DNA from: Candidatus Cloacimonadales bacterium
GTDB taxonomy: Bacteria; Cloacimonadota; Cloacimonadia; Cloacimonadales; DAONDQ01
DNA length: 64,000 nucleotides
Direction of reading: 5' to 3'
Assembly: GCA_963662275.1 (NCBI GenBank)
Contig: OY759316.1
Span: 2,752,001 to 2,816,000, forward strand
The position numbers and the translations under genes are program-made. The notes below the pieces were generated by a model. It was not told the DNA's origin, ran no database searches, and saw only the letters and a list, made by a program, of their open reading frames with translations. Shown in pieces: positions 1 to 64,000 of the stretch; position 1 is the first letter of the stretch, and each line of letters starts with the position of its first letter.

Positions 1-85
1 AAGTAGAATATTCCCTGGCTCAATTATAGTGGAGCACTGGCTCAACTTGGGAATACTCATGGCTCAAATTCATAATATTATTCAC

Positions 86-243
86 TTGGAGTTCAACTTG
101 CCAAGATGACTACTATTTGATTTAGATATCAAAGGCAAGTTGGACTTCAAGCCCGAGATTGAATATCTTAGCTAAGGTTTGAAGTCCGAATTTCCTAATA
201 ACTAGATTGTAATAATAGTCTCGAAGGAAATTTGAACTCCAAA
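86..243. repeat. Four ~17-bp repeats in alternating orientation (REP/BIME-like array)
   Basis: TTGGAGTTCAACTTGCC (86-102), GGCAAGTTGGACTTCAA (134-150), TTTGAAGTCCGAATTTCC (178-195), GGAAATTTGAACTCCAAA (226-243); a further copy at 2466-2482. Confidence 0.8.
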
Positions 244-245
244 CT

Positions 246-2291
246 TCAATCCATCGCTACCACTCTATAAAATTTATGCGCTTGGGTAGGTAATTCAGAC
301 CAGGAATTAAAAGAAGTTGTTCCTATCTCAGTGAAACCTGTATTAGGATTATCAGAAGCCTCTATCCTATAGCTGATTGCTCCATTTACCGCAGTCCAAC
401 TCAACTGAACGCTACCTCCTGACTTCATAATGATAACATCTGTAGGCGTATTCAAAGCTCGATTCGTCGTGTAATAAAACTGATATCCGCCTGTGCTGCC
501 TCCATGACCATACACTGCGAGTTTGTAGTAGCCGGGCATCAGTGCTTGAAATGCAAAGTAAAAGTTGTGGGGCGATTCACCACTATCATCATCGTATCCC
601 CCAGTTAAGGATCCATTATCCTGACGCACTGACATTTCTGTATTTGTTTGACCAGTTGAGTAGAAGTAATAGGTCATGCCGGGTTGTGCGTTGAACCTGA
701 ACCAATCTACATCAGTAGTGGAATGAAATGTGTGAACCTGGCTCTGTAACGTATTGCCGGGAGTAATCGTAGTAAATTGCGTACTGGAATTATCCGGTTC
801 GTAACTGTCTGCGTCTGCCCTGAACAAATAGTGCATATCATAATAGCCAAAACTTCCGCTGCTATGACAAACAACTTTCAGTTTATATGTGGCGGTGATT
901 GAAGGAGTATATTCCAATAAGAAGTTTATATCCGTTCCATGATCGTCATTACTTGCCAACTGAGTGACACCATCTTGCATGTAAAGATACACCTTCGTGT
1001 TAGTATAACCTGTAGAAGAGAAACTGTAGGTATTACCTGCATATCCAATGAATTGGTACCAGTCCTGGTCAGTTGGTAAGTTCAGAGTATGCGTTTGAAC
1101 TTGTGCTGACTGCGTAATGGAAATAGATTTTGCAGCCGATGCCGTATTATCCGGTTCATACGAATCAAGGGGTGCCCAACTGTAATAATGTAATTGATAG
1201 AATCCTCTCCAATAGAAGCCAATCACATTAAGTTTTACATAACCTGAAGTAGCAGCATAGTATTCTATTCTGAAATTGTTCCCATCACCGGAGTCGTCGT
1301 CATCAGTAAGCAGTACAGTGCCATCACTATTGTACAGATAGCCATCGGTATTTATGTTAATTAGGGGATCGTTGGCAATGGTATATAATATATATGTCCT
1401 GCCTTGGACAACAGAGAATCCATACCAGTCCTCATCATTTTTTTGTATTGTATGTTGTTGGATTTGTGCAGTTGATATGATACTAAGGGGAGTAAACTGG
1501 TTGACCGTATTATCAGGTTCATAAGAATCCGAAATAAAAGTACTGTCAAAATTAAAAGTGTAAGCACCCACAACCCAATCAGTGCTTCCTACCACTTTGA
1601 TATAATAGGTACCGGAAGTTGTTGGACTAAAATTGATTAAGAAATTACTCCCATCACCATTATAATCGTCTTGGGCTAATAAAGTAGTTCCATCACTTCC
1701 GTAAATAAGTACTTTAGTATCTGTATTGCCGGTGGACCAAAAAGAATAAGTTCCCCCGGCTTCAGCACGAAATTTATACCAGTCTTGATCAGTATAGGAA
1801 TGTAAAGTATGATATTGTGAACTTTCCTCATAGTAAAATAGATCAGTTGCAGTCAGGGCTGTATCATCTGGTTCACACATATCTGGTGAAGAAACATAAA
1901 GATATTGAATGGTATAGGCACCGGTTGCACCTGAATATCCTGTGACCTTCAGCTTGAAGTTGCCATCCTCTGTGAAGTTATACTGAAAGGTGCTGACATT
2001 ATTGGCAGATGATATTACTGAAGTGCCATCATCCCGATATAGGACAAAGCTGAGAGCGATACCGGTAACGACAAATTTGTAAATCCGACCGGAATAGACA
2101 TTGAATCTGTACCAGTCCTGGTCGCTTGTAGTATGAATCGTATGGTTTTGTGTTTGAGCAACCGAAGAGACGCCTATGATTTGAAATTGGGAAGAGGAAT
2201 TATCCGGCTCATAGAGATCAGGATCTACAGCCAGCAATGTGGAAATAAGGAACAAAAGACCAAAAACAAGAAAGAAAGTAACCTTACGCAT
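246..2291 (-). CDS. Secreted protein with five DxxEPD(N/D) + PPC-like (pre-peptidase C-terminal) beta-sandwich repeats and a C-terminal 'FYRV' domain
   Basis: 681 aa, signal peptide, five repeats with YEPD...HT...DxDWY motifs, ends LSWTAVNGAISYRIE...KFYRVVAMD. Confidence 0.75.
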   Translation of the reverse strand: MRKVTFFLVFGLLFLISTLLAVDPDLYEPDNSSSQFQIIGVSSVAQTQNHTIHTTSDQDWYRFNVYSGRIYKFVVTGIALSFVLYRDDGTSVISSANNVSTFQYNFTEDGNFKLKVTGYSGATGAYTIQYLYVSSPDMCEPDDTALTATDLFYYEESSQYHTLHSYTDQDWYKFRAEAGGTYSFWSTGNTDTKVLIYGSDGTTLLAQDDYNGDGSNFLINFSPTTSGTYYIKVVGSTDWVVGAYTFNFDSTFISDSYEPDNTVNQFTPLSIISTAQIQQHTIQKNDEDWYGFSVVQGRTYILYTIANDPLININTDGYLYNSDGTVLLTDDDDSGDGNNFRIEYYAATSGYVKLNVIGFYWRGFYQLHYYSWAPLDSYEPDNTASAAKSISITQSAQVQTHTLNLPTDQDWYQFIGYAGNTYSFSSTGYTNTKVYLYMQDGVTQLASNDDHGTDINFLLEYTPSITATYKLKVVCHSSGSFGYYDMHYLFRADADSYEPDNSSTQFTTITPGNTLQSQVHTFHSTTDVDWFRFNAQPGMTYYFYSTGQTNTEMSVRQDNGSLTGGYDDDSGESPHNFYFAFQALMPGYYKLAVYGHGGSTGGYQFYYTTNRALNTPTDVIIMKSGGSVQLSWTAVNGAISYRIEASDNPNTGFTEIGTTSFNSWSELPTQAHKFYRVVAMD

Positions 2292-2506
2292 AATACACCC
2301 CTTTTTGACTCTAACATTCTTCCCCGATTGACAATTATTATATATGATAGTATGAATACAATTTAGCTACATATACATTTATTACGGATTATTTTTAGTC
2401 AATGCTTTTTTATCTCTATTTCCTGGAAAGATAAAGATAAATAGGATATTAAGTTTTGGTCACACTTGGAGTTCAACATGCCCATATGAATATTATTTAT
2501 CCCATT

Positions 2507-2579
2507 CCTCCCTTCAGATGAAGGAAGGTGACAGTAGGGGCGTGCGGCAGTACGCCCATCTTGTCGGAGAGTTTGATTC
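2507..2579 (-). repeat. Palindromic host element (GAATCAAACTCTCC...CCTCCCTT-loop-AAGGGAGG) carrying a GTAG-type REP
   Basis: Minus strand reads GAATCAAACTCTCCGACA-[GGGCGTACTGCCGCACGCCCCTAC]-...CCTTCCTTCATCTGAAGGGAGG; related copies at 3443, 30496, 36358, 58901. Confidence 0.75.
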
Positions 2580-2630
2580 TCAATATTTCAATCCGCAAAG
2601 ATAGCAACGCACGGGGTGCGCTGTGCCACC

Positions 2631-3420
2631 TTACGGGGTGAGGCGTTCCGCTTCTTCATAAATCTCATCGATTTGCTTCTGATATTCAATGGTCTTGCTG
2701 AGAGCCGTGACAATCCGGCAATAATGTACAGGATCTTCCATCCTGAGACCTTTCCTGTCTTTGAGATACTTGGCTAGAACCTGGTATCCACCGATATGAT
2801 AATTCCACACTTCCGTCGCAATACCCTCAAAGTACTTATCGTTATTGATGCGAACTCTTCCTGTTGCCCCATCATATCCCACATTATCAATGGCATCATT
2901 GTTCCCGCTTCCCTGGTACTTGGCAATGGGTACATCCAATTCAGCACTTTTCATCAGATGCAAATCTGCAATCGCTTTGCCTAATCCAGCTATTTGCAGG
3001 AATAATTCATTATCTGTTGTAATCGGAATATGAGGAAAGTCCAAAGCCAGGTATTCAGCATATCTTTCACGATATATATTGCTGAATCAAGTCTTTCCAA
3101 TCCTCTTCTTTCTGTACAACGGATTTGAACTTCAGACTCTGCCAGGAGAAATAATCACCGATAACTACCTTCTTAATCAGAATACCATCACGATAAAGCC
3201 GGAATTCCAGAAAATCAGTGAGAATCAGATTGGGGAAAGTTGTTAAATATCTTTTGAGTTGTTCACTTCTTTCTATCACATTTAAATCAGTCCCGGGTAC
3301 TTTCGCTTCCATGTAACCAAAGTAATGCAGCTTTCCATCCCATACACGAAAATCAGGATTACCGGCTTGGGTTTGTTTCGGGAGAATGGTAATATCGAAG
3401 TTCTTTAGTTGAAGAATTGG
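2631..3420 (-). pseudogene. Type ISP restriction-modification enzyme remnant (N-terminal nuclease fragment fused out of frame to the C-terminal specificity domain)
   Basis: N-part ITILPKQTQAGNPDFRVWDG...GYMEAK...YLTTFPNLILTDFLEFRLY; C-part YRERYAEYLALDFPHIP...VWNYHIGGYQVLAKYLKDRKG; the central part including the methyltransferase is absent and no intact start is seen. Confidence 0.8.
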
Positions 3421-3442
3421 CAGAGCAGAGAAGAAAAGAGAA

Positions 3443-3511
3443 GAATCAAACTCTCCCGGCTATACTTCGACTCAGCTCAGTAACCGTACCCTCCCTTCAT
3501 CTGAAGGGAGG
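3443..3511 (+). repeat. Palindromic host element carrying a CTTCGACT...GCTCAG guest palindrome
   Basis: GAATCAAACTCTCC-CGG-CTATACTTCGACTCAGCTCAGTAACC-GTA-CCCTCCCTTCATCTGAAGGGAGG; same architecture at 36358-36424. Confidence 0.75.
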
Positions 3512-3588
3512 AATTAAAGAAATTTTTTCGTGTATTGCGCGTGTTTCGTGTTAAAATTCTTCTCTTCCCTTCAAGCTACAAGCTTCCG

Positions 3589-5742
3589 TCACTTCACTAT
3601 CATGATCTTCTTGGTAACCATATTTTGAGAAGTCTTTAATCTGCAGAAATAAATCCCTGAGGCAACAGATATTCCAAGGTCATTGGTCCCATTCCAGATA
3701 ACAGAATGAATACCAGATTCTTCAATTTCATTTACAAGTGTTTTGACTTTTTGCCCTTTGAGATTATAAATCTGAAGAGTACAATGCGCTTTTTGAGTAA
3801 GGTTAAATTGCATCGTTGTCGAAGGATTGAACGGATTAGGATAATTAGAAAGATACATTTCAGGTGTAGAAACAACAATTGGATCATCATTGGGTAACAC
3901 ATTTAAATCAAGGATCCTAAAACCATTGTATCCATTAGCTGTATACAATTTTCCGTTCGCAGCATCAAATCCTGTTGTGGATTGATCCCACGCAAAACTT
4001 CTAACAAGTGTAGTTGATCCTTGACTGCTGATGTCATAGATACTGATTTCATTCCATAAATCGTCAGATACTAAAAGCTCATCATCATATATATAGCATG
4101 TATTAATAAAGCTTGTACTATGAAAATATATAGATTCGACAAGATAGGGAGAAACAGGGTTGGAAACATTAATGACGATAAACCCCAAATAACCATTTGC
4201 CACGTATGCAACTCCATCATGTATAACAACTTTGTATCCTGACCTGCATGAACCATCAGTTCCTAGAAGTTGCGGGCTTTCTGGGTCACTAACATCAACA
4301 ATCTGCAACCCAACGTAATCAACAGTTAAATAAGCAATCGTGCCGATAACCGCAACACTATGAACTCCATTTGGGGTTGTCGGGTGAGCACTTGAAGGAT
4401 TATATGTTCCAAGTAGTTGAGGGCTTAGGGGATTGGAAACATCGATGATTAATATCCCTGAATAACCGTCAGCCACATAGGCAATATTATCTACAATTGA
4501 TACTTCATAGGCGCAATCCGGTGTATCGTAGGTTGAAAGTAATTGAGGTTGATTCGGATTAGCTACATCGATGATCCTGAGACCATATGTTCCATCCGCC
4601 ACATAGGCTATGTTTCCGACAACTTCAACCGATATGGAGTTCCAGAGTGAATGGCAGCTACCAAGCAGTTGAGGATTCTGCGAGTTTGTAACATCAAAGA
4701 TTTGTAATTGAAATAAGGAAGACAAATATAGGGTATTACCAACAACCACAATAGAATTCGTTATATTCGCTGTATCGAAAGAACCTAGCAGACCAGCATT
4801 CTGAAGATCAGAGACATCGATAATCTGCAAACCTGATCCCCAGGCTGCGATATAGGCGATACTGCCTACAACCACTATATCTTGCGCACTTCGCGTACTG
4901 TAGGAACCTAAGAGTAGAGGATTCTGAGGATTAGAAACATCAATTATCTTAAGCCCGGAATAACCATCTGTCATATAAGCTATGTTTTCAATGACAACAA
5001 GAGAAGAGGAAGTATCTGATGCATGATACGAGCCAAGAAACTGCGGGTTTTGAGGATTCAAGACATTTAATATCTGTAGTCCTGAATGACCGTCTGCCAC
5101 ATAAGCTATGTTACCAACAACCTTAACTGAGATGGCATTACCATTTGTATCATATGATCCAAGTGGTTGAGGATTCTGAGAAATGGATACATCAATGATT
5201 TGCACACCTGATTCTCCTTCTGACACATAAGCGATATTATTCAGAACAAAAACAGATAATGCTGCTCCCGTGGTGTCATACGAACCAGCAAAATGCGGAT
5301 TTTGTGGATTCGAAACATCAATGAACTGCAAACCCGCAGTATCATCTGCTACATAGGCAATATTATCGGCAACAAAGACAGACCATGCTTTGCCAGGTGT
5401 ATCATAGGTGCTGAGAAGCTGCGGACTCTCTGGATCTGACACATCAATGATCTGCAAACCAGTGGTATCATCTGCAACATAGGCGATATCATCAACAACA
5501 AAGACAAACCAAGCTTTTCCAGGAAAAGCACAACTACCGACAAGCTGTGTATTTTGAGGATCTGATACATCAATAATCTGTAAACCTATTCCAGTTCTAG
5601 CAATGATAGCATTGTTTCCAACGACTGCCACAGAGTGTACAGGAGCGGTTGCTGGTGTGAAGTAATCTCCCAGTTTATGGATAACTGCATAAAATGGTAC
5701 GAAAAATACGAAGATTATGAATAAACATAAGATCTTTTTCAT
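3589..5742 (-). CDS. LVIVD-repeat (beta-propeller) secreted protein with FlgD-Ig/T9SS-like C-terminal domain
   Basis: 717 aa, signal peptide, many ~42-aa AYVAD...GLQIIDVSxPxxPQLLG repeats, tail YPNPFNPST...IYNLKGQKV...SGIYF...KKIMIVK. Confidence 0.9.
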   Translation of the reverse strand: MKKILCLFIIFVFFVPFYAVIHKLGDYFTPATAPVHSVAVVGNNAIIARTGIGLQIIDVSDPQNTQLVGSCAFPGKAWFVFVVDDIAYVADDTTGLQIIDVSDPESPQLLSTYDTPGKAWSVFVADNIAYVADDTAGLQFIDVSNPQNPHFAGSYDTTGAALSVFVLNNIAYVSEGESGVQIIDVSISQNPQPLGSYDTNGNAISVKVVGNIAYVADGHSGLQILNVLNPQNPQFLGSYHASDTSSSLVVIENIAYMTDGYSGLKIIDVSNPQNPLLLGSYSTRSAQDIVVVGSIAYIAAWGSGLQIIDVSDLQNAGLLGSFDTANITNSIVVVGNTLYLSSLFQLQIFDVTNSQNPQLLGSCHSLWNSISVEVVGNIAYVADGTYGLRIIDVANPNQPQLLSTYDTPDCAYEVSIVDNIAYVADGYSGILIIDVSNPLSPQLLGTYNPSSAHPTTPNGVHSVAVIGTIAYLTVDYVGLQIVDVSDPESPQLLGTDGSCRSGYKVVIHDGVAYVANGYLGFIVINVSNPVSPYLVESIYFHSTSFINTCYIYDDELLVSDDLWNEISIYDISSQGSTTLVRSFAWDQSTTGFDAANGKLYTANGYNGFRILDLNVLPNDDPIVVSTPEMYLSNYPNPFNPSTTMQFNLTQKAHCTLQIYNLKGQKVKTLVNEIEESGIHSVIWNGTNDLGISVASGIYFCRLKTSQNMVTKKIMIVK

Positions 5743-6374
5743 TAACTTCCTCCAAAATATGTCGATTCACCGAACTAGCAGTAGAGAATATTTCACTTTT
5801 TTTATGCAAAGAATATTTATTATTCATTATCAATTACGTCAATTTTTATATTCAGCAATTTGACAATCGTTCGAATATGAATAAAGTAAGGATTCCGGTT
5901 ATTCACAAGACTTGACAGACAACTAAAATAGGTATTAATGTTCATTCAACCTTCCTTTATCGAATTGCTTTTCACAGTTACTTCTGTTAAGGAATGAGTT
6001 AATAAGAAGCTTATATGAGATTCAAAATAGGAATGAGAACTCTATCTTCGAGAAATTGGTCAATATAAGACTTTGATTAAGTAATAAAAGAATTAATATA
6101 TTAAGGTCAGCTTATTCTAATAGAAAACAAAGTGGCACAAGTTTTCTGGTAAATAATTTGACAAAAAAACCCGACAAACGTTTAGTGAATAATTAAATTT
6201 GTGCTGATGAAATTAATAATATGGTTATTTGAGGATTCATTGGATTTGACTCAGTGTTTCCAGAGAGTGAGTTTCATATTATAATTATCTTGTATTAGGG
6301 TGTCTGCATGTATAAGGTAGTTTCACTCTAATGTTTTTCAATTAAAAAGAATCTCAGAAAGTTGGAGGAAGAAA

Positions 6375-9300
6375 ATGAAGAAATTAGTGTTCTTTGTATT
6401 GATGTTTACGCTAATATTGAGCGTATCTTTGAGTGCAACTGTAAGAAGTTATTATCAGGAAATTAATTGCGAACTTCCTAATAACATTAACACTTATGTA
6501 ACTAACACATCGACAAGTTCAACTAGTCCTAATTATTTATTTGAAGCTTGGACAAGTGCTGACGGTTACGTCAAACATTTGTTTACTGGTACAGGAGGAA
6601 CACCCGCTACCAGTTTACGTATCTTCACCTTAACTGGAGCCGGTCCGCGTGCTTATGTTCAAATGAGTGCATTTACAGCTATTACGATTAATGCAGGTGC
6701 AATCATTCGTTGCAGATTAACCTATCTTGGCGCAAAAGTTGCCAATCCTGTAGAATGGGATTTTGTTGTTCCAACAGGTACGGCTGCTATTTATAATGAT
6801 TTAGTACATGGAGGTTACTCTGTAACTGTACCTCCAACTCCGACTGGTCCATCGCATAATTATCCAACTCTAGCAAATGAGCCAATCCCAGCAGATCATA
6901 CAACAAATGTTCCTGTTACAACAACACAGATTTCCTGGAGTCATACTGACAATGCTGATTATACAACAGCGACTGGCTATAAAGTGTATTTTGGTAAGGA
7001 TGCGCTTCCAAGCACTTACACTTATGTAACAGCCAAGAACATGACAGTATCTGTGGTTTATGGGGGACATTATTACTGGAAAGTAGTTCCAACTGATGCT
7101 AGTTCAAAAGGCATAATTCCATCAAACCAGCGTACAAATGCAACTTTTAGAGGCGACAATCCTGATGCAGTAGAATGGGATTTCACTGTGGAAACAAATC
7201 CTAATCCTGGATTAGCCACAAATCCAACTCCTGCCAACAATGCACTGAATGTACCAATAGCAACAACAAATATATCCTGGAACTATACTTCTGACCCTTC
7301 ATTCACTGATCCAATCGGTTACAAAGTATATTTCGGTACAAATAGTGATGTTACTTCAAATCCTATGACCTTTATAACAGGTATGTTAAACACAACCATG
7401 CCTGTGACTCTTGGTTATGCTACAAACTATTTTTGGAAAGTCATACCGACGACTATATCCGGTGCAAAAGCCGGTGGAACTGTTACTACAAGAATCAAGA
7501 ATCATACAAGGGGCGATGCTGAAGGTGCCAGTACTTGGTACTTCAGAACGGAATCATTTCCTGTCAGTCCAAATCCTGGCATAGCAACTAATCCTGTTCC
7601 TGTAAACGGGGCAGTTAATGTTGCTCATGGTACAACTTCCTTGCTTTGGACTTACACAATTGATCCACTCTTCACCAATCCTGTAGGTTACAAAGTCTAT
7701 CTTCATACAAATAATACATTTACTGAAAATGCCTTAGCTGTTCCATATCTCTATGTTTCCGGTATCAGCAACACACAAGTTACATTACCGATTACTCTAG
7801 CTTATGATACACATTACTACTGGAAAGTCATTCCTACAACTGAAATGAGTAAAGGTGATGCTGTGAACGCTACGATCTGGGATTTCACAACAGAAAGCCT
7901 GACAAGCAATGTACCCAATCCTGCTGTTATCTCTGCTCCACTAAATGCTGGCACGGATGTCTTAATCAATGCTCAATTAGCATGGGTAAATGGTGGTGGT
8001 GGAACAACAGGATATAAAATCTATTTAGGTACAAATAATCCTCCAACGAATATTGTAAATGGAACAGACTTAGGTTTAGTTGACTCCTATACTCCTATCA
8101 GTAATTTCGTATATTCAACCATTTATTATTGGCAGGTTGTTCCTTATAATACATATGGCAATGCTGAAAATTGCCCAATCTGGTCTTTCACTACAATGGG
8201 TGATCCTACAATCACTTCTTTCCCTTATGTCCAAGGTTTCGAAGGTGCAAACTTTCCTCCCCTGGGTTGGAATATGAGTGGTTGGTTACGAGGGACTGGA
8301 AGCCACACAGGTTCATATAGTGCCCGAGCACTTAAAAACCATAGTGGAGTAAGTATTTTATCGACACCATCGGTTGTCCTTACTGAGAATAAATACATCT
8401 CTTTCTGGTGGAAAGATGATGATGTATCCAGAGTAGCTGGTCATGACTCAACATACTTCGAAATTTCTAATAATTCAGGATCCACTTGGATAAAACTGGC
8501 TACACTTTCTCCAACGAATCCCGATATTCAATATCACGAATATTCAACATCCTTAAGTGCATATTCGGGACAAACAGTTCAGTTCCGCTGGCGTGATGTT
8601 ACCGATGGTTCAGCAAATGCATATGGTGTTGGGTTAGATGACATCACCATTGGTACTTTTGTCTTTGCTCCCCCCCAAAATTTGACTGCAACACCTGGTT
8701 ATGGTGTTATTGGTCTTGCCTGGCAAGCTCCTTTAGGAAGATCACTGACTACTTATAAAGTCTATCGTAATAGTGTTTTTCTTGCATCAACACCTCCTGG
8801 AACATATACATACAATGACAACACAGTTGTTAATAATGTAACATATACGTATTACGTGACTGCGGATTATACAAGTCCTACTTTTGAATCAGTTCCATCC
8901 AATACGGTTCAATCAACTCCCCTAATCCCTGTATTCAATCCAGTCACTACATTCTCTGCAAGTTTGACAACCTATAACAGTATAACTCTCCAATGGACAC
9001 TGCAGGTTGCCAAACATAACAGAAGCATTTCAGGTTTCAAAATCTATAGAAATTCAACATTGGCTGCAACATTGACTAACCCAACAACTACCAGTTGGAT
9101 TGATACCAATCTTGCATCCGGTTCATATTCCTATTATATCGTTTGTACTTATTCCAACCCGAACGGTGAATCTATTCCCAGTAGTACGCAAACGGTCAAT
9201 GTTCCAGTACCGGTCTTAAACCCTCCAACGAATCTGGCTGGAACAACCACATATAACAGTGTCTCATTAACTTGGACAGCTCCGACTGGCAGTACTGCAA

Positions 9301-11723
9301 CACTCACCAATTATAAAATCTATAAAGGTGATAATTTGCTTGCAACACTATCAGCAGTTAATGTTTCTTATACCGATAATGCCGTTACCAGTGGTACATC
9401 CTATACATATTACGTTAAAGCCGTTTATACTGCTCCCGTAGGAGAATCAGTCCCATCGAATTCAGTAATCTTAACACCTCCTCTACCAGTATTTCATGCC
9501 CCGACAAATCTTGTAGGTGTTGCCGGTAATGCTTCTGTAGCTTTAACCTGGACTGCTCCGGCAGCAGGAAGTACGGGTACTCTAGCTATGTATAGACTCT
9601 ATCGGAATACTGTATTTCTTACCTCAGTATCTGCCACAAATACGGCTTATACAGATAACACTGTAACAAATGGTACAGAGTATACTTATTATGTACAAGC
9701 AACTTATACAGGTCCTACAGGAACTTCAGCCGGATCAAATTCAGTGATCGTAACTCCGTTCCAACCGATATTCAATCCGCCTTCAAATCTGACAGCAATT
9801 GCCGGAAACGCAACGGTTGCCTTAGCTTGGTCAGCTCCTGCAGCCGGTAGTCAAGGAACGCTTACGAATTACAAGCTTTATCGTAACGCAACTCTTCTTG
9901 TCACTTTGGAATCCACTGTAGTTGCCTATACAGATAATGCTGTGATAAATGGTACGGCATATACCTATTATGTCAAAGCAGCTTATACAAATCTAACTGG
10001 TGATTCAGATCAATCGAATACTGCGACTGCAACACCTCTGCTTCCTGTTTACAACCCTCCAACCAATCTGACTGCCGTTGCTGGAAATGCAACCGTAGCA
10101 TTAGCTTGGTCAGCTCCTGCAGCAGGCAGCACAGGAACCCTGACGAATTACAAACTATATCGTAATTCAACCCTTCTGATTACTTTACCTGTGACTGGTG
10201 TTACTTATACGGATAATGCAGTGATAAATGGCACTGCATATACATACTATGCCATAGCAGTATATACAAATTGGGATGGTGAATCAGTACAATCAAATAC
10301 TGTAACAGCAACTCCTCTGCTTCCTCTTTATAATCCTCCAACCAATCTGACTGCTGTTGCTGGAAATGCAACCGTAACATTGGCTTGGACTGCTCCTGCA
10401 GCAGGCAGCACAGGAACCCTGACGAATTACAAACTATATCGTAATTCAACCCTTCTGATTACTTTACCTGTGACTGGTGTTACTTATACGGATAATGCAG
10501 TTACTAATGGCACTGCCTATACCTACTACATCACAGCAGTATATACAAATTGGGATGGTGAATCAGCTCATTCGAATACTGCAGCAGCAACTCCTCTGCT
10601 CCCTGTCTATAATCCTCCAGCCAATCTGACTGCCGTTGCCGGAAATGCAACCGTAGCATTGGCTTGGACAGCTCCTGCAGCAGGCAGCACAGGAACCCTG
10701 ACAAATTACAAACTATATCGTAATTCAACCCTTCTGATTACTTTACCTGTGACTGGTGTTACTTATACGGATAATGCCGTTACTAATGGCACTGCCTATA
10801 CCTACTACGTCACAGCAGTATATACAAATTGGGATGGTGAGTCAGCTCATTCGAATACCGCAGCAGCAACTCCTCTGCTTCCTGTCTATAATCCTCCAAC
10901 TAATCTGACTGCCGTTGCCGGAAATGCAACCGTAGCATTGGCTTGGACAGCTCCTGCAGCAGGCAGCACAGGAACCCTGACGAATTACAAACTATATCGT
11001 AATTCAACCCTTCTGATTACTTTACCTGTGACTGGTGTTACTTATACGGATAATGCAGTTACCAATGGTACGGCATATTCCTACTATGTAAAAGCTGTAT
11101 ATACAAATTGGGATGGTGAATCTTCGTCATCGAATACAGTTACTGTGACCCCAGTAGTTCCAGTCTATAACCCTCCAACCAATCTGACTGTTAATGTCCA
11201 GCAGGCTATTGCTACACTCAACTGGGTAGCTCCTACACCTGCAGCAGGAACGACTCTGACTGGTTATAAAGTCTACCGTAACAATGCCGTCGTTCATACG
11301 ATTACCGGAACGACTACGACTTGGTCAGAAACACTTCCAGCAGGTGTATATAACTACAAAGTAACAGCCACATACGTAGGTAATGAATCTCCTGCTTCTA
11401 ATGAAGTAGGCATCACAGTCGCTAATTCTGATCCTATCGCTGTTCTGGCAACCAACCTTAAAGGTTGTTACCCGAATCCGTTCAATCCGACTACGACAAT
11501 TGCTTATAGCGTTAAAACTCCTAACCATGTCATGATTGAGATTTACTCAGTCAAAGGACAAAAAGTAAAAACGCTTGTAAATTGCTTGCAGAATACTGGT
11601 AATTATACAGTAGTATGGAATGGAGCAGATGATTTCGGTAAAACTATGAGTAGCGGTATTTACTTCTATAGAATGGTTTCTGGAAATTATACAGATACTA
11701 AAAAAATGATTATGGTTAAATAA
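6375..11723 (+). CDS. Large secreted fibronectin type III repeat protein with a cleaved-adhesin/MAM-like domain and FlgD-Ig/T9SS-like tail
   Basis: 1782 aa, GGAGG RBS, signal peptide, many PxNL...LxW...YKxYR...YxD...YxY FN3 units, GFEG...DDI jelly-roll domain, YPNPFNPTT tail. Confidence 0.85.
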   Translation: MKKLVFFVLMFTLILSVSLSATVRSYYQEINCELPNNINTYVTNTSTSSTSPNYLFEAWTSADGYVKHLFTGTGGTPATSLRIFTLTGAGPRAYVQMSAFTAITINAGAIIRCRLTYLGAKVANPVEWDFVVPTGTAAIYNDLVHGGYSVTVPPTPTGPSHNYPTLANEPIPADHTTNVPVTTTQISWSHTDNADYTTATGYKVYFGKDALPSTYTYVTAKNMTVSVVYGGHYYWKVVPTDASSKGIIPSNQRTNATFRGDNPDAVEWDFTVETNPNPGLATNPTPANNALNVPIATTNISWNYTSDPSFTDPIGYKVYFGTNSDVTSNPMTFITGMLNTTMPVTLGYATNYFWKVIPTTISGAKAGGTVTTRIKNHTRGDAEGASTWYFRTESFPVSPNPGIATNPVPVNGAVNVAHGTTSLLWTYTIDPLFTNPVGYKVYLHTNNTFTENALAVPYLYVSGISNTQVTLPITLAYDTHYYWKVIPTTEMSKGDAVNATIWDFTTESLTSNVPNPAVISAPLNAGTDVLINAQLAWVNGGGGTTGYKIYLGTNNPPTNIVNGTDLGLVDSYTPISNFVYSTIYYWQVVPYNTYGNAENCPIWSFTTMGDPTITSFPYVQGFEGANFPPLGWNMSGWLRGTGSHTGSYSARALKNHSGVSILSTPSVVLTENKYISFWWKDDDVSRVAGHDSTYFEISNNSGSTWIKLATLSPTNPDIQYHEYSTSLSAYSGQTVQFRWRDVTDGSANAYGVGLDDITIGTFVFAPPQNLTATPGYGVIGLAWQAPLGRSLTTYKVYRNSVFLASTPPGTYTYNDNTVVNNVTYTYYVTADYTSPTFESVPSNTVQSTPLIPVFNPVTTFSASLTTYNSITLQWTLQVAKHNRSISGFKIYRNSTLAATLTNPTTTSWIDTNLASGSYSYYIVCTYSNPNGESIPSSTQTVNVPVPVLNPPTNLAGTTTYNSVSLTWTAPTGSTATLTNYKIYKGDNLLATLSAVNVSYTDNAVTSGTSYTYYVKAVYTAPVGESVPSNSVILTPPLPVFHAPTNLVGVAGNASVALTWTAPAAGSTGTLAMYRLYRNTVFLTSVSATNTAYTDNTVTNGTEYTYYVQATYTGPTGTSAGSNSVIVTPFQPIFNPPSNLTAIAGNATVALAWSAPAAGSQGTLTNYKLYRNATLLVTLESTVVAYTDNAVINGTAYTYYVKAAYTNLTGDSDQSNTATATPLLPVYNPPTNLTAVAGNATVALAWSAPAAGSTGTLTNYKLYRNSTLLITLPVTGVTYTDNAVINGTAYTYYAIAVYTNWDGESVQSNTVTATPLLPLYNPPTNLTAVAGNATVTLAWTAPAAGSTGTLTNYKLYRNSTLLITLPVTGVTYTDNAVTNGTAYTYYITAVYTNWDGESAHSNTAAATPLLPVYNPPANLTAVAGNATVALAWTAPAAGSTGTLTNYKLYRNSTLLITLPVTGVTYTDNAVTNGTAYTYYVTAVYTNWDGESAHSNTAAATPLLPVYNPPTNLTAVAGNATVALAWTAPAAGSTGTLTNYKLYRNSTLLITLPVTGVTYTDNAVTNGTAYSYYVKAVYTNWDGESSSSNTVTVTPVVPVYNPPTNLTVNVQQAIATLNWVAPTPAAGTTLTGYKVYRNNAVVHTITGTTTTWSETLPAGVYNYKVTATYVGNESPASNEVGITVANSDPIAVLATNLKGCYPNPFNPTTTIAYSVKTPNHVMIEIYSVKGQKVKTLVNCLQNTGNYTVVWNGADDFGKTMSSGIYFYRMVSGNYTDTKKMIMVK
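9774..11180 (+). repeat. Intragenic 279-bp (93-aa) tandem repeats of an FN3 unit
   Basis: Unit starts at 9774, 10053, 10332, 10611, 10890, 11169 (exact 279-bp spacing); units 2-5 are nearly identical in DNA. Confidence 0.95.
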
Positions 11724-11738
11724 TACGCCTTAATTCTG

Positions 11739-11768
11739 AGAGGGGTGGAAACACCCCTCTTTTTTTTT
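11739..11768 (+). terminator. Intrinsic terminator
   Basis: AGAGGGGTG-GAAA-CACCCCTCT followed by a T-run, 15 nt after the stop. Confidence 0.9.
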
Positions 11769-12078
11769 CACTTGCATCCTGAAGTTCGAAACACTGGTTA
11801 CCAAACATCTGATAATTAATAAATTGACCTAATCATGTCAATTTGAAACGAGTCATGGAATAAAATCTGTTATCTAAGATAGATCAAAATACACAAAAAG
11901 TGCACGATAGTGTAGATTGATATCGTTTAAAAACATTTAAGGGGTTATTATTCAAAATAGTAAATTCAATGTAAAATCGCTTCTTTATTCAATACTGAAG
12001 CAACGCTTAAAGAATTTTCATGCCAAAATCAACTTACATGTCGATAAACAGGCATATATTATTAGAACTGCTGAAACT

Positions 12079-12789
12079 ATGGATGATTTACTCAAAGTCC
12101 TGAGTCTGAGATATCATGTTTTTATCGAGGAACTTCTACATAAAAAGAAGTACCTGGAATTTGAAATTGATCGTTTTGATTTGAAATGTGACCATCTGAT
12201 GATCATTCATAAGGAAACCCATCAAGTAATTGGTACATATCGACTCAATTCTTCACTATTTACGAAGAAATTCTATACTGCTACTGAATTCCATATGCGA
12301 AATTTAGCCAAATTACCCGGTAACAAACTTGAAGTTGACCGTGCCTGTGTACACCAGGATTATCGAAATGGAAGAACAATTGCGCTATTATGGGAAGGTA
12401 TTAACGCCTATATGTTAAAAAGTGAATCCAGGTATATGTTCGGCTGCTCAAGTGTCAGAACGATGAATCGTAGTGAAATGATAAATATCTACAAGTATTT
12501 TAGGGAAAAGGGACATATTATTGATAATCTCAAAATCAATCCTAAAAGAAAATTCAGGATACCCGGTTTTTATCATTTCTTTCATAAACATACTTTCCAT
12601 AACCTGAATCCTATTACTGACATAGAAATTGAAAAAATGGTTCCTTCATTATTAAAATCTTACCTGAAAGCGGGTGCTAAAATATATGGGAGACCTGCAC
12701 TCGATCGTAAATATCGCTGTATTGATTTCTTTACGCTGATGGAAGTGGATAATTTCAAGACTTCTTATCAAAGGGGAAAAAGAAATTAA
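12079..12789 (+). CDS. GNAT N-acyltransferase, Acetyltransf_5/OlsB-like (N-acyl amino acid or ornithine-lipid synthase type); true start probably upstream
   Basis: LRYHVF...EIDRFD..CDHL...IGTYRL...FYTATEF...RACVH.DYRNG...P.LLKSYLKAGAKI.G.PALD motifs; frame is open back to 11941. Confidence 0.8.
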   Translation: MDDLLKVLSLRYHVFIEELLHKKKYLEFEIDRFDLKCDHLMIIHKETHQVIGTYRLNSSLFTKKFYTATEFHMRNLAKLPGNKLEVDRACVHQDYRNGRTIALLWEGINAYMLKSESRYMFGCSSVRTMNRSEMINIYKYFREKGHIIDNLKINPKRKFRIPGFYHFFHKHTFHNLNPITDIEIEKMVPSLLKSYLKAGAKIYGRPALDRKYRCIDFFTLMEVDNFKTSYQRGKRN

Positions 12790-12936
12790 AATAATGAGCA
12801 TTCCATCCGATTTATAATCAGAATTAATTCCATAAATTACAATTATAAATTGACACACAGACTAAACACTCAGTAAATTGAAATGGAATAAAATGGGATA
12901 CGAATAATAAAAAAATAGATCTTCAAGGAGCTAAAA

Positions 12937-15900
12937 ATGCGTAGATTAGTGTTTTGCATTTTTTTATTTCAGGTCGCTTTCTCCTGCTTCGGGATTATCA
13001 TTGAAGAAACAGGATCATTCAAGAACTTTCTGTTTTCACGAGAAACTAACTGTGAATATGACAGATGGGTTTCTCATATTTCTGAAGGAGTTGCCATTGC
13101 GAATTACAACCTTTATGCACCATGGGATAGGCAGACGAATGGCTTTGGTACTTTTCATGTAGCTACAGCGACTGAACTTATTCATTGGAACAATGTGATT
13201 ACCGAAATCATGAACAATCGTTATAATGCAGCTCAAGATTCAATAACTGCAAATAATTTCCCATATAAAGTGGTTAGATTCAATGATATCGATACAGGGC
13301 GAACCTACTACCTACTGCGGGAAAATCTGAATATGACGTATAGTGATGACCAGGGAACTCTTGATCCTGGTGATGATGAACATGGCAGTTTTTCCTATGG
13401 TTGGGGATTGTATGTCTATTACCCACAAGCAACTTCTCCCATCATCGTAACCGTTGTTCATCCAAATGATGATTTTATTGCCCCTTATATAGCTGCTAAT
13501 GCTTTTGTTGAATGGAACGCCATGTTCCTGCAAATCGCCGGTGCTGGCAGAGAAATCGTTTGGACAGGTAATTATACAAATTCCACATCTTTGAGTGATC
13601 CTTCACGGATTGATGCCAGTGCATACACATATGCTTATAAAAAATTCTGTAATAAGATCAGAGAGCAATTTGGAAAACGCGAAATGTCTTTCCAGATTCA
13701 CAGTTATGATTGGAATCGACATGCCGGTTATGCAAGCAATCAGGTTTCTGCGGGTTATAACAGTCTCAGCATTGATTTACCTGTACGTGATCTTTCGAAT
13801 CGCCATGAAGATATGATCAGCCACGGGCGCCCGGTGATGATTCCAGCTAATACGATCGGAATACATCGGGAAGTTACGTTTAACGATTATTATGCATTTT
13901 TCAACCATCTCTACCCAATAACTTACACGAATGCCGATACTTCATTCGCTTGCAATACAAATATTGATTTAACAGGATTTTCGGAAAACAAGCAAGCTGT
14001 ATACACTTTAACCGGAATGAATGACAATGATGTTGTTGATCCTTTTGTCCATATCGAAATGGATGAATTGCCTAATTGTTATGATCAAACCACCAATAAT
14101 CTGAATTGGTTTTATGGATATGATCCTCTAACCGTAACGTTTAATTTAAACAGGGTATATGATCATGCATGGTCTTATTATTCTCCAATGATTCATAGTT
14201 TGGCAGCCACTTTACCCAGCATGTTTACAATGAATGATAATCAAACACCAACAACCCCAACTAATCTGGAAGTGTTTAGTCAATCTTACGATTATATCAA
14301 TTTGCAGTGGGATCGTAGTTATTCCTATGATTTCAAGACGTATGAAATCATGGTATCAACACAACCAATTACAGGTAATAACTATACTTTATATACAAGA
14401 GATAATGATCCTTTGCTGGCAAGTCAAGCCAATAATCAGATTTCAGTAGTTGGATTAGGTTTCAGCACGGAATATTATTTCAAAATCAGAGCAAAAGACT
14501 ACAATGGAAATATCTCCGGTGAATCAAATATGATCACAGTAACTACTGGACCAGCCAAAATTACTAATCTCACTGCTACCGGTAAAGATAATCATGTATC
14601 ATTAAGATGGAATGTTTCAATCCAAAATGGCAACCAGGGATTTATTGTGTATAGAAAGCTGAATGAAGGGCAATACCAAAATATCTCTGATTATCATACA
14701 AATGCCACTCTCCTGGGTTCAACACAAACAAATATGGTCTATACATATGAAGATATTACTGTTTCAAATGGGGAATTTTATACATACAAGATTTCCGCTG
14801 TCAATACCAGTAATATTGAGTATGACCATAATTTCACAGCAACTTGTTCACCAAGACCAATTTATCGATTCTATGTTTACAATTCCAGTCATACGGTCTT
14901 GGATAGCGTTGCTTTTGCCAATAATCCTTTTGCTTCTGATGGTAATGATACTTATTATGATATTGTCAAAACTGCTGCCCCTGCATCTAATTATGTGTAT
15001 GCAACCGCATATGAGCAATATTGGTCTGCAAATGGTGTTTATCTGGCACAGGAAACGCGTGGTGATTATGATCTTTCTCAGGAATATAGAAGCTGGGCAT
15101 TACGTATCAAAACCGATCGAACCGGACAGAATATCATAATCAAATTAGCACCTCGTCCTACTCGTCAAACTGAGAAACTCTATCTGTATTATAGCGCTAC
15201 AGGTGAATATAAGAACATGGTAACAGACAGCCTGGTATTTCAAGCTGCAGATGTAAATTACAGATCCTTTATTCTGTATTGGGGTAATTTGCAACCTACC
15301 ACTACCATTCCAACTGTTGAAAACCGCTTGTATCAAGCTGGAGATATTGCAAATTTCAGTTGGAATACGACGTTTAATTTTCTTGTAGGTCATTATGACA
15401 TATTTTTAGATAATGAAGTTGATAGCATACTTGTTGCGTCCAATTTACCCTATAATAATGGAAGCTATCAATGGACTGTACCTCAAAATGTCTCAAAGCA
15501 CAATTTAAAATTCAAAGTCCAGATCACGGCATTAGATGGAGAAATTAGAACAAGCACATCCACTTATAGCCTGGGATTGTTACCATTGCAGAATGATATG
15601 TACAGTTTGCCGGGGCTGGCGATGATCTCCAATCCCTGGTCAGCTTCAAACCTCAATTCTACAACAGTCTTTGGTACGGGAGCTGAACTTTCCCTATACA
15701 CAGATCCTGATACTTACACCCAAACAACAGATTTTCATTCTGGAACTGGCTATTGGAGTAATTGTGTTTCTCCTTTTACATACACATCAAGTTTAGCAAT
15801 CCAAAAAACAACAACAACAGTCAGTTTGCAGCATGGATGGAATTTAGTACCGAACCCTCATATGTGTTCTTATCAGATTAAAGATTTGAAATTCCTTTTA

Positions 15901-16866
15901 AATAATGTCACTTATAATTGTGGTGAGTTATTGGAACAGAATCTTATTTCCAGGGCAATTTATGTATATCGCCGTGGTATTTGTACGCAAGTGGATGTGA
16001 TAAATCCATTTGAATCTTTTTACCTTTACGTTTATGCGAATGATCGTTTAAATCTGTCGTGCCAGTTCACTCCTTATTTCCCAGGTAATCCGATCCATCC
16101 TTCCGAAACAGGTTGGCAATTGAAAATATTCGCAAATCAGACGGGTCTGGACAAGGATGAATTAATCGTTGGTGCATCTGCTTCATCTATTGATGATTTC
16201 GATTATGTTTATGATCTTCCAGAGCCACCCATCAAACCAGTAGACTCACCTTTACAATTCTATATCGAAAAAAACGCACACACGTTCCCAAACTTTCCAT
16301 ACCGAAAACTGAATTGTGAATTTAAACAACCGTTTGCTTCTGATTCATTACAAGCAGATAAATTCTGGAATTTCACCTTGGTTGTAGGCTCCGTTCAACC
16401 GGTTACGATCAATTGTGATAAGTCCCTATTTCCACGTGACTATTCTGCTCAATTAATTATAGGCACGGATTATTTTCCACTGTCCACAGGGGTGAATTGT
16501 ACGTTTATTCCAACAGCCGCAGGTACATATTATGGACAAGTGCAGGTTCGCAATAATCCTACTTCCAATCAGGATACTGTTCAACCTCAAACGCAAACAC
16601 TTGCTGTGTATCCTAATCCATTCAATCCTTCAACCACAATCTCATTCATGTTGAACAAGAGCGAAAAGGCAAATCTCACAATTTACAATATTCGTGGACA
16701 GAAAGTCCGTGAACTTGTAAATAGCAATTTAACACTAGGAAGACATCATATTGCCTGGAATGGCAAGAATGACTTAGGTAAAGAAGTTGCAACCGGTGTC
16801 TATTTTGCCAGGCTCACTTCCAATTCAGATAAGGCTGTGGTTAAAAAGCTGATGCTGATAAAATAA
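12937..16866 (+). CDS. Large secreted protein: uncharacterised N-terminal domain, FN3 domains, FlgD-Ig/T9SS-like tail
   Basis: 1309 aa, AAGGAG RBS, signal peptide, PTTPTNL...LQW FN3 units, VYPNPFNPST tail. Confidence 0.8.
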   Translation: MRRLVFCIFLFQVAFSCFGIIIEETGSFKNFLFSRETNCEYDRWVSHISEGVAIANYNLYAPWDRQTNGFGTFHVATATELIHWNNVITEIMNNRYNAAQDSITANNFPYKVVRFNDIDTGRTYYLLRENLNMTYSDDQGTLDPGDDEHGSFSYGWGLYVYYPQATSPIIVTVVHPNDDFIAPYIAANAFVEWNAMFLQIAGAGREIVWTGNYTNSTSLSDPSRIDASAYTYAYKKFCNKIREQFGKREMSFQIHSYDWNRHAGYASNQVSAGYNSLSIDLPVRDLSNRHEDMISHGRPVMIPANTIGIHREVTFNDYYAFFNHLYPITYTNADTSFACNTNIDLTGFSENKQAVYTLTGMNDNDVVDPFVHIEMDELPNCYDQTTNNLNWFYGYDPLTVTFNLNRVYDHAWSYYSPMIHSLAATLPSMFTMNDNQTPTTPTNLEVFSQSYDYINLQWDRSYSYDFKTYEIMVSTQPITGNNYTLYTRDNDPLLASQANNQISVVGLGFSTEYYFKIRAKDYNGNISGESNMITVTTGPAKITNLTATGKDNHVSLRWNVSIQNGNQGFIVYRKLNEGQYQNISDYHTNATLLGSTQTNMVYTYEDITVSNGEFYTYKISAVNTSNIEYDHNFTATCSPRPIYRFYVYNSSHTVLDSVAFANNPFASDGNDTYYDIVKTAAPASNYVYATAYEQYWSANGVYLAQETRGDYDLSQEYRSWALRIKTDRTGQNIIIKLAPRPTRQTEKLYLYYSATGEYKNMVTDSLVFQAADVNYRSFILYWGNLQPTTTIPTVENRLYQAGDIANFSWNTTFNFLVGHYDIFLDNEVDSILVASNLPYNNGSYQWTVPQNVSKHNLKFKVQITALDGEIRTSTSTYSLGLLPLQNDMYSLPGLAMISNPWSASNLNSTTVFGTGAELSLYTDPDTYTQTTDFHSGTGYWSNCVSPFTYTSSLAIQKTTTTVSLQHGWNLVPNPHMCSYQIKDLKFLLNNVTYNCGELLEQNLISRAIYVYRRGICTQVDVINPFESFYLYVYANDRLNLSCQFTPYFPGNPIHPSETGWQLKIFANQTGLDKDELIVGASASSIDDFDYVYDLPEPPIKPVDSPLQFYIEKNAHTFPNFPYRKLNCEFKQPFASDSLQADKFWNFTLVVGSVQPVTINCDKSLFPRDYSAQLIIGTDYFPLSTGVNCTFIPTAAGTYYGQVQVRNNPTSNQDTVQPQTQTLAVYPNPFNPSTTISFMLNKSEKANLTIYNIRGQKVRELVNSNLTLGRHHIAWNGKNDLGKEVATGVYFARLTSNSDKAVVKKLMLIK

Positions 16867-16879
16867 ATCTTCTTCAAAT

Positions 16880-16909
16880 AAAAAAAGGCTGTCGAAAGAC
16901 AGCCTTTTT
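16880..16909. terminator. Bidirectional intrinsic terminator
   Basis: A7-GGCTGTC-GAAA-GACAGCC-T5 between convergent genes. Confidence 0.9.
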
Positions 16910-16922
16910 ACTATTCATTAAT

Positions 16923-18071
16923 TTAGAATGTATACCCTAATGATAGCTTAGATGCAATACCGGGGGCTCTTCCACCGATAACATTTGGTCCATCAAATAA
17001 GAGCGGATTATTAATGACAGAATCCAACATGAAGTTACCAAATTTAATACCTAAACCAACTTCACTACTGAAAATAGAACCATAACTGCTTGATGTAATA
17101 TCACTACGACTAGATGAAGAACTGGTATGTGTTTCTGAAGCCATAGAATAAGTCTCTGTTGCTCCTGCACGTATAATCAACCATGATAATACTTGTGACT
17201 CAATCCCGACTTTGTACTCAGGAATTATTATATCAGAACTGCTGGTTTTGTTCGAACCTGGAGTTCTCTTAGTGGATACGAGACTCATTCCGACTGGTTT
17301 GACAGCAAATACTAATAATGTGGATTCAGAGACATTATAGTTGATACCCAAACCTAAATGAAGGTTGATTATGGAAGAAGCATATTTAACTTCTGAACCT
17401 TGTTTATGCTTGGTGGTTGAAGATCCGAAACCCAATTCACCCAGTCCAGATAATGACCAATCATTCTTCTGGATCAGATATAAACGAGCGTTCAAATCAA
17501 TACCAAAGTTCGTAAATGTGGTCTTCTCTTTGGTGTTCTTATTTTCAACTGTTCCCATTGGAATAGCAATAGTAACACCTGTATCCATCATATCAGTGGA
17601 CATTCCAGCTTTTAGAGCAACATAATTAGCACTTTCTTTCAGATCCTTATAGGGAGAATATGCTGTTCCAGCTAAACTGATCCCAACACCGAGACCTTCC
17701 TTGAGACCATAGAGAATATCCAATTTTCTGCTTAGATTCAAATCCCCTGCCATATAATCACTATGATAACCATCGAAATAATCATCAATATCAATACCAG
17801 TAGGCTCATTAAAATAGACACCAAGTATTCCACTGCCTAGGGGCACATCAGCACCGAGTGACCAACCATCGGTGTAACCGGATGTCCTCATTTCCATTGT
17901 AACGAATTTATTGTAATTAAAGATCGTTCCTGGATATGTGAAGATATCTGTGTTATCTTTGACATACCCATTCATACCACCCATTGCAGCCATACGGCTT
18001 TCCGTGGCAAATAAACTCGCCGTGAGAGTTGCGACAGTTAAAATTACGAGTAGTAATACATTCTTACTCAT
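16923..18071 (-). CDS. Outer-membrane beta-barrel protein
   Basis: 382 aa, signal peptide, amphipathic strands, C-terminal SLGYTF BAM-type signal. Confidence 0.75.
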   Translation of the reverse strand: MSKNVLLLVILTVATLTASLFATESRMAAMGGMNGYVKDNTDIFTYPGTIFNYNKFVTMEMRTSGYTDGWSLGADVPLGSGILGVYFNEPTGIDIDDYFDGYHSDYMAGDLNLSRKLDILYGLKEGLGVGISLAGTAYSPYKDLKESANYVALKAGMSTDMMDTGVTIAIPMGTVENKNTKEKTTFTNFGIDLNARLYLIQKNDWSLSGLGELGFGSSTTKHKQGSEVKYASSIINLHLGLGINYNVSESTLLVFAVKPVGMSLVSTKRTPGSNKTSSSDIIIPEYKVGIESQVLSWLIIRAGATETYSMASETHTSSSSSRSDITSSSYGSIFSSEVGLGIKFGNFMLDSVINNPLLFDGPNVIGGRAPGIASKLSLGYTF

Positions 18072-18366
18072 CTTTGTTATCCTCCTTTTTTTTGGTGATC
18101 AGGCTTCACTATTAAACCTGATAAGAATCAAATATAATCTGTAGAAGAAATTCGTGTTAAATTGAGATACCATTATCTCGTAAATAGTTATTCACTATTT
18201 TGCTTGAAAAATGACAGGAAACTGAAGCGTCAAGAATGAGAGAATTTCTTTGAGAACTCTCACATCCATTTGATAATGACATTCGTTATTGCTAAAATTC
18301 CTTAATTGATTCTTAATTATTTGTAAGATATTGAATTATAGCAAAATATGGATAAATTGTATCAAT

Positions 18367-18400
18367 ATAAGTCGGTAACTAATGTTACCGACTTATTTTT
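18367..18400. terminator. Hairpin or terminator downstream of the small beta-barrel gene
   Basis: ATAAGTCGGTAAC-TAAT-GTTACCGACTTAT perfect stem. Confidence 0.6.
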
Positions 18401-18447
18401 AGATTGAGTTATTTGAATTTAAATTCTAATGTAGTTTCTAGCATACA

Positions 18448-18999
18448 CTACTTTGAAAAAGGAAAATAAATCTGGAAACCGACATTAAATCCAAGCAGAG
18501 TTGATTTATTTTTTGTACCAGAAGGAGCATCTCCGCCATATTCACCCATGCCCATTTTGTAGTTTAAACCTAAATCAACATACACATTTTCTACGACTGG
18601 AACCAAGTAACCGGCTTTGAGATTGAGGTAGTTTGATGATTCCTTGTAAGTACTGCTCCCATTGTCACTGCTTGAAGATAGCATCATCAGACCTAATCCG
18701 CCATAAATTTGATTATAGAAATATCTACCACCAATACCAATAGCAAAAGAAGAATTCTTGTAATCCCCTTGCTTTCCGCTTGAAAGGTTAATCATCAAAT
18801 CACCGGCAATATTCTCCATAAAGAAATATCCAACTTGAGGAGAAAATGAAAAATTCGTTGCAGTATCCGAATCAGAATCATATTTTGAACTCGTATAGGA
18901 AATACTGCCACCTGGATTGATTGTACCCTTGTCAAACGCACACAAATTTGATACGACAAACAATGCTAAGAGAGAGATCAGAAGCAAATACTTTTTCAT
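18448..18999 (-). CDS. Small outer-membrane beta-barrel protein (about 8 strands)
   Basis: Start MKKYLLL at 18999 follows GGAGG; FSFSPQVGYF, GIGGRYFY and GFNVGFQIYF strands. Confidence 0.8.
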   Translation of the reverse strand: MKKYLLLISLLALFVVSNLCAFDKGTINPGGSISYTSSKYDSDSDTATNFSFSPQVGYFFMENIAGDLMINLSSGKQGDYKNSSFAIGIGGRYFYNQIYGGLGLMMLSSSSDNGSSTYKESSNYLNLKAGYLVPVVENVYVDLGLNYKMGMGEYGGDAPSGTKNKSTLLGFNVGFQIYFPFSK

Positions 19000-19313
19000 A
19001 ATAAATCCTCCAGAGTCTGTTAATGAAAGTAGATGAAAGATGTTTTTCAACAATAATTTCCTTCATCCGTTTGATTTTGACATTAATCTTCATGGCGAAA
19101 CTTATTTAGAATTTTATCATGTGCAATTTTTATGTAGTTTTAAAATCTTGGCAAGTTATTTTTACTGTATTTGTCTTTAACTCTATCTTATATATCAGTT
19201 TAACATCATTATTGCCATCTTTGCGTTACCTTTACAATAGCGGTATATGATTTATTTACAGATAGTTATGAAATTCATTATTCTGCTTGTGCTACTCTTC
19301 GATTTTCCTGAAT

Positions 19314-19350
19314 AAAAAGAGCCTACTCGAATACAAAGAGTAGGCTCTTT
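19314..19350 (-). terminator. Intrinsic terminator
   Basis: AAAGAGCCTACTC/GAGTAGGCTCTTT stem with a U-run on the minus strand, just after the 19363 stop. Confidence 0.8.
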
Positions 19351-19362
19351 CAGCATTTTAAG

Positions 19363-20631
19363 CTAAAACGTATATTGAATATAAGCATTCATTTGATAAA
19401 GATTATCAATATCCTGGTTCCCATTTTTGTAATAATCACCCGGTATCCCGTAGGCAGCCTGGATAACAAAAGATAGTTCCTCAGTAATCGTATTCTTTGC
19501 AGTAACATTGATCTCTGTTCCCATTAAAGTGCTTTTTGCTTCAAGTACGGTCGTACCATCATCAGAAAGATATTTTTTGCTCATCGCTGAAACATAGCCG
19601 ACTGCTCCAATCATTGTAGTAATTTGACTAACCGGGACTTCAGCCGTTCCAACAATAGAGAGGATACCTTGTCCTTCGTTACTGGCTGTAAAGCTTCTCC
19701 AGCCAATGTTAGCATGTTCATGCGATGAACCTCTGCCAAATATTGTCAACCCATTCAAATACCATTCAGAAATGACTTTGAACTCTGTGGTCTTTTTGTC
19801 TTCACTATAATCATTACCGCTGGTCATAAGGAAATCAATACCCAGTTTTGGTTTGATATCAATGGTTCCCTTCGCGGAAAAAGCCCAACCATTATTGGTA
19901 ATACCTGATTTCTCTGTACTGTAATTGTACGCAGCCATCAGATCCAGATTTAATGGATTCAGTTCTAGTGTATAATTAGGCATAAGCCATAGATCAAAAC
20001 GATTTACATGAGGTCCGGTTACATCGTCTCTTTCAGTGAAACGCATCAGATTCTGCATATTGATGAATGGAGTATTGAAATTTACCAGGTAAAGATCATT
20101 GTCTGTATCTGTAGGGGCATCTGTATCCCAATCATGACCTTCCACTAATTTGGCATAACCCAATTCAAGATTTGAATTTTTCGTTATTTGCTTATTCATT
20201 ACAATTGCAGCAAAATCATCATCCCAAACAAGACTATGATCATCTCCCCACCATTGCAGTCCAATCTTCCAATCAGCCTTTGTCATCGGACACTGAAAAT
20301 CAATGTAGGCATCGACAGTCTGAATATTAAATCCCCTGGTATCTATACCGCCACCTTCTGCAGCATTTCCCCATTCTACATAATCAATGTATTTGGGGTT
20401 TCTTGAACCCATTTGTACTTTCCAAACAGCTTTCAGGATATCGCTTGAAGAAAAAACTAACTCCACACCGATCTTGCTGTCTAGATAATGAGTCGTGCGA
20501 CTATTACCCTCAGGTGCAATGTTGTTAAATAATGCTGTCCTGGTTTTAAAAAAACCTGTATAGGTAAAGTCTGTAGCATATAAACTCAGCATACATGCTA
20601 ATACAATTAAGAATAATAACATTTTCTTCAT
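19363..20631 (-). CDS. Porin-like outer-membrane beta-barrel protein
   Basis: 422 aa, signal peptide, alternating hydrophobic strands, C-terminal YIQYTF. Confidence 0.75.
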   Translation of the reverse strand: MKKMLLFLIVLACMLSLYATDFTYTGFFKTRTALFNNIAPEGNSRTTHYLDSKIGVELVFSSSDILKAVWKVQMGSRNPKYIDYVEWGNAAEGGGIDTRGFNIQTVDAYIDFQCPMTKADWKIGLQWWGDDHSLVWDDDFAAIVMNKQITKNSNLELGYAKLVEGHDWDTDAPTDTDNDLYLVNFNTPFINMQNLMRFTERDDVTGPHVNRFDLWLMPNYTLELNPLNLDLMAAYNYSTEKSGITNNGWAFSAKGTIDIKPKLGIDFLMTSGNDYSEDKKTTEFKVISEWYLNGLTIFGRGSSHEHANIGWRSFTASNEGQGILSIVGTAEVPVSQITTMIGAVGYVSAMSKKYLSDDGTTVLEAKSTLMGTEINVTAKNTITEELSFVIQAAYGIPGDYYKNGNQDIDNLYQMNAYIQYTF

Positions 20632-20702
20632 AATCTCTCTCCCTGTAATTCAGTTATTCTTTCTATATGATAAATTTGGACATTATCCCAAATCCAGGAT
20701 GA

Positions 20703-21791
20703 TTAGAATAAATCCATATTGATACCAAGGTCTTTCTGCATAACTTCAATATTCTTACGAAGATTTTCGTTAATGGGAACACCTTCTTTAATTACATTCT
20801 GTTCAGAAATGAATTCTTTTTCTCCGGCAACATAGATCTTATCTCGACCGGGAATTGTCTTGGAATGTTGCAGATGATACATGATATCCCCTGTAGTCTT
20901 CTTGAAATCAGCAATATCCGTAAAGAAATCGATATTAATCGCCAGGAATAGATGACCGAGTTTGTAGGGAGCTGGTTTCCCTTCTTCGTCAGTGCCATGC
21001 AGTTGATGCAGATAGCTGCCATTTTGCAGAGCAGCACAGAGTATCTCCACCATTGCAGACAGCCCATAACCTTTGTGGCTTCCGGAAACTTCATCTGACC
21101 CGCCAATAGGTAATAGTGAAGCTGTCATATCGATCAGATCTTTAAGAAGGATCTTTGTATCCGTACTGGATTTTCCTTCCAAGTCAATTGCCCAACCTTC
21201 AGGAGTGGGTTTATTTTCTCTGTCCAATACTTCGATCTTCCCTCTTTGAGTAATGGAAGTCGCTGCATCATAGAGAAATGGAAAAGGATAATCTGCTGGA
21301 GCTCCAAAACAGATTGGATTTGTTCCTAACAACGGTTCAACACCATTTGTCGGACAAACAGATGGTCTTGCATTTGTAAAGGTCATACCAATCATCTCTT
21401 TTTCTATTGCCATACTGGCATAATATCCACAAATTCCATAATGTGTGGAATTCCGAACAGCAACACATCCTATGCCATACTGAGAAGCTTTTTCGATCGC
21501 TTTCTCCATGGCTCGATATCCTATCACATGTCCCATGCCATGATTACCATCCCATAGCGCTGTTGCTGCCTTATCCCTGATAATATCAATCCTGGTTTGC
21601 GGTGATTGAATCCCTTTTTTAATTCGGTCATAATACATCTTCAAACGACCTACCCCGTGAGATTCTATACCTCTCAGATCAGAAGCGATTAAGATGTCAG
21701 AACAAATAAGAGCTTCATCTTCAGGAACACCTAATTTAATGAAAACTTCCTGCATAAATGAATGGATTTGTTTTACTGGTAAATAATTCAT
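20703..21791 (-). CDS. Ldh_2 family (malate/L-lactate/L-sulfolactate type) oxidoreductase
   Basis: DLRGIESHGV, VRNSTHYG, LGTNPI and HKGYGL motifs. Confidence 0.92.
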   Translation of the reverse strand: MNYLPVKQIHSFMQEVFIKLGVPEDEALICSDILIASDLRGIESHGVGRLKMYYDRIKKGIQSPQTRIDIIRDKAATALWDGNHGMGHVIGYRAMEKAIEKASQYGIGCVAVRNSTHYGICGYYASMAIEKEMIGMTFTNARPSVCPTNGVEPLLGTNPICFGAPADYPFPFLYDAATSITQRGKIEVLDRENKPTPEGWAIDLEGKSSTDTKILLKDLIDMTASLLPIGGSDEVSGSHKGYGLSAMVEILCAALQNGSYLHQLHGTDEEGKPAPYKLGHLFLAINIDFFTDIADFKKTTGDIMYHLQHSKTIPGRDKIYVAGEKEFISEQNVIKEGVPINENLRKNIEVMQKDLGINMDLF

Positions 21792-21855
21792 GATATCTCC
21801 TTTCGGAATAATGGGGATATACGAGCGGAAGGGTGGATTTAAGGCAACAAATTTT

Positions 21856-22063
21856 TAGGTGTTAGTTGCTAGGTGTTAGGTGTTAGGTCAGAAAAGACGG
21901 CTTGCTGAGTGGTTTCGAGCCTATAAAAAATTGCTGGAAGAAAGTGTTAGGTGCTAGGAACCAGTAATCATTACCAAGATGGGAATCCCTTTCCTTCTGC
22001 TCTTCTCTGAACTAAAACCTAGTACCTAGCACCTAACACCTAGCACCTAGCACCTAACACCTA
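21856..22063. repeat. Inverted heptamer arrays (TAGGTGY)n
   Basis: Five units on + at 21856-21890, two at 21944-21958, about six in reverse orientation at 22018-22063. Confidence 0.9.
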
Positions 22064-23149
22064 CTCCTTCACATAATTCACCACAGGTGTACCCATTGAA
22101 GAGGGTAAGATTCCATTCGGACTATCCCAGATTGACTGAACTTGTTCGGGAGTAAATGTGAAATCATAGAATCCGATTTCATCCATTCTACCTTTGAAAT
22201 AGATATAAGAACCATCATATGAAATTCGTGCTTCAGTGACTGGTTCGGAAGAATTATATATAGGTCCTCCAATTGAACCCGTGTGACTTGCGATCACAAC
22301 TCCATCATAATAGATTTTTACTGTTAAGCCATTGTAGGTAATACACATTAGATGCCAAGTACCTTGAGGTTTTACTTCTGTAGCAGATATTGCTTCAATC
22401 CATTCCAGGTTCTGCGTAAGAATTCCAGCATGAATATGATCACAATATATCCATAAACCATAACTAGGTTTATTCTGATAAGCAGGATTAGATGGTATGG
22501 AAGCTTTCCACAGGAATGGAATCCATCCACTTGGATCTGAATTCCAGTTACCCCAGATCGCCCAGGAAAAATTGACAGGCAAATCTAGAGTTGGGCTGTC
22601 CGGAAAAGTGATATAATCATCGCGTCCATCTATGAAAACAGCGGCATTACTGAGTCCATTACTCTGGAAACGGATACCGTTCAAACCTGTTCCATCATTA
22701 TCATTAGCTGAAGAATCCAGGAAATTATAATCAAAACTCCAATGTGCCAGATTACCTTTACCACCAATGATATTAATACCCTGGATCGCTGCTTTAGAAA
22801 CATGAGTAGCTGTTTTACCGCTGACGGTTGTCCTTGTATAAGCTTTGGCAAGGAAATTACCTGTAGCAGGAACATAAGTATAGCGAATACTGTCTATATA
22901 ACCATAACGATAAAAGAAATTTGAAAAAGACTGCTTTTTTGTAAATCCTGCTACTGCCGGAAAATGTTGTGATTCTGCAAATTTGAGAGCATATCTTAAA
23001 GCATAATTAGATAGATTCTGAGTTTCTTTGGATGATATATCATTCGTGAAAACCTGCGGTAACTTCTTCCCTTCATGATACATGCTCAGAGACATCGCGG
23101 CAAATGCTGTGCCCAATGCAATAATGCCTATTAATAAAAGCCTTCCCAC
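22061..23149 (-). CDS. LamG-like jelly-roll protein with an N-terminal hydrophobic, pilin/PilX-like segment
   Basis: GTG start; AHWSFD...DSSAN.NDG...DG.DDYI...WHL...TYNG..VKIYYDG...FKGRMDEI LamG_3 motifs. Confidence 0.75.
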   Translation of the reverse strand: MGRLLLIGIIALGTAFAAMSLSMYHEGKKLPQVFTNDISSKETQNLSNYALRYALKFAESQHFPAVAGFTKKQSFSNFFYRYGYIDSIRYTYVPATGNFLAKAYTRTTVSGKTATHVSKAAIQGINIIGGKGNLAHWSFDYNFLDSSANDNDGTGLNGIRFQSNGLSNAAVFIDGRDDYITFPDSPTLDLPVNFSWAIWGNWNSDPSGWIPFLWKASIPSNPAYQNKPSYGLWIYCDHIHAGILTQNLEWIEAISATEVKPQGTWHLMCITYNGLTVKIYYDGVVIASHTGSIGGPIYNSSEPVTEARISYDGSYIYFKGRMDEIGFYDFTFTPEQVQSIWDSPNGILPSSMGTPVVNYVKE

Positions 23150-23909
23150 TTTTCACCTCTTTTTTAATGATCAATCATATCTCTCGAAATTTACATCAAG
23201 ATAACGGATTAACCTATATTAATTTAATGCAATTTGAAAACCAACATATCACATATGTGCTACCCCTATAATATAAGGATTAATGCATGTTTGGAGAATA
23301 GTGAAGATTTTATCTGTCACTGGATCAATATTAAAGTAGGATATTTGTAATTTTTTTATGACGTAAAGGAAGAGATTAGGGATTAGATCTGCTCTATCAA
23401 TTCTGAATTCTTTCTGATCGACCTGGAGTGAACAGATGGTCATTGAGCGAAGTCGAAATGCCTCTGTTAGTATCTTGGAGGCGACCATGGAAGTGCGAAG
23501 CGCGAAGTTCGAAATCCGAAGTTGATGAATAAAAGGAAAATGAATCCTCCGAGTGATTTGCTTCAACTGATTGTATCGAGGAGACTACAAAATTACTGGT
23601 TCTGTTCTATACTCGGTTCATTTTGATACGATTTCTCCTTTTTCGACTCACCCTTTTATCCCTCTCTTGTTCCAAAAGAGGGAAGTTTAATCACTCAATA
23701 AACCGGCTCTGCTATTTATTTATTATTTTTTGATAAGCTTTCATATAAAGTCCGAATCGCCTATTATATAGAGTGAATAGTTAAATCCATACCAGACGAT
23801 TTGGACTCCAAAATCAGCGAATGAAACCACTAACGGTGGTGACTGTCTTCAGCTTGTCGCCTCTGTACGGTAACCTGAAAGATACCACTACCAGCATTCT
23901 CTGCAATTC

Positions 23910-24695
23910 TTAATTAATAACTCTTAAATGCTTCTCTATCAATTCCTTAATTAATTGAGAAGAGAGCGGTGGTCCATTCGAAATCATTTCCTCATCAACA
24001 AAAAGAGCGTCTGACAATCCCCATTCTTCCTTAACCGCTTTTTCTTTAGTATCGTAGATTCTAGTAATGACTTGATCCCCAAACTCCTTAGCTAACGCCA
24101 AAGTCCTTTCATAGTTTACATTTTGGGATGGACACCAGCCATAACTGAAAAGAGAGATGACAACTTTTCCCGTTACTAGTTCTGGTGATTTCTTCTGTCT
24201 TAACCATTTAGGAGAAATTGCATCCTTCGTGAAAGGTTTCCAAACCAATACTGCCATTCCATCTACGTCACATTCCTGGTAACCATACTTTTCGAACCAG
24301 GCAGAATTCATCCAGTAAGGCATTGATAATCCCCATGCAGCTATGCCTTTAGCTCCCAATTGTCCTACATCTTCTTCAGCAGCTCTCAGTAGCTCAGGAC
24401 CCATTCCCTGTCCTTGATGATTACCCCTTCCAGCAGAGTGACCATGAATCCAGATACATAATACAAAATACAAACTTTCACCTTCAATAACTGAATGTTC
24501 TATCGGAATATATTGGATAAAACCTGCGATTACATTCTCATCAGAGATAGCAAGTTTTACTCTCAAACCTTTATTTTTATAAAATTCATACCATTCCTGC
24601 TTCTTCTTACCTGCTTCCTTCATATAATCTGCCCAATCTTCCAGGCAGATGAAATAATCCTGCTCATTTTCCTTGGTCAAATCTATGATCTTCAT
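23910..24695 (-). CDS. GNAT N-acetyltransferase (YoaP-like) with C-terminal thioredoxin-like segment
   Basis: GFIQYIPIE, LCIWI, HQGQGMG acetyl-CoA loop, GWCP motif. Confidence 0.85.
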   Translation of the reverse strand: MKIIDLTKENEQDYFICLEDWADYMKEAGKKKQEWYEFYKNKGLRVKLAISDENVIAGFIQYIPIEHSVIEGESLYFVLCIWIHGHSAGRGNHQGQGMGPELLRAAEEDVGQLGAKGIAAWGLSMPYWMNSAWFEKYGYQECDVDGMAVLVWKPFTKDAISPKWLRQKKSPELVTGKVVISLFSYGWCPSQNVNYERTLALAKEFGDQVITRIYDTKEKAVKEEWGLSDALFVDEEMISNGPPLSSQLIKELIEKHLRVIN

Positions 24696-25147
24696 ATTTC
24701 CTCCTTTACGAAAGCATTGACTTCAAGTATTTAAATATTTATACTTTTATTTATTGTCAAATGATTCTCTTGGGAGATGCTCGCAATTATCACTATAACA
24801 CATTAGAGAATACCAGTATGTTCTCAAGATGATTTATCACTCAAGAAAGATGTCGATGAACTATTTTCTCCACCAATTGTAATTGACATTTTTGCATTTT
24901 TTATTTGTTGAAGCCTGTCAGATGTATGCGGTTCGCTTCTATATCATTATTATACAATACATCATTTTCTATCAGAAGCTAACCATGAGTGTAGAGCATG
25001 ACTCCGATCATGATGAATCAGCGTGTGGAATAAGATTCCAATCTTATTGAATACCTGACTAAAAGGGCAAGTGGTCTTCATAATCGACATTTTCATCCCC
25101 GGTAGCGAAAGCCTGTTTTCAGGGAAGTTCAAAGCTCGATCTTTCAG

Positions 25148-25680
25148 GAGTAGCTGCCAAATCCTGTATGATTCTCTGCTCTGCCAATCTTAATTTTTAA
25201 ATCTTAAATATCTGCGAAAACCATTGACAACAAGTAACGCTTTTCCATAAATAGATAATATATGGAGGAAAACCATGGTTAAAAACCTTTTTCTCTTTAT
25301 TTTTATCTATTCTATACTATTGACGTCCTGCATGAAAGAACGGAAGCATACGAATCCGTTCGATCCACTGGTGAATATAACGACCTCCCCTACAGGTTTA
25401 ACCTTGGAACAAACAAGTGTTACTTCGATTAAGTTAAGTTGGAATGATACTTACGATGGAGAGACCGGTTATCGAATTGACCGTAAAGTTGGTAATGGAA
25501 AATGGCAGCAGGAATATGCTGAAGTACTTCATAATACAAAAATATACAATGATACAAGTACTCAACCACTTCAGACATATTATTACAAAGTTTCTGCTCA
25601 GTATGATGCGAATTATTCGTTGCCAATTTCTGGAAACCTGACAACCAATTTCCCAGCACCAAGTAATATTGTTTCTACAC
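25148..25680 (+). repeat. Direct duplication (second copy ~28167-28705) covering the upstream region and the first ~130 codons of both FGE lipoproteins
   Basis: GAGTAGCTGCCAAATCC...TTGACAACAAG...GGAGGAAAACCATGGTTAAAAACC is essentially identical; identity decays along the CDS. Confidence 0.95.
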
Positions 25681-27971
25681 AGACTGGAGCTTCCATGATC
25701 AAACTCACTTGGATGGATAACAGCGTTGGAGAAGAAGGATTTGTTATTGATCGGAAGGCAGGAACAGGGGTTTGGGTAATGAATTATGCATCTGTTACTG
25801 CTGATACAACGCAGTATGTAGATAGTTCAATTGCATGGGGAACTCCTTATTATTATCGAGTAAAAGGAAAATCTGGTATAGCTTATTCAGCAGAAATAGA
25901 AACGTCATTAACCCCATCTTTCCCTGCCCCCAATAATTTAGTTCTAACCCAGACTGGAGCTACTTCAATATCTCTTCATTGGCAGGATAACACAACTTGG
26001 GAAGATGCTTACATTATCGACCGGAAAGTAGGAACCGGAAATTGGATATTGAATTATGCTTCTGCCAGTGTTAATGCTATTCATTTAACTGATTCTGCTG
26101 TTTTTCCTGATTCCATGTATACATATCGCATCAAAGCAAAATCAGGAACAGTATTTTCAAACTCTATTGAATCTACTTTAACTCCAATATTTCCTGCTCC
26201 AAGCAACCTGAAAATAACACAAAATGGAGCAACGTCATTACTTCTTCAGTGGCATGACAACAACCCATGGGAAGATAGCTTCATCATTGACCGGAAAGTT
26301 GGCAATGGAGCTTGGTTCATAGATTATTATACAGCAAATGCAAATGTAAACAAATTCACTGATACGGATTTAACTTTGGGAACAACCTATTCATATCGAA
26401 TTAAGGCTCGAACTGGAACAACTATTTCAAACACTATTGAGTCATCTATAACAACTTTATTTCCTGCTCCCAGTAACTTAGTATTAACACAAAATGAAGC
26501 CACGTCTTTGCTAATTCAATGGCAGGATAACAGCCAAGGAGAGGACGGTTTTATAATCGATCGGAAAACAGGCAATGGTAACTGGGTTACTAATTTCAAA
26601 ACGATAAAAGCTAATGCAACCCAATTCACTGATCGTGGATTAACTTTGTGGACAGCTTATACCTATCGTGTTAAAGCTTATGTGGGACAGATAACCAGCA
26701 ACTATTCTGATGAATCCACTTTAGCAATTCTTCCTGTTTCTACACCTACATTCAATCCCATAGGTGGAATATATAATACACCCCAAACGGTTTCAATTTC
26801 ATGCACGACACCAGGGGCTACAATAAGATATACTATAGATGGTAATGACCCTACTTACTCATCTGCGGTTTATGACGTCCCACTCAATATATCAACAACG
26901 ACTACAATAATAAAAGCTAAAGCATTTAAGAACGGTTGGGTAGATAGTCAGACAGCTTCTGCAACATATACTCTTTCAGTAGCTACCCCTACTTTCTATC
27001 CAATTGAAGGTACATATTATTTTACCCAGACTGTTTCAATTTCAAGTGCAACACCAGGAGCAACGATTCGATATACTACTGATGATAGTGAACCTACATC
27101 GGCATCAGCAATATATTCCTCCACCCTTAACATATCTTCTACAACAAAGGTAAAAGCGAAAGCATTCAAAACTGATTGGATAGATAGCCAAACAGTTTCA
27201 GCTACTTATAGAATCTCACCAATTCCTACTAACTTTGTCTTGGTGGAGGGAGGAACTTTCAATAACGGTACATCAGATGTGACTGTCAGTAATTTCTATA
27301 TAGATATGTATGAGCTGACACAATCTGCCTATCAGGCTATAATGGGGAATAATCCTGCTCATAGTTATGGAGTTGGCAGCTCACATCCAGTTTATTTTGT
27401 ATCCTGGTTCAATGCAATAAAGTATTGCAACAAACGCAGCATTGCAGAATGTCTGACCCCCTGCTACAGTTATAGTTCCTTTGGCACTAATCCTGCAGAC
27501 TGGCCTGTTGGATGGGATACAAGTTATGGAGAACATATTTATATAGCTTGCTCTTGGACAGCCGACGGTTATCGTCTTCCCACGGAAGCTGAATGGGAGT
27601 TTGCAGCTCGTGGTGGTAATCAGACACATAATTATACTTATAGCGGTAGTAACAATGTTGGTGAAGTGGCTTGGTATCTTGACAACTCATATTCTTCAAC
27701 TCATCCGGTTGGCTGTTTAACTGCCAATGAACTTGGATTATTTGATATGAGCGGTAATGTCTGGGAGTGGAATTGGGATAAGTATGGTACCTTCCCCAGC
27801 GGAGCGCAGACTAACCCGCATGGAGCTGTTAACGGGTCTTATCGGGTGTTACGCGGTAGTAGTTGGAACTATAATGCCCCCGGCATCGTTCTTTCCTATC
27901 GGAGCTACGGTTATGCAAATGACCCCACCACCAATTATGTTGGGTTCCGCCTTTGTAGGATTATCCCTTGA
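25275..27971 (+). CDS. Lipoprotein: 5x FN3, 2x FN3-associated/chitobiase-like domains, C-terminal FGE-sulfatase (C-type lectin fold) domain; putative DGR target
   Basis: Lipobox LLTSC; IRYT.DG..PT domains; YRLPTEAEWEFAARGG, NELGLFDMSGNVWEW, RVLRGSSW...GFRL. Confidence 0.88.
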   Translation: MVKNLFLFIFIYSILLTSCMKERKHTNPFDPLVNITTSPTGLTLEQTSVTSIKLSWNDTYDGETGYRIDRKVGNGKWQQEYAEVLHNTKIYNDTSTQPLQTYYYKVSAQYDANYSLPISGNLTTNFPAPSNIVSTQTGASMIKLTWMDNSVGEEGFVIDRKAGTGVWVMNYASVTADTTQYVDSSIAWGTPYYYRVKGKSGIAYSAEIETSLTPSFPAPNNLVLTQTGATSISLHWQDNTTWEDAYIIDRKVGTGNWILNYASASVNAIHLTDSAVFPDSMYTYRIKAKSGTVFSNSIESTLTPIFPAPSNLKITQNGATSLLLQWHDNNPWEDSFIIDRKVGNGAWFIDYYTANANVNKFTDTDLTLGTTYSYRIKARTGTTISNTIESSITTLFPAPSNLVLTQNEATSLLIQWQDNSQGEDGFIIDRKTGNGNWVTNFKTIKANATQFTDRGLTLWTAYTYRVKAYVGQITSNYSDESTLAILPVSTPTFNPIGGIYNTPQTVSISCTTPGATIRYTIDGNDPTYSSAVYDVPLNISTTTTIIKAKAFKNGWVDSQTASATYTLSVATPTFYPIEGTYYFTQTVSISSATPGATIRYTTDDSEPTSASAIYSSTLNISSTTKVKAKAFKTDWIDSQTVSATYRISPIPTNFVLVEGGTFNNGTSDVTVSNFYIDMYELTQSAYQAIMGNNPAHSYGVGSSHPVYFVSWFNAIKYCNKRSIAECLTPCYSYSSFGTNPADWPVGWDTSYGEHIYIACSWTADGYRLPTEAEWEFAARGGNQTHNYTYSGSNNVGEVAWYLDNSYSSTHPVGCLTANELGLFDMSGNVWEWNWDKYGTFPSGAQTNPHGAVNGSYRVLRGSSWNYNAPGIVLSYRSYGYANDPTTNYVGFRLCRIIP

Positions 27972-28299
27972 GATTTGTGTAAATTTTGTAGCTAGCTTTG
28001 TAAGCTGTTATGTTGTTGGATTTGTAACCATGCAACGGTGGTGATTACTGCAGGAATCGTGGCAGCATCGTTTACGTTGCTTTTCTCCACCAGAGCATTC
28101 AATACCTGAAGGAGTTTCCACACAGCCTAAAGGAGTAACCACCGAAGTTTCCACTCAGCCTGAAAGAGTAGCTGCCAAATCCTGTATGATTCTCTGCTCT
28201 GCCAATCTTCAATCTTAAATTTTAAATCTTAAATATCTGCGAAAACCATTGACAACAAGTAACGCTTTTCCATAAATAGATAATATATGGAGGAAAACC

Positions 28300-30228
28300 A
28301 TGGTTAAAAACCTTTTTCTCTTTATTTTTATCTATTCTCTACTATTAACGTCCTGCATGAAAGAACGGAAGCATACGAATCCGTTCGATCCACTGGTGAA
28401 TATAACGACCTCCCCTACAGGTTTAACCTTGGAACAAACAAGTGTTACATCGATTAAGTTAAGTTGGAATGATACCTACGATGGAGAGACCGGTTATCGA
28501 ATTGACCGTAAAGTTGGTAATGGTGAATGGCAGCAGAGATATGCAGAAATACCTCATAACACAAAAATCTACAATGATATAAGTACTCAACCACTCCAGA
28601 CATATTATTACAAAGTATCTGCCTGCTATGATAAAAACTATTCGCTGCCAATTTCAGGAAACTTGACAACCAATTTCCCAGCACCTAGTAACATTGTCTT
28701 AGAGCAAACTTCAGTATCTACGATCAAGCTGACATGGCTAGATAACAGCATTGGTGAAGAAGGGTTTGTTATTGATAGGAAAGTAGGGACAGAGGATTGG
28801 GTAATGAATTATGCATCTGTTGCTGCTGATACTGTGCGATTTATCGATAACGGATTATCTTTGGGTACAACTTATGCTTATCGTGTGAAAGCCAAGTCTG
28901 GTGAAATCTATTCTGCAGCAATTGAAGCATCACTAACCCTATCTTTCCCTGCCCCCAGTAATTTAGTTCTAATCCAGACTGGAGCTACTTCAATATCTCT
29001 TCATTGGCAGGATAATACGACTTGGGAAGAGACATATATCATAGACCGTAAAACAAATTCAGGAAATTGGATAATAAATTATGCTTCTGCCAATGTTAAT
29101 GCTGTTCAATTAACTGACTCTGCTGTTTTTCTTGATTCTATGTATACCTATCGTATCAAAGCAAAAGCAGGAACAGTATTTTCGAATTCCGTCGAATCAG
29201 TATTAACAGCAACATTTCCTGCACCAAGCAATCTTGTTCTTACCCAAATAGGAGCAACATCAGTACGTCTTCAGTGGCAAGATAACTGCACATGGGAAGA
29301 TGGATTTATTATCGACAGAAAAGTTGGGACAGGAAACTGGGTAACAAGTTACACATCTGTTCATACCAATGTTTCGCAATTCTCGGATACTGGTTTAACT
29401 TTAGGGATCATATATACTTATCGTGTAAGAGCTTTTTCAGGACAATTATTCAGTAATTACTCAACGGAAGTTGGATGGATACTAATGCCTGTCAGTTTTG
29501 TATTAGTCAATGGTGGGACTTTCAACAATGGCACTTCTGATGTAACTGTAAGCAGTTTCTTTATAGATAAATATGAACTTACACAGAATGAGTATCAGAC
29601 TTTCATGGGAAGCAATCCTTCCAATTTCCCTTTGGTCATGGATGGACCAGTTGAGGAAGTCTCTTGGTTCAATTCAATAGAATATTGCAACAGAAGGAGC
29701 ATTAACGAAGGTCTGACTCCCTGCTATGGTTACAGCAGCTATGGCACAAATCCAGCGACCTGGCCTGAGGGTTGGTCTTCCGATTCCAACAACCACACTA
29801 ATGTATCCTGTAATTGGACAGTCAATGGCTATCGTCTTCCCACGGAAGCGGAATGGGAATTTGCAGCCCGAGGTGGTAACGAAACAAACAATTATAACTA
29901 TAGCGGAAGTAATGACCTCGACATTGTAGCTTGGTATGGGGACGAAACAGGTGGTTCAACACACACTGTAGGCACCAAAATAGCCAATGAGCTTGGTATC
30001 TATGACATGAGCGGAAATGTCTGGGAATGGTGCTGGGACATCTATGACAACTACCCGAGTGGTGCGCAAAATAATCCTCATGGTGCTGCAAGCGGATCTG
30101 CCCGTGTATTCCGTGGTGGTAGTTGGGCAAACGATGCCTACTACTGCCTCGTTTCCACTCGGTACAGCTACGCTGTGACGGGCATAAACAACAATTTGGG
30201 TTTCCGCGTTTGTAGGAATGCACCTTGA
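28300..30228 (+). CDS. Paralogous lipoprotein: 4x FN3 + FGE-sulfatase (C-type lectin fold) domain; putative DGR target
   Basis: Lipobox LLTSC; YRLPTEAEWEFAARGG, DMSGNVWEWCWD, RVFRGGSW...LGFRV. Confidence 0.88.
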   Translation: MVKNLFLFIFIYSLLLTSCMKERKHTNPFDPLVNITTSPTGLTLEQTSVTSIKLSWNDTYDGETGYRIDRKVGNGEWQQRYAEIPHNTKIYNDISTQPLQTYYYKVSACYDKNYSLPISGNLTTNFPAPSNIVLEQTSVSTIKLTWLDNSIGEEGFVIDRKVGTEDWVMNYASVAADTVRFIDNGLSLGTTYAYRVKAKSGEIYSAAIEASLTLSFPAPSNLVLIQTGATSISLHWQDNTTWEETYIIDRKTNSGNWIINYASANVNAVQLTDSAVFLDSMYTYRIKAKAGTVFSNSVESVLTATFPAPSNLVLTQIGATSVRLQWQDNCTWEDGFIIDRKVGTGNWVTSYTSVHTNVSQFSDTGLTLGIIYTYRVRAFSGQLFSNYSTEVGWILMPVSFVLVNGGTFNNGTSDVTVSSFFIDKYELTQNEYQTFMGSNPSNFPLVMDGPVEEVSWFNSIEYCNRRSINEGLTPCYGYSSYGTNPATWPEGWSSDSNNHTNVSCNWTVNGYRLPTEAEWEFAARGGNETNNYNYSGSNDLDIVAWYGDETGGSTHTVGTKIANELGIYDMSGNVWEWCWDIYDNYPSGAQNNPHGAASGSARVFRGGSWANDAYYCLVSTRYSYAVTGINNNLGFRVCRNAP

Positions 30229-30578
30229 TTTTTGCATTAATTTCGTACCATAGCTTTGTAAGCTGTTATGTTGTTGGGATTGTATCCCTACAACCATGTA
30301 ACATACATTGGTAATGTGTTGTAATTGACAATGGTATTGTCAGATTCTCCATCGGGGATTACCAATCCCCTCATACAACAGAGTACCACTCTATGTTACA
30401 AGAACCCGAGGTTACAAACCATCGGGAAATAACAAGATGCAATCTTATGCAGAAGGTGTTAGGTTTTAGGTGTTAGCTCAGAAAAGAGAAGAGAAGAATC
30501 AAACTCTCCCTTAATCCCTCCCTTCATCTGAGGGAGGGAGATTAGCGGAGGGAGGGAGATCAGAAAAAGGATAACTAG

Positions 30579-32465
30579 ATGAAATTCAGTTTGATAATTT
30601 TGTTGTTATTAGTTTTGGCTATAGGGCTTCATGCCCAAACCATAGAGCAGATTAAAGTCTCAAATGAATACCTCTGGGGATATGGAACCTCAACAACACT
30701 GGAAAAAGCAGATAACATGGCGTTGAAAGATCTGATCAGCCAGATATCAGTGGAAGTGAAGAGTAGTTTCCAGGATATAGCCAAAGAAGAAAATGGGCAA
30801 CTGAAAGAAGTCTCCGAAAGCATGGTCTCGACCTATTCGCATACGACTTTGCCTTTTGCTGAAAGGAAAGTGGATGAACAGCAAAACTCAGTGAATGTCA
30901 TCAGGTATATCCCAAAAGCAGATCTAAAAAATATTTTTGAAGGACGGAAAAGCAAGATAACCAGCTATGTATCCGATGCGTTGGATGCTGAACAGGATTT
31001 GAGGATTGGAGATGCCCTTCGCTACTACTATGCAGCTTTAATACTTCTTCGTACACACCCTGATCACAATACAATATCCTATCATGTACCGGATAAAGGA
31101 GAACGTCTATTACTGACTTGGATTCCGAATAACATTGAAAGAAATCTATCATCGCTGCGTTTTAAAATACAACAGAAGGAAGAGGATGAAAATTCAGTAC
31201 TCTTTACTCTTCATATTACTGTCTTTGATAAACCAGTTCAGAACATTGATTATTCCTACTGGACTGGCGATTCCTGGTCACAAATAAACAATGCCTCTGA
31301 TGGCATTGGTTCTGCTGAACTTTCTACTGCAGTAGCAAAGAATCTCAAGGAACTACGGTTTCGGATTGATTATGTGAATAACAACAAAGCTAGAACTGAT
31401 TCGGAATTGAATGAAATCCTGAATGACTTTGATGTGTTGCCATTCCGTAATGAAATATGTGTTTCCTTAACCAGCAACAGCGGTAAAGATAATGATGAAT
31501 GCTTGGCTGATAATGAAGACAGGCAAGTCCAGGCAAATGAAAAGCCACAAACAGCTAATACAAAAGAACAGAAGGAAGACTCGAAGATAAAGGAAAAACC
31601 AACCCCAATCTTCAGCCAGGTTGCTCCTGATGAAAGCGAAGCGTATCGTCTTATCATGTCCAGGATTATGAATTCAATAACATCAAAAAGATACAGTGCC
31701 AATCAAGCAGATTTTACACCTGAAGGTTATACGCTTTATCAGAAAATGATTACAGCAGGAAATGCCAGGATTCTAGATGCTGATATAGATAAGATCAACT
31801 ATGTTCAAACAGGAAATATGATCCAGGCACGCTCAATACCGATGGTGTTCAGTTATCCAAATAACAGGTCTCATTTTGTTGAAAATGTGGTATTTGGCTT
31901 TTCACCTGATAAAAAGATAGCAAATGTCAGCTTTGCAGTTTCTGCTCAAACAGCAAATGATATCATGCAGCGGTCAGAGGAATGGGGAACTCCTGAAGTC
32001 AAAACACAGTTGATTCAATTCCTGGAGAACTACAAATCTGCCTTTAGTGTAAAGGATGCAAATTATATAGAGTCAATATTCAGTGAAAATGCCTTGATCA
32101 TTGTAGGGCGTGTGCTTAAGGATTACAAACCGATTGATGGCATGTATGCGAACCTGGGTGAGAAGATCAAGTATGTGCGTTTGAGTAAGCAGCAGTATAT
32201 TGAAAACCTGAAACATGCCTTCGCCTCCAATGAATTCATTAACATTCAGTTTGAGAGTACAAATATCAAGAAAGTGCAGGGTGAGAATATTTATGGGATT
32301 CAAATTGCCCAGAATTACACTTCGTCAACCTATGCGGATAAAGGCTATTTGTTCCTGATGCTGGATTTAAATGACCCGAACGAACCTAAAATATATGTTC
32401 GATCCTGGCAACCAGAAAAGAACCCCGATGGCTCAATCATCGGATTAACAGACTTTCATTTCTAA
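30579..32465 (+). CDS. Secreted LPP20-like protein with uncharacterised C-terminal domains
   Basis: Signal peptide; WGYG...ADNMALKDLISQISVEVKSSF LPP20-like start; C-terminal YADKGYLFL..D...P.IYVRSWQP. Confidence 0.6.
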   Translation: MKFSLIILLLLVLAIGLHAQTIEQIKVSNEYLWGYGTSTTLEKADNMALKDLISQISVEVKSSFQDIAKEENGQLKEVSESMVSTYSHTTLPFAERKVDEQQNSVNVIRYIPKADLKNIFEGRKSKITSYVSDALDAEQDLRIGDALRYYYAALILLRTHPDHNTISYHVPDKGERLLLTWIPNNIERNLSSLRFKIQQKEEDENSVLFTLHITVFDKPVQNIDYSYWTGDSWSQINNASDGIGSAELSTAVAKNLKELRFRIDYVNNNKARTDSELNEILNDFDVLPFRNEICVSLTSNSGKDNDECLADNEDRQVQANEKPQTANTKEQKEDSKIKEKPTPIFSQVAPDESEAYRLIMSRIMNSITSKRYSANQADFTPEGYTLYQKMITAGNARILDADIDKINYVQTGNMIQARSIPMVFSYPNNRSHFVENVVFGFSPDKKIANVSFAVSAQTANDIMQRSEEWGTPEVKTQLIQFLENYKSAFSVKDANYIESIFSENALIIVGRVLKDYKPIDGMYANLGEKIKYVRLSKQQYIENLKHAFASNEFINIQFESTNIKKVQGENIYGIQIAQNYTSSTYADKGYLFLMLDLNDPNEPKIYVRSWQPEKNPDGSIIGLTDFHF

Positions 32466-32475
32466 GGGAGTTTTG

Positions 32476-34440
32476 ATGTGTCGGTATTTCATAATCTTAT
32501 TACTTATATTGTTTTCTTCATTATTAATTGCAAATGAATTTGTAGTAGATTCTTTTGAGGAACAGCAGAATGATCTCAGTCTGCAGCGTACACCCAAGAA
32601 AGATGTAAATGGTGATCTCTGCGGTTTAATTAAGATTAGTACAGATATTACTGGTATTACATTTCCCGACAAGGACATCGTTAATATCCAGGCAAAGACA
32701 GGAGAATATTGGATTTATGTCTCTCCCGGCAAGAAATACCTGAAACTGACAAATGCCGGTTATGCTGCTTATATGTATTCTTTCCCAAATAATATATCTA
32801 TCCAATCAGATTGCGTTTATTCCTTGAAATTAAAATCTAAGGGAGCAAGTGCAGTTGATGAAAACTTACTGCTCCTGACTCTGAAAATGAATGTCAGCGA
32901 TGTCGTGATCATTAAGAATGGGACATCTTCGAATATCGCTAAATTAAACCAGGTACAGTATCGCTTACCGGCAGGAGAATACAATTTCAAATTTGTGAAA
33001 CAAGGTTATGCCAACCAGGAAATCACTGTTAAGATGGATAAACAGGAAGAAACTCGTGACATTACTCTCGTCGCGGGTCAATCACAGGAAAAGATCAAAC
33101 TCCCCGGAATTGTGATGATCTCTTCTGAACCCAACCAGGCAGAAGTGTTTATTAATAACCAGAAAGTCGGTGTCACTCCATATACAGATGAAGTCATTGC
33201 AGGTGATCATCAGTTGATGCTGCGGAAGAATTTGTATGATTCCTATAGTTCTGCTTTTAAAGTAGTTGAAGGACAGACAGTTGAATTACCTTTAATCAAA
33301 ATGACTCCAAAGTATGGCTATTATGCCGTCCAATCAGTTCCTGAAGGGGCAAGGATTTTTTTAGATGGCAAATTGGTTGGTATCTCCCCTATCCCAAGAA
33401 ATACAATATCCAGCGGGGCACATCAAATCAAGGCTGAAATGGAAATGTATCATCCAAAAGAACAGGAAGTAATTATCAAAAATGGTGATGATAAGAATAT
33501 CGCTGTCAACCTTACACCTGCGTTTGGTATCCTGGAAATAACATCTTATCCTGAAACTGGCGGGAAAGTATTTATTGATGATAAGGAAGTCGGTCTGACA
33601 CCATATCTCAATCCGAAAATGATGTCAGGTTCCTACCAAGTTCGTATTGAGAAGCTACTATGGATAGGTGAAGAGCAGACTGTAAGTGTATCTGATAATC
33701 AGACAACCATGAAGCAATTAACCCTGACAAAGAATTATGGTATTTTGCATATCCAAGCCGAGGGGGCTGATATATATCTGAACGATGAAAAAGTTGGAAC
33801 CGGGGAATATTCTCCCAATCTGCTTCCCGGTAAATATACGATTCGAGCAGAAAAAGACAGACATAAAGCAGCATCTGAGGAAGTATATTTAAGCGCAGGC
33901 GATGAAAAGACAATTATATTGAAAGTTGAACCATTGATGGCAGCAGTCAGTGTAATTAGTTTCCCTGAAGATTCTAAAGGTGCAGAGATTTATCTGAATG
34001 ATCAAAAAGCTGATAAACAAACTCCTTCCGTCTTGCCTTTACTGATTGGGGATTACACTATTTCATTGAAACATCCAAAATATCTTGAGCAAAGCCAGAC
34101 AATATCTCTCAAAGAAGGTGACTCGAAAAAGCTGGTGTTCCAGCTTCAATCCTATGAAGGCAGTCGTCTCCAGATGCAAAGTAAATGGAGAACCCAGAAG
34201 TATGTTGCCCTCGGTATCCTGGCATTGGACATGGCGGCTGCAACTATTGGCTATACGCAGGGAAATAGCAACTATGATAAGTATAAGTCAGCTACAACTT
34301 CTGCAACAGCAACGGATTTTTATGATAAAAGTAAGAAATATGATCAGATCGCAGTTGTTACAATTTGTGTATCTCCTCTACCTTTATCATGGTTCATATA
34401 TTCTTGCGTTAAGCAGCATCGTTATGCAGACAGAAGGTAA
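32476..34440 (+). CDS. PEGA-domain repeat protein with C-terminal hydrophobic hairpin
   Basis: Signal peptide; repeated S.P..A.(V/I)F(I/L)(D/N)...VG.TP PEGA units; two hydrophobic segments at the C-terminus. Confidence 0.85.
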   Translation: MCRYFIILLLILFSSLLIANEFVVDSFEEQQNDLSLQRTPKKDVNGDLCGLIKISTDITGITFPDKDIVNIQAKTGEYWIYVSPGKKYLKLTNAGYAAYMYSFPNNISIQSDCVYSLKLKSKGASAVDENLLLLTLKMNVSDVVIIKNGTSSNIAKLNQVQYRLPAGEYNFKFVKQGYANQEITVKMDKQEETRDITLVAGQSQEKIKLPGIVMISSEPNQAEVFINNQKVGVTPYTDEVIAGDHQLMLRKNLYDSYSSAFKVVEGQTVELPLIKMTPKYGYYAVQSVPEGARIFLDGKLVGISPIPRNTISSGAHQIKAEMEMYHPKEQEVIIKNGDDKNIAVNLTPAFGILEITSYPETGGKVFIDDKEVGLTPYLNPKMMSGSYQVRIEKLLWIGEEQTVSVSDNQTTMKQLTLTKNYGILHIQAEGADIYLNDEKVGTGEYSPNLLPGKYTIRAEKDRHKAASEEVYLSAGDEKTIILKVEPLMAAVSVISFPEDSKGAEIYLNDQKADKQTPSVLPLLIGDYTISLKHPKYLEQSQTISLKEGDSKKLVFQLQSYEGSRLQMQSKWRTQKYVALGILALDMAAATIGYTQGNSNYDKYKSATTSATATDFYDKSKKYDQIAVVTICVSPLPLSWFIYSCVKQHRYADRR

Positions 34441-34453
34441 CAGGTGACAGATG

Positions 34454-35971
34454 TTAGCTGTTAGCTGTTATCTGGTAATGTCTCAGATACTTATACATCA
34501 TTTTACGAAAGTGGTAGCCATAAATTGAGTAAGTGATGACTTGGCGAAATACTTGTCTTTTGTAAAAGATACTCCAAAATATCATTCTCCAATAATAAGG
34601 TCGTTCTTTGCCGGTGATTCCAAGAACAAATAGTGTTTTGAAGAATGCCAGGATTTCGTTGAAATGTACTTTTTGTTTGTGGAATGTATCCTGGTTCATC
34701 TCCAGGTATTTCCTCATTCGTTGATAAAAGGGCTGGGGCGAGTATATGTTATGAAGTACTTGTTTGTAACCTGAAACCAATTGTTCATATTTCATTGCAG
34801 GTTTAAAATTCATCGATAAATCAGTATTATCACCACTCATGGAAGTCTTCAATCTCCCTTCTGAAAGCATCTGCTTGTAGAGTTTTGTATTGAAAGGTGC
34901 ATTTAATAAACCAACCATGGCAGTAATAATACCGCTTTCCTGGATAAACTTGATCATCCCATTGAAAATAGATGGATTATCATGATCGAAACCAATGATG
35001 AATCCTCCCATCACTTCCATTCCGAAACTCTGTATTTTATGAACCGATGTGACTAAATCACGCTTGCAATTCGTATATTTCTCACATTCGGCAAGACTAT
35101 CTTCGTTCACTGACTCAATACCGATGAATACCTTATTGAAACCGGCAGCAGCCATTTGCTTCATTAAACTTTCGTCATCAGCCAGATTAATGGAACATTC
35201 CGTGTAGAAAGAAAAAGGGTGCCCTTTCTGTTCCATCCAGGTAGTGATCGCCGGAAGTATTTCCGTTTTTAATTTCACCTTGTTTCCAATAAAATTATCA
35301 TCCACAAGAAATACCTGTCTCCTCCAGCCGTGTTGATATAATGCTTCCAATTCAGCAATGATCTGTTCCCTGCCCTTTGTTCTCACTTCATTTCCGAAAA
35401 GAATGGAAATTTCACAGAAACTGCATTGATAAGGACAACCCCGAGAATATTGAAGATCCATAGAAACATAATGTCGCATATTGATCAAATCCCATTGAGG
35501 GATTGTTGTTTGTGTGATATCAGACCAGCCCTCTGCGTGATAGACAGGTCTTGGATTACCATTCTGCAGGTCAGATAAAAACTGTGGTAAGGTGATTTCT
35601 GCTTCTCCTAAAATGAGATGCTCAATCATGCTGAACTTGTCTGGTTGTTCTGTAAACAGTGGACCGCCGGCAACTATTTTCCTTCTCAGTTTCTGGCATC
35701 TTCTGATCACTTCCCATACGGATGTTTCCTGGATAGACATTGCACTGATAAAAACATAGTCCGCTTTCAGGATATCTTTATTCTTTAATGTAGATACATT
35801 CATATCAACAAGTTTCTTATTCCATTCCTTGGGAAGTATACCCGCAACCGTAAGAAGCCCTAATGGCGGATCGCTTGATTTCTTGGAAATGAACCGTAAA
35901 GCATAGCGGAAACTCCAGAAAGAATCAGGACAATGCGGATAAACCATTAGAATATTCATTATGACCACCAT
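34454..35971 (-). CDS. B12-binding domain radical SAM protein (DUF4070-type C-terminus)
   Basis: PPLGLLTVA, SRGCPYQCSFC (CxxxCxxC), DDNFIG, FIGIES, FIIGFD. Confidence 0.92.
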   Translation of the reverse strand: MVVIMNILMVYPHCPDSFWSFRYALRFISKKSSDPPLGLLTVAGILPKEWNKKLVDMNVSTLKNKDILKADYVFISAMSIQETSVWEVIRRCQKLRRKIVAGGPLFTEQPDKFSMIEHLILGEAEITLPQFLSDLQNGNPRPVYHAEGWSDITQTTIPQWDLINMRHYVSMDLQYSRGCPYQCSFCEISILFGNEVRTKGREQIIAELEALYQHGWRRQVFLVDDNFIGNKVKLKTEILPAITTWMEQKGHPFSFYTECSINLADDESLMKQMAAAGFNKVFIGIESVNEDSLAECEKYTNCKRDLVTSVHKIQSFGMEVMGGFIIGFDHDNPSIFNGMIKFIQESGIITAMVGLLNAPFNTKLYKQMLSEGRLKTSMSGDNTDLSMNFKPAMKYEQLVSGYKQVLHNIYSPQPFYQRMRKYLEMNQDTFHKQKVHFNEILAFFKTLFVLGITGKERPYYWRMIFWSIFYKRQVFRQVITYSIYGYHFRKMMYKYLRHYQITANS

Positions 35972-36173
35972 CTACATAATTTCGTTAATTTAATAATTTA
36001 TGTAGAAGCTGGTAATCTCCAACAATTAAATAAAATAATTCAATGAAAGCATGTAGCAGATGCACCCATATTCCTGACTAGTATTTTTGAACACAGACAA
36101 ACTGAACATTTTGATAATTAAATAAATTGCTGCAAGATATTTGAGTATTTTCTGTACTTTGATTCAGTTTCAT

Positions 36174-36207
36174 AAAAAAGCCCCGTCCATAATACAGATG
36201 AGGCTTG
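36174..36207 (-). terminator. Probable intrinsic terminator
   Basis: Minus strand AAGCCTCATCT...GGACGGGGCTTTTTT (stem with G-U pairs, then a U-run). Confidence 0.55.
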
Positions 36208-36357
36208 TTGAGGGATGGATTATTTCTAATGCTTGTTTTATTTTGAGCTGCTTTGAATTTTTCTGTTCTCTGCCTCTTGAAGTTCGAAGTGTAGAGTTTG
36301 ATTTTGTTACTGAGGAAGTTATATGAAAGCTAAGATTCGAAGTTCACAATCAGCTTT

Positions 36358-36480
36358 TCAAACTCTCCGACACTATACTTCGACTACGCTCAGCAACCAC
36401 CACCTCTCTTTATCCAAAGAGAGGAATGGTTAACACGCATCCTGTCTGCCCTAGCACCTGGCACCTAACACCTGAAACCT
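36358..36480 (+). repeat. Host palindrome with CTTCGACT guest, followed by (CACCTRR) heptamers
   Basis: TCAAACTCTCCGACA-CTATACTTCGACTACGCTCAGCAACC-ACCA-CCTCTCTTTATCCAAAGAGAGG; heptamers at ~36450-36480. Confidence 0.75.
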
Positions 36481-36603
36481 TCTGCAACCCTTCTTCACCG
36501 TCTCCATTACTCTGTAAAACCAGGGAATCACATCATTCATCTGGCAGAACAAGGCTGGTATTTTATTCAGTGATACACTATCCAGAAACAGGTAAAACAG
36601 CTT

Positions 36604-37932
36604 TTATTTTACTTTTACAATTTTGCTTGTTTCTGTGATCTTCCCTTGTGTCGCTTTCAGCAGATAGACACCATTGGACAGTTTACTGCTATCAAAGCAA
36701 ATAGCACTATTGGATTGACCGGATAATTTTTGTACACATTGTCCTTTGATATTGAATACTTCAAAGACCACAGGCTGTACTCCCTTGGTTGATACATTCA
36801 CTTGAAACTGATTTTGGAAAGGATTAGGATAAGCTTTCAAGTTAAGATCCGAAATTGCCGGAGCTACCTGGTCATCGGTAGGTGTTGGATCCAGCCAGGA
36901 GAAGGTAATTCTTCTTTCATTTTCCCAGGAAGTTGTTGAAGAATTCCAAGCAGTAGTGTACTTGTATTCAGGATTAGCGTCAAGATCATAAGTCAATGTG
37001 AACTTAAATCTGTTCTGCCAAATTGGCACAGTGCTGTTATAGTCTTCAGTCAAGCCTTCTGTCAATTGCCCATAATTATTGTAAGTATAAGTGTTTCGGT
37101 TGACTGGAACATAATTAACTCCAAACACAAGACCATCAGTAATCAGGGATACCATGCCATAATAATCGCTGCTAAAACCATAGATGGAATTCTCTACCAG
37201 AGGATATATGAAGGGATAAGTTGTCGAGTAGTAGTTGATAAAGCCATCATTTGTCGTGGTGTCGTTCGGTTGATAAGTGTATTGCAGCTTATTTGAAGCA
37301 TACCATACCAGAGTATCCTGATTTTGATATTTTTGCTTTGTAATCAGTTTACCAAGGCCATCATATTCATATGTAAAGCGTATATAATTAACATAGCTAT
37401 CGTAAATAGCCGATTCCACTGTTTCTGTCAGATATCCATTGTTATACGTCAAGTGAAGATGTTTGAACGGAGTCCACGTTGGATTCTGATATAAATCTGT
37501 ATTAATTACCGTTAAACGGTTCTGGTCATCATACTGATAGGAATAACGAGAAATTGTTTGAATTGGTTGATTATCGACACTGTCCTGAAATACAACCTGG
37601 AGAATACGAGAAAAGTCATCATTGTAAGTATAGTTAAAATAACTCTTGGGTAACCATTGAAACCCTACGTGGTCGTATCCGGCAAAGCCTTTGATTTGGA
37701 TTGGAACGGTTGGGTGTTCAACAGAATAAACAAATTCTGACTTCCAGTCCCTTTCATAATTAAAATCATCGAAATCCCAATCACCCGTTTCAATGGTGCT
37801 GGGTTGCCAGGCTCTTTGTCCGTCCCGATCAGAGGAAATGAGACTATTCTGACCATTGAAAGATTGAAAAGGACATTGTGCCATTAATAAGATAGGTATG
37901 AAAACTAATAGGATGAGTGTTACAAAACGCAT
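36604..37932 (-). CDS. Secreted protein with YxYD beta-hairpin repeats and a T9SS type A-like C-terminal domain
   Basis: Signal peptide; Y.YD..G.L repeats; AYPNPFQNQ...VFNIKGQ...LSNGVYLLK...KIVKVK. Confidence 0.8.
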   Translation of the reverse strand: MRFVTLILLVFIPILLMAQCPFQSFNGQNSLISSDRDGQRAWQPSTIETGDWDFDDFNYERDWKSEFVYSVEHPTVPIQIKGFAGYDHVGFQWLPKSYFNYTYNDDFSRILQVVFQDSVDNQPIQTISRYSYQYDDQNRLTVINTDLYQNPTWTPFKHLHLTYNNGYLTETVESAIYDSYVNYIRFTYEYDGLGKLITKQKYQNQDTLVWYASNKLQYTYQPNDTTTNDGFINYYSTTYPFIYPLVENSIYGFSSDYYGMVSLITDGLVFGVNYVPVNRNTYTYNNYGQLTEGLTEDYNSTVPIWQNRFKFTLTYDLDANPEYKYTTAWNSSTTSWENERRITFSWLDPTPTDDQVAPAISDLNLKAYPNPFQNQFQVNVSTKGVQPVVFEVFNIKGQCVQKLSGQSNSAICFDSSKLSNGVYLLKATQGKITETSKIVKVK

Positions 37933-37966
37933 AATGCAAACCTCCAGCTTATTTTTGTTGTTACAT

Positions 37967-37995
37967 ATTATATTATTTCACATTATACATGTCAA
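37967..37995 (-). promoter_or_regulatory. Consensus sigma-70 promoter
   Basis: Minus strand TTGACA-N17-TATAAT, about 35 nt upstream of the 37932 start. Confidence 0.8.
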
Positions 37996-38143
37996 GAAAG
38001 AATTAACTTATCTTCAAAGTTCTTTAATGCCGACCTAATCCATATCTGTTAAATTAAGTCTTGAAATTATTCCAAATGTCATTTTCAATGAAACATCTTC
38101 TTGACAAATACTTCTAGATTTTAAAATTTCAAAGGAGGTTAAA

Positions 38144-38584
38144 ATGACAAAATACTTATTGATCTGCTTGTTTCTTATCCTTTCAATGGGAATATATGCA
38201 CAAGACAATTCGGAATTGTATTTAAATTCCATCGGCATTTTTTCAGGACAATCAATCTATTTAATCTGCACTTCTCTTTCCACACTGGCGGATAGAGATC
38301 ATGATAATGATCTAGAGGCAAATGACGCTCTTAAGGAAGTGGATATCTATATCAGATTTACCAGACAATCCTCTGAAGAATTAAATAAATTACTGAAGCA
38401 GAAAGCAATAGCGAAAGACAATATCGTTCTGGTAAATGATATGATTGATTGCTTTTCTCTTTTAGAGACTGAAGCCAGGTCATTGGAAAGTTATATGAAC
38501 AAAAGTGATCGAAAAAACCTGGATGATTTTGAAAAGAATAAAGCAGCAGCCTGGGAAAAGATATCCAAATTACTGAAATTATAA
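38144..38584 (+). CDS. Secreted alpha-helical hypothetical protein
   Basis: 146 aa, AGGAGG RBS, signal peptide. Confidence 0.75.
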   Translation: MTKYLLICLFLILSMGIYAQDNSELYLNSIGIFSGQSIYLICTSLSTLADRDHDNDLEANDALKEVDIYIRFTRQSSEELNKLLKQKAIAKDNIVLVNDMIDCFSLLETEARSLESYMNKSDRKNLDDFEKNKAAAWEKISKLLKL

Positions 38585-38772
38585 TATCTTCTTCACATTG
38601 TTAATTCATAATTCCTGTTACTTAATATCTGAAATTCTAATACCCGAAATGGAGGGTATGATAACTATATAAAAAATCAGGAAAAGATGGACAGGAATAA
38701 AAGCTCCCTGGATTATTGTGTTGAACTATGTTATTTTAAAACGTTATTTATCATAAGTATAGGAGTTATTAT

Positions 38773-40074
38773 ATGGAAAACATGAATTTACCTCGTATGC
38801 AGAATGCTGATTTAAAAGGCAAAGTCGTACTCCTTCGGGTCGATCATAATGTTGTCAAAAAGGGAAAAATCATAGACGCCATGAGAATTGATGCCACGAT
38901 TCCCACTCTCTTCAATATCATAAAAAAGGGTGGGAAGCTCATCCTGATGACTCATGTAGGACGTCCATATGACAAAAAGACAGGTCTCTTCACTCTTTCT
39001 CCTCAAGATGCTGTGGAACCTATTGTGAAGTACCTGGAACATAAGCTGCAGATTAAGATAGCAGTTCCAACATTTACCGCTGCTGAAGGTAAGGGCATTG
39101 ATCAGCTTGACCCTTCCATGAAAGACCTGGTTGCTAATTTGAAAAACGATAAGATCGATATGATCTATTTACCTAATACCCGCTGGTTCACTGGCGAAGA
39201 AAGTAAAGGCGAAGCTGCGGACATCTTTGGAAAAGAACTCACCGGTATGGCTGATGTTTATATCAATGACGCTTTCGGTTCATGGCAGGCACATGTATCT
39301 ACCATGAAACCGACTGAAAAGCTGCCTTCCTATGCTGGATTACTCATGCAGAAGGAACTTGACCACCTGCAACTGATCTTCACTCCCAAGCGTCCTTTTG
39401 TCGGTATTGTGGCAGGTTCTAAATTCGATACAAAGATTGGACCGCTCAGTTCCCTGTTGGAGAAAGTGGATTACCTGGTACTCGGTGGAGTTATTTATAA
39501 TGCCTATCTCAGTGTAAAATATGGTTTATCTATCAAAGGCATTGGTGAAGATGACCTGGCAATTGCTGCCAAGTTCCTTAAAGATAGCGAAAAGTACCCG
39601 GGACGTATTGTAGAATTACCCTTCATCATCGAATCCGATACTTTAGATGGAAAGATCGAGGGACAATACCGTACGCTCAACATTCATGATATTCCCAAAG
39701 GCAAACATCTGAATTATGTCCTTGATGCCGATCCAAAGTCTTTTGAACTTCCCGAAGTGAAGAAAGTATTTGATGAAGCTGCCATGTTCTTTGTCAATGC
39801 GGTTATGGGCTTTACTCCCAACTTTGGAGATGGTACGAAAGCCATGTACTCTCTCATCGATACGAATAAAGCAGCTAAGAAGCTCTTCGGTGGCGGAGAT
39901 ACGCTCCAGGACTTCCGTAACCTGCTTGTAAACACTTATCTGGCTGCCTTGGATAATGAATCCTATTATTTCTTTACCGGTGGCGGTGCAGTTCTCAATG
40001 CTATCGAACAAGGCTCCCCCTTTGGTATGGAGCCTGTAAAAGCTTTGATCAGGAATGGAGGAAGAAGCTTGTAG
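38773..40074 (+). CDS. pgk: Phosphoglycerate kinase
   Basis: LRVDHNV, THVGRP, NDAFG...H.S, GGGDT and TGGGA motifs. Confidence 0.95.
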   Translation: MENMNLPRMQNADLKGKVVLLRVDHNVVKKGKIIDAMRIDATIPTLFNIIKKGGKLILMTHVGRPYDKKTGLFTLSPQDAVEPIVKYLEHKLQIKIAVPTFTAAEGKGIDQLDPSMKDLVANLKNDKIDMIYLPNTRWFTGEESKGEAADIFGKELTGMADVYINDAFGSWQAHVSTMKPTEKLPSYAGLLMQKELDHLQLIFTPKRPFVGIVAGSKFDTKIGPLSSLLEKVDYLVLGGVIYNAYLSVKYGLSIKGIGEDDLAIAAKFLKDSEKYPGRIVELPFIIESDTLDGKIEGQYRTLNIHDIPKGKHLNYVLDADPKSFELPEVKKVFDEAAMFFVNAVMGFTPNFGDGTKAMYSLIDTNKAAKKLFGGGDTLQDFRNLLVNTYLAALDNESYYFFTGGGAVLNAIEQGSPFGMEPVKALIRNGGRSL

Positions 40075-40303
40075 CTTGCAGCGCTGACTTAAGGCGGTAT
40101 TGATCCAGAAGCTTGTAGCTTGAAGGTGGGATGCCAAACTCCGATTTGGCATGTGACGAAACTGAGTTCGCCACATCTTTTCATCACCGGAAGCGAAAAC
40201 CTGTTTTCAGGGAAATTCTATCTTTCAAATAGGTCACATTGAATATGAGAAAAACAGAAAAGAAACAAGAAATAAAGAAAACCTAAGGAAAATCTACAAA
40301 AGT

Positions 40304-40347
40304 CTAGATGATCCCTAGATGATCCCTAGATGAAGCCTAGATGAAAC
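40304..40347 (+). repeat. 11-bp tandem repeat (CTAGATGAnnC)x4
   Basis: CTAGATGATCC CTAGATGATCC CTAGATGAAGC CTAGATGAAAC. Confidence 0.9.
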
Positions 40348-40527
40348 CCACCTGAAAAAGAAAGTACGTCGTGCGAGGTTCGAAGTACGAAATTATAGGA
40401 GAAAATTAAACCACGAAACAGACGAAAAACACTCTCCTCTGTTTTGATTCTCCCTTTGGATAATAGGAATTTGAACTCCATACTCTTAGCTTTCATGTAA
40501 AGTAATCACCACAGGTGCAACGGCACA

Positions 40528-40681
40528 GCAACGCCTCATCTTGTGAGGTGGATAGGTCATTTTTCAAATGATGCCAAATACCAAACAAATCCTGTCTTTC
40601 TTAATGCAATAACATAATGGAGTTACATAAGCTTGCATCGTACAAGATACGACCTATCCACCTTTTGAAAAAAGGCGTTGC
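40528..40681. repeat. 31-bp bipartite inverted repeat around a ~92-bp core (REPIN/MITE-like)
   Basis: GCAACGCCT-N9-AGGTGGATAGGTC ... GACCTATCCACCT-N9-AGGCGTTGC. Confidence 0.8.
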
Positions 40682-40766
40682 ACCCACAACTATCGCATAT
40701 CGTGAGTCCAGCAAGGAAATCCGGTCGGGTTTAAAGTCCAACGTTTTATGAAATTCGTTCTTTCTT

Positions 40767-41852
40767 TTAGCGTTCCAGTTCCTTCTTCAAGAAATTGATA
40801 AAATTGATCGTGGTTGGATTTACTTCCTGTAATATTCCTAAATAAAAGCTGATCATATCACCTAAATAGATTAATGAATATGCCTGTACGATGAAATTAT
40901 CACCTTCTGCATAAAACTCCAGCCATTCTTGCCCTCTTTCAGACAGGAGTGTTTTGAAGACTTGGATACGTTTGGAATAACGATCAGTTAAGTTCAACGG
41001 TGCGAGAAAGATGGGGATGAACGTATCATTCATCCCCTCAATTTCCCAGCCTTCTATTTCGTTATGATTCATTTCAGGAAATGTATGATAAAAAGCAGGA
41101 TATTTAGCATTTTCATTGATCTGGCATTTCCAGCGGTAGGCAACAGATGCAAATTCTGGAATTGCGGAATAGATGAGTGGAATCTTCCCTTTTATCATAG
41201 CGGCTGAACTTTTAGCCAGGTTGCTTTCATATGGATTACGAGCTGCTATAGCAGCAGCCTTTAACATCATCATTCCAACTGTTTTTTCTACTTCAACAGC
41301 TTGAGAAGGTATGACTTGGAATTCTTCTAAAACTTTTAAAAGAGAGAAAAATAGTGAAGCAATAGCTGACCGGGGAGGATTTCCACCTACTAATTCGACC
41401 CACAGATATTTACCTTCAAGCAGAGTTCTCAATTCACCACCGGATGTGACACCAGCGATATAGGGAGTTGAAGCAATGGCTTCTTTACAGCAGGAAAGAG
41501 TTTCTTCTGTATTCCCGGAATAACTGAGTAGGATAACCAGGGTTTTATTCGTGATATGTGGTAGTTTGTAGTCTTTACAAACGAAGATTGGTATTTTTTT
41601 ACCGAATGCAGCTTGGGCAAGATCGCCTGAAATTGCTGAACCACCCATTCCACAAATAACTACCTGGTTGATTTTATCCAAAGATAAACTCATAAATGAA
41701 GGTGGTATATGAACCTTGGCATTTTCGTAAGCGGTCTTCACTTGTTCTGGTAAATGAATGATCTTGTGATACATATCCTCCAGATCAAGATCATCGAAGT
41801 GCGAAGTACGAAGTGCAAAATGCGATGTAATTTCATCAGATAAATGAGCCAT
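40767..41852 (-). CDS. Bifunctional phosphoglucose/phosphomannose isomerase
   Basis: CGMGGSAISG, SYSGNTEET, RWKCQINENAK, PEMNHNEI; start MAHL follows GGAG. Confidence 0.92.
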   Translation of the reverse strand: MAHLSDEITSHFALRTSHFDDLDLEDMYHKIIHLPEQVKTAYENAKVHIPPSFMSLSLDKINQVVICGMGGSAISGDLAQAAFGKKIPIFVCKDYKLPHITNKTLVILLSYSGNTEETLSCCKEAIASTPYIAGVTSGGELRTLLEGKYLWVELVGGNPPRSAIASLFFSLLKVLEEFQVIPSQAVEVEKTVGMMMLKAAAIAARNPYESNLAKSSAAMIKGKIPLIYSAIPEFASVAYRWKCQINENAKYPAFYHTFPEMNHNEIEGWEIEGMNDTFIPIFLAPLNLTDRYSKRIQVFKTLLSERGQEWLEFYAEGDNFIVQAYSLIYLGDMISFYLGILQEVNPTTINFINFLKKELER

Positions 41853-41935
41853 TGTTATCTCCATTTTGTTTAGTTTATAGTACAAAAGAATACTCGATTT
41901 TGAACTTCCCTCAAAGTAGGTCTTCTCTGCAATTC

Positions 41936-43300
41936 TTAATTCTTAATTCTTAATTCTCTAGTCTTTAAGTAATCATTAATTGTAGCACGTTCCTTATCAA
42001 ATCCTGGTTTTCCCATCATGGCATAAGTAGCAATTTTTCCAGCTTCAACACCTGGCTGGTCGAGTGGATCAATCTGGAGCAGTTTCCCTGTGAATACTGT
42101 TTGAACTTCGAACATGAAGATAAAAGCTCCAATTGATTTTTCATCGAGTTTATCAAAAGTAATATTTGCATTCGGTCTACCTGCATCGGTTAAAGCAATT
42201 TCAGTGGCTAGTCTTTCTGTGTTGAGAAGCAAACTCAGCTTCTTACCACCGAGATAATGAACTTCTTCCCGGTCAGGATAAAGGTCTGGAATTTCATAAT
42301 CATAACCGAATTTTGATACGGTTAGGAAAGTAAAGACCTTATCATTTGGTCCTTCAGTATACAATTGCACTTGTGAATGCTGATCAGTAGTGCCTAGAGC
42401 CTTTACCGGTGTTTGGCCAACAAAGACTTCCCTTCCCTGCTTATCATATTTTTTTCCCAAACTTTCTGCCCACAGTTGACGATACCAGTCAGCCATATCA
42501 TATAAGGCATTGGCATAGGGCATCATAACAGAGATATTCTTACCATTGCGCATATACTGATAGTGCAGAAAACCATTGAAATATGCTGGATTCTTCCAAA
42601 TATTCTTTGATTCACAGATTACTCTCATATCAGCAGCACCTTTCAATAAACCGCTAATATCTATTCCAGCAAAGGCACAGGAAACAAGTCCGACATCAGA
42701 TAAAACAGAAAAACGTCCGCCAACATTGCCTGGAACTTCAAAGTCCTGGTAGCCTTCCTTCCGCACAATATCTCTTAAAAAACCCTTATCTTTATCTGTT
42801 GTAATAACTAAATGTTCTTTATAAGCTTGCGGAAATGTATCCTTGAGAATCTTCATCAGGATGAGAAATACCGACATCGTTTCAGCAGTTGTACCGGATT
42901 TGGTAATAACATTAAAAAGCGTTCTATTCAAATCAACCACATCCAGAATCTCTTTTAACATTAATGGATCAACATTATCAGCTACAATGACTTTTCGCGG
43001 TAATTGTTTTTCCACTTTCAGAGCTGAATAAATGGCTTTATTTCCCAGGGCTGAACCACCAATACCAAGAACAACCATTGTATCGAACTTTGTTTTAATC
43101 TTATCGAGATAAGTAGTGATATGAGATATATCCTGGTCAGGTAAATCGTAAAAACCAAGTTTCCCCTGCTTTCGCTCAGTCATGATTTCCTGGTGAATAC
43201 TTTTAATCTGCAGATCAGACTGATCAATCAGATCTTTAGAAATACCACTCCTGATTTTTTGTGAATGAAGAAAATTCTGATAATCAAAATGAATCAGCAT
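41936..43300 (-). CDS. pgi: Glucose-6-phosphate isomerase
   Basis: GIGGSALG, TKSGTTAET, VGGRFSVLS, QLWAESLGK, DQPGVEAGK. Confidence 0.95.
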   Translation of the reverse strand: MLIHFDYQNFLHSQKIRSGISKDLIDQSDLQIKSIHQEIMTERKQGKLGFYDLPDQDISHITTYLDKIKTKFDTMVVLGIGGSALGNKAIYSALKVEKQLPRKVIVADNVDPLMLKEILDVVDLNRTLFNVITKSGTTAETMSVFLILMKILKDTFPQAYKEHLVITTDKDKGFLRDIVRKEGYQDFEVPGNVGGRFSVLSDVGLVSCAFAGIDISGLLKGAADMRVICESKNIWKNPAYFNGFLHYQYMRNGKNISVMMPYANALYDMADWYRQLWAESLGKKYDKQGREVFVGQTPVKALGTTDQHSQVQLYTEGPNDKVFTFLTVSKFGYDYEIPDLYPDREEVHYLGGKKLSLLLNTERLATEIALTDAGRPNANITFDKLDEKSIGAFIFMFEVQTVFTGKLLQIDPLDQPGVEAGKIATYAMMGKPGFDKERATINDYLKTRELRIKN

Positions 43301-43313
43301 ACTCGCTCCTTAT

Positions 43314-45017
43314 TTAGATTATTTCTAAGATTGTCTGAATTTCTGCCAAAGAAGATGAACATGATATATGTTCAAACCTTTCCCTGATACTATCATCAAA
43401 ACGAAGAATCCTATCTTTTACCATGAGAAATTGTTTGGGATTTACACTTAGCTCATCCACTCCCATAGCTAATAGTAAATTGATGTATTGAGGATCAGAA
43501 GCCATCTCACCACAAACCGACACCTTTAATCCTTTCATATGGGCTTGTTCCACTGTATTTTTAATTAATGTTAAAACAGCCGGATGGTATGCTTGATAAT
43601 ATGGAGCTACAATGTCATTATTCCTATCAACAGCAAGTGAATATTGGACAAGATCGTTGGTTCCGATACTGAAAAAATCACATTGCTCTGCCAAGCTAGA
43701 TGCACAAAGAGCAGCAGAAGGGATTTCAATCATTGCACCAATATCAATCTTTTTCGAGAAGGTCTTACCTTCCTTTTCCAATTCCCTGGCACACTCATCA
43801 ACAAACTGTCTTCCAACCTGCATATCTTCCCTTCCAATAATCATAGGAAACATGATCTTGATGTTGCCAAACACCGAAGCGCGTAAAATAGCACGTATTT
43901 GTGTTCTGAAAATATCTTTATGCTTCAGTGAAAAACGAATACCCCGGCATCCAAGATAAGGGTTTTCTTCTTTATCCAGGTTTAGAAGATGTGAAAGCTT
44001 ATCACCTCCTAAATCAAAAGTCCGGATAATGACAGGTTTGCTTCCTAATTTCTCGGTAATATTTTTATATACTTCATATTGTGATTCTTCTGAAGGCAAA
44101 ACAGCTTGATCAAGATATAAATATTCGGTTCTAAAAAGACCAATTCCATCAATTTCATACTGAAGAATGGCATCTATTTCTTCTGTAAAACCAAGATTTG
44201 CCATAAGTTGAATACGTTTCCCGGATGCCGTTATTGTTTCTCTACTTTCAACAGATTTTAATGAATCATAACTAACCTTTAAATCTTCCCTTCTCTTCTT
44301 ATAAATGCCTAATTGATCATTATTCGGTTCTCTTATAACATCTCCGGTAATGGCATCAACGATGACACATGAATTTTCCACACTATGTTCAAGCAGGGAA
44401 GGAATGGCAACGATAAAAGGGATTCCAAAGGCACGTGCCAAGATTGCACTATGCGATGTCTGACTTCCTTTTTCAGTGCAGATCGCCTTGACCTTTGCTT
44501 TCGCAAAAACAGATACTTGGGTCGGTGTTATTTCTTTCGCAAAAATAATGGCATCAGGATCTGGAATTGGTTGTTCACACTTGCCGGATTCAACCAAGTA
44601 ATCCAATAAAATATGTGAAACATCTATAAAATCGCTTGCTCTCTGAGCAAAAAAATCGTTCTTCATATTTTGAAAGTACTGTACAAGATAATTATAGTGT
44701 TTGGATACAGCCTGTTCAACTGTTAGTAATTCATCATTAATCAATGTTTGAATAGCTTTCTTAATATCAGGATCTTGAAGAATCATCTTTTGTGACTCGA
44801 AGATTTCCTTATCTTGTTTTGAATTTGCATATTCTTCGATAAAACGATCTGTTTTCTGAAGCACTTCTTCCAATGTAATTTCTAACTTGTGTAATTCAGC
44901 TTCTCTTTGCTCAGGATGTATTTTCAAAGTACTGATTTGATATATTTTAGGTCTGGTTATTCTAATATTACCAATGGCAATACCCGGTGAAACAGGAATT
45001 CCGTGCAAGGCATCCAC
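43314..45017 (-). CDS. ptsI: PTS enzyme I (PEP-protein phosphotransferase)
   Basis: TSHSAILAR phospho-His, GLFRTEY, ENPYLGCRGIR, SIGTNDLVQY, CGEMA. Confidence 0.95.
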   Translation of the reverse strand: MDALHGIPVSPGIAIGNIRITRPKIYQISTLKIHPEQREAELHKLEITLEEVLQKTDRFIEEYANSKQDKEIFESQKMILQDPDIKKAIQTLINDELLTVEQAVSKHYNYLVQYFQNMKNDFFAQRASDFIDVSHILLDYLVESGKCEQPIPDPDAIIFAKEITPTQVSVFAKAKVKAICTEKGSQTSHSAILARAFGIPFIVAIPSLLEHSVENSCVIVDAITGDVIREPNNDQLGIYKKRREDLKVSYDSLKSVESRETITASGKRIQLMANLGFTEEIDAILQYEIDGIGLFRTEYLYLDQAVLPSEESQYEVYKNITEKLGSKPVIIRTFDLGGDKLSHLLNLDKEENPYLGCRGIRFSLKHKDIFRTQIRAILRASVFGNIKIMFPMIIGREDMQVGRQFVDECARELEKEGKTFSKKIDIGAMIEIPSAALCASSLAEQCDFFSIGTNDLVQYSLAVDRNNDIVAPYYQAYHPAVLTLIKNTVEQAHMKGLKVSVCGEMASDPQYINLLLAMGVDELSVNPKQFLMVKDRILRFDDSIRERFEHISCSSSLAEIQTILEII

Positions 45018-45283
45018 TATTCTTCCCCGAATTTACTGGAAAAAAGCTCGGTGATTTCTTCTAATAAATATTCTTCATCCACTCCATTTGCTACAAGATC
45101 TAATTCTGCCTGAAATTCAGCAGCTAACATCATGACGCCCATAATACTCTTACCATTGATACGCATTCCTTCTTTTTCGATAAAGAAATCAGAGCGATAT
45201 TTTGTTGCAGCCTTCACCAATAAGGCAGATGGTCTTGCGTGTAAACCCAATTTATTGGAGACGGTAATAGTTTTTTTCAACAT
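45017..45283 (-). CDS. ptsH: Phosphocarrier HPr
   Basis: GLHARP (His15) and GKSIMG (Ser46). Confidence 0.95.
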   Translation of the reverse strand: MLKKTITVSNKLGLHARPSALLVKAATKYRSDFFIEKEGMRINGKSIMGVMMLAAEFQAELDLVANGVDEEYLLEEITELFSSKFGEE

Positions 45284-45346
45284 AAAATCCTTTACAACTA
45301 TCTTTTATTTAATTTAATAAACCGACAATGTTATGTCAATAAATCT

Positions 45347-46327
45347 CTATCCGGGGAAGTTATCTATTCCTTGCTCTGTAATGGCATTCCTAAGTCTTGT
45401 TTTGCGTTTTATCTCTTCCTGGAGTTTCTTGGCATAATCCTCAGCAGCATCATATCCATATTTCTTGAGAATCATATTCATCGCAGCTACTTCTACGATT
45501 ACAGAGACACTTTTCCCTGGTGAAACGGGTAAATATATAATCGGAATATGTACTCCCAGATGTTCAACATAATTACTAGTCAAACCTATTCTTTCATAAT
45601 CCATATTCTCTTGCCAAGGCATTAACTCAATCTGTAGATCAATGTCCTTAGTTTGCTTGACCCGTTGAATGCCAAACATCTTTTCAACATTCACCAATCC
45701 TACTCCCCTGATTTCCATGAAATGTCCAAAGTCTCGTGATGGCTGTCCAACGAGGAGATCATCAATCAGTTTTATGGTCACTGAATCATCAGAAATAAGG
45801 CTATGCCCGCGGCTTACCAGATCGAGAGCACATTCGCTTTTTCCAATACCGCTTTTACCGGTTAAGATAATACCTAATCCAAATACATCTATCAAAGTGG
45901 CATGAATTGTCTTCTCTGGAGCATAATAATCATTGAGATATTTTCCCAGTGTACGGATGAGATTGATTGTTGATAATCTGCTGGAAAGGATGGCGATATT
46001 GCTTTCATTCGCCAACTGTTCAATCTTAGTGGGAAAAGAAAGACCCTTCGTAATCACAATTAGAGGTATAGCATTAGTAAATAATTCCCTCATCCTCTCA
46101 TAGTAGATACTTTCCTTCAAGGATTGAAGATAGGATATTTCTGTTTCTCCAATGATCTGGACACGATCTGCAGCAAATCTCTCAAAGTAACCTGCTAAAG
46201 CTAAACCGGGACGATTTAATTGGGGTGAACTGATCTTGTTATCCAATGTTTTAGGTTCTGTAATCATGGATAAGGCAAAATCTTTCTTTTTTGTTTCGAA
46301 AAAATCTTTGATGAGAATTTCTTTCAT
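45347..46327 (-). CDS. hprK: HPr(Ser) kinase/phosphorylase
   Basis: RPGLALAG, GKSGIGKSECALDL, MEIRGVG; ATG at 46327 follows GGAG. Confidence 0.95.
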   Translation of the reverse strand: MKEILIKDFFETKKKDFALSMITEPKTLDNKISSPQLNRPGLALAGYFERFAADRVQIIGETEISYLQSLKESIYYERMRELFTNAIPLIVITKGLSFPTKIEQLANESNIAILSSRLSTINLIRTLGKYLNDYYAPEKTIHATLIDVFGLGIILTGKSGIGKSECALDLVSRGHSLISDDSVTIKLIDDLLVGQPSRDFGHFMEIRGVGLVNVEKMFGIQRVKQTKDIDLQIELMPWQENMDYERIGLTSNYVEHLGVHIPIIYLPVSPGKSVSVIVEVAAMNMILKKYGYDAAEDYAKKLQEEIKRKTRLRNAITEQGIDNFPG

Positions 46328-46337
46328 GCTAAGCTCC

Positions 46338-46363
46338 AAAAAAGGGGGGTTTTATCCCCCCTT
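46338..46363 (-). terminator. Intrinsic terminator between hpf and hprK
   Basis: Minus strand AAGGGGGGA-TAAAA-CCCCCC-TTTTTT, immediately before the hprK RBS. Confidence 0.75.
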
Positions 46364-46375
46364 GATAACGAAAAC

Positions 46376-46912
46376 TTAAGGTTCAAGAAGTTTGAAATGG
46401 TCATCGTCCTTCTTAATGAGAACGTTGATCGTATCAGTCTCCACATTTTTAAAGAAAAAGAAGTTATCTTCACCAAGTTCCAAGGCTTCGAGAGCTTCCT
46501 GTACCGTCATAATTTCCGGGACGACCCGCTTTGTTTTAATTAGTTTTCGAGGTCGATCACTGTCTTCCTTCATAAATAAATGAGCTCTTGAATAATACTC
46601 GGTGTTCTCTTTCAAACTCTTTTTCTGGTGATCTGTCACTCGATCCTTGAGTTTTTTGATTTGACCTTCCATTTTTTCGATAGTATTGTCAATAGCTAAA
46701 TACATGTCCATTTCTTCAGAATCACTTTGAAGAGTAAACTTAGAGGCGTGGAGGGATATTTCGCAGAGATTTCTGCTATTTTCCAAAGTCAAGGTAACAT
46801 GCAGATTAATGATGTGATCAAAATACCTACTAAATTTCTCACACGCTGATTCTACATAGTCACGAATCGCTTTGGTCAGTTCGAAATGCCGGGCAGTAAT
46901 TGTTATTTGCAT
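46376..46912 (-). CDS. hpf: Ribosome hibernation promoting factor (long HPF/RaiA)
   Basis: MQITITARHFELT.AIRDYV, DMYLAID, C-terminal MTVQEAL...FFFFKN. Confidence 0.93.
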   Translation of the reverse strand: MQITITARHFELTKAIRDYVESACEKFSRYFDHIINLHVTLTLENSRNLCEISLHASKFTLQSDSEEMDMYLAIDNTIEKMEGQIKKLKDRVTDHQKKSLKENTEYYSRAHLFMKEDSDRPRKLIKTKRVVPEIMTVQEALEALELGEDNFFFFKNVETDTINVLIKKDDDHFKLLEP

Positions 46913-46926
46913 GGCTCCGTCCTCCT

Positions 46927-47799
46927 TTAGGTAGATTTCATATATTCTCGGGCTTTTTCAGCATGATAAGAACTACGTACCAATGGTCCACTTTCCACAT
47001 GCAGAAAACCCATTTTCTTTCCTTCCTCACGATAGAATTCAAAAACATCCGGATGCACATATTCAACAACAGGATAATGATGCTTCGTTGGGGCAATATA
47101 TTGTCCAATAGTTAAAATATCGCATCCGCTTTTTCGTAGATCGGACATCACTTGAATCACTTCTTCCTGATTTTCCCCTAAACCAACCATCATTCCGCTT
47201 TTTGTCATTAATCCGGGAACATATCTCCTGGTTTCTGAGATAACTCCTAATGATCGTTGATAATTTGCCTGTGGTCTTACAGCCGGATAAAGTCTGGAAA
47301 TCGTCTCAATGTTATGATTCAGGATATCAGGATGTGCATCGAGAATCGTATGAAGTGCGGTCATATCTCCTTGGAGATCCGATATTAGAACTTCAATCGT
47401 GGTTTCAATTTTACAATTGGATCTTATTTCATTCATAACTTTAACAAAATGTGAAGCACCTCCATCGGGAAGATCGTCTCTAGTGACAGTTGTCAAAACG
47501 ATATGCTTGAGCTGTAAAATTCGAGACATCTCACCTATTGCCTTAGGTTCGTTTTCATCAGGTTGTAATGTAAGTTTATTTTTATCAATAGCACAAAAAA
47601 GACAGTTCCTGGTACAGATATCACCCAGTAATAGAAAAGTAGCAGTTCCGTTCTCAAAGCATTCACCTTTGTTTGGACATTGAGCACTTTGACAGACACT
47701 ATGCAGATTATTTTGTCTGAGTTGACTTGAGATTTCATTTGTTCTTTTTGAACCCAGTTTATTGGCTTTCAGCCATGCTGGTTTTCTTAATTCTGACAT
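46927..47799 (-). CDS. lipA: Lipoyl synthase
   Basis: RKPAWLK, CQSAQCPNKGEC, CTRNCLFC, VRSSYHA. Confidence 0.95.
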   Translation of the reverse strand: MSELRKPAWLKANKLGSKRTNEISSQLRQNNLHSVCQSAQCPNKGECFENGTATFLLLGDICTRNCLFCAIDKNKLTLQPDENEPKAIGEMSRILQLKHIVLTTVTRDDLPDGGASHFVKVMNEIRSNCKIETTIEVLISDLQGDMTALHTILDAHPDILNHNIETISRLYPAVRPQANYQRSLGVISETRRYVPGLMTKSGMMVGLGENQEEVIQVMSDLRKSGCDILTIGQYIAPTKHHYPVVEYVHPDVFEFYREEGKKMGFLHVESGPLVRSSYHAEKAREYMKST

Positions 47800-47836
47800 T
47801 TTCAAATCCTTTTTAACAGTACCAAATATAATATAG

Positions 47837-49237
47837 TTATACTTGATGAATAGACAAGGAAAGAGTGTCTTCTATAGATTCACCTATTACTTCTGATAAT
47901 GTTGGATGTGCAAAGACAATTTCCATAACTTCATGATTAGATATTTTCTTTCCGATCAGAATTGCTCCCTGGGCAATCAATTCTGTTGCTGAAGGTCCGA
48001 TGATATGCATACCCACGAGAGTACCGTTCTGTTCATCAACAATCGTCTTTACAAATCCAAAGGAAGCTCCCAATCCAAGCGCTTTTCCATTTGCACTGAA
48101 TGGAAATTTTCCCACTTTCACTGTACTATATCTTTGAAGCGCTTCTTTTTCAGTCAAACCTACAGAAGCAATTTCCGGATTCGTGAAAGTACATCTCGGT
48201 ATATTTTCGTAATTTAAAGGTGCTATTGTTTCATCTTCACGAGCAAGTCTTCTGCGAATGATCTCTGCTGCTAACAGCCCTTGCTTGCTTGCCACATGTG
48301 CAAGTTGAAGTTTTCCAGTGATGTCCCCGATAGCGAAGATATTCGGTAAATTTGTTTCCATTTTATCATCGATCGTTATCCGACCCTTATCTTTAATCAA
48401 ATCCATTCCTGAGACTTCAATTGTGAAAGGTAAATCACGACCAACACTCACCAGCACTTTCTCTGCAATGATCTCTTTCCCATTAGAAGTATATAAATGG
48501 ATGCCGTCATCCATTTGTTGAAATTGTTCAACTCCTGCACCAGTGTTGATTTTCACCCCGGCTTTCTTGAATGCCATGGTCATCCTCTTTCCAACTTCAT
48601 CGTCTTCAGTTGTTAAAAGACTGGGTAAAAACTCGATAATTTCTACTTTTACACCGAATTGCATAAAGATGGAAGCAAACTCACAGCCAATAACCCCTCC
48701 CCCAATGATTGCCAGGCTCTGCGGTAAGGCTTGTAATGCCAGGATATCAGTTGAAGATAGAATCTTCTTACCATCAAATGGCATAAATGGCAATGACTTA
48801 GGGGTTGAACCGGTAGCAAGGATAACAAAATCAGCACTTACTTCAGTGCCTTCCAAGGTTGAGATTGCGTATTTATCTTCATTCTTGATGATTTTAATCA
48901 CAGTTTCTTTCAAAGTATCTATCTTTCTTTTCCTGAATATGAATTCAACACCACTGACAAGTTTCTCCACTATTTCATTCTTGCGGGAATTGACTTTTTC
49001 ATAGTCAAGAGACACATCATGAACCTGAATTCCAAATTGGTCTGCTTCGTGAATTTCACCATATAAATCAGCAACTTTCACAAGCGCTTTCGTAGGAATG
49101 CAACCCCAGTTAAGGCATACTCCACCTAAGCGATCTTTTTCAAAAACAACAGCATTGATCCCGTATTGGTTCAATCGAATGGCAGTAACATAACCACCCG
49201 GTCCACCACCAATAATAGCAACTTGATAATGCTTCAC
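47837..49237 (-). CDS. lpdA: Dihydrolipoyl dehydrogenase
   Basis: GGGPGGY, GGVCLNWGCIPTK, HPTLSE; GTG start overlaps the rpoN stop. Confidence 0.95.
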   Translation of the reverse strand: MKHYQVAIIGGGPGGYVTAIRLNQYGINAVVFEKDRLGGVCLNWGCIPTKALVKVADLYGEIHEADQFGIQVHDVSLDYEKVNSRKNEIVEKLVSGVEFIFRKRKIDTLKETVIKIIKNEDKYAISTLEGTEVSADFVILATGSTPKSLPFMPFDGKKILSSTDILALQALPQSLAIIGGGVIGCEFASIFMQFGVKVEIIEFLPSLLTTEDDEVGKRMTMAFKKAGVKINTGAGVEQFQQMDDGIHLYTSNGKEIIAEKVLVSVGRDLPFTIEVSGMDLIKDKGRITIDDKMETNLPNIFAIGDITGKLQLAHVASKQGLLAAEIIRRRLAREDETIAPLNYENIPRCTFTNPEIASVGLTEKEALQRYSTVKVGKFPFSANGKALGLGASFGFVKTIVDEQNGTLVGMHIIGPSATELIAQGAILIGKKISNHEVMEIVFAHPTLSEVIGESIEDTLSLSIHQV

Positions 49238-50694
49238 TGGATTCTCCTCAATCGACTATTCAAAACACCCATTTCATCTCGATATTTAGCCACGATACGC
49301 CTGGATATATTCAATCCATCATCCTTAAGCATATCAACAAGTTCCTTATCACTGATAGGGTTTGATTTGTCTTCCACATCAATATACTTATGAATGAGAG
49401 ATTTCACTCTTTGCCGTGAAACAGATTCATAATTATCATCTCTTCCGGCAGTTGAGCTGAAGAAATTCTTTAGGGGAATAACTCCAAATGGTGTATCTGC
49501 ATATTTATGCCTGACAACACGAGAGATTGTAGATTCACTGACATCCAAGTCCTGTGCAATAAAAGAATATGTTAACGGCACCAATACTCCCGATGATCTA
49601 TAAAAGAAATCATGTTGATGCTTAATGATAGATTGCGTGACCCTTTCCAAAGTCCGCATACGCATATACATGGATTTGATGAGGAACTTGGCAGAATTTA
49701 TTTTCTCTCTAACAAATTGAATCGTTTCCCGATCATACTGCTTTCGATTGATCATCTTCTTGTAGCGCGGATTCAGAATGATATTTGGCGTAAGAGAATC
49801 ATTCACAATCACTTCAAAATCATCATCGATTTCCTTGATGATCACGTCAGGAATGATGTAGTTTTCGGAAGCAGTACCAATTCGCAATCCAGGTTTGGGA
49901 TCCAGTTTCGCAATTTGATTTCTGCAATTCAGTACTTGTTCTTCATTGATACCTTGATTGGATGCAATCCTCTGATAACGTCGATGTATCAGATTTTCAA
50001 ATTCATAGGTTATGATATTCACTAATTTATCATTCATAAGTTGCTCTTCATTCAATTGCACTAATAAACATTCCTGGATATTTTGTGCTGTGATACCAGA
50101 TGGATCAAGATGAAGAATGATCTGGTGAATTTCAAGTGCTCTCTCAGGCAAAATATCATAATCTGAGGCACTCTCAATAACACTATATCCCTCTGGAAGA
50201 AATCCATGTTGGTTAACGCTGTCAAGCAAATCTGTAGCATAATCGAGTTCATCATCTGTCAGATGAAGTGAATAAAGTTGCTGTAAAAAAACCACTTTCC
50301 CTTCAACAATGTAGGGCATATACATTTCAGGTCCCATCTCATCACTATCAGTACTTCTTGATGAAATCTCATGATGATAATCATTCCAGTTATCGAGAAT
50401 TTCGCTGAGTTCTTTTACTTCCTCGACATTCTTGGACATATCATTTTCTACATCATCTTCAATATCTGTTTCACTTTCTTTGGATGTTTCCGGTTCCACT
50501 TCACTGATATCATCTTCACTATCCCGATCTTCACGCATTTCCAACAGCGGATTTGTAATCAGCTCCTGTTTCAGATGTTGTTCTAACTCCATAATAGGCA
50601 TAGCTAGCATTTGCAGAGATTGAAGCATTTTAGGCTTCAGTTCCTGCTTCATCTTCAACCCCTGGTAGAGATTTAAAGAATGATAATTAGCCAT
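49234..50694 (-). CDS. rpoN: RNA polymerase sigma-54 factor
   Basis: NPLLE, LDPKPG, SESTISR and RpoN box SRRIVAKYR. Confidence 0.95.
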   Translation of the reverse strand: MANYHSLNLYQGLKMKQELKPKMLQSLQMLAMPIMELEQHLKQELITNPLLEMREDRDSEDDISEVEPETSKESETDIEDDVENDMSKNVEEVKELSEILDNWNDYHHEISSRSTDSDEMGPEMYMPYIVEGKVVFLQQLYSLHLTDDELDYATDLLDSVNQHGFLPEGYSVIESASDYDILPERALEIHQIILHLDPSGITAQNIQECLLVQLNEEQLMNDKLVNIITYEFENLIHRRYQRIASNQGINEEQVLNCRNQIAKLDPKPGLRIGTASENYIIPDVIIKEIDDDFEVIVNDSLTPNIILNPRYKKMINRKQYDRETIQFVREKINSAKFLIKSMYMRMRTLERVTQSIIKHQHDFFYRSSGVLVPLTYSFIAQDLDVSESTISRVVRHKYADTPFGVIPLKNFFSSTAGRDDNYESVSRQRVKSLIHKYIDVEDKSNPISDKELVDMLKDDGLNISRRIVAKYRDEMGVLNSRLRRIQ

Positions 50695-51442
50695 TATGTT
50701 CTTTTTCCCATGGATTACTCATAAAACTATTACCCAGATACACTTTACGTGCCTGTTCGTTATTCACTAATTCCTCTGTTGGTCCGGATACAATAATCTG
50801 TCCTTCAAATATAATATAAGCCCTATCCACTATTTTCATTGTTTCGAGTACATTATGATCGGTGATCATAATACCAATCTTCTTTGCTTTTAATTTATGT
50901 ATGATATCCTGGATGTCCGCAACTGCGATGGGATCCACACCGGCAAAAGGTTCATCCATAAACAGGAAAGATGGATTTGTGACAAGGGAACGAGTGATTT
51001 CCAATTTACGTCTCTCTCCCCCAGATAATGTATAAGCCTTTTGGTCGGCTAATTTAGTAAGATTTAGTTCTTCCAGGTACTCTTCCAGTTTATGAATTCG
51101 TTCTTTTTTGGGTAGCCCAAGAGTTTCCAGGATCGCCATGATATTTTCTGCAACTGTCATTTTATGAAAAATTGAGGGCGCTTGCGCCAAGTAACCAATA
51201 CCTAGTTGTGCCCTTTTATACATAGGTTTACGGGTAATATCAACATCATTGAAAAAAACTTTTCCAGCATTTGGCTTCGTTAATCCTAAAATCATATAAA
51301 AGGTTGTAGTCTTACCGGCACCGTTCGGTCCTAAGATGCCAACAACCTCACCTTGTTTGATATCAAGACTGAGTTTATTCACGACTTTGCGTTTACCGTA
51401 AATTTTTATTAATTCACGTGCTTCTATTTTATTCTGATCCAT
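50687..51442 (-). CDS. lptB: LPS export ABC transporter ATPase
   Basis: GPNGAGKTTTFY, LSGGERR, DEPFAGVDPIAV, ITDHNV. Confidence 0.95.
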   Translation of the reverse strand: MDQNKIEARELIKIYGKRKVVNKLSLDIKQGEVVGILGPNGAGKTTTFYMILGLTKPNAGKVFFNDVDITRKPMYKRAQLGIGYLAQAPSIFHKMTVAENIMAILETLGLPKKERIHKLEEYLEELNLTKLADQKAYTLSGGERRKLEITRSLVTNPSFLFMDEPFAGVDPIAVADIQDIIHKLKAKKIGIMITDHNVLETMKIVDRAYIIFEGQIIVSGPTEELVNNEQARKVYLGNSFMSNPWEKEHNG

Positions 51443-51472
51443 AACTAGATTTTACCTTATATAGCGTATTTG

Positions 51473-52600
51473 TCAAGTTTTGTTATTTTGAAATTTGTAT
51501 TTGCCTTTGATTTTTTTATGCATTTTCATTAGTTGTACTTTATTATCAGGTTTAAATAATATCGTTAGCTGCATTCCAGTTGCTTCATTATTCGCATAAT
51601 CCTGCTTATCCGTTTTTTCCTGTTCAAAATGATATGACACGTTCTCTTCTGCATCAAATCGTTTGATTTCCCGATTCTCGAAAGTCATTTTGATATAATT
51701 GGCTTTACACCAATTTGTCGGTGCTTTTCCTTCTATTTCTGAAAAATGCACAATACAGGAGTCCTGTAATTCTGCCCTGGTTAATTCCCGTTTATCAAAA
51801 TATAAGTAAAAATTGACTGCTTCCGCATCGCCAAAAGTAGAATACAGCTTGGGACTGCCTGAAAAGACTGCCTTATTCTCATGATTCAGATAAATCAGGA
51901 AATCACTGGTCGTATGATAATCGGTGGTACTCGTTCTAACATTGAATGTAGCTATTAGCTTCGAAAACTGACGGAAATACTCCATCTTATCTGCAGTTAT
52001 CCGAATTGAATCTTCACCTGTTACATAGACGACAGGATTTTTGATCAAATAGCCATAGCCATCTTTTTCCTGGTACATGAAATACCCGCAGCTACCATTC
52101 ATGTTTTCCTTTTGATCATAAAAGGATACTTGATCCCAACAAATGAGTTTCTTTTCCTGGGGATGATATTCAGCCTGATTTGATCTGAAGGTTCGGATAC
52201 TCTTATCCCGATGGGTTTCTTTGGCATATACGTGGCTGCCTAAGTTCATTTTATCCTGCATTCTATAATACATGACCGTATCTGCTTCAAGATAGAGTGT
52301 ATCACGTTTGACTTTTACACTCCCTTCCATGCGGGCAATTTTCTGTTTTTCCCAAAGTATCGAACGATCTGTCCAGAATTCTGCTTCTCCATAAAAGAAA
52401 TGAACGTTCCCTAAAAGTTCAGTAACATATTCATTATTTATTTTATTAAGAAATAGATGATCAGCATTGATTAACTGATAACTCTTATCTTGTGTTGTTT
52501 GAGGCTCAGCTTTAGTTTTTGGTGATGGTGATTGATTTGGAACAGAAAGCAGCAATCCCAGGCTGAAAAGGAATAGGCTACCAATTAATATCTTTTTCAT
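51473..52600 (-). CDS. LptA/OstA-like LPS transport protein
   Basis: Signal peptide, beta-jellyroll repeats, position between lptC and lptB. Confidence 0.7.
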   Translation of the reverse strand: MKKILIGSLFLFSLGLLLSVPNQSPSPKTKAEPQTTQDKSYQLINADHLFLNKINNEYVTELLGNVHFFYGEAEFWTDRSILWEKQKIARMEGSVKVKRDTLYLEADTVMYYRMQDKMNLGSHVYAKETHRDKSIRTFRSNQAEYHPQEKKLICWDQVSFYDQKENMNGSCGYFMYQEKDGYGYLIKNPVVYVTGEDSIRITADKMEYFRQFSKLIATFNVRTSTTDYHTTSDFLIYLNHENKAVFSGSPKLYSTFGDAEAVNFYLYFDKRELTRAELQDSCIVHFSEIEGKAPTNWCKANYIKMTFENREIKRFDAEENVSYHFEQEKTDKQDYANNEATGMQLTILFKPDNKVQLMKMHKKIKGKYKFQNNKT

Positions 52601-53180
52601 TCGCTGTTCCTGCTGCGGTTACCTGTTTCATTTCTGCAAAATTGAGATTACTATCTGTTCTCAAAGATATGCCTTGAAGAACATTCCCGTTTCTGATCAA
52701 TGTCACTGCACCAGGTGCTATGATTTCATCAAAGGATCTCTCCCATGAGAGAATTTCTGTTTGCAGGATACCATTGGGAGTGACTAATTTTACATGTCCT
52801 GTAGCGACAATACGATTCTCAATATCATTTACGTTTGCTCTGTTTGCGGTGATTGTGGAATGAACTTTACCTGATTTATCATAAGTCACGATATTTACAT
52901 CAAAAGCTAATAAGTTTTGTTTATCATAATACCGATCAATGCGTGATGCATCCAGGACATAATCAATTGAATCCTTCTTCATGGAGACAATATGAACAAA
53001 ACTGGATTGTTCATCTGGATAATTTGGATTAATCTGATCTTTCGACGGTTCCGTTGCCTTGCGACACCCGGTTAAACCCAGTAGTGATATTAGTAGTAAT
53101 ACTTCAAGAAGACTGAAGATTTGCCAGAAAATTCTTGAGAGCAATATCATATAATCCTTTTTGTGTAAGTACGTATTCAA
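52578..53180 (-). CDS. lptC: LPS export protein LptC (start uncertain, probably later)
   Basis: ITANRA...ATGHV...LQTEILSW LptC-like motifs; synteny with kdsC and lptB. Confidence 0.75.
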   Translation of the reverse strand: MNTYLHKKDYMILLSRIFWQIFSLLEVLLLISLLGLTGCRKATEPSKDQINPNYPDEQSSFVHIVSMKKDSIDYVLDASRIDRYYDKQNLLAFDVNIVTYDKSGKVHSTITANRANVNDIENRIVATGHVKLVTPNGILQTEILSWERSFDEIIAPGAVTLIRNGNVLQGISLRTDSNLNFAEMKQVTAAGTANEKDINW

Positions 53181-53637
53181 TCATTTCTCTCACTGCTCCA
53201 TCTCCTCCTCGATGAGTGGAAACGAAATTCACTATCTGTTTAATTTGTTCGACCGCATTAGATGGACAAGCAGAGAATTCCACCACCTGCAAGAGAGGTA
53301 CATCATTCCAGTCATCACCCATATAGGCAACATTCTTCATTTTCAGATGAAGCTCTTTCAAGAGGAGTTCCATCTGCTGTATTTTATTGGTTACACCCTG
53401 GAAAAGATACTTGATATGCAATTCTTCACACCTTCTTTCCAACGCAGCAGAATTACGACCCGATATCACGACAGGAATGATATCTGTCATTTTCAGTAAT
53501 TGAAAGCCCAATCCATCAAGAGTACTGAATTGCTTGCTTTCTAAACGGTTCTGGTCAATCGTGATCTTGCCATCCGTCAGTACACCATCACAATCAAACG
53601 CTAGGACTTGTATATTATCAAAGTGAATAAAACTCAT
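53104..53637 (-). CDS. kdsC: KDO 8-phosphate phosphatase (HAD)
   Basis: FDCDGVLTDG, ISGR, YMGDDWND, GGDGAVRE. Confidence 0.92.
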   Translation of the reverse strand: MSFIHFDNIQVLAFDCDGVLTDGKITIDQNRLESKQFSTLDGLGFQLLKMTDIIPVVISGRNSAALERRCEELHIKYLFQGVTNKIQQMELLLKELHLKMKNVAYMGDDWNDVPLLQVVEFSACPSNAVEQIKQIVNFVSTHRGGDGAVREMIEYVLTQKGLYDIALKNFLANLQSS

Positions 53638-53676
53638 GTACATTCCTTCCTGGAACTATTCAATCAATCTGATCAC

Positions 53677-54468
53677 TTAAAACAGAGTTAAGCAATAATC
53701 TAGTATCTCGGGAATTTTATCGAGTGAGACCATACTGGCAGAATCACTCAAGGCTTCATGGGGACGAGGATGTGTTTCTAGAAAAAGACCATGCACTTTT
53801 CCGGTTGCTAAAGCTGCCCGTGCCATCATTCCTGCATATTCAGGAGTACCTCCCGATACATTATGAATGGAAGGACGCTGCATACTATGAGTCACATCGT
53901 AAACCACAGGATACCCAAAATCATGCAAAATCGCGAAGCTTCGGAAATCTACCACAAGATTATGATAACCAAAAGTCGTCCCACGTTCTGTCAGCATCAC
54001 TTGATAATTGTTCATTGCAGTCACTTTCCGTGCAGCTAGTTCCATATCTTCAGGAGCCATAAACTGACCCTTTTTGATATTAACGATTTTTTTTGTCTGG
54101 GCTGCTGCATGAATAAGGTTTGTCTGCCTGGATAAAAAAGCAGGAATCTGCAAAATGTCAGCTACCGAAGCAGCTTCTTCCACTTCATTGGTTTCATGGA
54201 CATCGGTGATGATGGGAATATGATAAGTATCCTTGATCTTTCCTAGTATCTTCAGACCTTGTTTATATCCCGGACCTGAATAGGATGTTTCAGAAGTCCG
54301 GTTAGCTTTCTGATAGGATGATTTGAAAATGAGAAACAAGTTCCTTTCCTGGCAAGACTTGACGAGAAACTCTGCCGTTTCCATCATCAATGCTTCATCT
54401 TCAACAACACATGGACCTGCAATTAAAAAGAATGGTTTTGGATGCTGTAGGAGATTATATAATTCCAT
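53677..54468 (-). CDS. kdsA: KDO 8-phosphate synthase
   Basis: IAGPCVVE, KANRTS, QIPAFLSRQT, KKGQF, ERGTTFGY. Confidence 0.95.
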   Translation of the reverse strand: MELYNLLQHPKPFFLIAGPCVVEDEALMMETAEFLVKSCQERNLFLIFKSSYQKANRTSETSYSGPGYKQGLKILGKIKDTYHIPIITDVHETNEVEEAASVADILQIPAFLSRQTNLIHAAAQTKKIVNIKKGQFMAPEDMELAARKVTAMNNYQVMLTERGTTFGYHNLVVDFRSFAILHDFGYPVVYDVTHSMQRPSIHNVSGGTPEYAGMMARAALATGKVHGLFLETHPRPHEALSDSASMVSLDKIPEILDYCLTLF

Positions 54469-54483
54469 AATACCTCATCTATT

Positions 54484-54557
54484 ATAGAGACTCTCTACAA
54501 GAGCGTCTCCGATCAATATCCGATTTCCAGGGAGACGCCCAAATTGGTCGTCTCTAC
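54484..54557. repeat. Inverted doublet of GTAG-type REPs
   Basis: ATAGAGACTCT...AGAGCGTCTCC and the inverted GGAGACGCCC...GGTCGTCTCTAC. Confidence 0.65.
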
Positions 54558-54570
54558 TTACGTATTTGAA

Positions 54571-55755
54571 TTACACTAATATTTTAATCTTTTCCCAGGA
54601 AAAATCAACATCAGTTCTGCCAAAATGACCATAAGATGAAGTATAATTATAAATCGGTTTCCGTAAGTCAAGATATTCAATGATTCCTTTCACTGAAAGA
54701 TCAAAATTCTTATGAATCCTTTCTTCGATGTCACTTTCTGGTATCTGATTTGTACCAAATGTATCCACCATCACGGCAATAGGTTGGTGTTGTCCAATAA
54801 CAAAGCTCAACTGGATTTCACATTCACTGGCTAAACCTGTAGCGACAACACTCTTGGCAATATGTCGTGCCATATAACAAGCGCTGCGATCCACTTTTGT
54901 ACAATCTTTCCCGGAAAAAGCACCTCCACCATGACGTGCCCAGCCACCATAGGAATCAACAATGATCTTTCTGCCGGTCAAGCCGGTATCAGCAGACGGT
55001 CCGCCATTTTCCCACATACCAAGGGGATTGATCATCGTATCCATGTTGTCATACATGAAATTATATTTTGCTATCTTTTTTACTTCCTTGATAGATGGTA
55101 TCACAACAAGATCATAGATGTTCTTCTTCATTACTTCGAAACCAGCTTGATTTAAAGGCTGATGCTGTGTGGAAATGACAACATTCATCAATTCCACTGG
55201 TTCCCGTTCAATAAAACGAAAGGTGCATTGAGATTTTGCATCCGGTAGCAATTCAGGAATCAACCCGGCTTTCCGTACTGAAGAAAGATTCTGAACCAGT
55301 AAGTGAGCCAGGACAATTGGAATAGGCATGAGTTGTGTCGTCTGGTCACAAGCATAGCCAAACATCAGTCCCTGGTCACCAGCCCCTGGATTATCTGTTG
55401 AAGAATTATCACGTAATGCATCTTCCTGTTCATGTAGCAGGTTTAGGATTTCACATTTATCATCAAATCCTTTTCCCGCATAAACATATCCGATCTCACG
55501 AATGGCATTGCGGGCTATTTCATTGATCCTGTCTTTCTCAATTGTTGCTTTTGAAGTTATTTCTCCCGAAAGTATAAGACGATCTGTTGTCGTCAGGCAT
55601 TCGCAGGCTACACGTGAATGAGGATCTAAGGCTACATAGGCATCCAGGATACTATCGGATATCATATCACATACTTTATCAGGATGACCTTCCGAAACTG
55701 ATTCCGAAGTAAAAAGGAATTCCAGTTTCGCTTCATCTTCATGATGTTTAACCAT
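54571..55755 (-). CDS. metK: S-adenosylmethionine synthetase
   Basis: FTSESVSEGHPDK, GAGDQG, GLTGRKII, GGGAFSGKD. Confidence 0.97.
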   Translation of the reverse strand: MVKHHEDEAKLEFLFTSESVSEGHPDKVCDMISDSILDAYVALDPHSRVACECLTTTDRLILSGEITSKATIEKDRINEIARNAIREIGYVYAGKGFDDKCEILNLLHEQEDALRDNSSTDNPGAGDQGLMFGYACDQTTQLMPIPIVLAHLLVQNLSSVRKAGLIPELLPDAKSQCTFRFIEREPVELMNVVISTQHQPLNQAGFEVMKKNIYDLVVIPSIKEVKKIAKYNFMYDNMDTMINPLGMWENGGPSADTGLTGRKIIVDSYGGWARHGGGAFSGKDCTKVDRSACYMARHIAKSVVATGLASECEIQLSFVIGQHQPIAVMVDTFGTNQIPESDIEERIHKNFDLSVKGIIEYLDLRKPIYNYTSSYGHFGRTDVDFSWEKIKILV

Positions 55756-55782
55756 TTTATATCTCCTTTAGGATTTTTTTAC

Positions 55783-55824
55783 AAAAAAAGACGGCTTTAA
55801 TACATCCGCTGTACTAAAGCCGTC
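55783..55824 (-). terminator. Leader terminator upstream of metK (riboswitch expression platform)
   Basis: Minus strand GACGGCTTTAGTAC...GTATTAAAGCCGTC-TTTTTTT between the aptamer and the metK RBS. Confidence 0.85.
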
Positions 55825-55842
55825 CAAATTATCTGGATAAGG

Positions 55843-55885
55843 TTTAGCACATTTATAACGCGGAGCAAGCTGTCAAATCACCGCT
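55843..55885 (-). promoter_or_regulatory. SAM-II class riboswitch aptamer
   Basis: AGCGG-TGATTT-GACAGC-TTGC-TCCGC-GTTAT-AAATGT-GCTAAA matches the SAM-II UGAUUU/UUGC/AAAU..GCUAAA signature; lies upstream of metK. Confidence 0.85.
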
Positions 55886-55936
55886 TATGATTATAATTTC
55901 ATTCTTCCATTCCTGGAAAACACAATATTTAAAAAA

Positions 55937-56012
55937 TGGTACATCCGCGGGGATTCGAACCCCAGACCCACTGATTAAGAGTCAGTTGCTCTACCAGCTG
56001 AGCTACGGATGC
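55937..56012 (-). tRNA. tRNA-Lys (CTT)
   Basis: 76 nt GCATCCG...TAGCTCAGCTGGTAGAGCA-ACTGA-CTCTTAA-TCAGT...GGTTCGAATCC...CGGATGT-A-CCA; CCA is encoded. Confidence 0.97.
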
Positions 56013-56103
56013 ACACTATCTGTATGTTAAGAAATTTGAGTCCGTAACAATGTCAAATGAATTTTTAATTATTCCACTAACACCTAACCCCATTTCCTGT
56101 TCC

Positions 56104-56202
56104 GCTGTACGCTGTACCTTGTATACTCTTCTTTTCTCTTCTCTTCTCTTCTCTTCCCTGCCCGCTGTACCCTGTACCCTGTACCCTGTACGCTGTACGC
56201 TA
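56104..56202. repeat. Heptamer (SCTGTAC)n arrays around a (CTCTT)n tract
   Basis: GCTGTAC/CCTGTAC units at 56104-56118 and 56164-56202; pyrimidine pentamers between them. Confidence 0.85.
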
Positions 56203-56357
56203 TATATATGATGTTTGGCAAAATCATCGAGAAAAAACTGAAAGAAAAGGAAATGACTGAAGTTCATGAGGAACCAACGGACTAAGACTCGCGATTAGAA
56301 ATTCAGTACAGGATTAATTACTTTAATGACTCGGTTCAAGATGCACAATGTAGGGAT

Positions 56358-56452
56358 GTAGGGGCTTGCGGAAGTAAGCCCATCTTCGTAGAGTAGGACG
56401 CCGTTCCTGCTTTTACTTGAAGATAGAAACGCACGGGGTGCGTTTTACCACC
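56358..56452 (+). repeat. GTAG-type REP pair homologous to 2534-2630
   Basis: GTAGGGGCKTGCGGMAGTAMGCCCATCTT ... AGATAGMAACGCACGGGGTGCG..CCACC at both loci. Confidence 0.8.
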
Positions 56453-56533
56453 TCACAGAGTGAGGTGTTCCGCTCTGGTAAAGCAAGACGCCGATCTAGC
56501 TATTTGTTCTGCCAATCTTTTTCAATTTCTACA

Positions 56534-58867
56534 TTACTTCATCAGGATCATTTTCTTCGTCACACACTTATCAGTGGCGTTCAAACGATAGAAATAGACT
56601 CCGCTGGAACAAGTATTTCCTTTCTCGTCTTTGCCATCCCAGACAATTTTATGCAGCCCCAACGGCATATTTTCACTGAATAATTGGATTACCTTTTGTC
56701 CTCTGATATTATAGACAGACAATGTCACATAGGATGATTGAAGAATATTGAAGGAAATTGTCGTACTCGGATTGAAGGGATTGGGATAATTGTACAGGAT
56801 TGTAGCACCTACTTCAGGAGGTAATTCATCTTCATTCCCCACCGATATCGATCCAAACTCATAACAGCCCATATCGATGCGGTTATTCCAGATACGGTAA
56901 TTCCCTGCCAGATCTGAGATAGGCAACGCAAGTCCTGTGGTATCCGGTGTACCGGAATCTATACAGAAAGAACCTGCTGCCAGTGAATAGCGTAACGGGT
57001 CATATTCGTTTCCTCCCAGGAAACCGGGACTTGATGAGATATTATGATTCAAATAATAGACATGATTTGCAGCACTTGAGTTCAAAATTCCAGTCTGCCC
57101 ATTCTGAATAAAGTTATAATCAAAAGTCAGATCTATATGTTCCCCATTATCAGGGACGGGAATATGTATTTCATTAGGTGTCTGATTAAGAAAGATAGTG
57201 TTCCATATATGTGCGATCCCATATAGCTGCAAATTGTAATCATGTCCAAAATTGTCAACAAAGTCGCAATTTGAGATATTAATATTTGCATTATTGGCAG
57301 CACCAAAGTTGATAATACCATTTTCCCCATTAATATTTGAAAACAAAGTGTTATTAATGTTCATGGTAATTGGTTGGGCGGGATTATCAACACCGCCAAA
57401 AGCAATACACTGAGAATGACTGTCAGCCATAGCCATATGGTCAAATATGCAATTTTCAATGGATGTATCTGATAATTTTAACCAGATTAAAGGATGAGCC
57501 CAGGCACTGACATAAACTGCCGTTGACCTGCAGTTTGTGATCTTCCAGTTTTTCATCATTCCACTGAACTCTCCATAAATATTAACTACGCTGCCATCAT
57601 TAAAGGTAACATTATCTATGATAAGACCATCGATAACACTATCTCGTAAAAAATCTAAAGAAATCAGGTCTGCTTGATACAGAGTTAAATTTTCAGCTTT
57701 AATATTTCGAAACGTAATTCGACTTCCTTCAGTACCCCCAATCAATTTACCATTCATTGAATCCACAAAAGATAAACTCACATCTGCTAGTGTATAATTG
57801 CTCTTATAACTTGTTGAAATATCTGTGACATAAATAGAGGAAAACTGAGGATGATCCTCTCCAATGATGATTGTACTATCCATTCCTGCCCCAACCACAT
57901 TCACCCAGCTTTTCATGGTAATGGGGAATATCTGCTGATTTGCCGTTAACGAAAAGGTTCCCGGCAATATGTGGACAGTCTTTGGATTCAGGCTATCCGC
58001 AGCTATGCGGTAGATAGCAGTATGAATTGTCTTTAATGCTGACAGGGGAGATAAGCCATCATTCTCATCATTGCCTAAAGGTGACACATAAAGATCATGA
58101 TTAATTTCTTGAGTAAAGGCGTTTAGGATATGTAAGTTCATGTAATTCTGATACCCATAATCATTGCAATTCTGAGCAAAATAATTACTTGGATTCAAGA
58201 CTGTAAAAGTATCCAGGTAAATATCGATATCAGTCCTCGTTCTCCACACCAGGATATCCTGACTGCCACCGGCGATATTATTATAAATTGAGCAGCGGTT
58301 AACAGGATCGAAAGTAACCATAGAACCTGAATTCGTAATCAGGATCCCTCCTCCTCCTGCCAGGCAACGATTATGATAGATTTTAACTCCTGATAAAGTA
58401 ACAGCAGATCCAGCGGTAATAATCCCGCCCCCCCCCAAAGCGATATTATTGAATATTTTGCAGTTTTGAATTATAGCTGTAACATTAGGAGATATTCCTA
58501 TTCCACCACCATTCCCATTGTTGAATCCATTAGTAAGGGAAAATCCCCTAAACTCAATATCCTGGGTATTCGAGAATACTTTAAAGCATGTATATATTGC
58601 ATTTCCATCTATAATAGTGGAATCAATGTAAGCCGGATTATTGGTAGTGGCTTCCAGGCTTTCCAAAGTCAAATTATTGGTACTGATAGAAACATTCTCC
58701 ACGTACCTTCCGGGGTGAACCAGCACCACGTCTCCACTGGCAGAGGCATCTATGGCAGATTGAATCGTGGTATATTGCTCTGAGCCATCAATATCTACAA
58801 TGCGGGTAATTCCAAACAACAATCCTAATGAACAGATAAGGAATATCAACAGCATCTTTTTTGACAT
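56534..58867 (-). CDS. Secreted pectin-lyase-like beta-helix protein (DUF1565-like) with FlgD-Ig/T9SS-like tail
   Basis: TIQSAID...GDVVLVHPG.Y.E; LYVSP.GND.NDGLS...KTI; CIDSG.PD...DLAGN.R...IDMGCYE; YPNPFNPST. Confidence 0.85.
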   Translation of the reverse strand: MSKKMLLIFLICSLGLLFGITRIVDIDGSEQYTTIQSAIDASASGDVVLVHPGRYVENVSISTNNLTLESLEATTNNPAYIDSTIIDGNAIYTCFKVFSNTQDIEFRGFSLTNGFNNGNGGGIGISPNVTAIIQNCKIFNNIALGGGGIITAGSAVTLSGVKIYHNRCLAGGGGILITNSGSMVTFDPVNRCSIYNNIAGGSQDILVWRTRTDIDIYLDTFTVLNPSNYFAQNCNDYGYQNYMNLHILNAFTQEINHDLYVSPLGNDENDGLSPLSALKTIHTAIYRIAADSLNPKTVHILPGTFSLTANQQIFPITMKSWVNVVGAGMDSTIIIGEDHPQFSSIYVTDISTSYKSNYTLADVSLSFVDSMNGKLIGGTEGSRITFRNIKAENLTLYQADLISLDFLRDSVIDGLIIDNVTFNDGSVVNIYGEFSGMMKNWKITNCRSTAVYVSAWAHPLIWLKLSDTSIENCIFDHMAMADSHSQCIAFGGVDNPAQPITMNINNTLFSNINGENGIINFGAANNANINISNCDFVDNFGHDYNLQLYGIAHIWNTIFLNQTPNEIHIPVPDNGEHIDLTFDYNFIQNGQTGILNSSAANHVYYLNHNISSSPGFLGGNEYDPLRYSLAAGSFCIDSGTPDTTGLALPISDLAGNYRIWNNRIDMGCYEFGSISVGNEDELPPEVGATILYNYPNPFNPSTTISFNILQSSYVTLSVYNIRGQKVIQLFSENMPLGLHKIVWDGKDEKGNTCSSGVYFYRLNATDKCVTKKMILMK

Positions 58868-58900
58868 ATCTTCTCCTGGATTACGATCTTTACCCCTGAT

Positions 58901-58945
58901 CCCCTCCCTTTGGATAAAGGGAGGGGTAAGGGGAGAGTTTGATTC
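58901..58945 (-). repeat. Empty copy of the host palindrome
   Basis: Minus strand GAATCAAACTCTCC-CCTTA-CCCCTCCCTTTATCCAAAGGGAGGGG. Confidence 0.75.
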
Positions 58946-59229
58946 ATTTCTGAACCTGTGTATTATTTGTCATGGCTCCTCGCCTTCGCAAGGATGACAA
59001 TAATGTTGTAATGTGGTGATTACTTCAGGAATCGTGGCAGCTTGGTTTACCTTGCTTCGTAAAGGACACTTTAGGGTCATGAATATATGCAGTAGCCTAA
59101 AGTCAACTTTACCATTCCTAAAGCAGTTTCCTGAAGTAAACTTTACACAAGCTGAAGCAGTAGCCACCCTTGTCCTCTACCACTTTTAATTTTTAATCTT
59201 TAATTTTTAATTGAAATGAAGCTGCTGCT

Positions 59230-61638
59230 TCATTTCACCACCATCATCTTATGAACAGCCTGGTACTTTCCTGCATTGAGCTTCACGATGTAAACACCGG
59301 AACTAATCTCACGATTCTGGTCATTCTTGAGATTCCAGGCTGTGGAGTAAGGTACTTCTGTTTGACTGAAGCCTGTCTTATCTTTGGTTACAGAACGCAT
59401 ATCATTCATACTGTTGGAAACTTCAATGGATTTGACCAGTTGTCCTCTGATATTGTAGATTTCTATCATGGGTGATTTAGCTGACTTCTCGGGTATGCTG
59501 AATTCCAGGAACACGGCATGTGATCTTGTACCATTCAGATAGACCGGATTCGGATAAGTTGTAAAGGACACTTCAGGGTCATATATCCCTTGAACATCAT
59601 CATGATTGCCCACAGGCACCGAACCAAACTCATAACAGCCCATATCGATTCTGCCATCCCATACCCGGTGATTACCGGCTAAGTCCATAACCGAAATATT
59701 CAAGCCGGTTGTATCCTGGAGACCTGCATTGATACAGGGTGAGCTTGAACTTAATTGATAATACGCAGGATCAGATATAGGAAGAGAGTTATTGAGCATA
59801 CCTGCAAATAAGGGATTGCTGTTCAGCAGCAGGTTATTCTGCTGCACATATTCCAAATGATCAGCAGCCACAGTCCGATGCAATAATGTATTGCTGATCG
59901 TAGGATGGTACTGAACCTCATCGAAGGTCATAAAACTTACATCCCAGTACATATCAGGATTATAGAAGATACTATTTCGGATATCCGCTTCTCCATTGAT
60001 TTGAACCGGACATGTATCACTGCCCCTGTTGTTGGCAATGGTGCAGTTACTGATCTGCATTCTCTGGAAATTATTGTGCAGGGAAACCAGGGAGCTCGCC
60101 CAGGGATCATTGATCTCGGAGTAGTTATTAACGATCAGCATATTGGACATATCCAGGCTGTACGCAGACTCTTCTTCATTCACATTCTGATAAAAGAAGA
60201 CATAGGCATTCCCCGCAGTGCAATTTGAAATAATACTATTGCGAATTGTAACATCTGATTCCCAGATTTCAAATCCTAGATGATTGGCATTATATCCATT
60301 AATTTGAAGGTTATCAACAATGCAGTTATTTACAACGATATTCTCATTATAATACATCAGGAAAGCAGTATTATCATAATCTTCTGTTGTGGAATTATGA
60401 ACTAAAATGTTTTCCAGAATTACATCATGACTATACGTCCCACTGATACCGTCAGTGTCACCAAAATTACCGTCAAACTCCAGGTTTCTAAATATTGCAT
60501 CATAAATATTCCCAAAACCTACAGAAGCTCCATAATCAGGATATCCAATAAATTTGAGATTGCTGACTTCAATATCGTTTTGGTTGCCAGCAGCAATGTA
60601 ATACCTCAGAGCATTATTCTCATCTAAAATCGTTGTTTCGAAACTGTCTCCAATCAGTTTCATATGTGATTTTAGCTGTAAAGGGAAAAACTGCTCATTT
60701 CCAGTGATTGAATATATACCGGGTGCCAGGTGGATGGTTTTTGGATTCAGGCTGTCCGGTTGAATGACTTGAATCGCATGATAAATTGTTTTAAAGGGAT
60801 CATCTGATGAAAGCCCTGAATTCGTATCATCCCCATCCGGAGAAACGTACAGATCATGGTTAATTAAGCTATAATATGGGTGCTGCACAGTAATATGAAC
60901 ATTGGGTGAGGAACTAAAGAAATAGCTGTCAGGTTCCGTAAGCTCAATGCTGAAGATATTGAACATAATATCAAGTTGATTAGAATAATTATATAATCTA
61001 ACATCCCCGCCGATATTGTTATATATACTGTTGGGGCGAATGTTATCAAAATCTATTTGGGAAGCATTTGTCCCTGTAATATAAATTCCTCCAGGTAGTT
61101 CAGAACCAATACAATTCTTTATTGTTGTGTTAGAAAGATAAAAGGTAGTCCCATTGAAATAGACTCCACCACAACGAGAAATACAATTTTGAATTACACA
61201 GTTCAGGATCGAAATACCTGAATGATTTGTTACTTCAATTCCTCCTCCCCATACATCATCATTATCCGCATCATAATAATCAGGGATCAGATTCACAGGA
61301 TCATTATTAGTGAAGGTAAAACCATTGATCGTGACAGTTTCACCATGATCTATCTCGATACAGGAAGATACTGTGGTGGGATGGATAACAGTGTTATCGA
61401 TTGTTTCCTGGGAAAGTGTGGTTGGATACAAGCTTTGCAGAGTGATGGATTTCCCGTTTGTCTCAAGGGCTTCTGCATAGACTCCCGGATACACCTGTAT
61501 AATATCTCCATTAACAGAGACATTGATTGCCTCCTGGATACTGGTGAAATCCTGGGTACTATCCAGAGAGACATTCCATGTAATACAAAAACCAGCTTGT
61601 GCTATTACAAGTAACAGAATCAAAAAACTTAATTTCAT
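59230..61638 (-). CDS. Paralogous secreted beta-helix protein with FlgD-Ig/T9SS-like tail
   Basis: Same architecture as 56534-58867 (INHDLYVSP, DSLNPKTIHL, RIDMGCYEFGS); variant tail YPNPVY...IYNIRGQ. Confidence 0.85.
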   Translation of the reverse strand: MKLSFLILLLVIAQAGFCITWNVSLDSTQDFTSIQEAINVSVNGDIIQVYPGVYAEALETNGKSITLQSLYPTTLSQETIDNTVIHPTTVSSCIEIDHGETVTINGFTFTNNDPVNLIPDYYDADNDDVWGGGIEVTNHSGISILNCVIQNCISRCGGVYFNGTTFYLSNTTIKNCIGSELPGGIYITGTNASQIDFDNIRPNSIYNNIGGDVRLYNYSNQLDIMFNIFSIELTEPDSYFFSSSPNVHITVQHPYYSLINHDLYVSPDGDDTNSGLSSDDPFKTIYHAIQVIQPDSLNPKTIHLAPGIYSITGNEQFFPLQLKSHMKLIGDSFETTILDENNALRYYIAAGNQNDIEVSNLKFIGYPDYGASVGFGNIYDAIFRNLEFDGNFGDTDGISGTYSHDVILENILVHNSTTEDYDNTAFLMYYNENIVVNNCIVDNLQINGYNANHLGFEIWESDVTIRNSIISNCTAGNAYVFFYQNVNEEESAYSLDMSNMLIVNNYSEINDPWASSLVSLHNNFQRMQISNCTIANNRGSDTCPVQINGEADIRNSIFYNPDMYWDVSFMTFDEVQYHPTISNTLLHRTVAADHLEYVQQNNLLLNSNPLFAGMLNNSLPISDPAYYQLSSSSPCINAGLQDTTGLNISVMDLAGNHRVWDGRIDMGCYEFGSVPVGNHDDVQGIYDPEVSFTTYPNPVYLNGTRSHAVFLEFSIPEKSAKSPMIEIYNIRGQLVKSIEVSNSMNDMRSVTKDKTGFSQTEVPYSTAWNLKNDQNREISSGVYIVKLNAGKYQAVHKMMVVK

Positions 61639-61649
61639 GTTTTATCCTT

Positions 61650-61678
61650 AGCAGGTGGAGTTTGATACTCCACCTGCT
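61650..61678. other. Perfect 12-bp intergenic hairpin without U-tract
   Basis: AGCAGGTGGAGT-TTGAT-ACTCCACCTGCT, abutting the RBS of the downstream gene. Confidence 0.7.
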
Positions 61679-61688
61679 TCATAATGCA

Positions 61689-64000
61689 TTACTTCATCAG
61701 GATCATTTTCTTCGTCAAGCTATTCTTATCAGCATTCAGACGATAGAAGTAAACACCGGAGGAAACTTGATTACCCTTGTCATCTCTCCCATCCCATTTA
61801 GAGGAATAGAAGCCGGTAGTTTTTGTTTCATTTACCAGTGTCCTGACTTTTTGTCCTTTGATGTTAAACACATCTAGTGATACCTTAGATTCATTTACCA
61901 GAGAAAACCTGATGATAGTATCAGGATTGAAGGGATTGGGATAATTACCCATCAAGGCAGTTACCGTTGGTAACTGGGGATTATCAGAATCTGGATTATC
62001 CAATTTTATTTTGATGTAATTACCACTATGGTTTAATGAAGCAAATTGAGCCGTGTAGGTACCAGTATGATTGTCCAATACCTGGAAGGTTGGATTAGCC
62101 TGGGAGCCAGATTTAATTGGAGACCAATACTTGAATTCGACAGTCTTGCCTTCCAAAACCGGATCATCCAGGATATAGGCTTTCAGTTGGATTTCCTCAC
62201 CCTTAATTTTTTCAGCGCCTTTGCACACACCATCGACATAAATGGAAATTTCTTGAGGCTCTTTTCCCTCTTCATAACTGGAAAGATCAATATAGGCGAA
62301 GATAGGCAGATAATCGATTTTTTTATTATAGACGAAATGCTCTGCTTTTTCACGTTTGAAAAATGGGGAGATGGGCGGTTCTGGGTTTTCTCCACCCCAA
62401 TGAAATTGCATATCAGAATTACCGATATATCTAACGGCAACCATTTCTCCGGGGTTGATTACAAATCCGCCTTCATGACCTGCTGACATTGGTCCGATCC
62501 AAGTATCAGAGTATGTAAGCATGTTATTCGCATTTAAGACAAGCTCTCTTTCCATACACCATTCCTGGGATTTGATGGCAACGATATGGGGAAGAACAGA
62601 TGTTAATGCAACAAAAGGATTCATGCTCTTGTCGAGGAAATAGCCCAGCCACACTTCCCGTTCGAGAACTCCTGTTTCCGGATTCACTGTACAGCCGGCT
62701 GTGCCTGCGACAGGCGGCATTAATTCAAGGGAAGTTATAGAATTTCCGGTATTACCGGGCTGGAAACCATCAAACTCTATTTGCTTTGTTTCCGGTCCTG
62801 CATCCTGGCGTAATTGGATTTTATAGCCATATTGCGATCTGACTTGATGATTGGGATTAGAAAAGGCAAATATGGGTGGATTGTGTAAGACATCCCATTG
62901 CACACCACCTGCTTCTGTATTATAAAGCCATTGCAATTCACTTAATTGTCTGGCATTTGGATCACTATCGAACAAATCATTCTCTCTAAAGTTATTAAAC
63001 ACATTCGTAATATTATCAGCATTGCGGGATGAATTTGGATAATCGATCGCCGGAATACTGACCCAATTCCATTCTTCGCTTTTCTCCAGTGTGATCAAAC
63101 CGTTTCTGTGACCTGTATTCCAGGGAGTGAGCGCACCGATATCGAAACGAGAATGATCGCTATCCTCATCCCAGGGGAGATATTCGGAATGAAGGAGCGG
63201 AAAAGGATCAGGATCACCTGCATCGATGCAGGGAGATTTCACATCTTCATCCCAGATAGGGTGAAATTCACTATCCAATAGCATATTACTGACATTTGTC
63301 GATACTTGGAATGCGGTATCTACACCTGAATAACCGTGATTGAAAAGCGAATACATGACTGTATTAGTAGCTGTTAGTGACGGCATTTCAGGACGGGAAA
63401 AGACCGTGTTATTTGCTCCTGTTTGAAAGAGGCAATTATTAAACTTTGTTGTTAGATTTGAATATTTTTGCATTATTGCACCATAATAAGAAGAAGAAAT
63501 AGTATCCATAATAAAATCACAATTATTGATATTCAATTGCCCGCTGCATTGATTTGCGGCAAGCATAAAATCATGATCACCGCCCAGAAAAGTTATGATG
63601 TTATTTGAAAATGCATGGTCAGCAATATATGAATTGCTGAAAGAAAAATTGCATCCTGTAAAACACGGTCCAACTGTGCCATGATGATTCAGATAACCAA
63701 TAGGCATTGGGCTGTTATTTATGAAAGTATTGTTGTTGATCGACAAATTTACAGGACTATTAATGTAATCATCATCTGTCATCGTAATATCCAATGGACC
63801 ACTTGAACCGCTTGTATGATTATTAGTAAACAGGTTATTTTTAATTTTGATATCGCGACAATTTTTCAAATAAACTGCACCTCCAGGAGTACCAGAAGAA
63901 ATCTCTCCGGTGCCACTGGATCTGTTATTATCAAAAGTACAGTTTAGTATTGAAATCGTACTCGCCACTGCATGGATAGCACCTCCAAAAATACCGGAAT
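61689..64000 (-). CDS. Secreted beta-helix protein with FlgD-Ig/T9SS-like tail (5' end beyond the window)
   Basis: Frame stays open to the window edge (SGIFGGAIHAVASTIS...); SPCIDAGDP, DIGA, YPNPFNPDT tail. Confidence 0.85.
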   Translation of the reverse strand, partial: SGIFGGAIHAVASTISILNCTFDNNRSSGTGEISSGTPGGAVYLKNCRDIKIKNNLFTNNHTSGSSGPLDITMTDDDYINSPVNLSINNNTFINNSPMPIGYLNHHGTVGPCFTGCNFSFSNSYIADHAFSNNIITFLGGDHDFMLAANQCSGQLNINNCDFIMDTISSSYYGAIMQKYSNLTTKFNNCLFQTGANNTVFSRPEMPSLTATNTVMYSLFNHGYSGVDTAFQVSTNVSNMLLDSEFHPIWDEDVKSPCIDAGDPDPFPLLHSEYLPWDEDSDHSRFDIGALTPWNTGHRNGLITLEKSEEWNWVSIPAIDYPNSSRNADNITNVFNNFRENDLFDSDPNARQLSELQWLYNTEAGGVQWDVLHNPPIFAFSNPNHQVRSQYGYKIQLRQDAGPETKQIEFDGFQPGNTGNSITSLELMPPVAGTAGCTVNPETGVLEREVWLGYFLDKSMNPFVALTSVLPHIVAIKSQEWCMERELVLNANNMLTYSDTWIGPMSAGHEGGFVINPGEMVAVRYIGNSDMQFHWGGENPEPPISPFFKREKAEHFVYNKKIDYLPIFAYIDLSSYEEGKEPQEISIYVDGVCKGAEKIKGEEIQLKAYILDDPVLEGKTVEFKYWSPIKSGSQANPTFQVLDNHTGTYTAQFASLNHSGNYIKIKLDNPDSDNPQLPTVTALMGNYPNPFNPDTIIRFSLVNESKVSLDVFNIKGQKVRTLVNETKTTGFYSSKWDGRDDKGNQVSSGVYFYRLNADKNSLTKKMILMK

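Follow-up and report, generated by a model that had tools for sequence, protein, structure and literature searches.

Two neighbouring genes in the genome of a Candidatus Cloacimonadales bacterium end in stretches that differ strongly within an otherwise fixed codon frame. This raises the question whether their 3′ ends were written by a diversity-generating retroelement (DGR) and, if so, whether that element is still at work. The initial annotation had proposed that a reverse transcriptase (RT) and a template repeat elsewhere in the genome diversify, or once diversified, both genes in trans. The genes lie in what is called here the window, a stretch of 64,000 nucleotides (contig OY759316.1, positions 2,752,001 to 2,816,000). 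Coordinates in the feature lines refer to the window; the genome of the window is designated G000. The genes and their domains are as follows.

25275-27971, plus strand: gene A, an intact open reading frame of 898 aa.
27231-27956, plus strand: FGE-sulfatase domain of gene A (PF03781, CLec-fold), residues 653-894, Pfam E-value 2.9e-41.
28166-28290, plus strand: 5′ region of gene B, with a 94% identical copy at 25148-25265, upstream of gene A (G000:2777148-2777265 in genome coordinates).
28300-30228, plus strand: gene B, an intact open reading frame of 642 aa.
29497-30213, plus strand: FGE-sulfatase domain of gene B (PF03781, CLec-fold), residues 400-638, Pfam E-value 3.4e-41.

The description of two tandem genes of the lipoprotein/FGE type was borne out. 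Both N-termini start with MVKNLFLFIFIYS(I/L)LLTSC, a motif that, read by eye, is lipobox-like and suggests a lipoprotein signal. Pfam places fn3, two stretches of CHB_HEX_C_1 and Fn3_assoc ahead of the C-terminal FGE-sulfatase domain in gene A, and fn3 alone ahead of it in gene B; the two FGE-sulfatase domains end 4-5 residues before the stop codon. The first 420 nt of the genes are 90% identical. The FGE domain of gene A clusters with the paralog G000:3579625, apart from gene B, in a rough tree. Catalytic formylglycine-generating enzymes (SUMF1/FGE) have two cysteines in their C-terminal stretch; between SW and GFR, gene A has none and gene B has one. The lipoprotein and Fn3 architecture argues for a binding module over an enzyme, and proteins A and B probably bind ligands at the cell surface.

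The variable tails could be delimited by comparison with related genomes (see below).

27822-27962, plus strand: VR_A, candidate fossil variable region (GS.RV.RGSSW ... GFRLCR), with one codon more than the template repeats of relatives.
30082-30219, plus strand: VR_B, candidate fossil variable region, gap-free and colinear with the template repeats of relatives.

A codon listing of A and B recovered the complete fixed scaffold that had been described for the last 44-45 codons (AGT TGG, GCC, TCC, CGG, TTC CGC, TGT AGG, CCT TGA), together with both codon examples given for it (GCC CCC GGC versus GCC TAC TAC, and TCC TAT CGG AGC TAC versus TCC ACT CGG TAC AGC). The one-codon indel between the tails is real in the alignments. 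The tail codons were also said to differ mostly at positions 1-2, and this agrees with the comparison to the rest of the domain. Identity between A and B at codon positions 1, 2 and 3 is 59%, 59% and 61% in the last 46 aligned codons and 78%, 78% and 52% in the upstream FGE domain (197 codons). Positions 1 and 2 together are thus significantly more diverged in the tail (54/92 versus 306/394 identical; Fisher p 3e-4), but position 3 is not (28/46 versus 103/197; p 0.33). Lys, Glu, Gln, Met and Trp do not occur among the variable residues of A (0/25) or B (0/20).

The RT and template that were expected elsewhere in the genome could not be found. The genome consists of one contig of 4.38 Mb and is 99.97% complete. 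It contains 18 PF00078 (RVT_1) hits and none of them is of the DGR type: from copy number and translations, 17 multi-copy RTs of 412-465 aa appear to be of the group II intron type and an 896-aa ORF is read as an RT-Cas1 fusion. Searches of the genome with Brt of Bordetella phage BPP-1 and the RTs of 12 relatives matched only these group II intron and RT-Cas1 RTs, at 21-31% identity, and tblastn with 155 ORFs from the DGR loci of 12 relatives found no remnant of an RT or Avd. The best match to bAvd (PF22296) scored 28.6 bits, under the cut-off of 40, and the four PF05635 proteins of the genome are isolated and distant from every RT. The template repeat was likewise absent from the full genome. 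An A-tolerant ungapped scan of both strands, run with whole and half variable regions, left 31 or more non-A mismatches over 132-135 nt even at the best non-self site. No 24-codon window of the genome has more than 10 AAY codons, where the templates of relatives have 11-15; no AAY-rich window carries the scaffold, and 13 foreign templates gave no A-rich blastn match in the genome. Three short PF03781 fragments (615402, 1701075 and 1211909) were rejected as templates, because they lack A-richness and are coding, either as 3′ fragments or as a gene with a frameshift. A congener, G001 (99% complete), yielded no DGR RT in a Brt search that was successful for other genomes of the same order. The RT of locus L050 as query also found nothing in G001, a search that is without a positive control, since this query matched in neither genome searched. 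The absence of a cassette concerns the chromosome as given by the one-contig assembly.

Genomes of the same order do possess DGRs. The Brt search recovered Brt-like RTs of 336-377 aa (E-values 1e-41 to 4e-54), which in full length are 31-40% identical to Brt. TR/VR pairs with adenine-specific mismatches are present in 13 of the 15 DGR-RT loci (L050-L064); the two loci that gave no pair, L053 and L059, are interrupted by contig ends. Each pair has 16-25 mismatches, nearly all at a template A (25/25 in L055, 24/24 in L058 and 22/22 in L060). The template is AAY-rich and lies 2-3 kb from the variable region, and in L050 the neighbouring genes encode RVT_1, bAvd and HRDC proteins. The targets of these cassettes are close homologues of A and B, ending in ...RGGSW x6 C.VS.R x11 GFRVCRVSP and the stop codon, and their variable ends (...GFRVCRxxP and stop) are colinear with those of genes A and B.

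The alignments took in 10 targets that bear a variable region (12 tried; L055 and L061 were not parsed) and 13 templates. All A-site tests use templates from other families of the order, because the ancestral template of this lineage is unavailable. Against the template of L054, VR_B has mismatches at 26/48 A sites and at 17/90 non-A sites without any gap (OR 5.1, p 3.7e-5), and VR_A at 26/48 A sites and 24/90 non-A sites with three gap columns (p 1.7e-3). The A-site bias of VR_B is significant (p<0.05) with 10 of the 13 templates. At non-A sites VR_B is 81% identical to the L054 template, compared with 63% for the upstream domain against the L054 target. The third bases of gene B equal those of the L051 template at 13/14 AAY codons, where about 3.7 would be expected from upstream composition; those of VR_A, read by eye, equal the template at 11 or 12 of 14, depending on where the extra codon is placed. 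Non-A mismatches against these foreign templates number 17-24 for A and B, compared with 1-7 for real TR/VR pairs in a same-window count, a range exceeded by L060 and L061, whose gapped pairs are misread by an ungapped count. The initial annotation was therefore right in one half of its DGR reading: the tails of A and B are variable regions of the DGR type, and ‘once diversified’ fits because they are colinear with real variable regions, differ from the templates at A and keep the third-base pattern. The other half, ongoing action in trans, was not supported.

The two genes belong to a large family. PF03781 has 48 hits in the genome, of which two were dropped (an N-terminal piece at 1211418-1211909 and a weak hit at 1953199) and one failed the motif parse, leaving 45 segments, 30 of them with 24 codons. 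About 45 FGE domains are thus encoded, one ORF holding 11 of them. In a first look at FGE candidates across genomes, with at most 19 candidates scored per genome, this genome came top (43), followed by G010 (37), in which no DGR RT was found; the number of FGE domains has no clear relation to the absence of a DGR (1-22 per genome with a DGR, 1-43 without).

An alternative explanation for the tails is ordinary paralog divergence, in which the scaffold is the conserved FGE/CLec core, the loops are under diversifying selection and a retroelement never took part. The motif RGGSW...R...GFR is indeed shared by every PF03781 hit in the genome; the FGE domains abound throughout in Asn (10.5% upstream), Tyr, Ser, Asp and Gly, and most synonymous sites of the scaffold have drifted almost as far as upstream sites. 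Third bases argue otherwise. Among the 30 paralogs, position 3 is better conserved than positions 1 and 2 in 14/14 AAY columns, compared with 8/193 upstream columns and 3/19 upstream hypervariable columns, which ordinary divergence leaves unexplained. The choice of C or T at the third base varies by column (chi2 71.3, df 13, p 4.6e-10; for example C1/T23 in column 3 and C21/T2 in column 5), and selection on residues cannot fix it column by column; this and the other p-values overstate independence, because paralogs share ancestry. Nor can ordinary divergence make the majority third base equal to a foreign template, that of L051, at 14/14 AAY columns (22/24 columns overall), or let C-ending codons lead the AAC columns when T is the usual last base of Asn, Tyr and Asp codons upstream. 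Scaffold codons lean to the synonyms of the template as well: Val is GTT in 21/21 cases (29% upstream), the terminal Arg is AGG in 20/26, and TCC, CGG and TTC are enriched over upstream. Overall, however, synonymous conservation of scaffold codons with at least four-fold degeneracy is raised only modestly (0.42 versus 0.33, p 0.018). Lys, Glu, Gln, Met and Trp account for 5.2% of residues in the variable segments, compared with 16.2% upstream, and four-fold codons end in C in 31% and 20%, respectively. In addition, the nearest homologues that relatives possess have been demonstrated to be DGR targets. Ordinary paralog divergence is disfavoured on this evidence and seems very unlikely.

The third bases thus form a ‘ghost template’, preserved to different degrees: single paralogs match the L051 template at 14/14 down to 2/14 AAY columns, the best preserved being two paralogs with 14/14, G000:3951858 and G000:3646020, another with 13/14, and gene B. 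Such a pattern could have been inherited from a single ancestral gene that was diversified by a DGR, with all later differences between paralogs, those between A and B included, arising through duplication and point mutation. Shared ancestry alone yields some column-wise conservation, and across the 30 paralogs third bases are identical no more often in AAY columns (0.44) than in upstream codons for the same residues (0.45). For the 11 best paralogs it is 0.75 versus 0.47, a figure that is circular because these were picked by their match to the template. Point mutation and selection, however, should not spare third bases, and in the AAY columns positions 1-2 are near random (identity 0.31) while position 3 is kept, compared with 0.375, 0.366 and 0.325 for positions 1, 2 and 3 in upstream hypervariable columns. 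Residues shared by A and B also use the same codon in 10/13 cases in the tail versus 65/124 upstream. Lastly, in a rough midpoint-rooted tree without support values, the paralogs are intermingled with DGR targets from relatives that belong to several families; therefore, the subfamilies predate the loss of the cassette. A single ancestral diversification is improbable on these grounds, and the ancestral cassette probably acted on several paralogs.

Two loci of the chromosome match DGR loci of relatives and may mark former positions of a cassette. The upstream gene and the DGR target of L051, L054 and L057 have their counterpart in G000:3040596-3042460 (69% and 67% aa identity), behind which lie a tyrosine recombinase and an IS91-type transposase. 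At G000:615402-615680, a 3′ FGE fragment precedes an IS110 transposase, and the genes beside this fragment share 68-71% identity with the flank of the L054 DGR. At both loci IS elements occupy the place where the cassette is expected, which suggests that IS insertions accompanied its loss. A further repeat lies behind both genes of the window.

27982-28036, plus strand: dispersed intergenic repeat (core ...AGCTTTGTAAGCTGTTATGTTGTTGG...) directly past the stop of gene A; fold z-score -0.64, no better than shuffles.
30239-30294, plus strand: the same dispersed repeat (core ...AGCTTTGTAAGCTGTTATGTTGTTGG...) past the stop of gene B, with two small hairpins; fold z-score -2.1.

This repeat was considered as a DGR target-recognition hairpin and rejected, as it has about 16 copies, folds weakly and lies mostly far from FGE genes: about six copies are at most 110 nt behind an FGE gene on the same strand and the others are far from any. 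We treat it as a general intergenic repeat. An Rfam search of 27900-30500 gave one sub-threshold hit, to RT-6 RNA (21.8 bits versus 46.7, E-value 0.099), which was treated as chance.

The state of the best-preserved third bases bears on whether writing has stopped. It can be argued from them that upstream synonymous sites were already saturated when the regions were last written, and remote-target DGRs are known (PMC8144416). The best-preserved variable regions might then have been written recently by a mobile RT and template cassette on a plasmid, on a phage or in a co-resident strain outside the one-contig assembly, which re-diversifies chromosomal orphan targets in trans. Variation between samples was followed in Logan contigs from four runs of two studies, in which minority variants are invisible. 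VR_A is without differences in 4/4 runs and VR_B in 3/4. In the fourth run, X5, the contig is identical to the window up to 30098, near the 5′ edge of VR_B, and unlike it thereafter, and the depth of VR_B is 1.17. A rewritten variable region would look like this, and X5 could record one such event, but besides 30092-30205 three segments outside the variable regions are uncovered as well (26900-27127, 28268-28381 and 29180-29407), so that X5 looks like a mosaic or divergent strain. For strain variants of VR_B, an exact 41-nt word upstream of it had no match in JGI metagenome contigs. The agreement of VR_A in 4/4 runs and of VR_B in 3/4, together with the complete chromosome without RT, Avd or template, the congener without a DGR RT in the Brt search and the at least 17 non-A differences of gene B from every available template, makes a cassette still acting in trans highly improbable. 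If it were true, the family of about 45 domains would constitute a set of receptors served by one common mutator that moves horizontally.

We therefore consider it most probable that the tails of A and B are orphan, or fossil, DGR variable regions within a paralog family that has expanded, whose cassette was lost and whose variable regions are frozen. An ancestor would have held a cassette like those of same-order genomes, with target gene, HRDC protein, bAvd, RT and template repeat. Its AAY-rich template would have been copied by adenine-mutagenic reverse transcription and the mutated copies written into the 3′ ends of several FGE-domain genes, randomizing codon positions 1-2 and faithfully keeping the third bases of the template and the scaffold codons. 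The last ~135-140 nt of both A and B would be such regions, at the tip of predicted surface lipoproteins with a lipid anchor, an Fn3 stalk and a terminal, putatively ligand-binding CLec-fold (FGE-sulfatase) domain. The variable tips would be frozen relics because the genome lost the retroelement: after loss of the cassette in this lineage the regions would decay by ordinary mutation, and diversity of binding sites would survive solely in the roughly 45 FGE domains, as a hard-wired repertoire.

Leftover targets of a lost DGR have already been described in Treponema denticola. The targets there resemble A and B in being FGE-sulfatase (CLec-fold) proteins, mostly with lipoprotein signals, with a C-terminal variable region and several per genome. 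In isolates without RT and template, the differences between the targets and the template known from other isolates still fall mostly on adenines, and the authors interpret such targets as what remains of a lost DGR. Isolates of one species were compared there and the template was known, whereas here the templates are those of other families in the order and the cassette was found neither in the genome nor in the congener; the family of about 45 domains, the ORF with 11 domains and the graded decay of third bases from 14/14 to 2/14 also set this genome apart. The cassettes of same-order genomes (G003, G083, G073, G050 and others; L050-L064) are a second point of comparison. Their targets are homologous, with at most 69% aa identity to a paralog here and, at the nt level, about 63-69% identity with genes A and B, and share the length of the variable region, the scaffold, the ending and, at the two loci above, the flanking genes; they differ in owning an RT, bAvd, an HRDC protein and an AAY-rich template, none of which this genome has. 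The prototype DGR, Mtd/Brt/TR of Bordetella phage BPP-1 (AY029185), likewise has its variable region at the C-terminus of a CLec-fold protein and shows adenine-specific mutagenesis templated by a TR. Its target, however, is a phage tail-fibre protein served by a cassette in cis, and no relationship between this protein and the FGE-type lipoproteins is detectable in sequence.

DGR surveys rely on an RT or on TR/VR pairs, and genomes like this one are therefore counted as DGR-free. Here a complete genome without a cassette holds about 45 FGE/CLec domain tips in which the ghost of a template is readable in all states from pristine to erased. Past DGR activity can thus be recognized from paralogs alone, by column-specific conservation of third bases combined with randomized positions 1-2; as a caution, calls of a ‘remote DGR target’ require that the RT and the template are demonstrated. 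The family also provides a natural series for the fate of variable proteins after hypermutation stops: freezing, decay, duplication and concatenation into multi-domain proteins. For the organism, it points to a large, hard-wired repertoire of predicted surface binding proteins.

The genome under study (G000) is a single contig of 4,378,784 bp that is 99.97% complete, and the window corresponds to G000:C1:2752001-2816000. The genes in question and the repeats that follow them lie as follows:

25275-27971, + strand: gene A, ORF of 898 aa; 3' variable region VR_A at 27822-27962
28300-30228, + strand: gene B, ORF of 642 aa, in tandem with A; 3' variable region VR_B at 30082-30219
27982-28036 and 30239-30294: dispersed intergenic repeat with core AGCTTTGTAAGCTGTTATGTTGTTGG and then a small hairpin, about 16 copies in G000

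Both proteins start with MVKNLFLFIFIYS(I/L)LLTSC, which we read as a putative lipoprotein signal. Pfam places fn3 repeats in both, two CHB_HEX_C_1/Fn3_assoc modules in A only, and an FGE-sulfatase domain at each C-terminus (E 2.9e-41 for A, 3.4e-41 for B). The 5' 420 nt (25275-25694 in A, 28300-28719 in B) are 90% identical and the 125-nt stretches preceding the start codons 94%, whereas the FGE domains share only 69% nucleotide identity and fall into different family subgroups in a rough domain tree. The pair is therefore a mosaic rather than a simple tandem duplicate, which points to recombination or conversion affecting the 5' halves, or to a swap of the 3' domains. The 3' neighbours on the same strand (30579-34440) are candidates for further envelope or surface proteins: one, of 628 aa, is an LPP20-like lipoprotein whose C-terminus is NTF2-like, and the other, of 655 aa, has five PEGA-domain stretches. 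About six copies of the AGCTTTGTAAGCTGTTATGTTGTTGG-core repeat lie at most 110 nt after stop codons of FGE genes, on the same strand, and the rest lie far from FGE genes. The A/B spacer contains a unit of about 105-140 nt (28033-28177) with single copies at many other sites in G000 and more than 20 copies arranged in a long tandem array around 2.35 Mb (G000:C1:2350621-2354363). In the AT-rich spacer 5' of gene B (28214-28292, - strand) there is also a sub-threshold match to the Rfam RT-6 RNA (21.8 bits, gathering 46.7, E 0.099), which is probably due to chance.

The initial annotation described the tails of A and B as a fixed codon scaffold with intervening codons that differ mostly at positions 1-2. 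The scaffold codons and both codon examples it quoted are all present in the A/B codon listing, and the one-codon indel between the tails is real. Over the last 46 aligned codons, A and B are 59%, 59% and 61% identical at codon positions 1, 2 and 3, versus 78%, 78% and 52% in the upstream FGE domain. Positions 1 and 2 are thus significantly more diverged in the tail than upstream (p 3e-4) and position 3 is not, which bears out the described pattern. The residues K, E, Q, M and W are absent from the variable stretches of both A and B.

Such a pattern was attributed to a diversity-generating retroelement (DGR) with a reverse transcriptase (RT) and template repeat elsewhere in the genome, but neither was found in G000 by profile, Brt, tblastn, A-tolerant or AAY-density searches. 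The 18 matches to PF00078 comprise 17 multi-copy RTs (412-465 aa) in two or three families, which by copy number and translations we read as group II intron RTs, and one long ORF whose translation reads as an RT-Cas1 fusion with an N-terminal extension:

G000:C1:3092718-3095408, - strand: 896-aa ORF, PF00078 match

Brt, the DGR RT of Bordetella phage BPP-1, matched only these same 18 places in G000 (24-30% identity), and a tblastn search using the DGR-cassette ORFs of 12 relatives (155 in all) returned those RTs only and no Avd. The best match to the bAvd model PF22296 scored 28.6 bits (cut-off 40), and the four PF05635 proteins all stand alone. When VR_A and VR_B, whole and as halves, were slid over both strands, with mismatches counted only where the genome base was not A, the best non-self site still had 31 non-A mismatches in 132 nt. 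Windows of 24 codons in G000 contained at most 10 AAY (AAC or AAT) codons, and those with 9-10 lacked the scaffold; templates of relatives have 11-15. Three short PF03781 fragments were considered as templates and rejected as coding remnants.

DGR cassettes do occur in the same order. Brt matched RTs of 336-377 aa there (E 1e-41 to 4e-54), and 35 of 121 genomes had matches at E 1e-15 or better, a count that includes group II intron RTs. Fifteen loci fetched around DGR-type RTs (L050-L064) were examined for pairs of template and variable region, and 13 have an imperfect direct repeat of 124-144 nt with mismatches nearly all at A of one copy (25/25 in L055, 24/24 in L058, 22/22 in L060 and 16/16 in L057). 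Two variable regions are present in L062; no such repeat was seen in L053 or L059, which are truncated by contig ends. The L050 cassette begins with the FGE lipoprotein gene that bears the variable region, continues with HRDC protein, bAvd and RT, and has its template at the RT gene's 3' end. Eleven of the 13 loci have a variable region that reads, in frame, as the tail ...RGGSW, x6, C.VS.R, x11, GFRVCRVSP, stop, as in A and B; L063 and L064 have a different scaffold. In G003, the relative containing L050, the FGE-domain match nearest to gene B lies 1.1 kb from the DGR RT. At L050:6164-6190 (G003:C1, - strand) the variable region has GTG TGA CGT for template GTG AAA CGT, and because of this in-frame TGA the target ORF in the G003 reference sequence ends just before RGGSW. 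A stop codon likewise interrupts the variable region of L061.

VR_B aligns to the templates of relatives without gaps. Against the L054 template it mismatches at 26/48 A sites, compared with 17/90 non-A sites (OR 5.1, p 3.7e-5). Its non-A sites are 81% identical to this template, more than the upstream domain is to the L054 target (63%). By ungapped count, the A-site bias has p<0.05 with 10 of 13 templates and is absent with the three most distant ones (L062, L063, L064). VR_A, with one extra codon, mismatches the L054 template at 26/48 A sites and 24/90 non-A sites. Genuine pairs show 1-7 non-A mismatches in the ungapped-count window, except L060 and L061, gapped pairs that this count misreads; A and B are thus clearly decayed, or derive from a somewhat different template.

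The strongest evidence for a template mark comes from the FGE paralog family of G000 itself. Of its 48 PF03781 matches, two were left out, one a weak match of 24.7 bits and the other the N-terminal half of a frameshifted gene, and one more failed the motif parse; in 30 of the 45 segments parsed, SW and GFR are separated by exactly 24 codons. At the 14 AAY columns (codon columns with AAC or AAT in the templates of relatives), mean pairwise identity of the 30 paralogs is 0.31, 0.31 and 0.44 at positions 1, 2 and 3, versus 0.375, 0.366 and 0.325 in 19 upstream hypervariable columns. Position 3 is the best conserved in 14/14 AAY columns, 8/193 upstream columns and 3/19 upstream hypervariable ones. 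The choice of C or T as third base is column-specific (chi2 71.3, df 13, p 4.6e-10, where shared kinship makes p-values from paralogs overstate independence):

Third-base counts in the paralogs
Column 3: C 1, T 23
Column 5: C 21, T 2
Column 11: C 7, T 20
Column 16: C 5, T 18

Since Asn, Asp, Tyr, His, Cys, Phe and AGY-Ser are each encoded with either C or T as third base, selection acting on residues is unable to yield such column-specific C/T usage. Of 13 templates tried, L051 fits best: the majority third base agrees with it at 14/14 AAY columns and 22/24 columns overall. With the L054 and L057 templates, agreement is at 13/14 AAY columns. The best individual paralogs (G000:3951858, G000:3646020) score 14/14 and the lowest score is 2/14; gene B reaches 13/14, versus 3.7 predicted from upstream composition, and gene A 11 or 12/14 depending on placement of the extra codon, judged by eye. 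Scaffold Val is always GTT (21/21, versus 29% upstream), the codons TCC for Ser, CGG for Arg and TTC for Phe are enriched, and AGG encodes the terminal Arg in 20/26. Variable segments contain 5.2% K/E/Q/M/W versus 16.2% upstream, and C is the third base of 31% of their four-fold codons versus 20%. Synonymous conservation of the scaffold is only modestly raised overall (0.42 versus 0.33, p 0.018). Taken over all 30 paralogs, the third base is as conserved in AAY columns (identity 0.44) as in upstream same-residue codons (0.45); the 11 best paralogs give 0.75 versus 0.47, a circular comparison since they were picked by template match. The family extends beyond the window:

G000:C1:2908068-2917550: 3333-aa ORF with 11 tandem FGE-sulfatase domains

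Each of these domains has the C.VS.R ... GFR(I/V)C tail, internal to the protein, and template third-base scores are mixed (11/14 in two domains, 2-4/14 in others).

Two further loci may retain traces of a lost cassette. At G000:3040596-3042460, an Ig-like gene and an FGE lipoprotein encode proteins 67% and 69% identical to the upstream gene and DGR target of L051 (53-54% for the L054 and L057 counterparts). On their 3' side, the position of Avd, RT and template in relatives is taken by a tyrosine recombinase and an IS91-type transposase. At G000:615402-615680, a 113-aa 3' fragment of an FGE gene is followed by an IS110-family transposase and, beyond it, genes 68-71% identical to the L054 DGR flank. 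Insertions at these loci would, we infer, have caused the cassette loss. In the congener G001, Brt found no match; the L050 RT also found nothing, as a query without positive control that matched neither genome searched.

The stretch is present in five runs of two studies. In the four runs whose contigs were compared, VR_A lies inside contigs with 0 differences in all four and VR_B in three; contigs are blind to minority variants and the best-matching run is a possible source sample. In the run X5, a 638-nt contig is identical over 29831-30098, near the 5' edge of VR_B, and its next 370 nt are unlike the window. Depth is 1.17 over 30092-30205, with little or no cover at the non-VR segments 26900-27127, 28268-28381 and 29180-29407. 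We read X5 as a mosaic or divergent strain; a rewritten VR_B is possible. An exact-word scan of JGI metagenome contigs gave no match.

An origin of the tails by a DGR is thus supported, and a DGR in G000 presently acting in trans is not, as the searches recovered no DGR RT, Avd or template there. In a rough midpoint-rooted domain tree without support values, the G000 paralogs are intermingled with DGR targets from relatives of several families. We propose that an ancestral cassette, of the type extant in the order, copied an AAY template into adenine-mutagenised cDNA, which was written into several FGE paralogs, and that this cassette has since been lost from G000; it was not found in G001 with the queries used. 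This matches Treponema denticola, in which, according to PMC4891356, isolates without RT and template retain FGE-type lipoprotein 'target genes'. The variable regions of these genes differ mostly at adenines from the template found in other isolates, and the authors read them as leftovers. We found no description of a similar fossil target family in the passages of DGR papers covered, including PMC8144416 and PMC5758913. New in comparison with T. denticola are the scale (about 45 domains, including the 11 FGE domains of the 3333-aa ORF), the depth, with cassette loss at least genus-wide on two genomes (G000, G001), and a template that is legible from the G000 paralogs alone. The products of A and B are most likely stalked, lectin-like surface lipoproteins whose predicted binding tips are orphan DGR variable regions, and the variable tips are probably now frozen at differing stages of decay.
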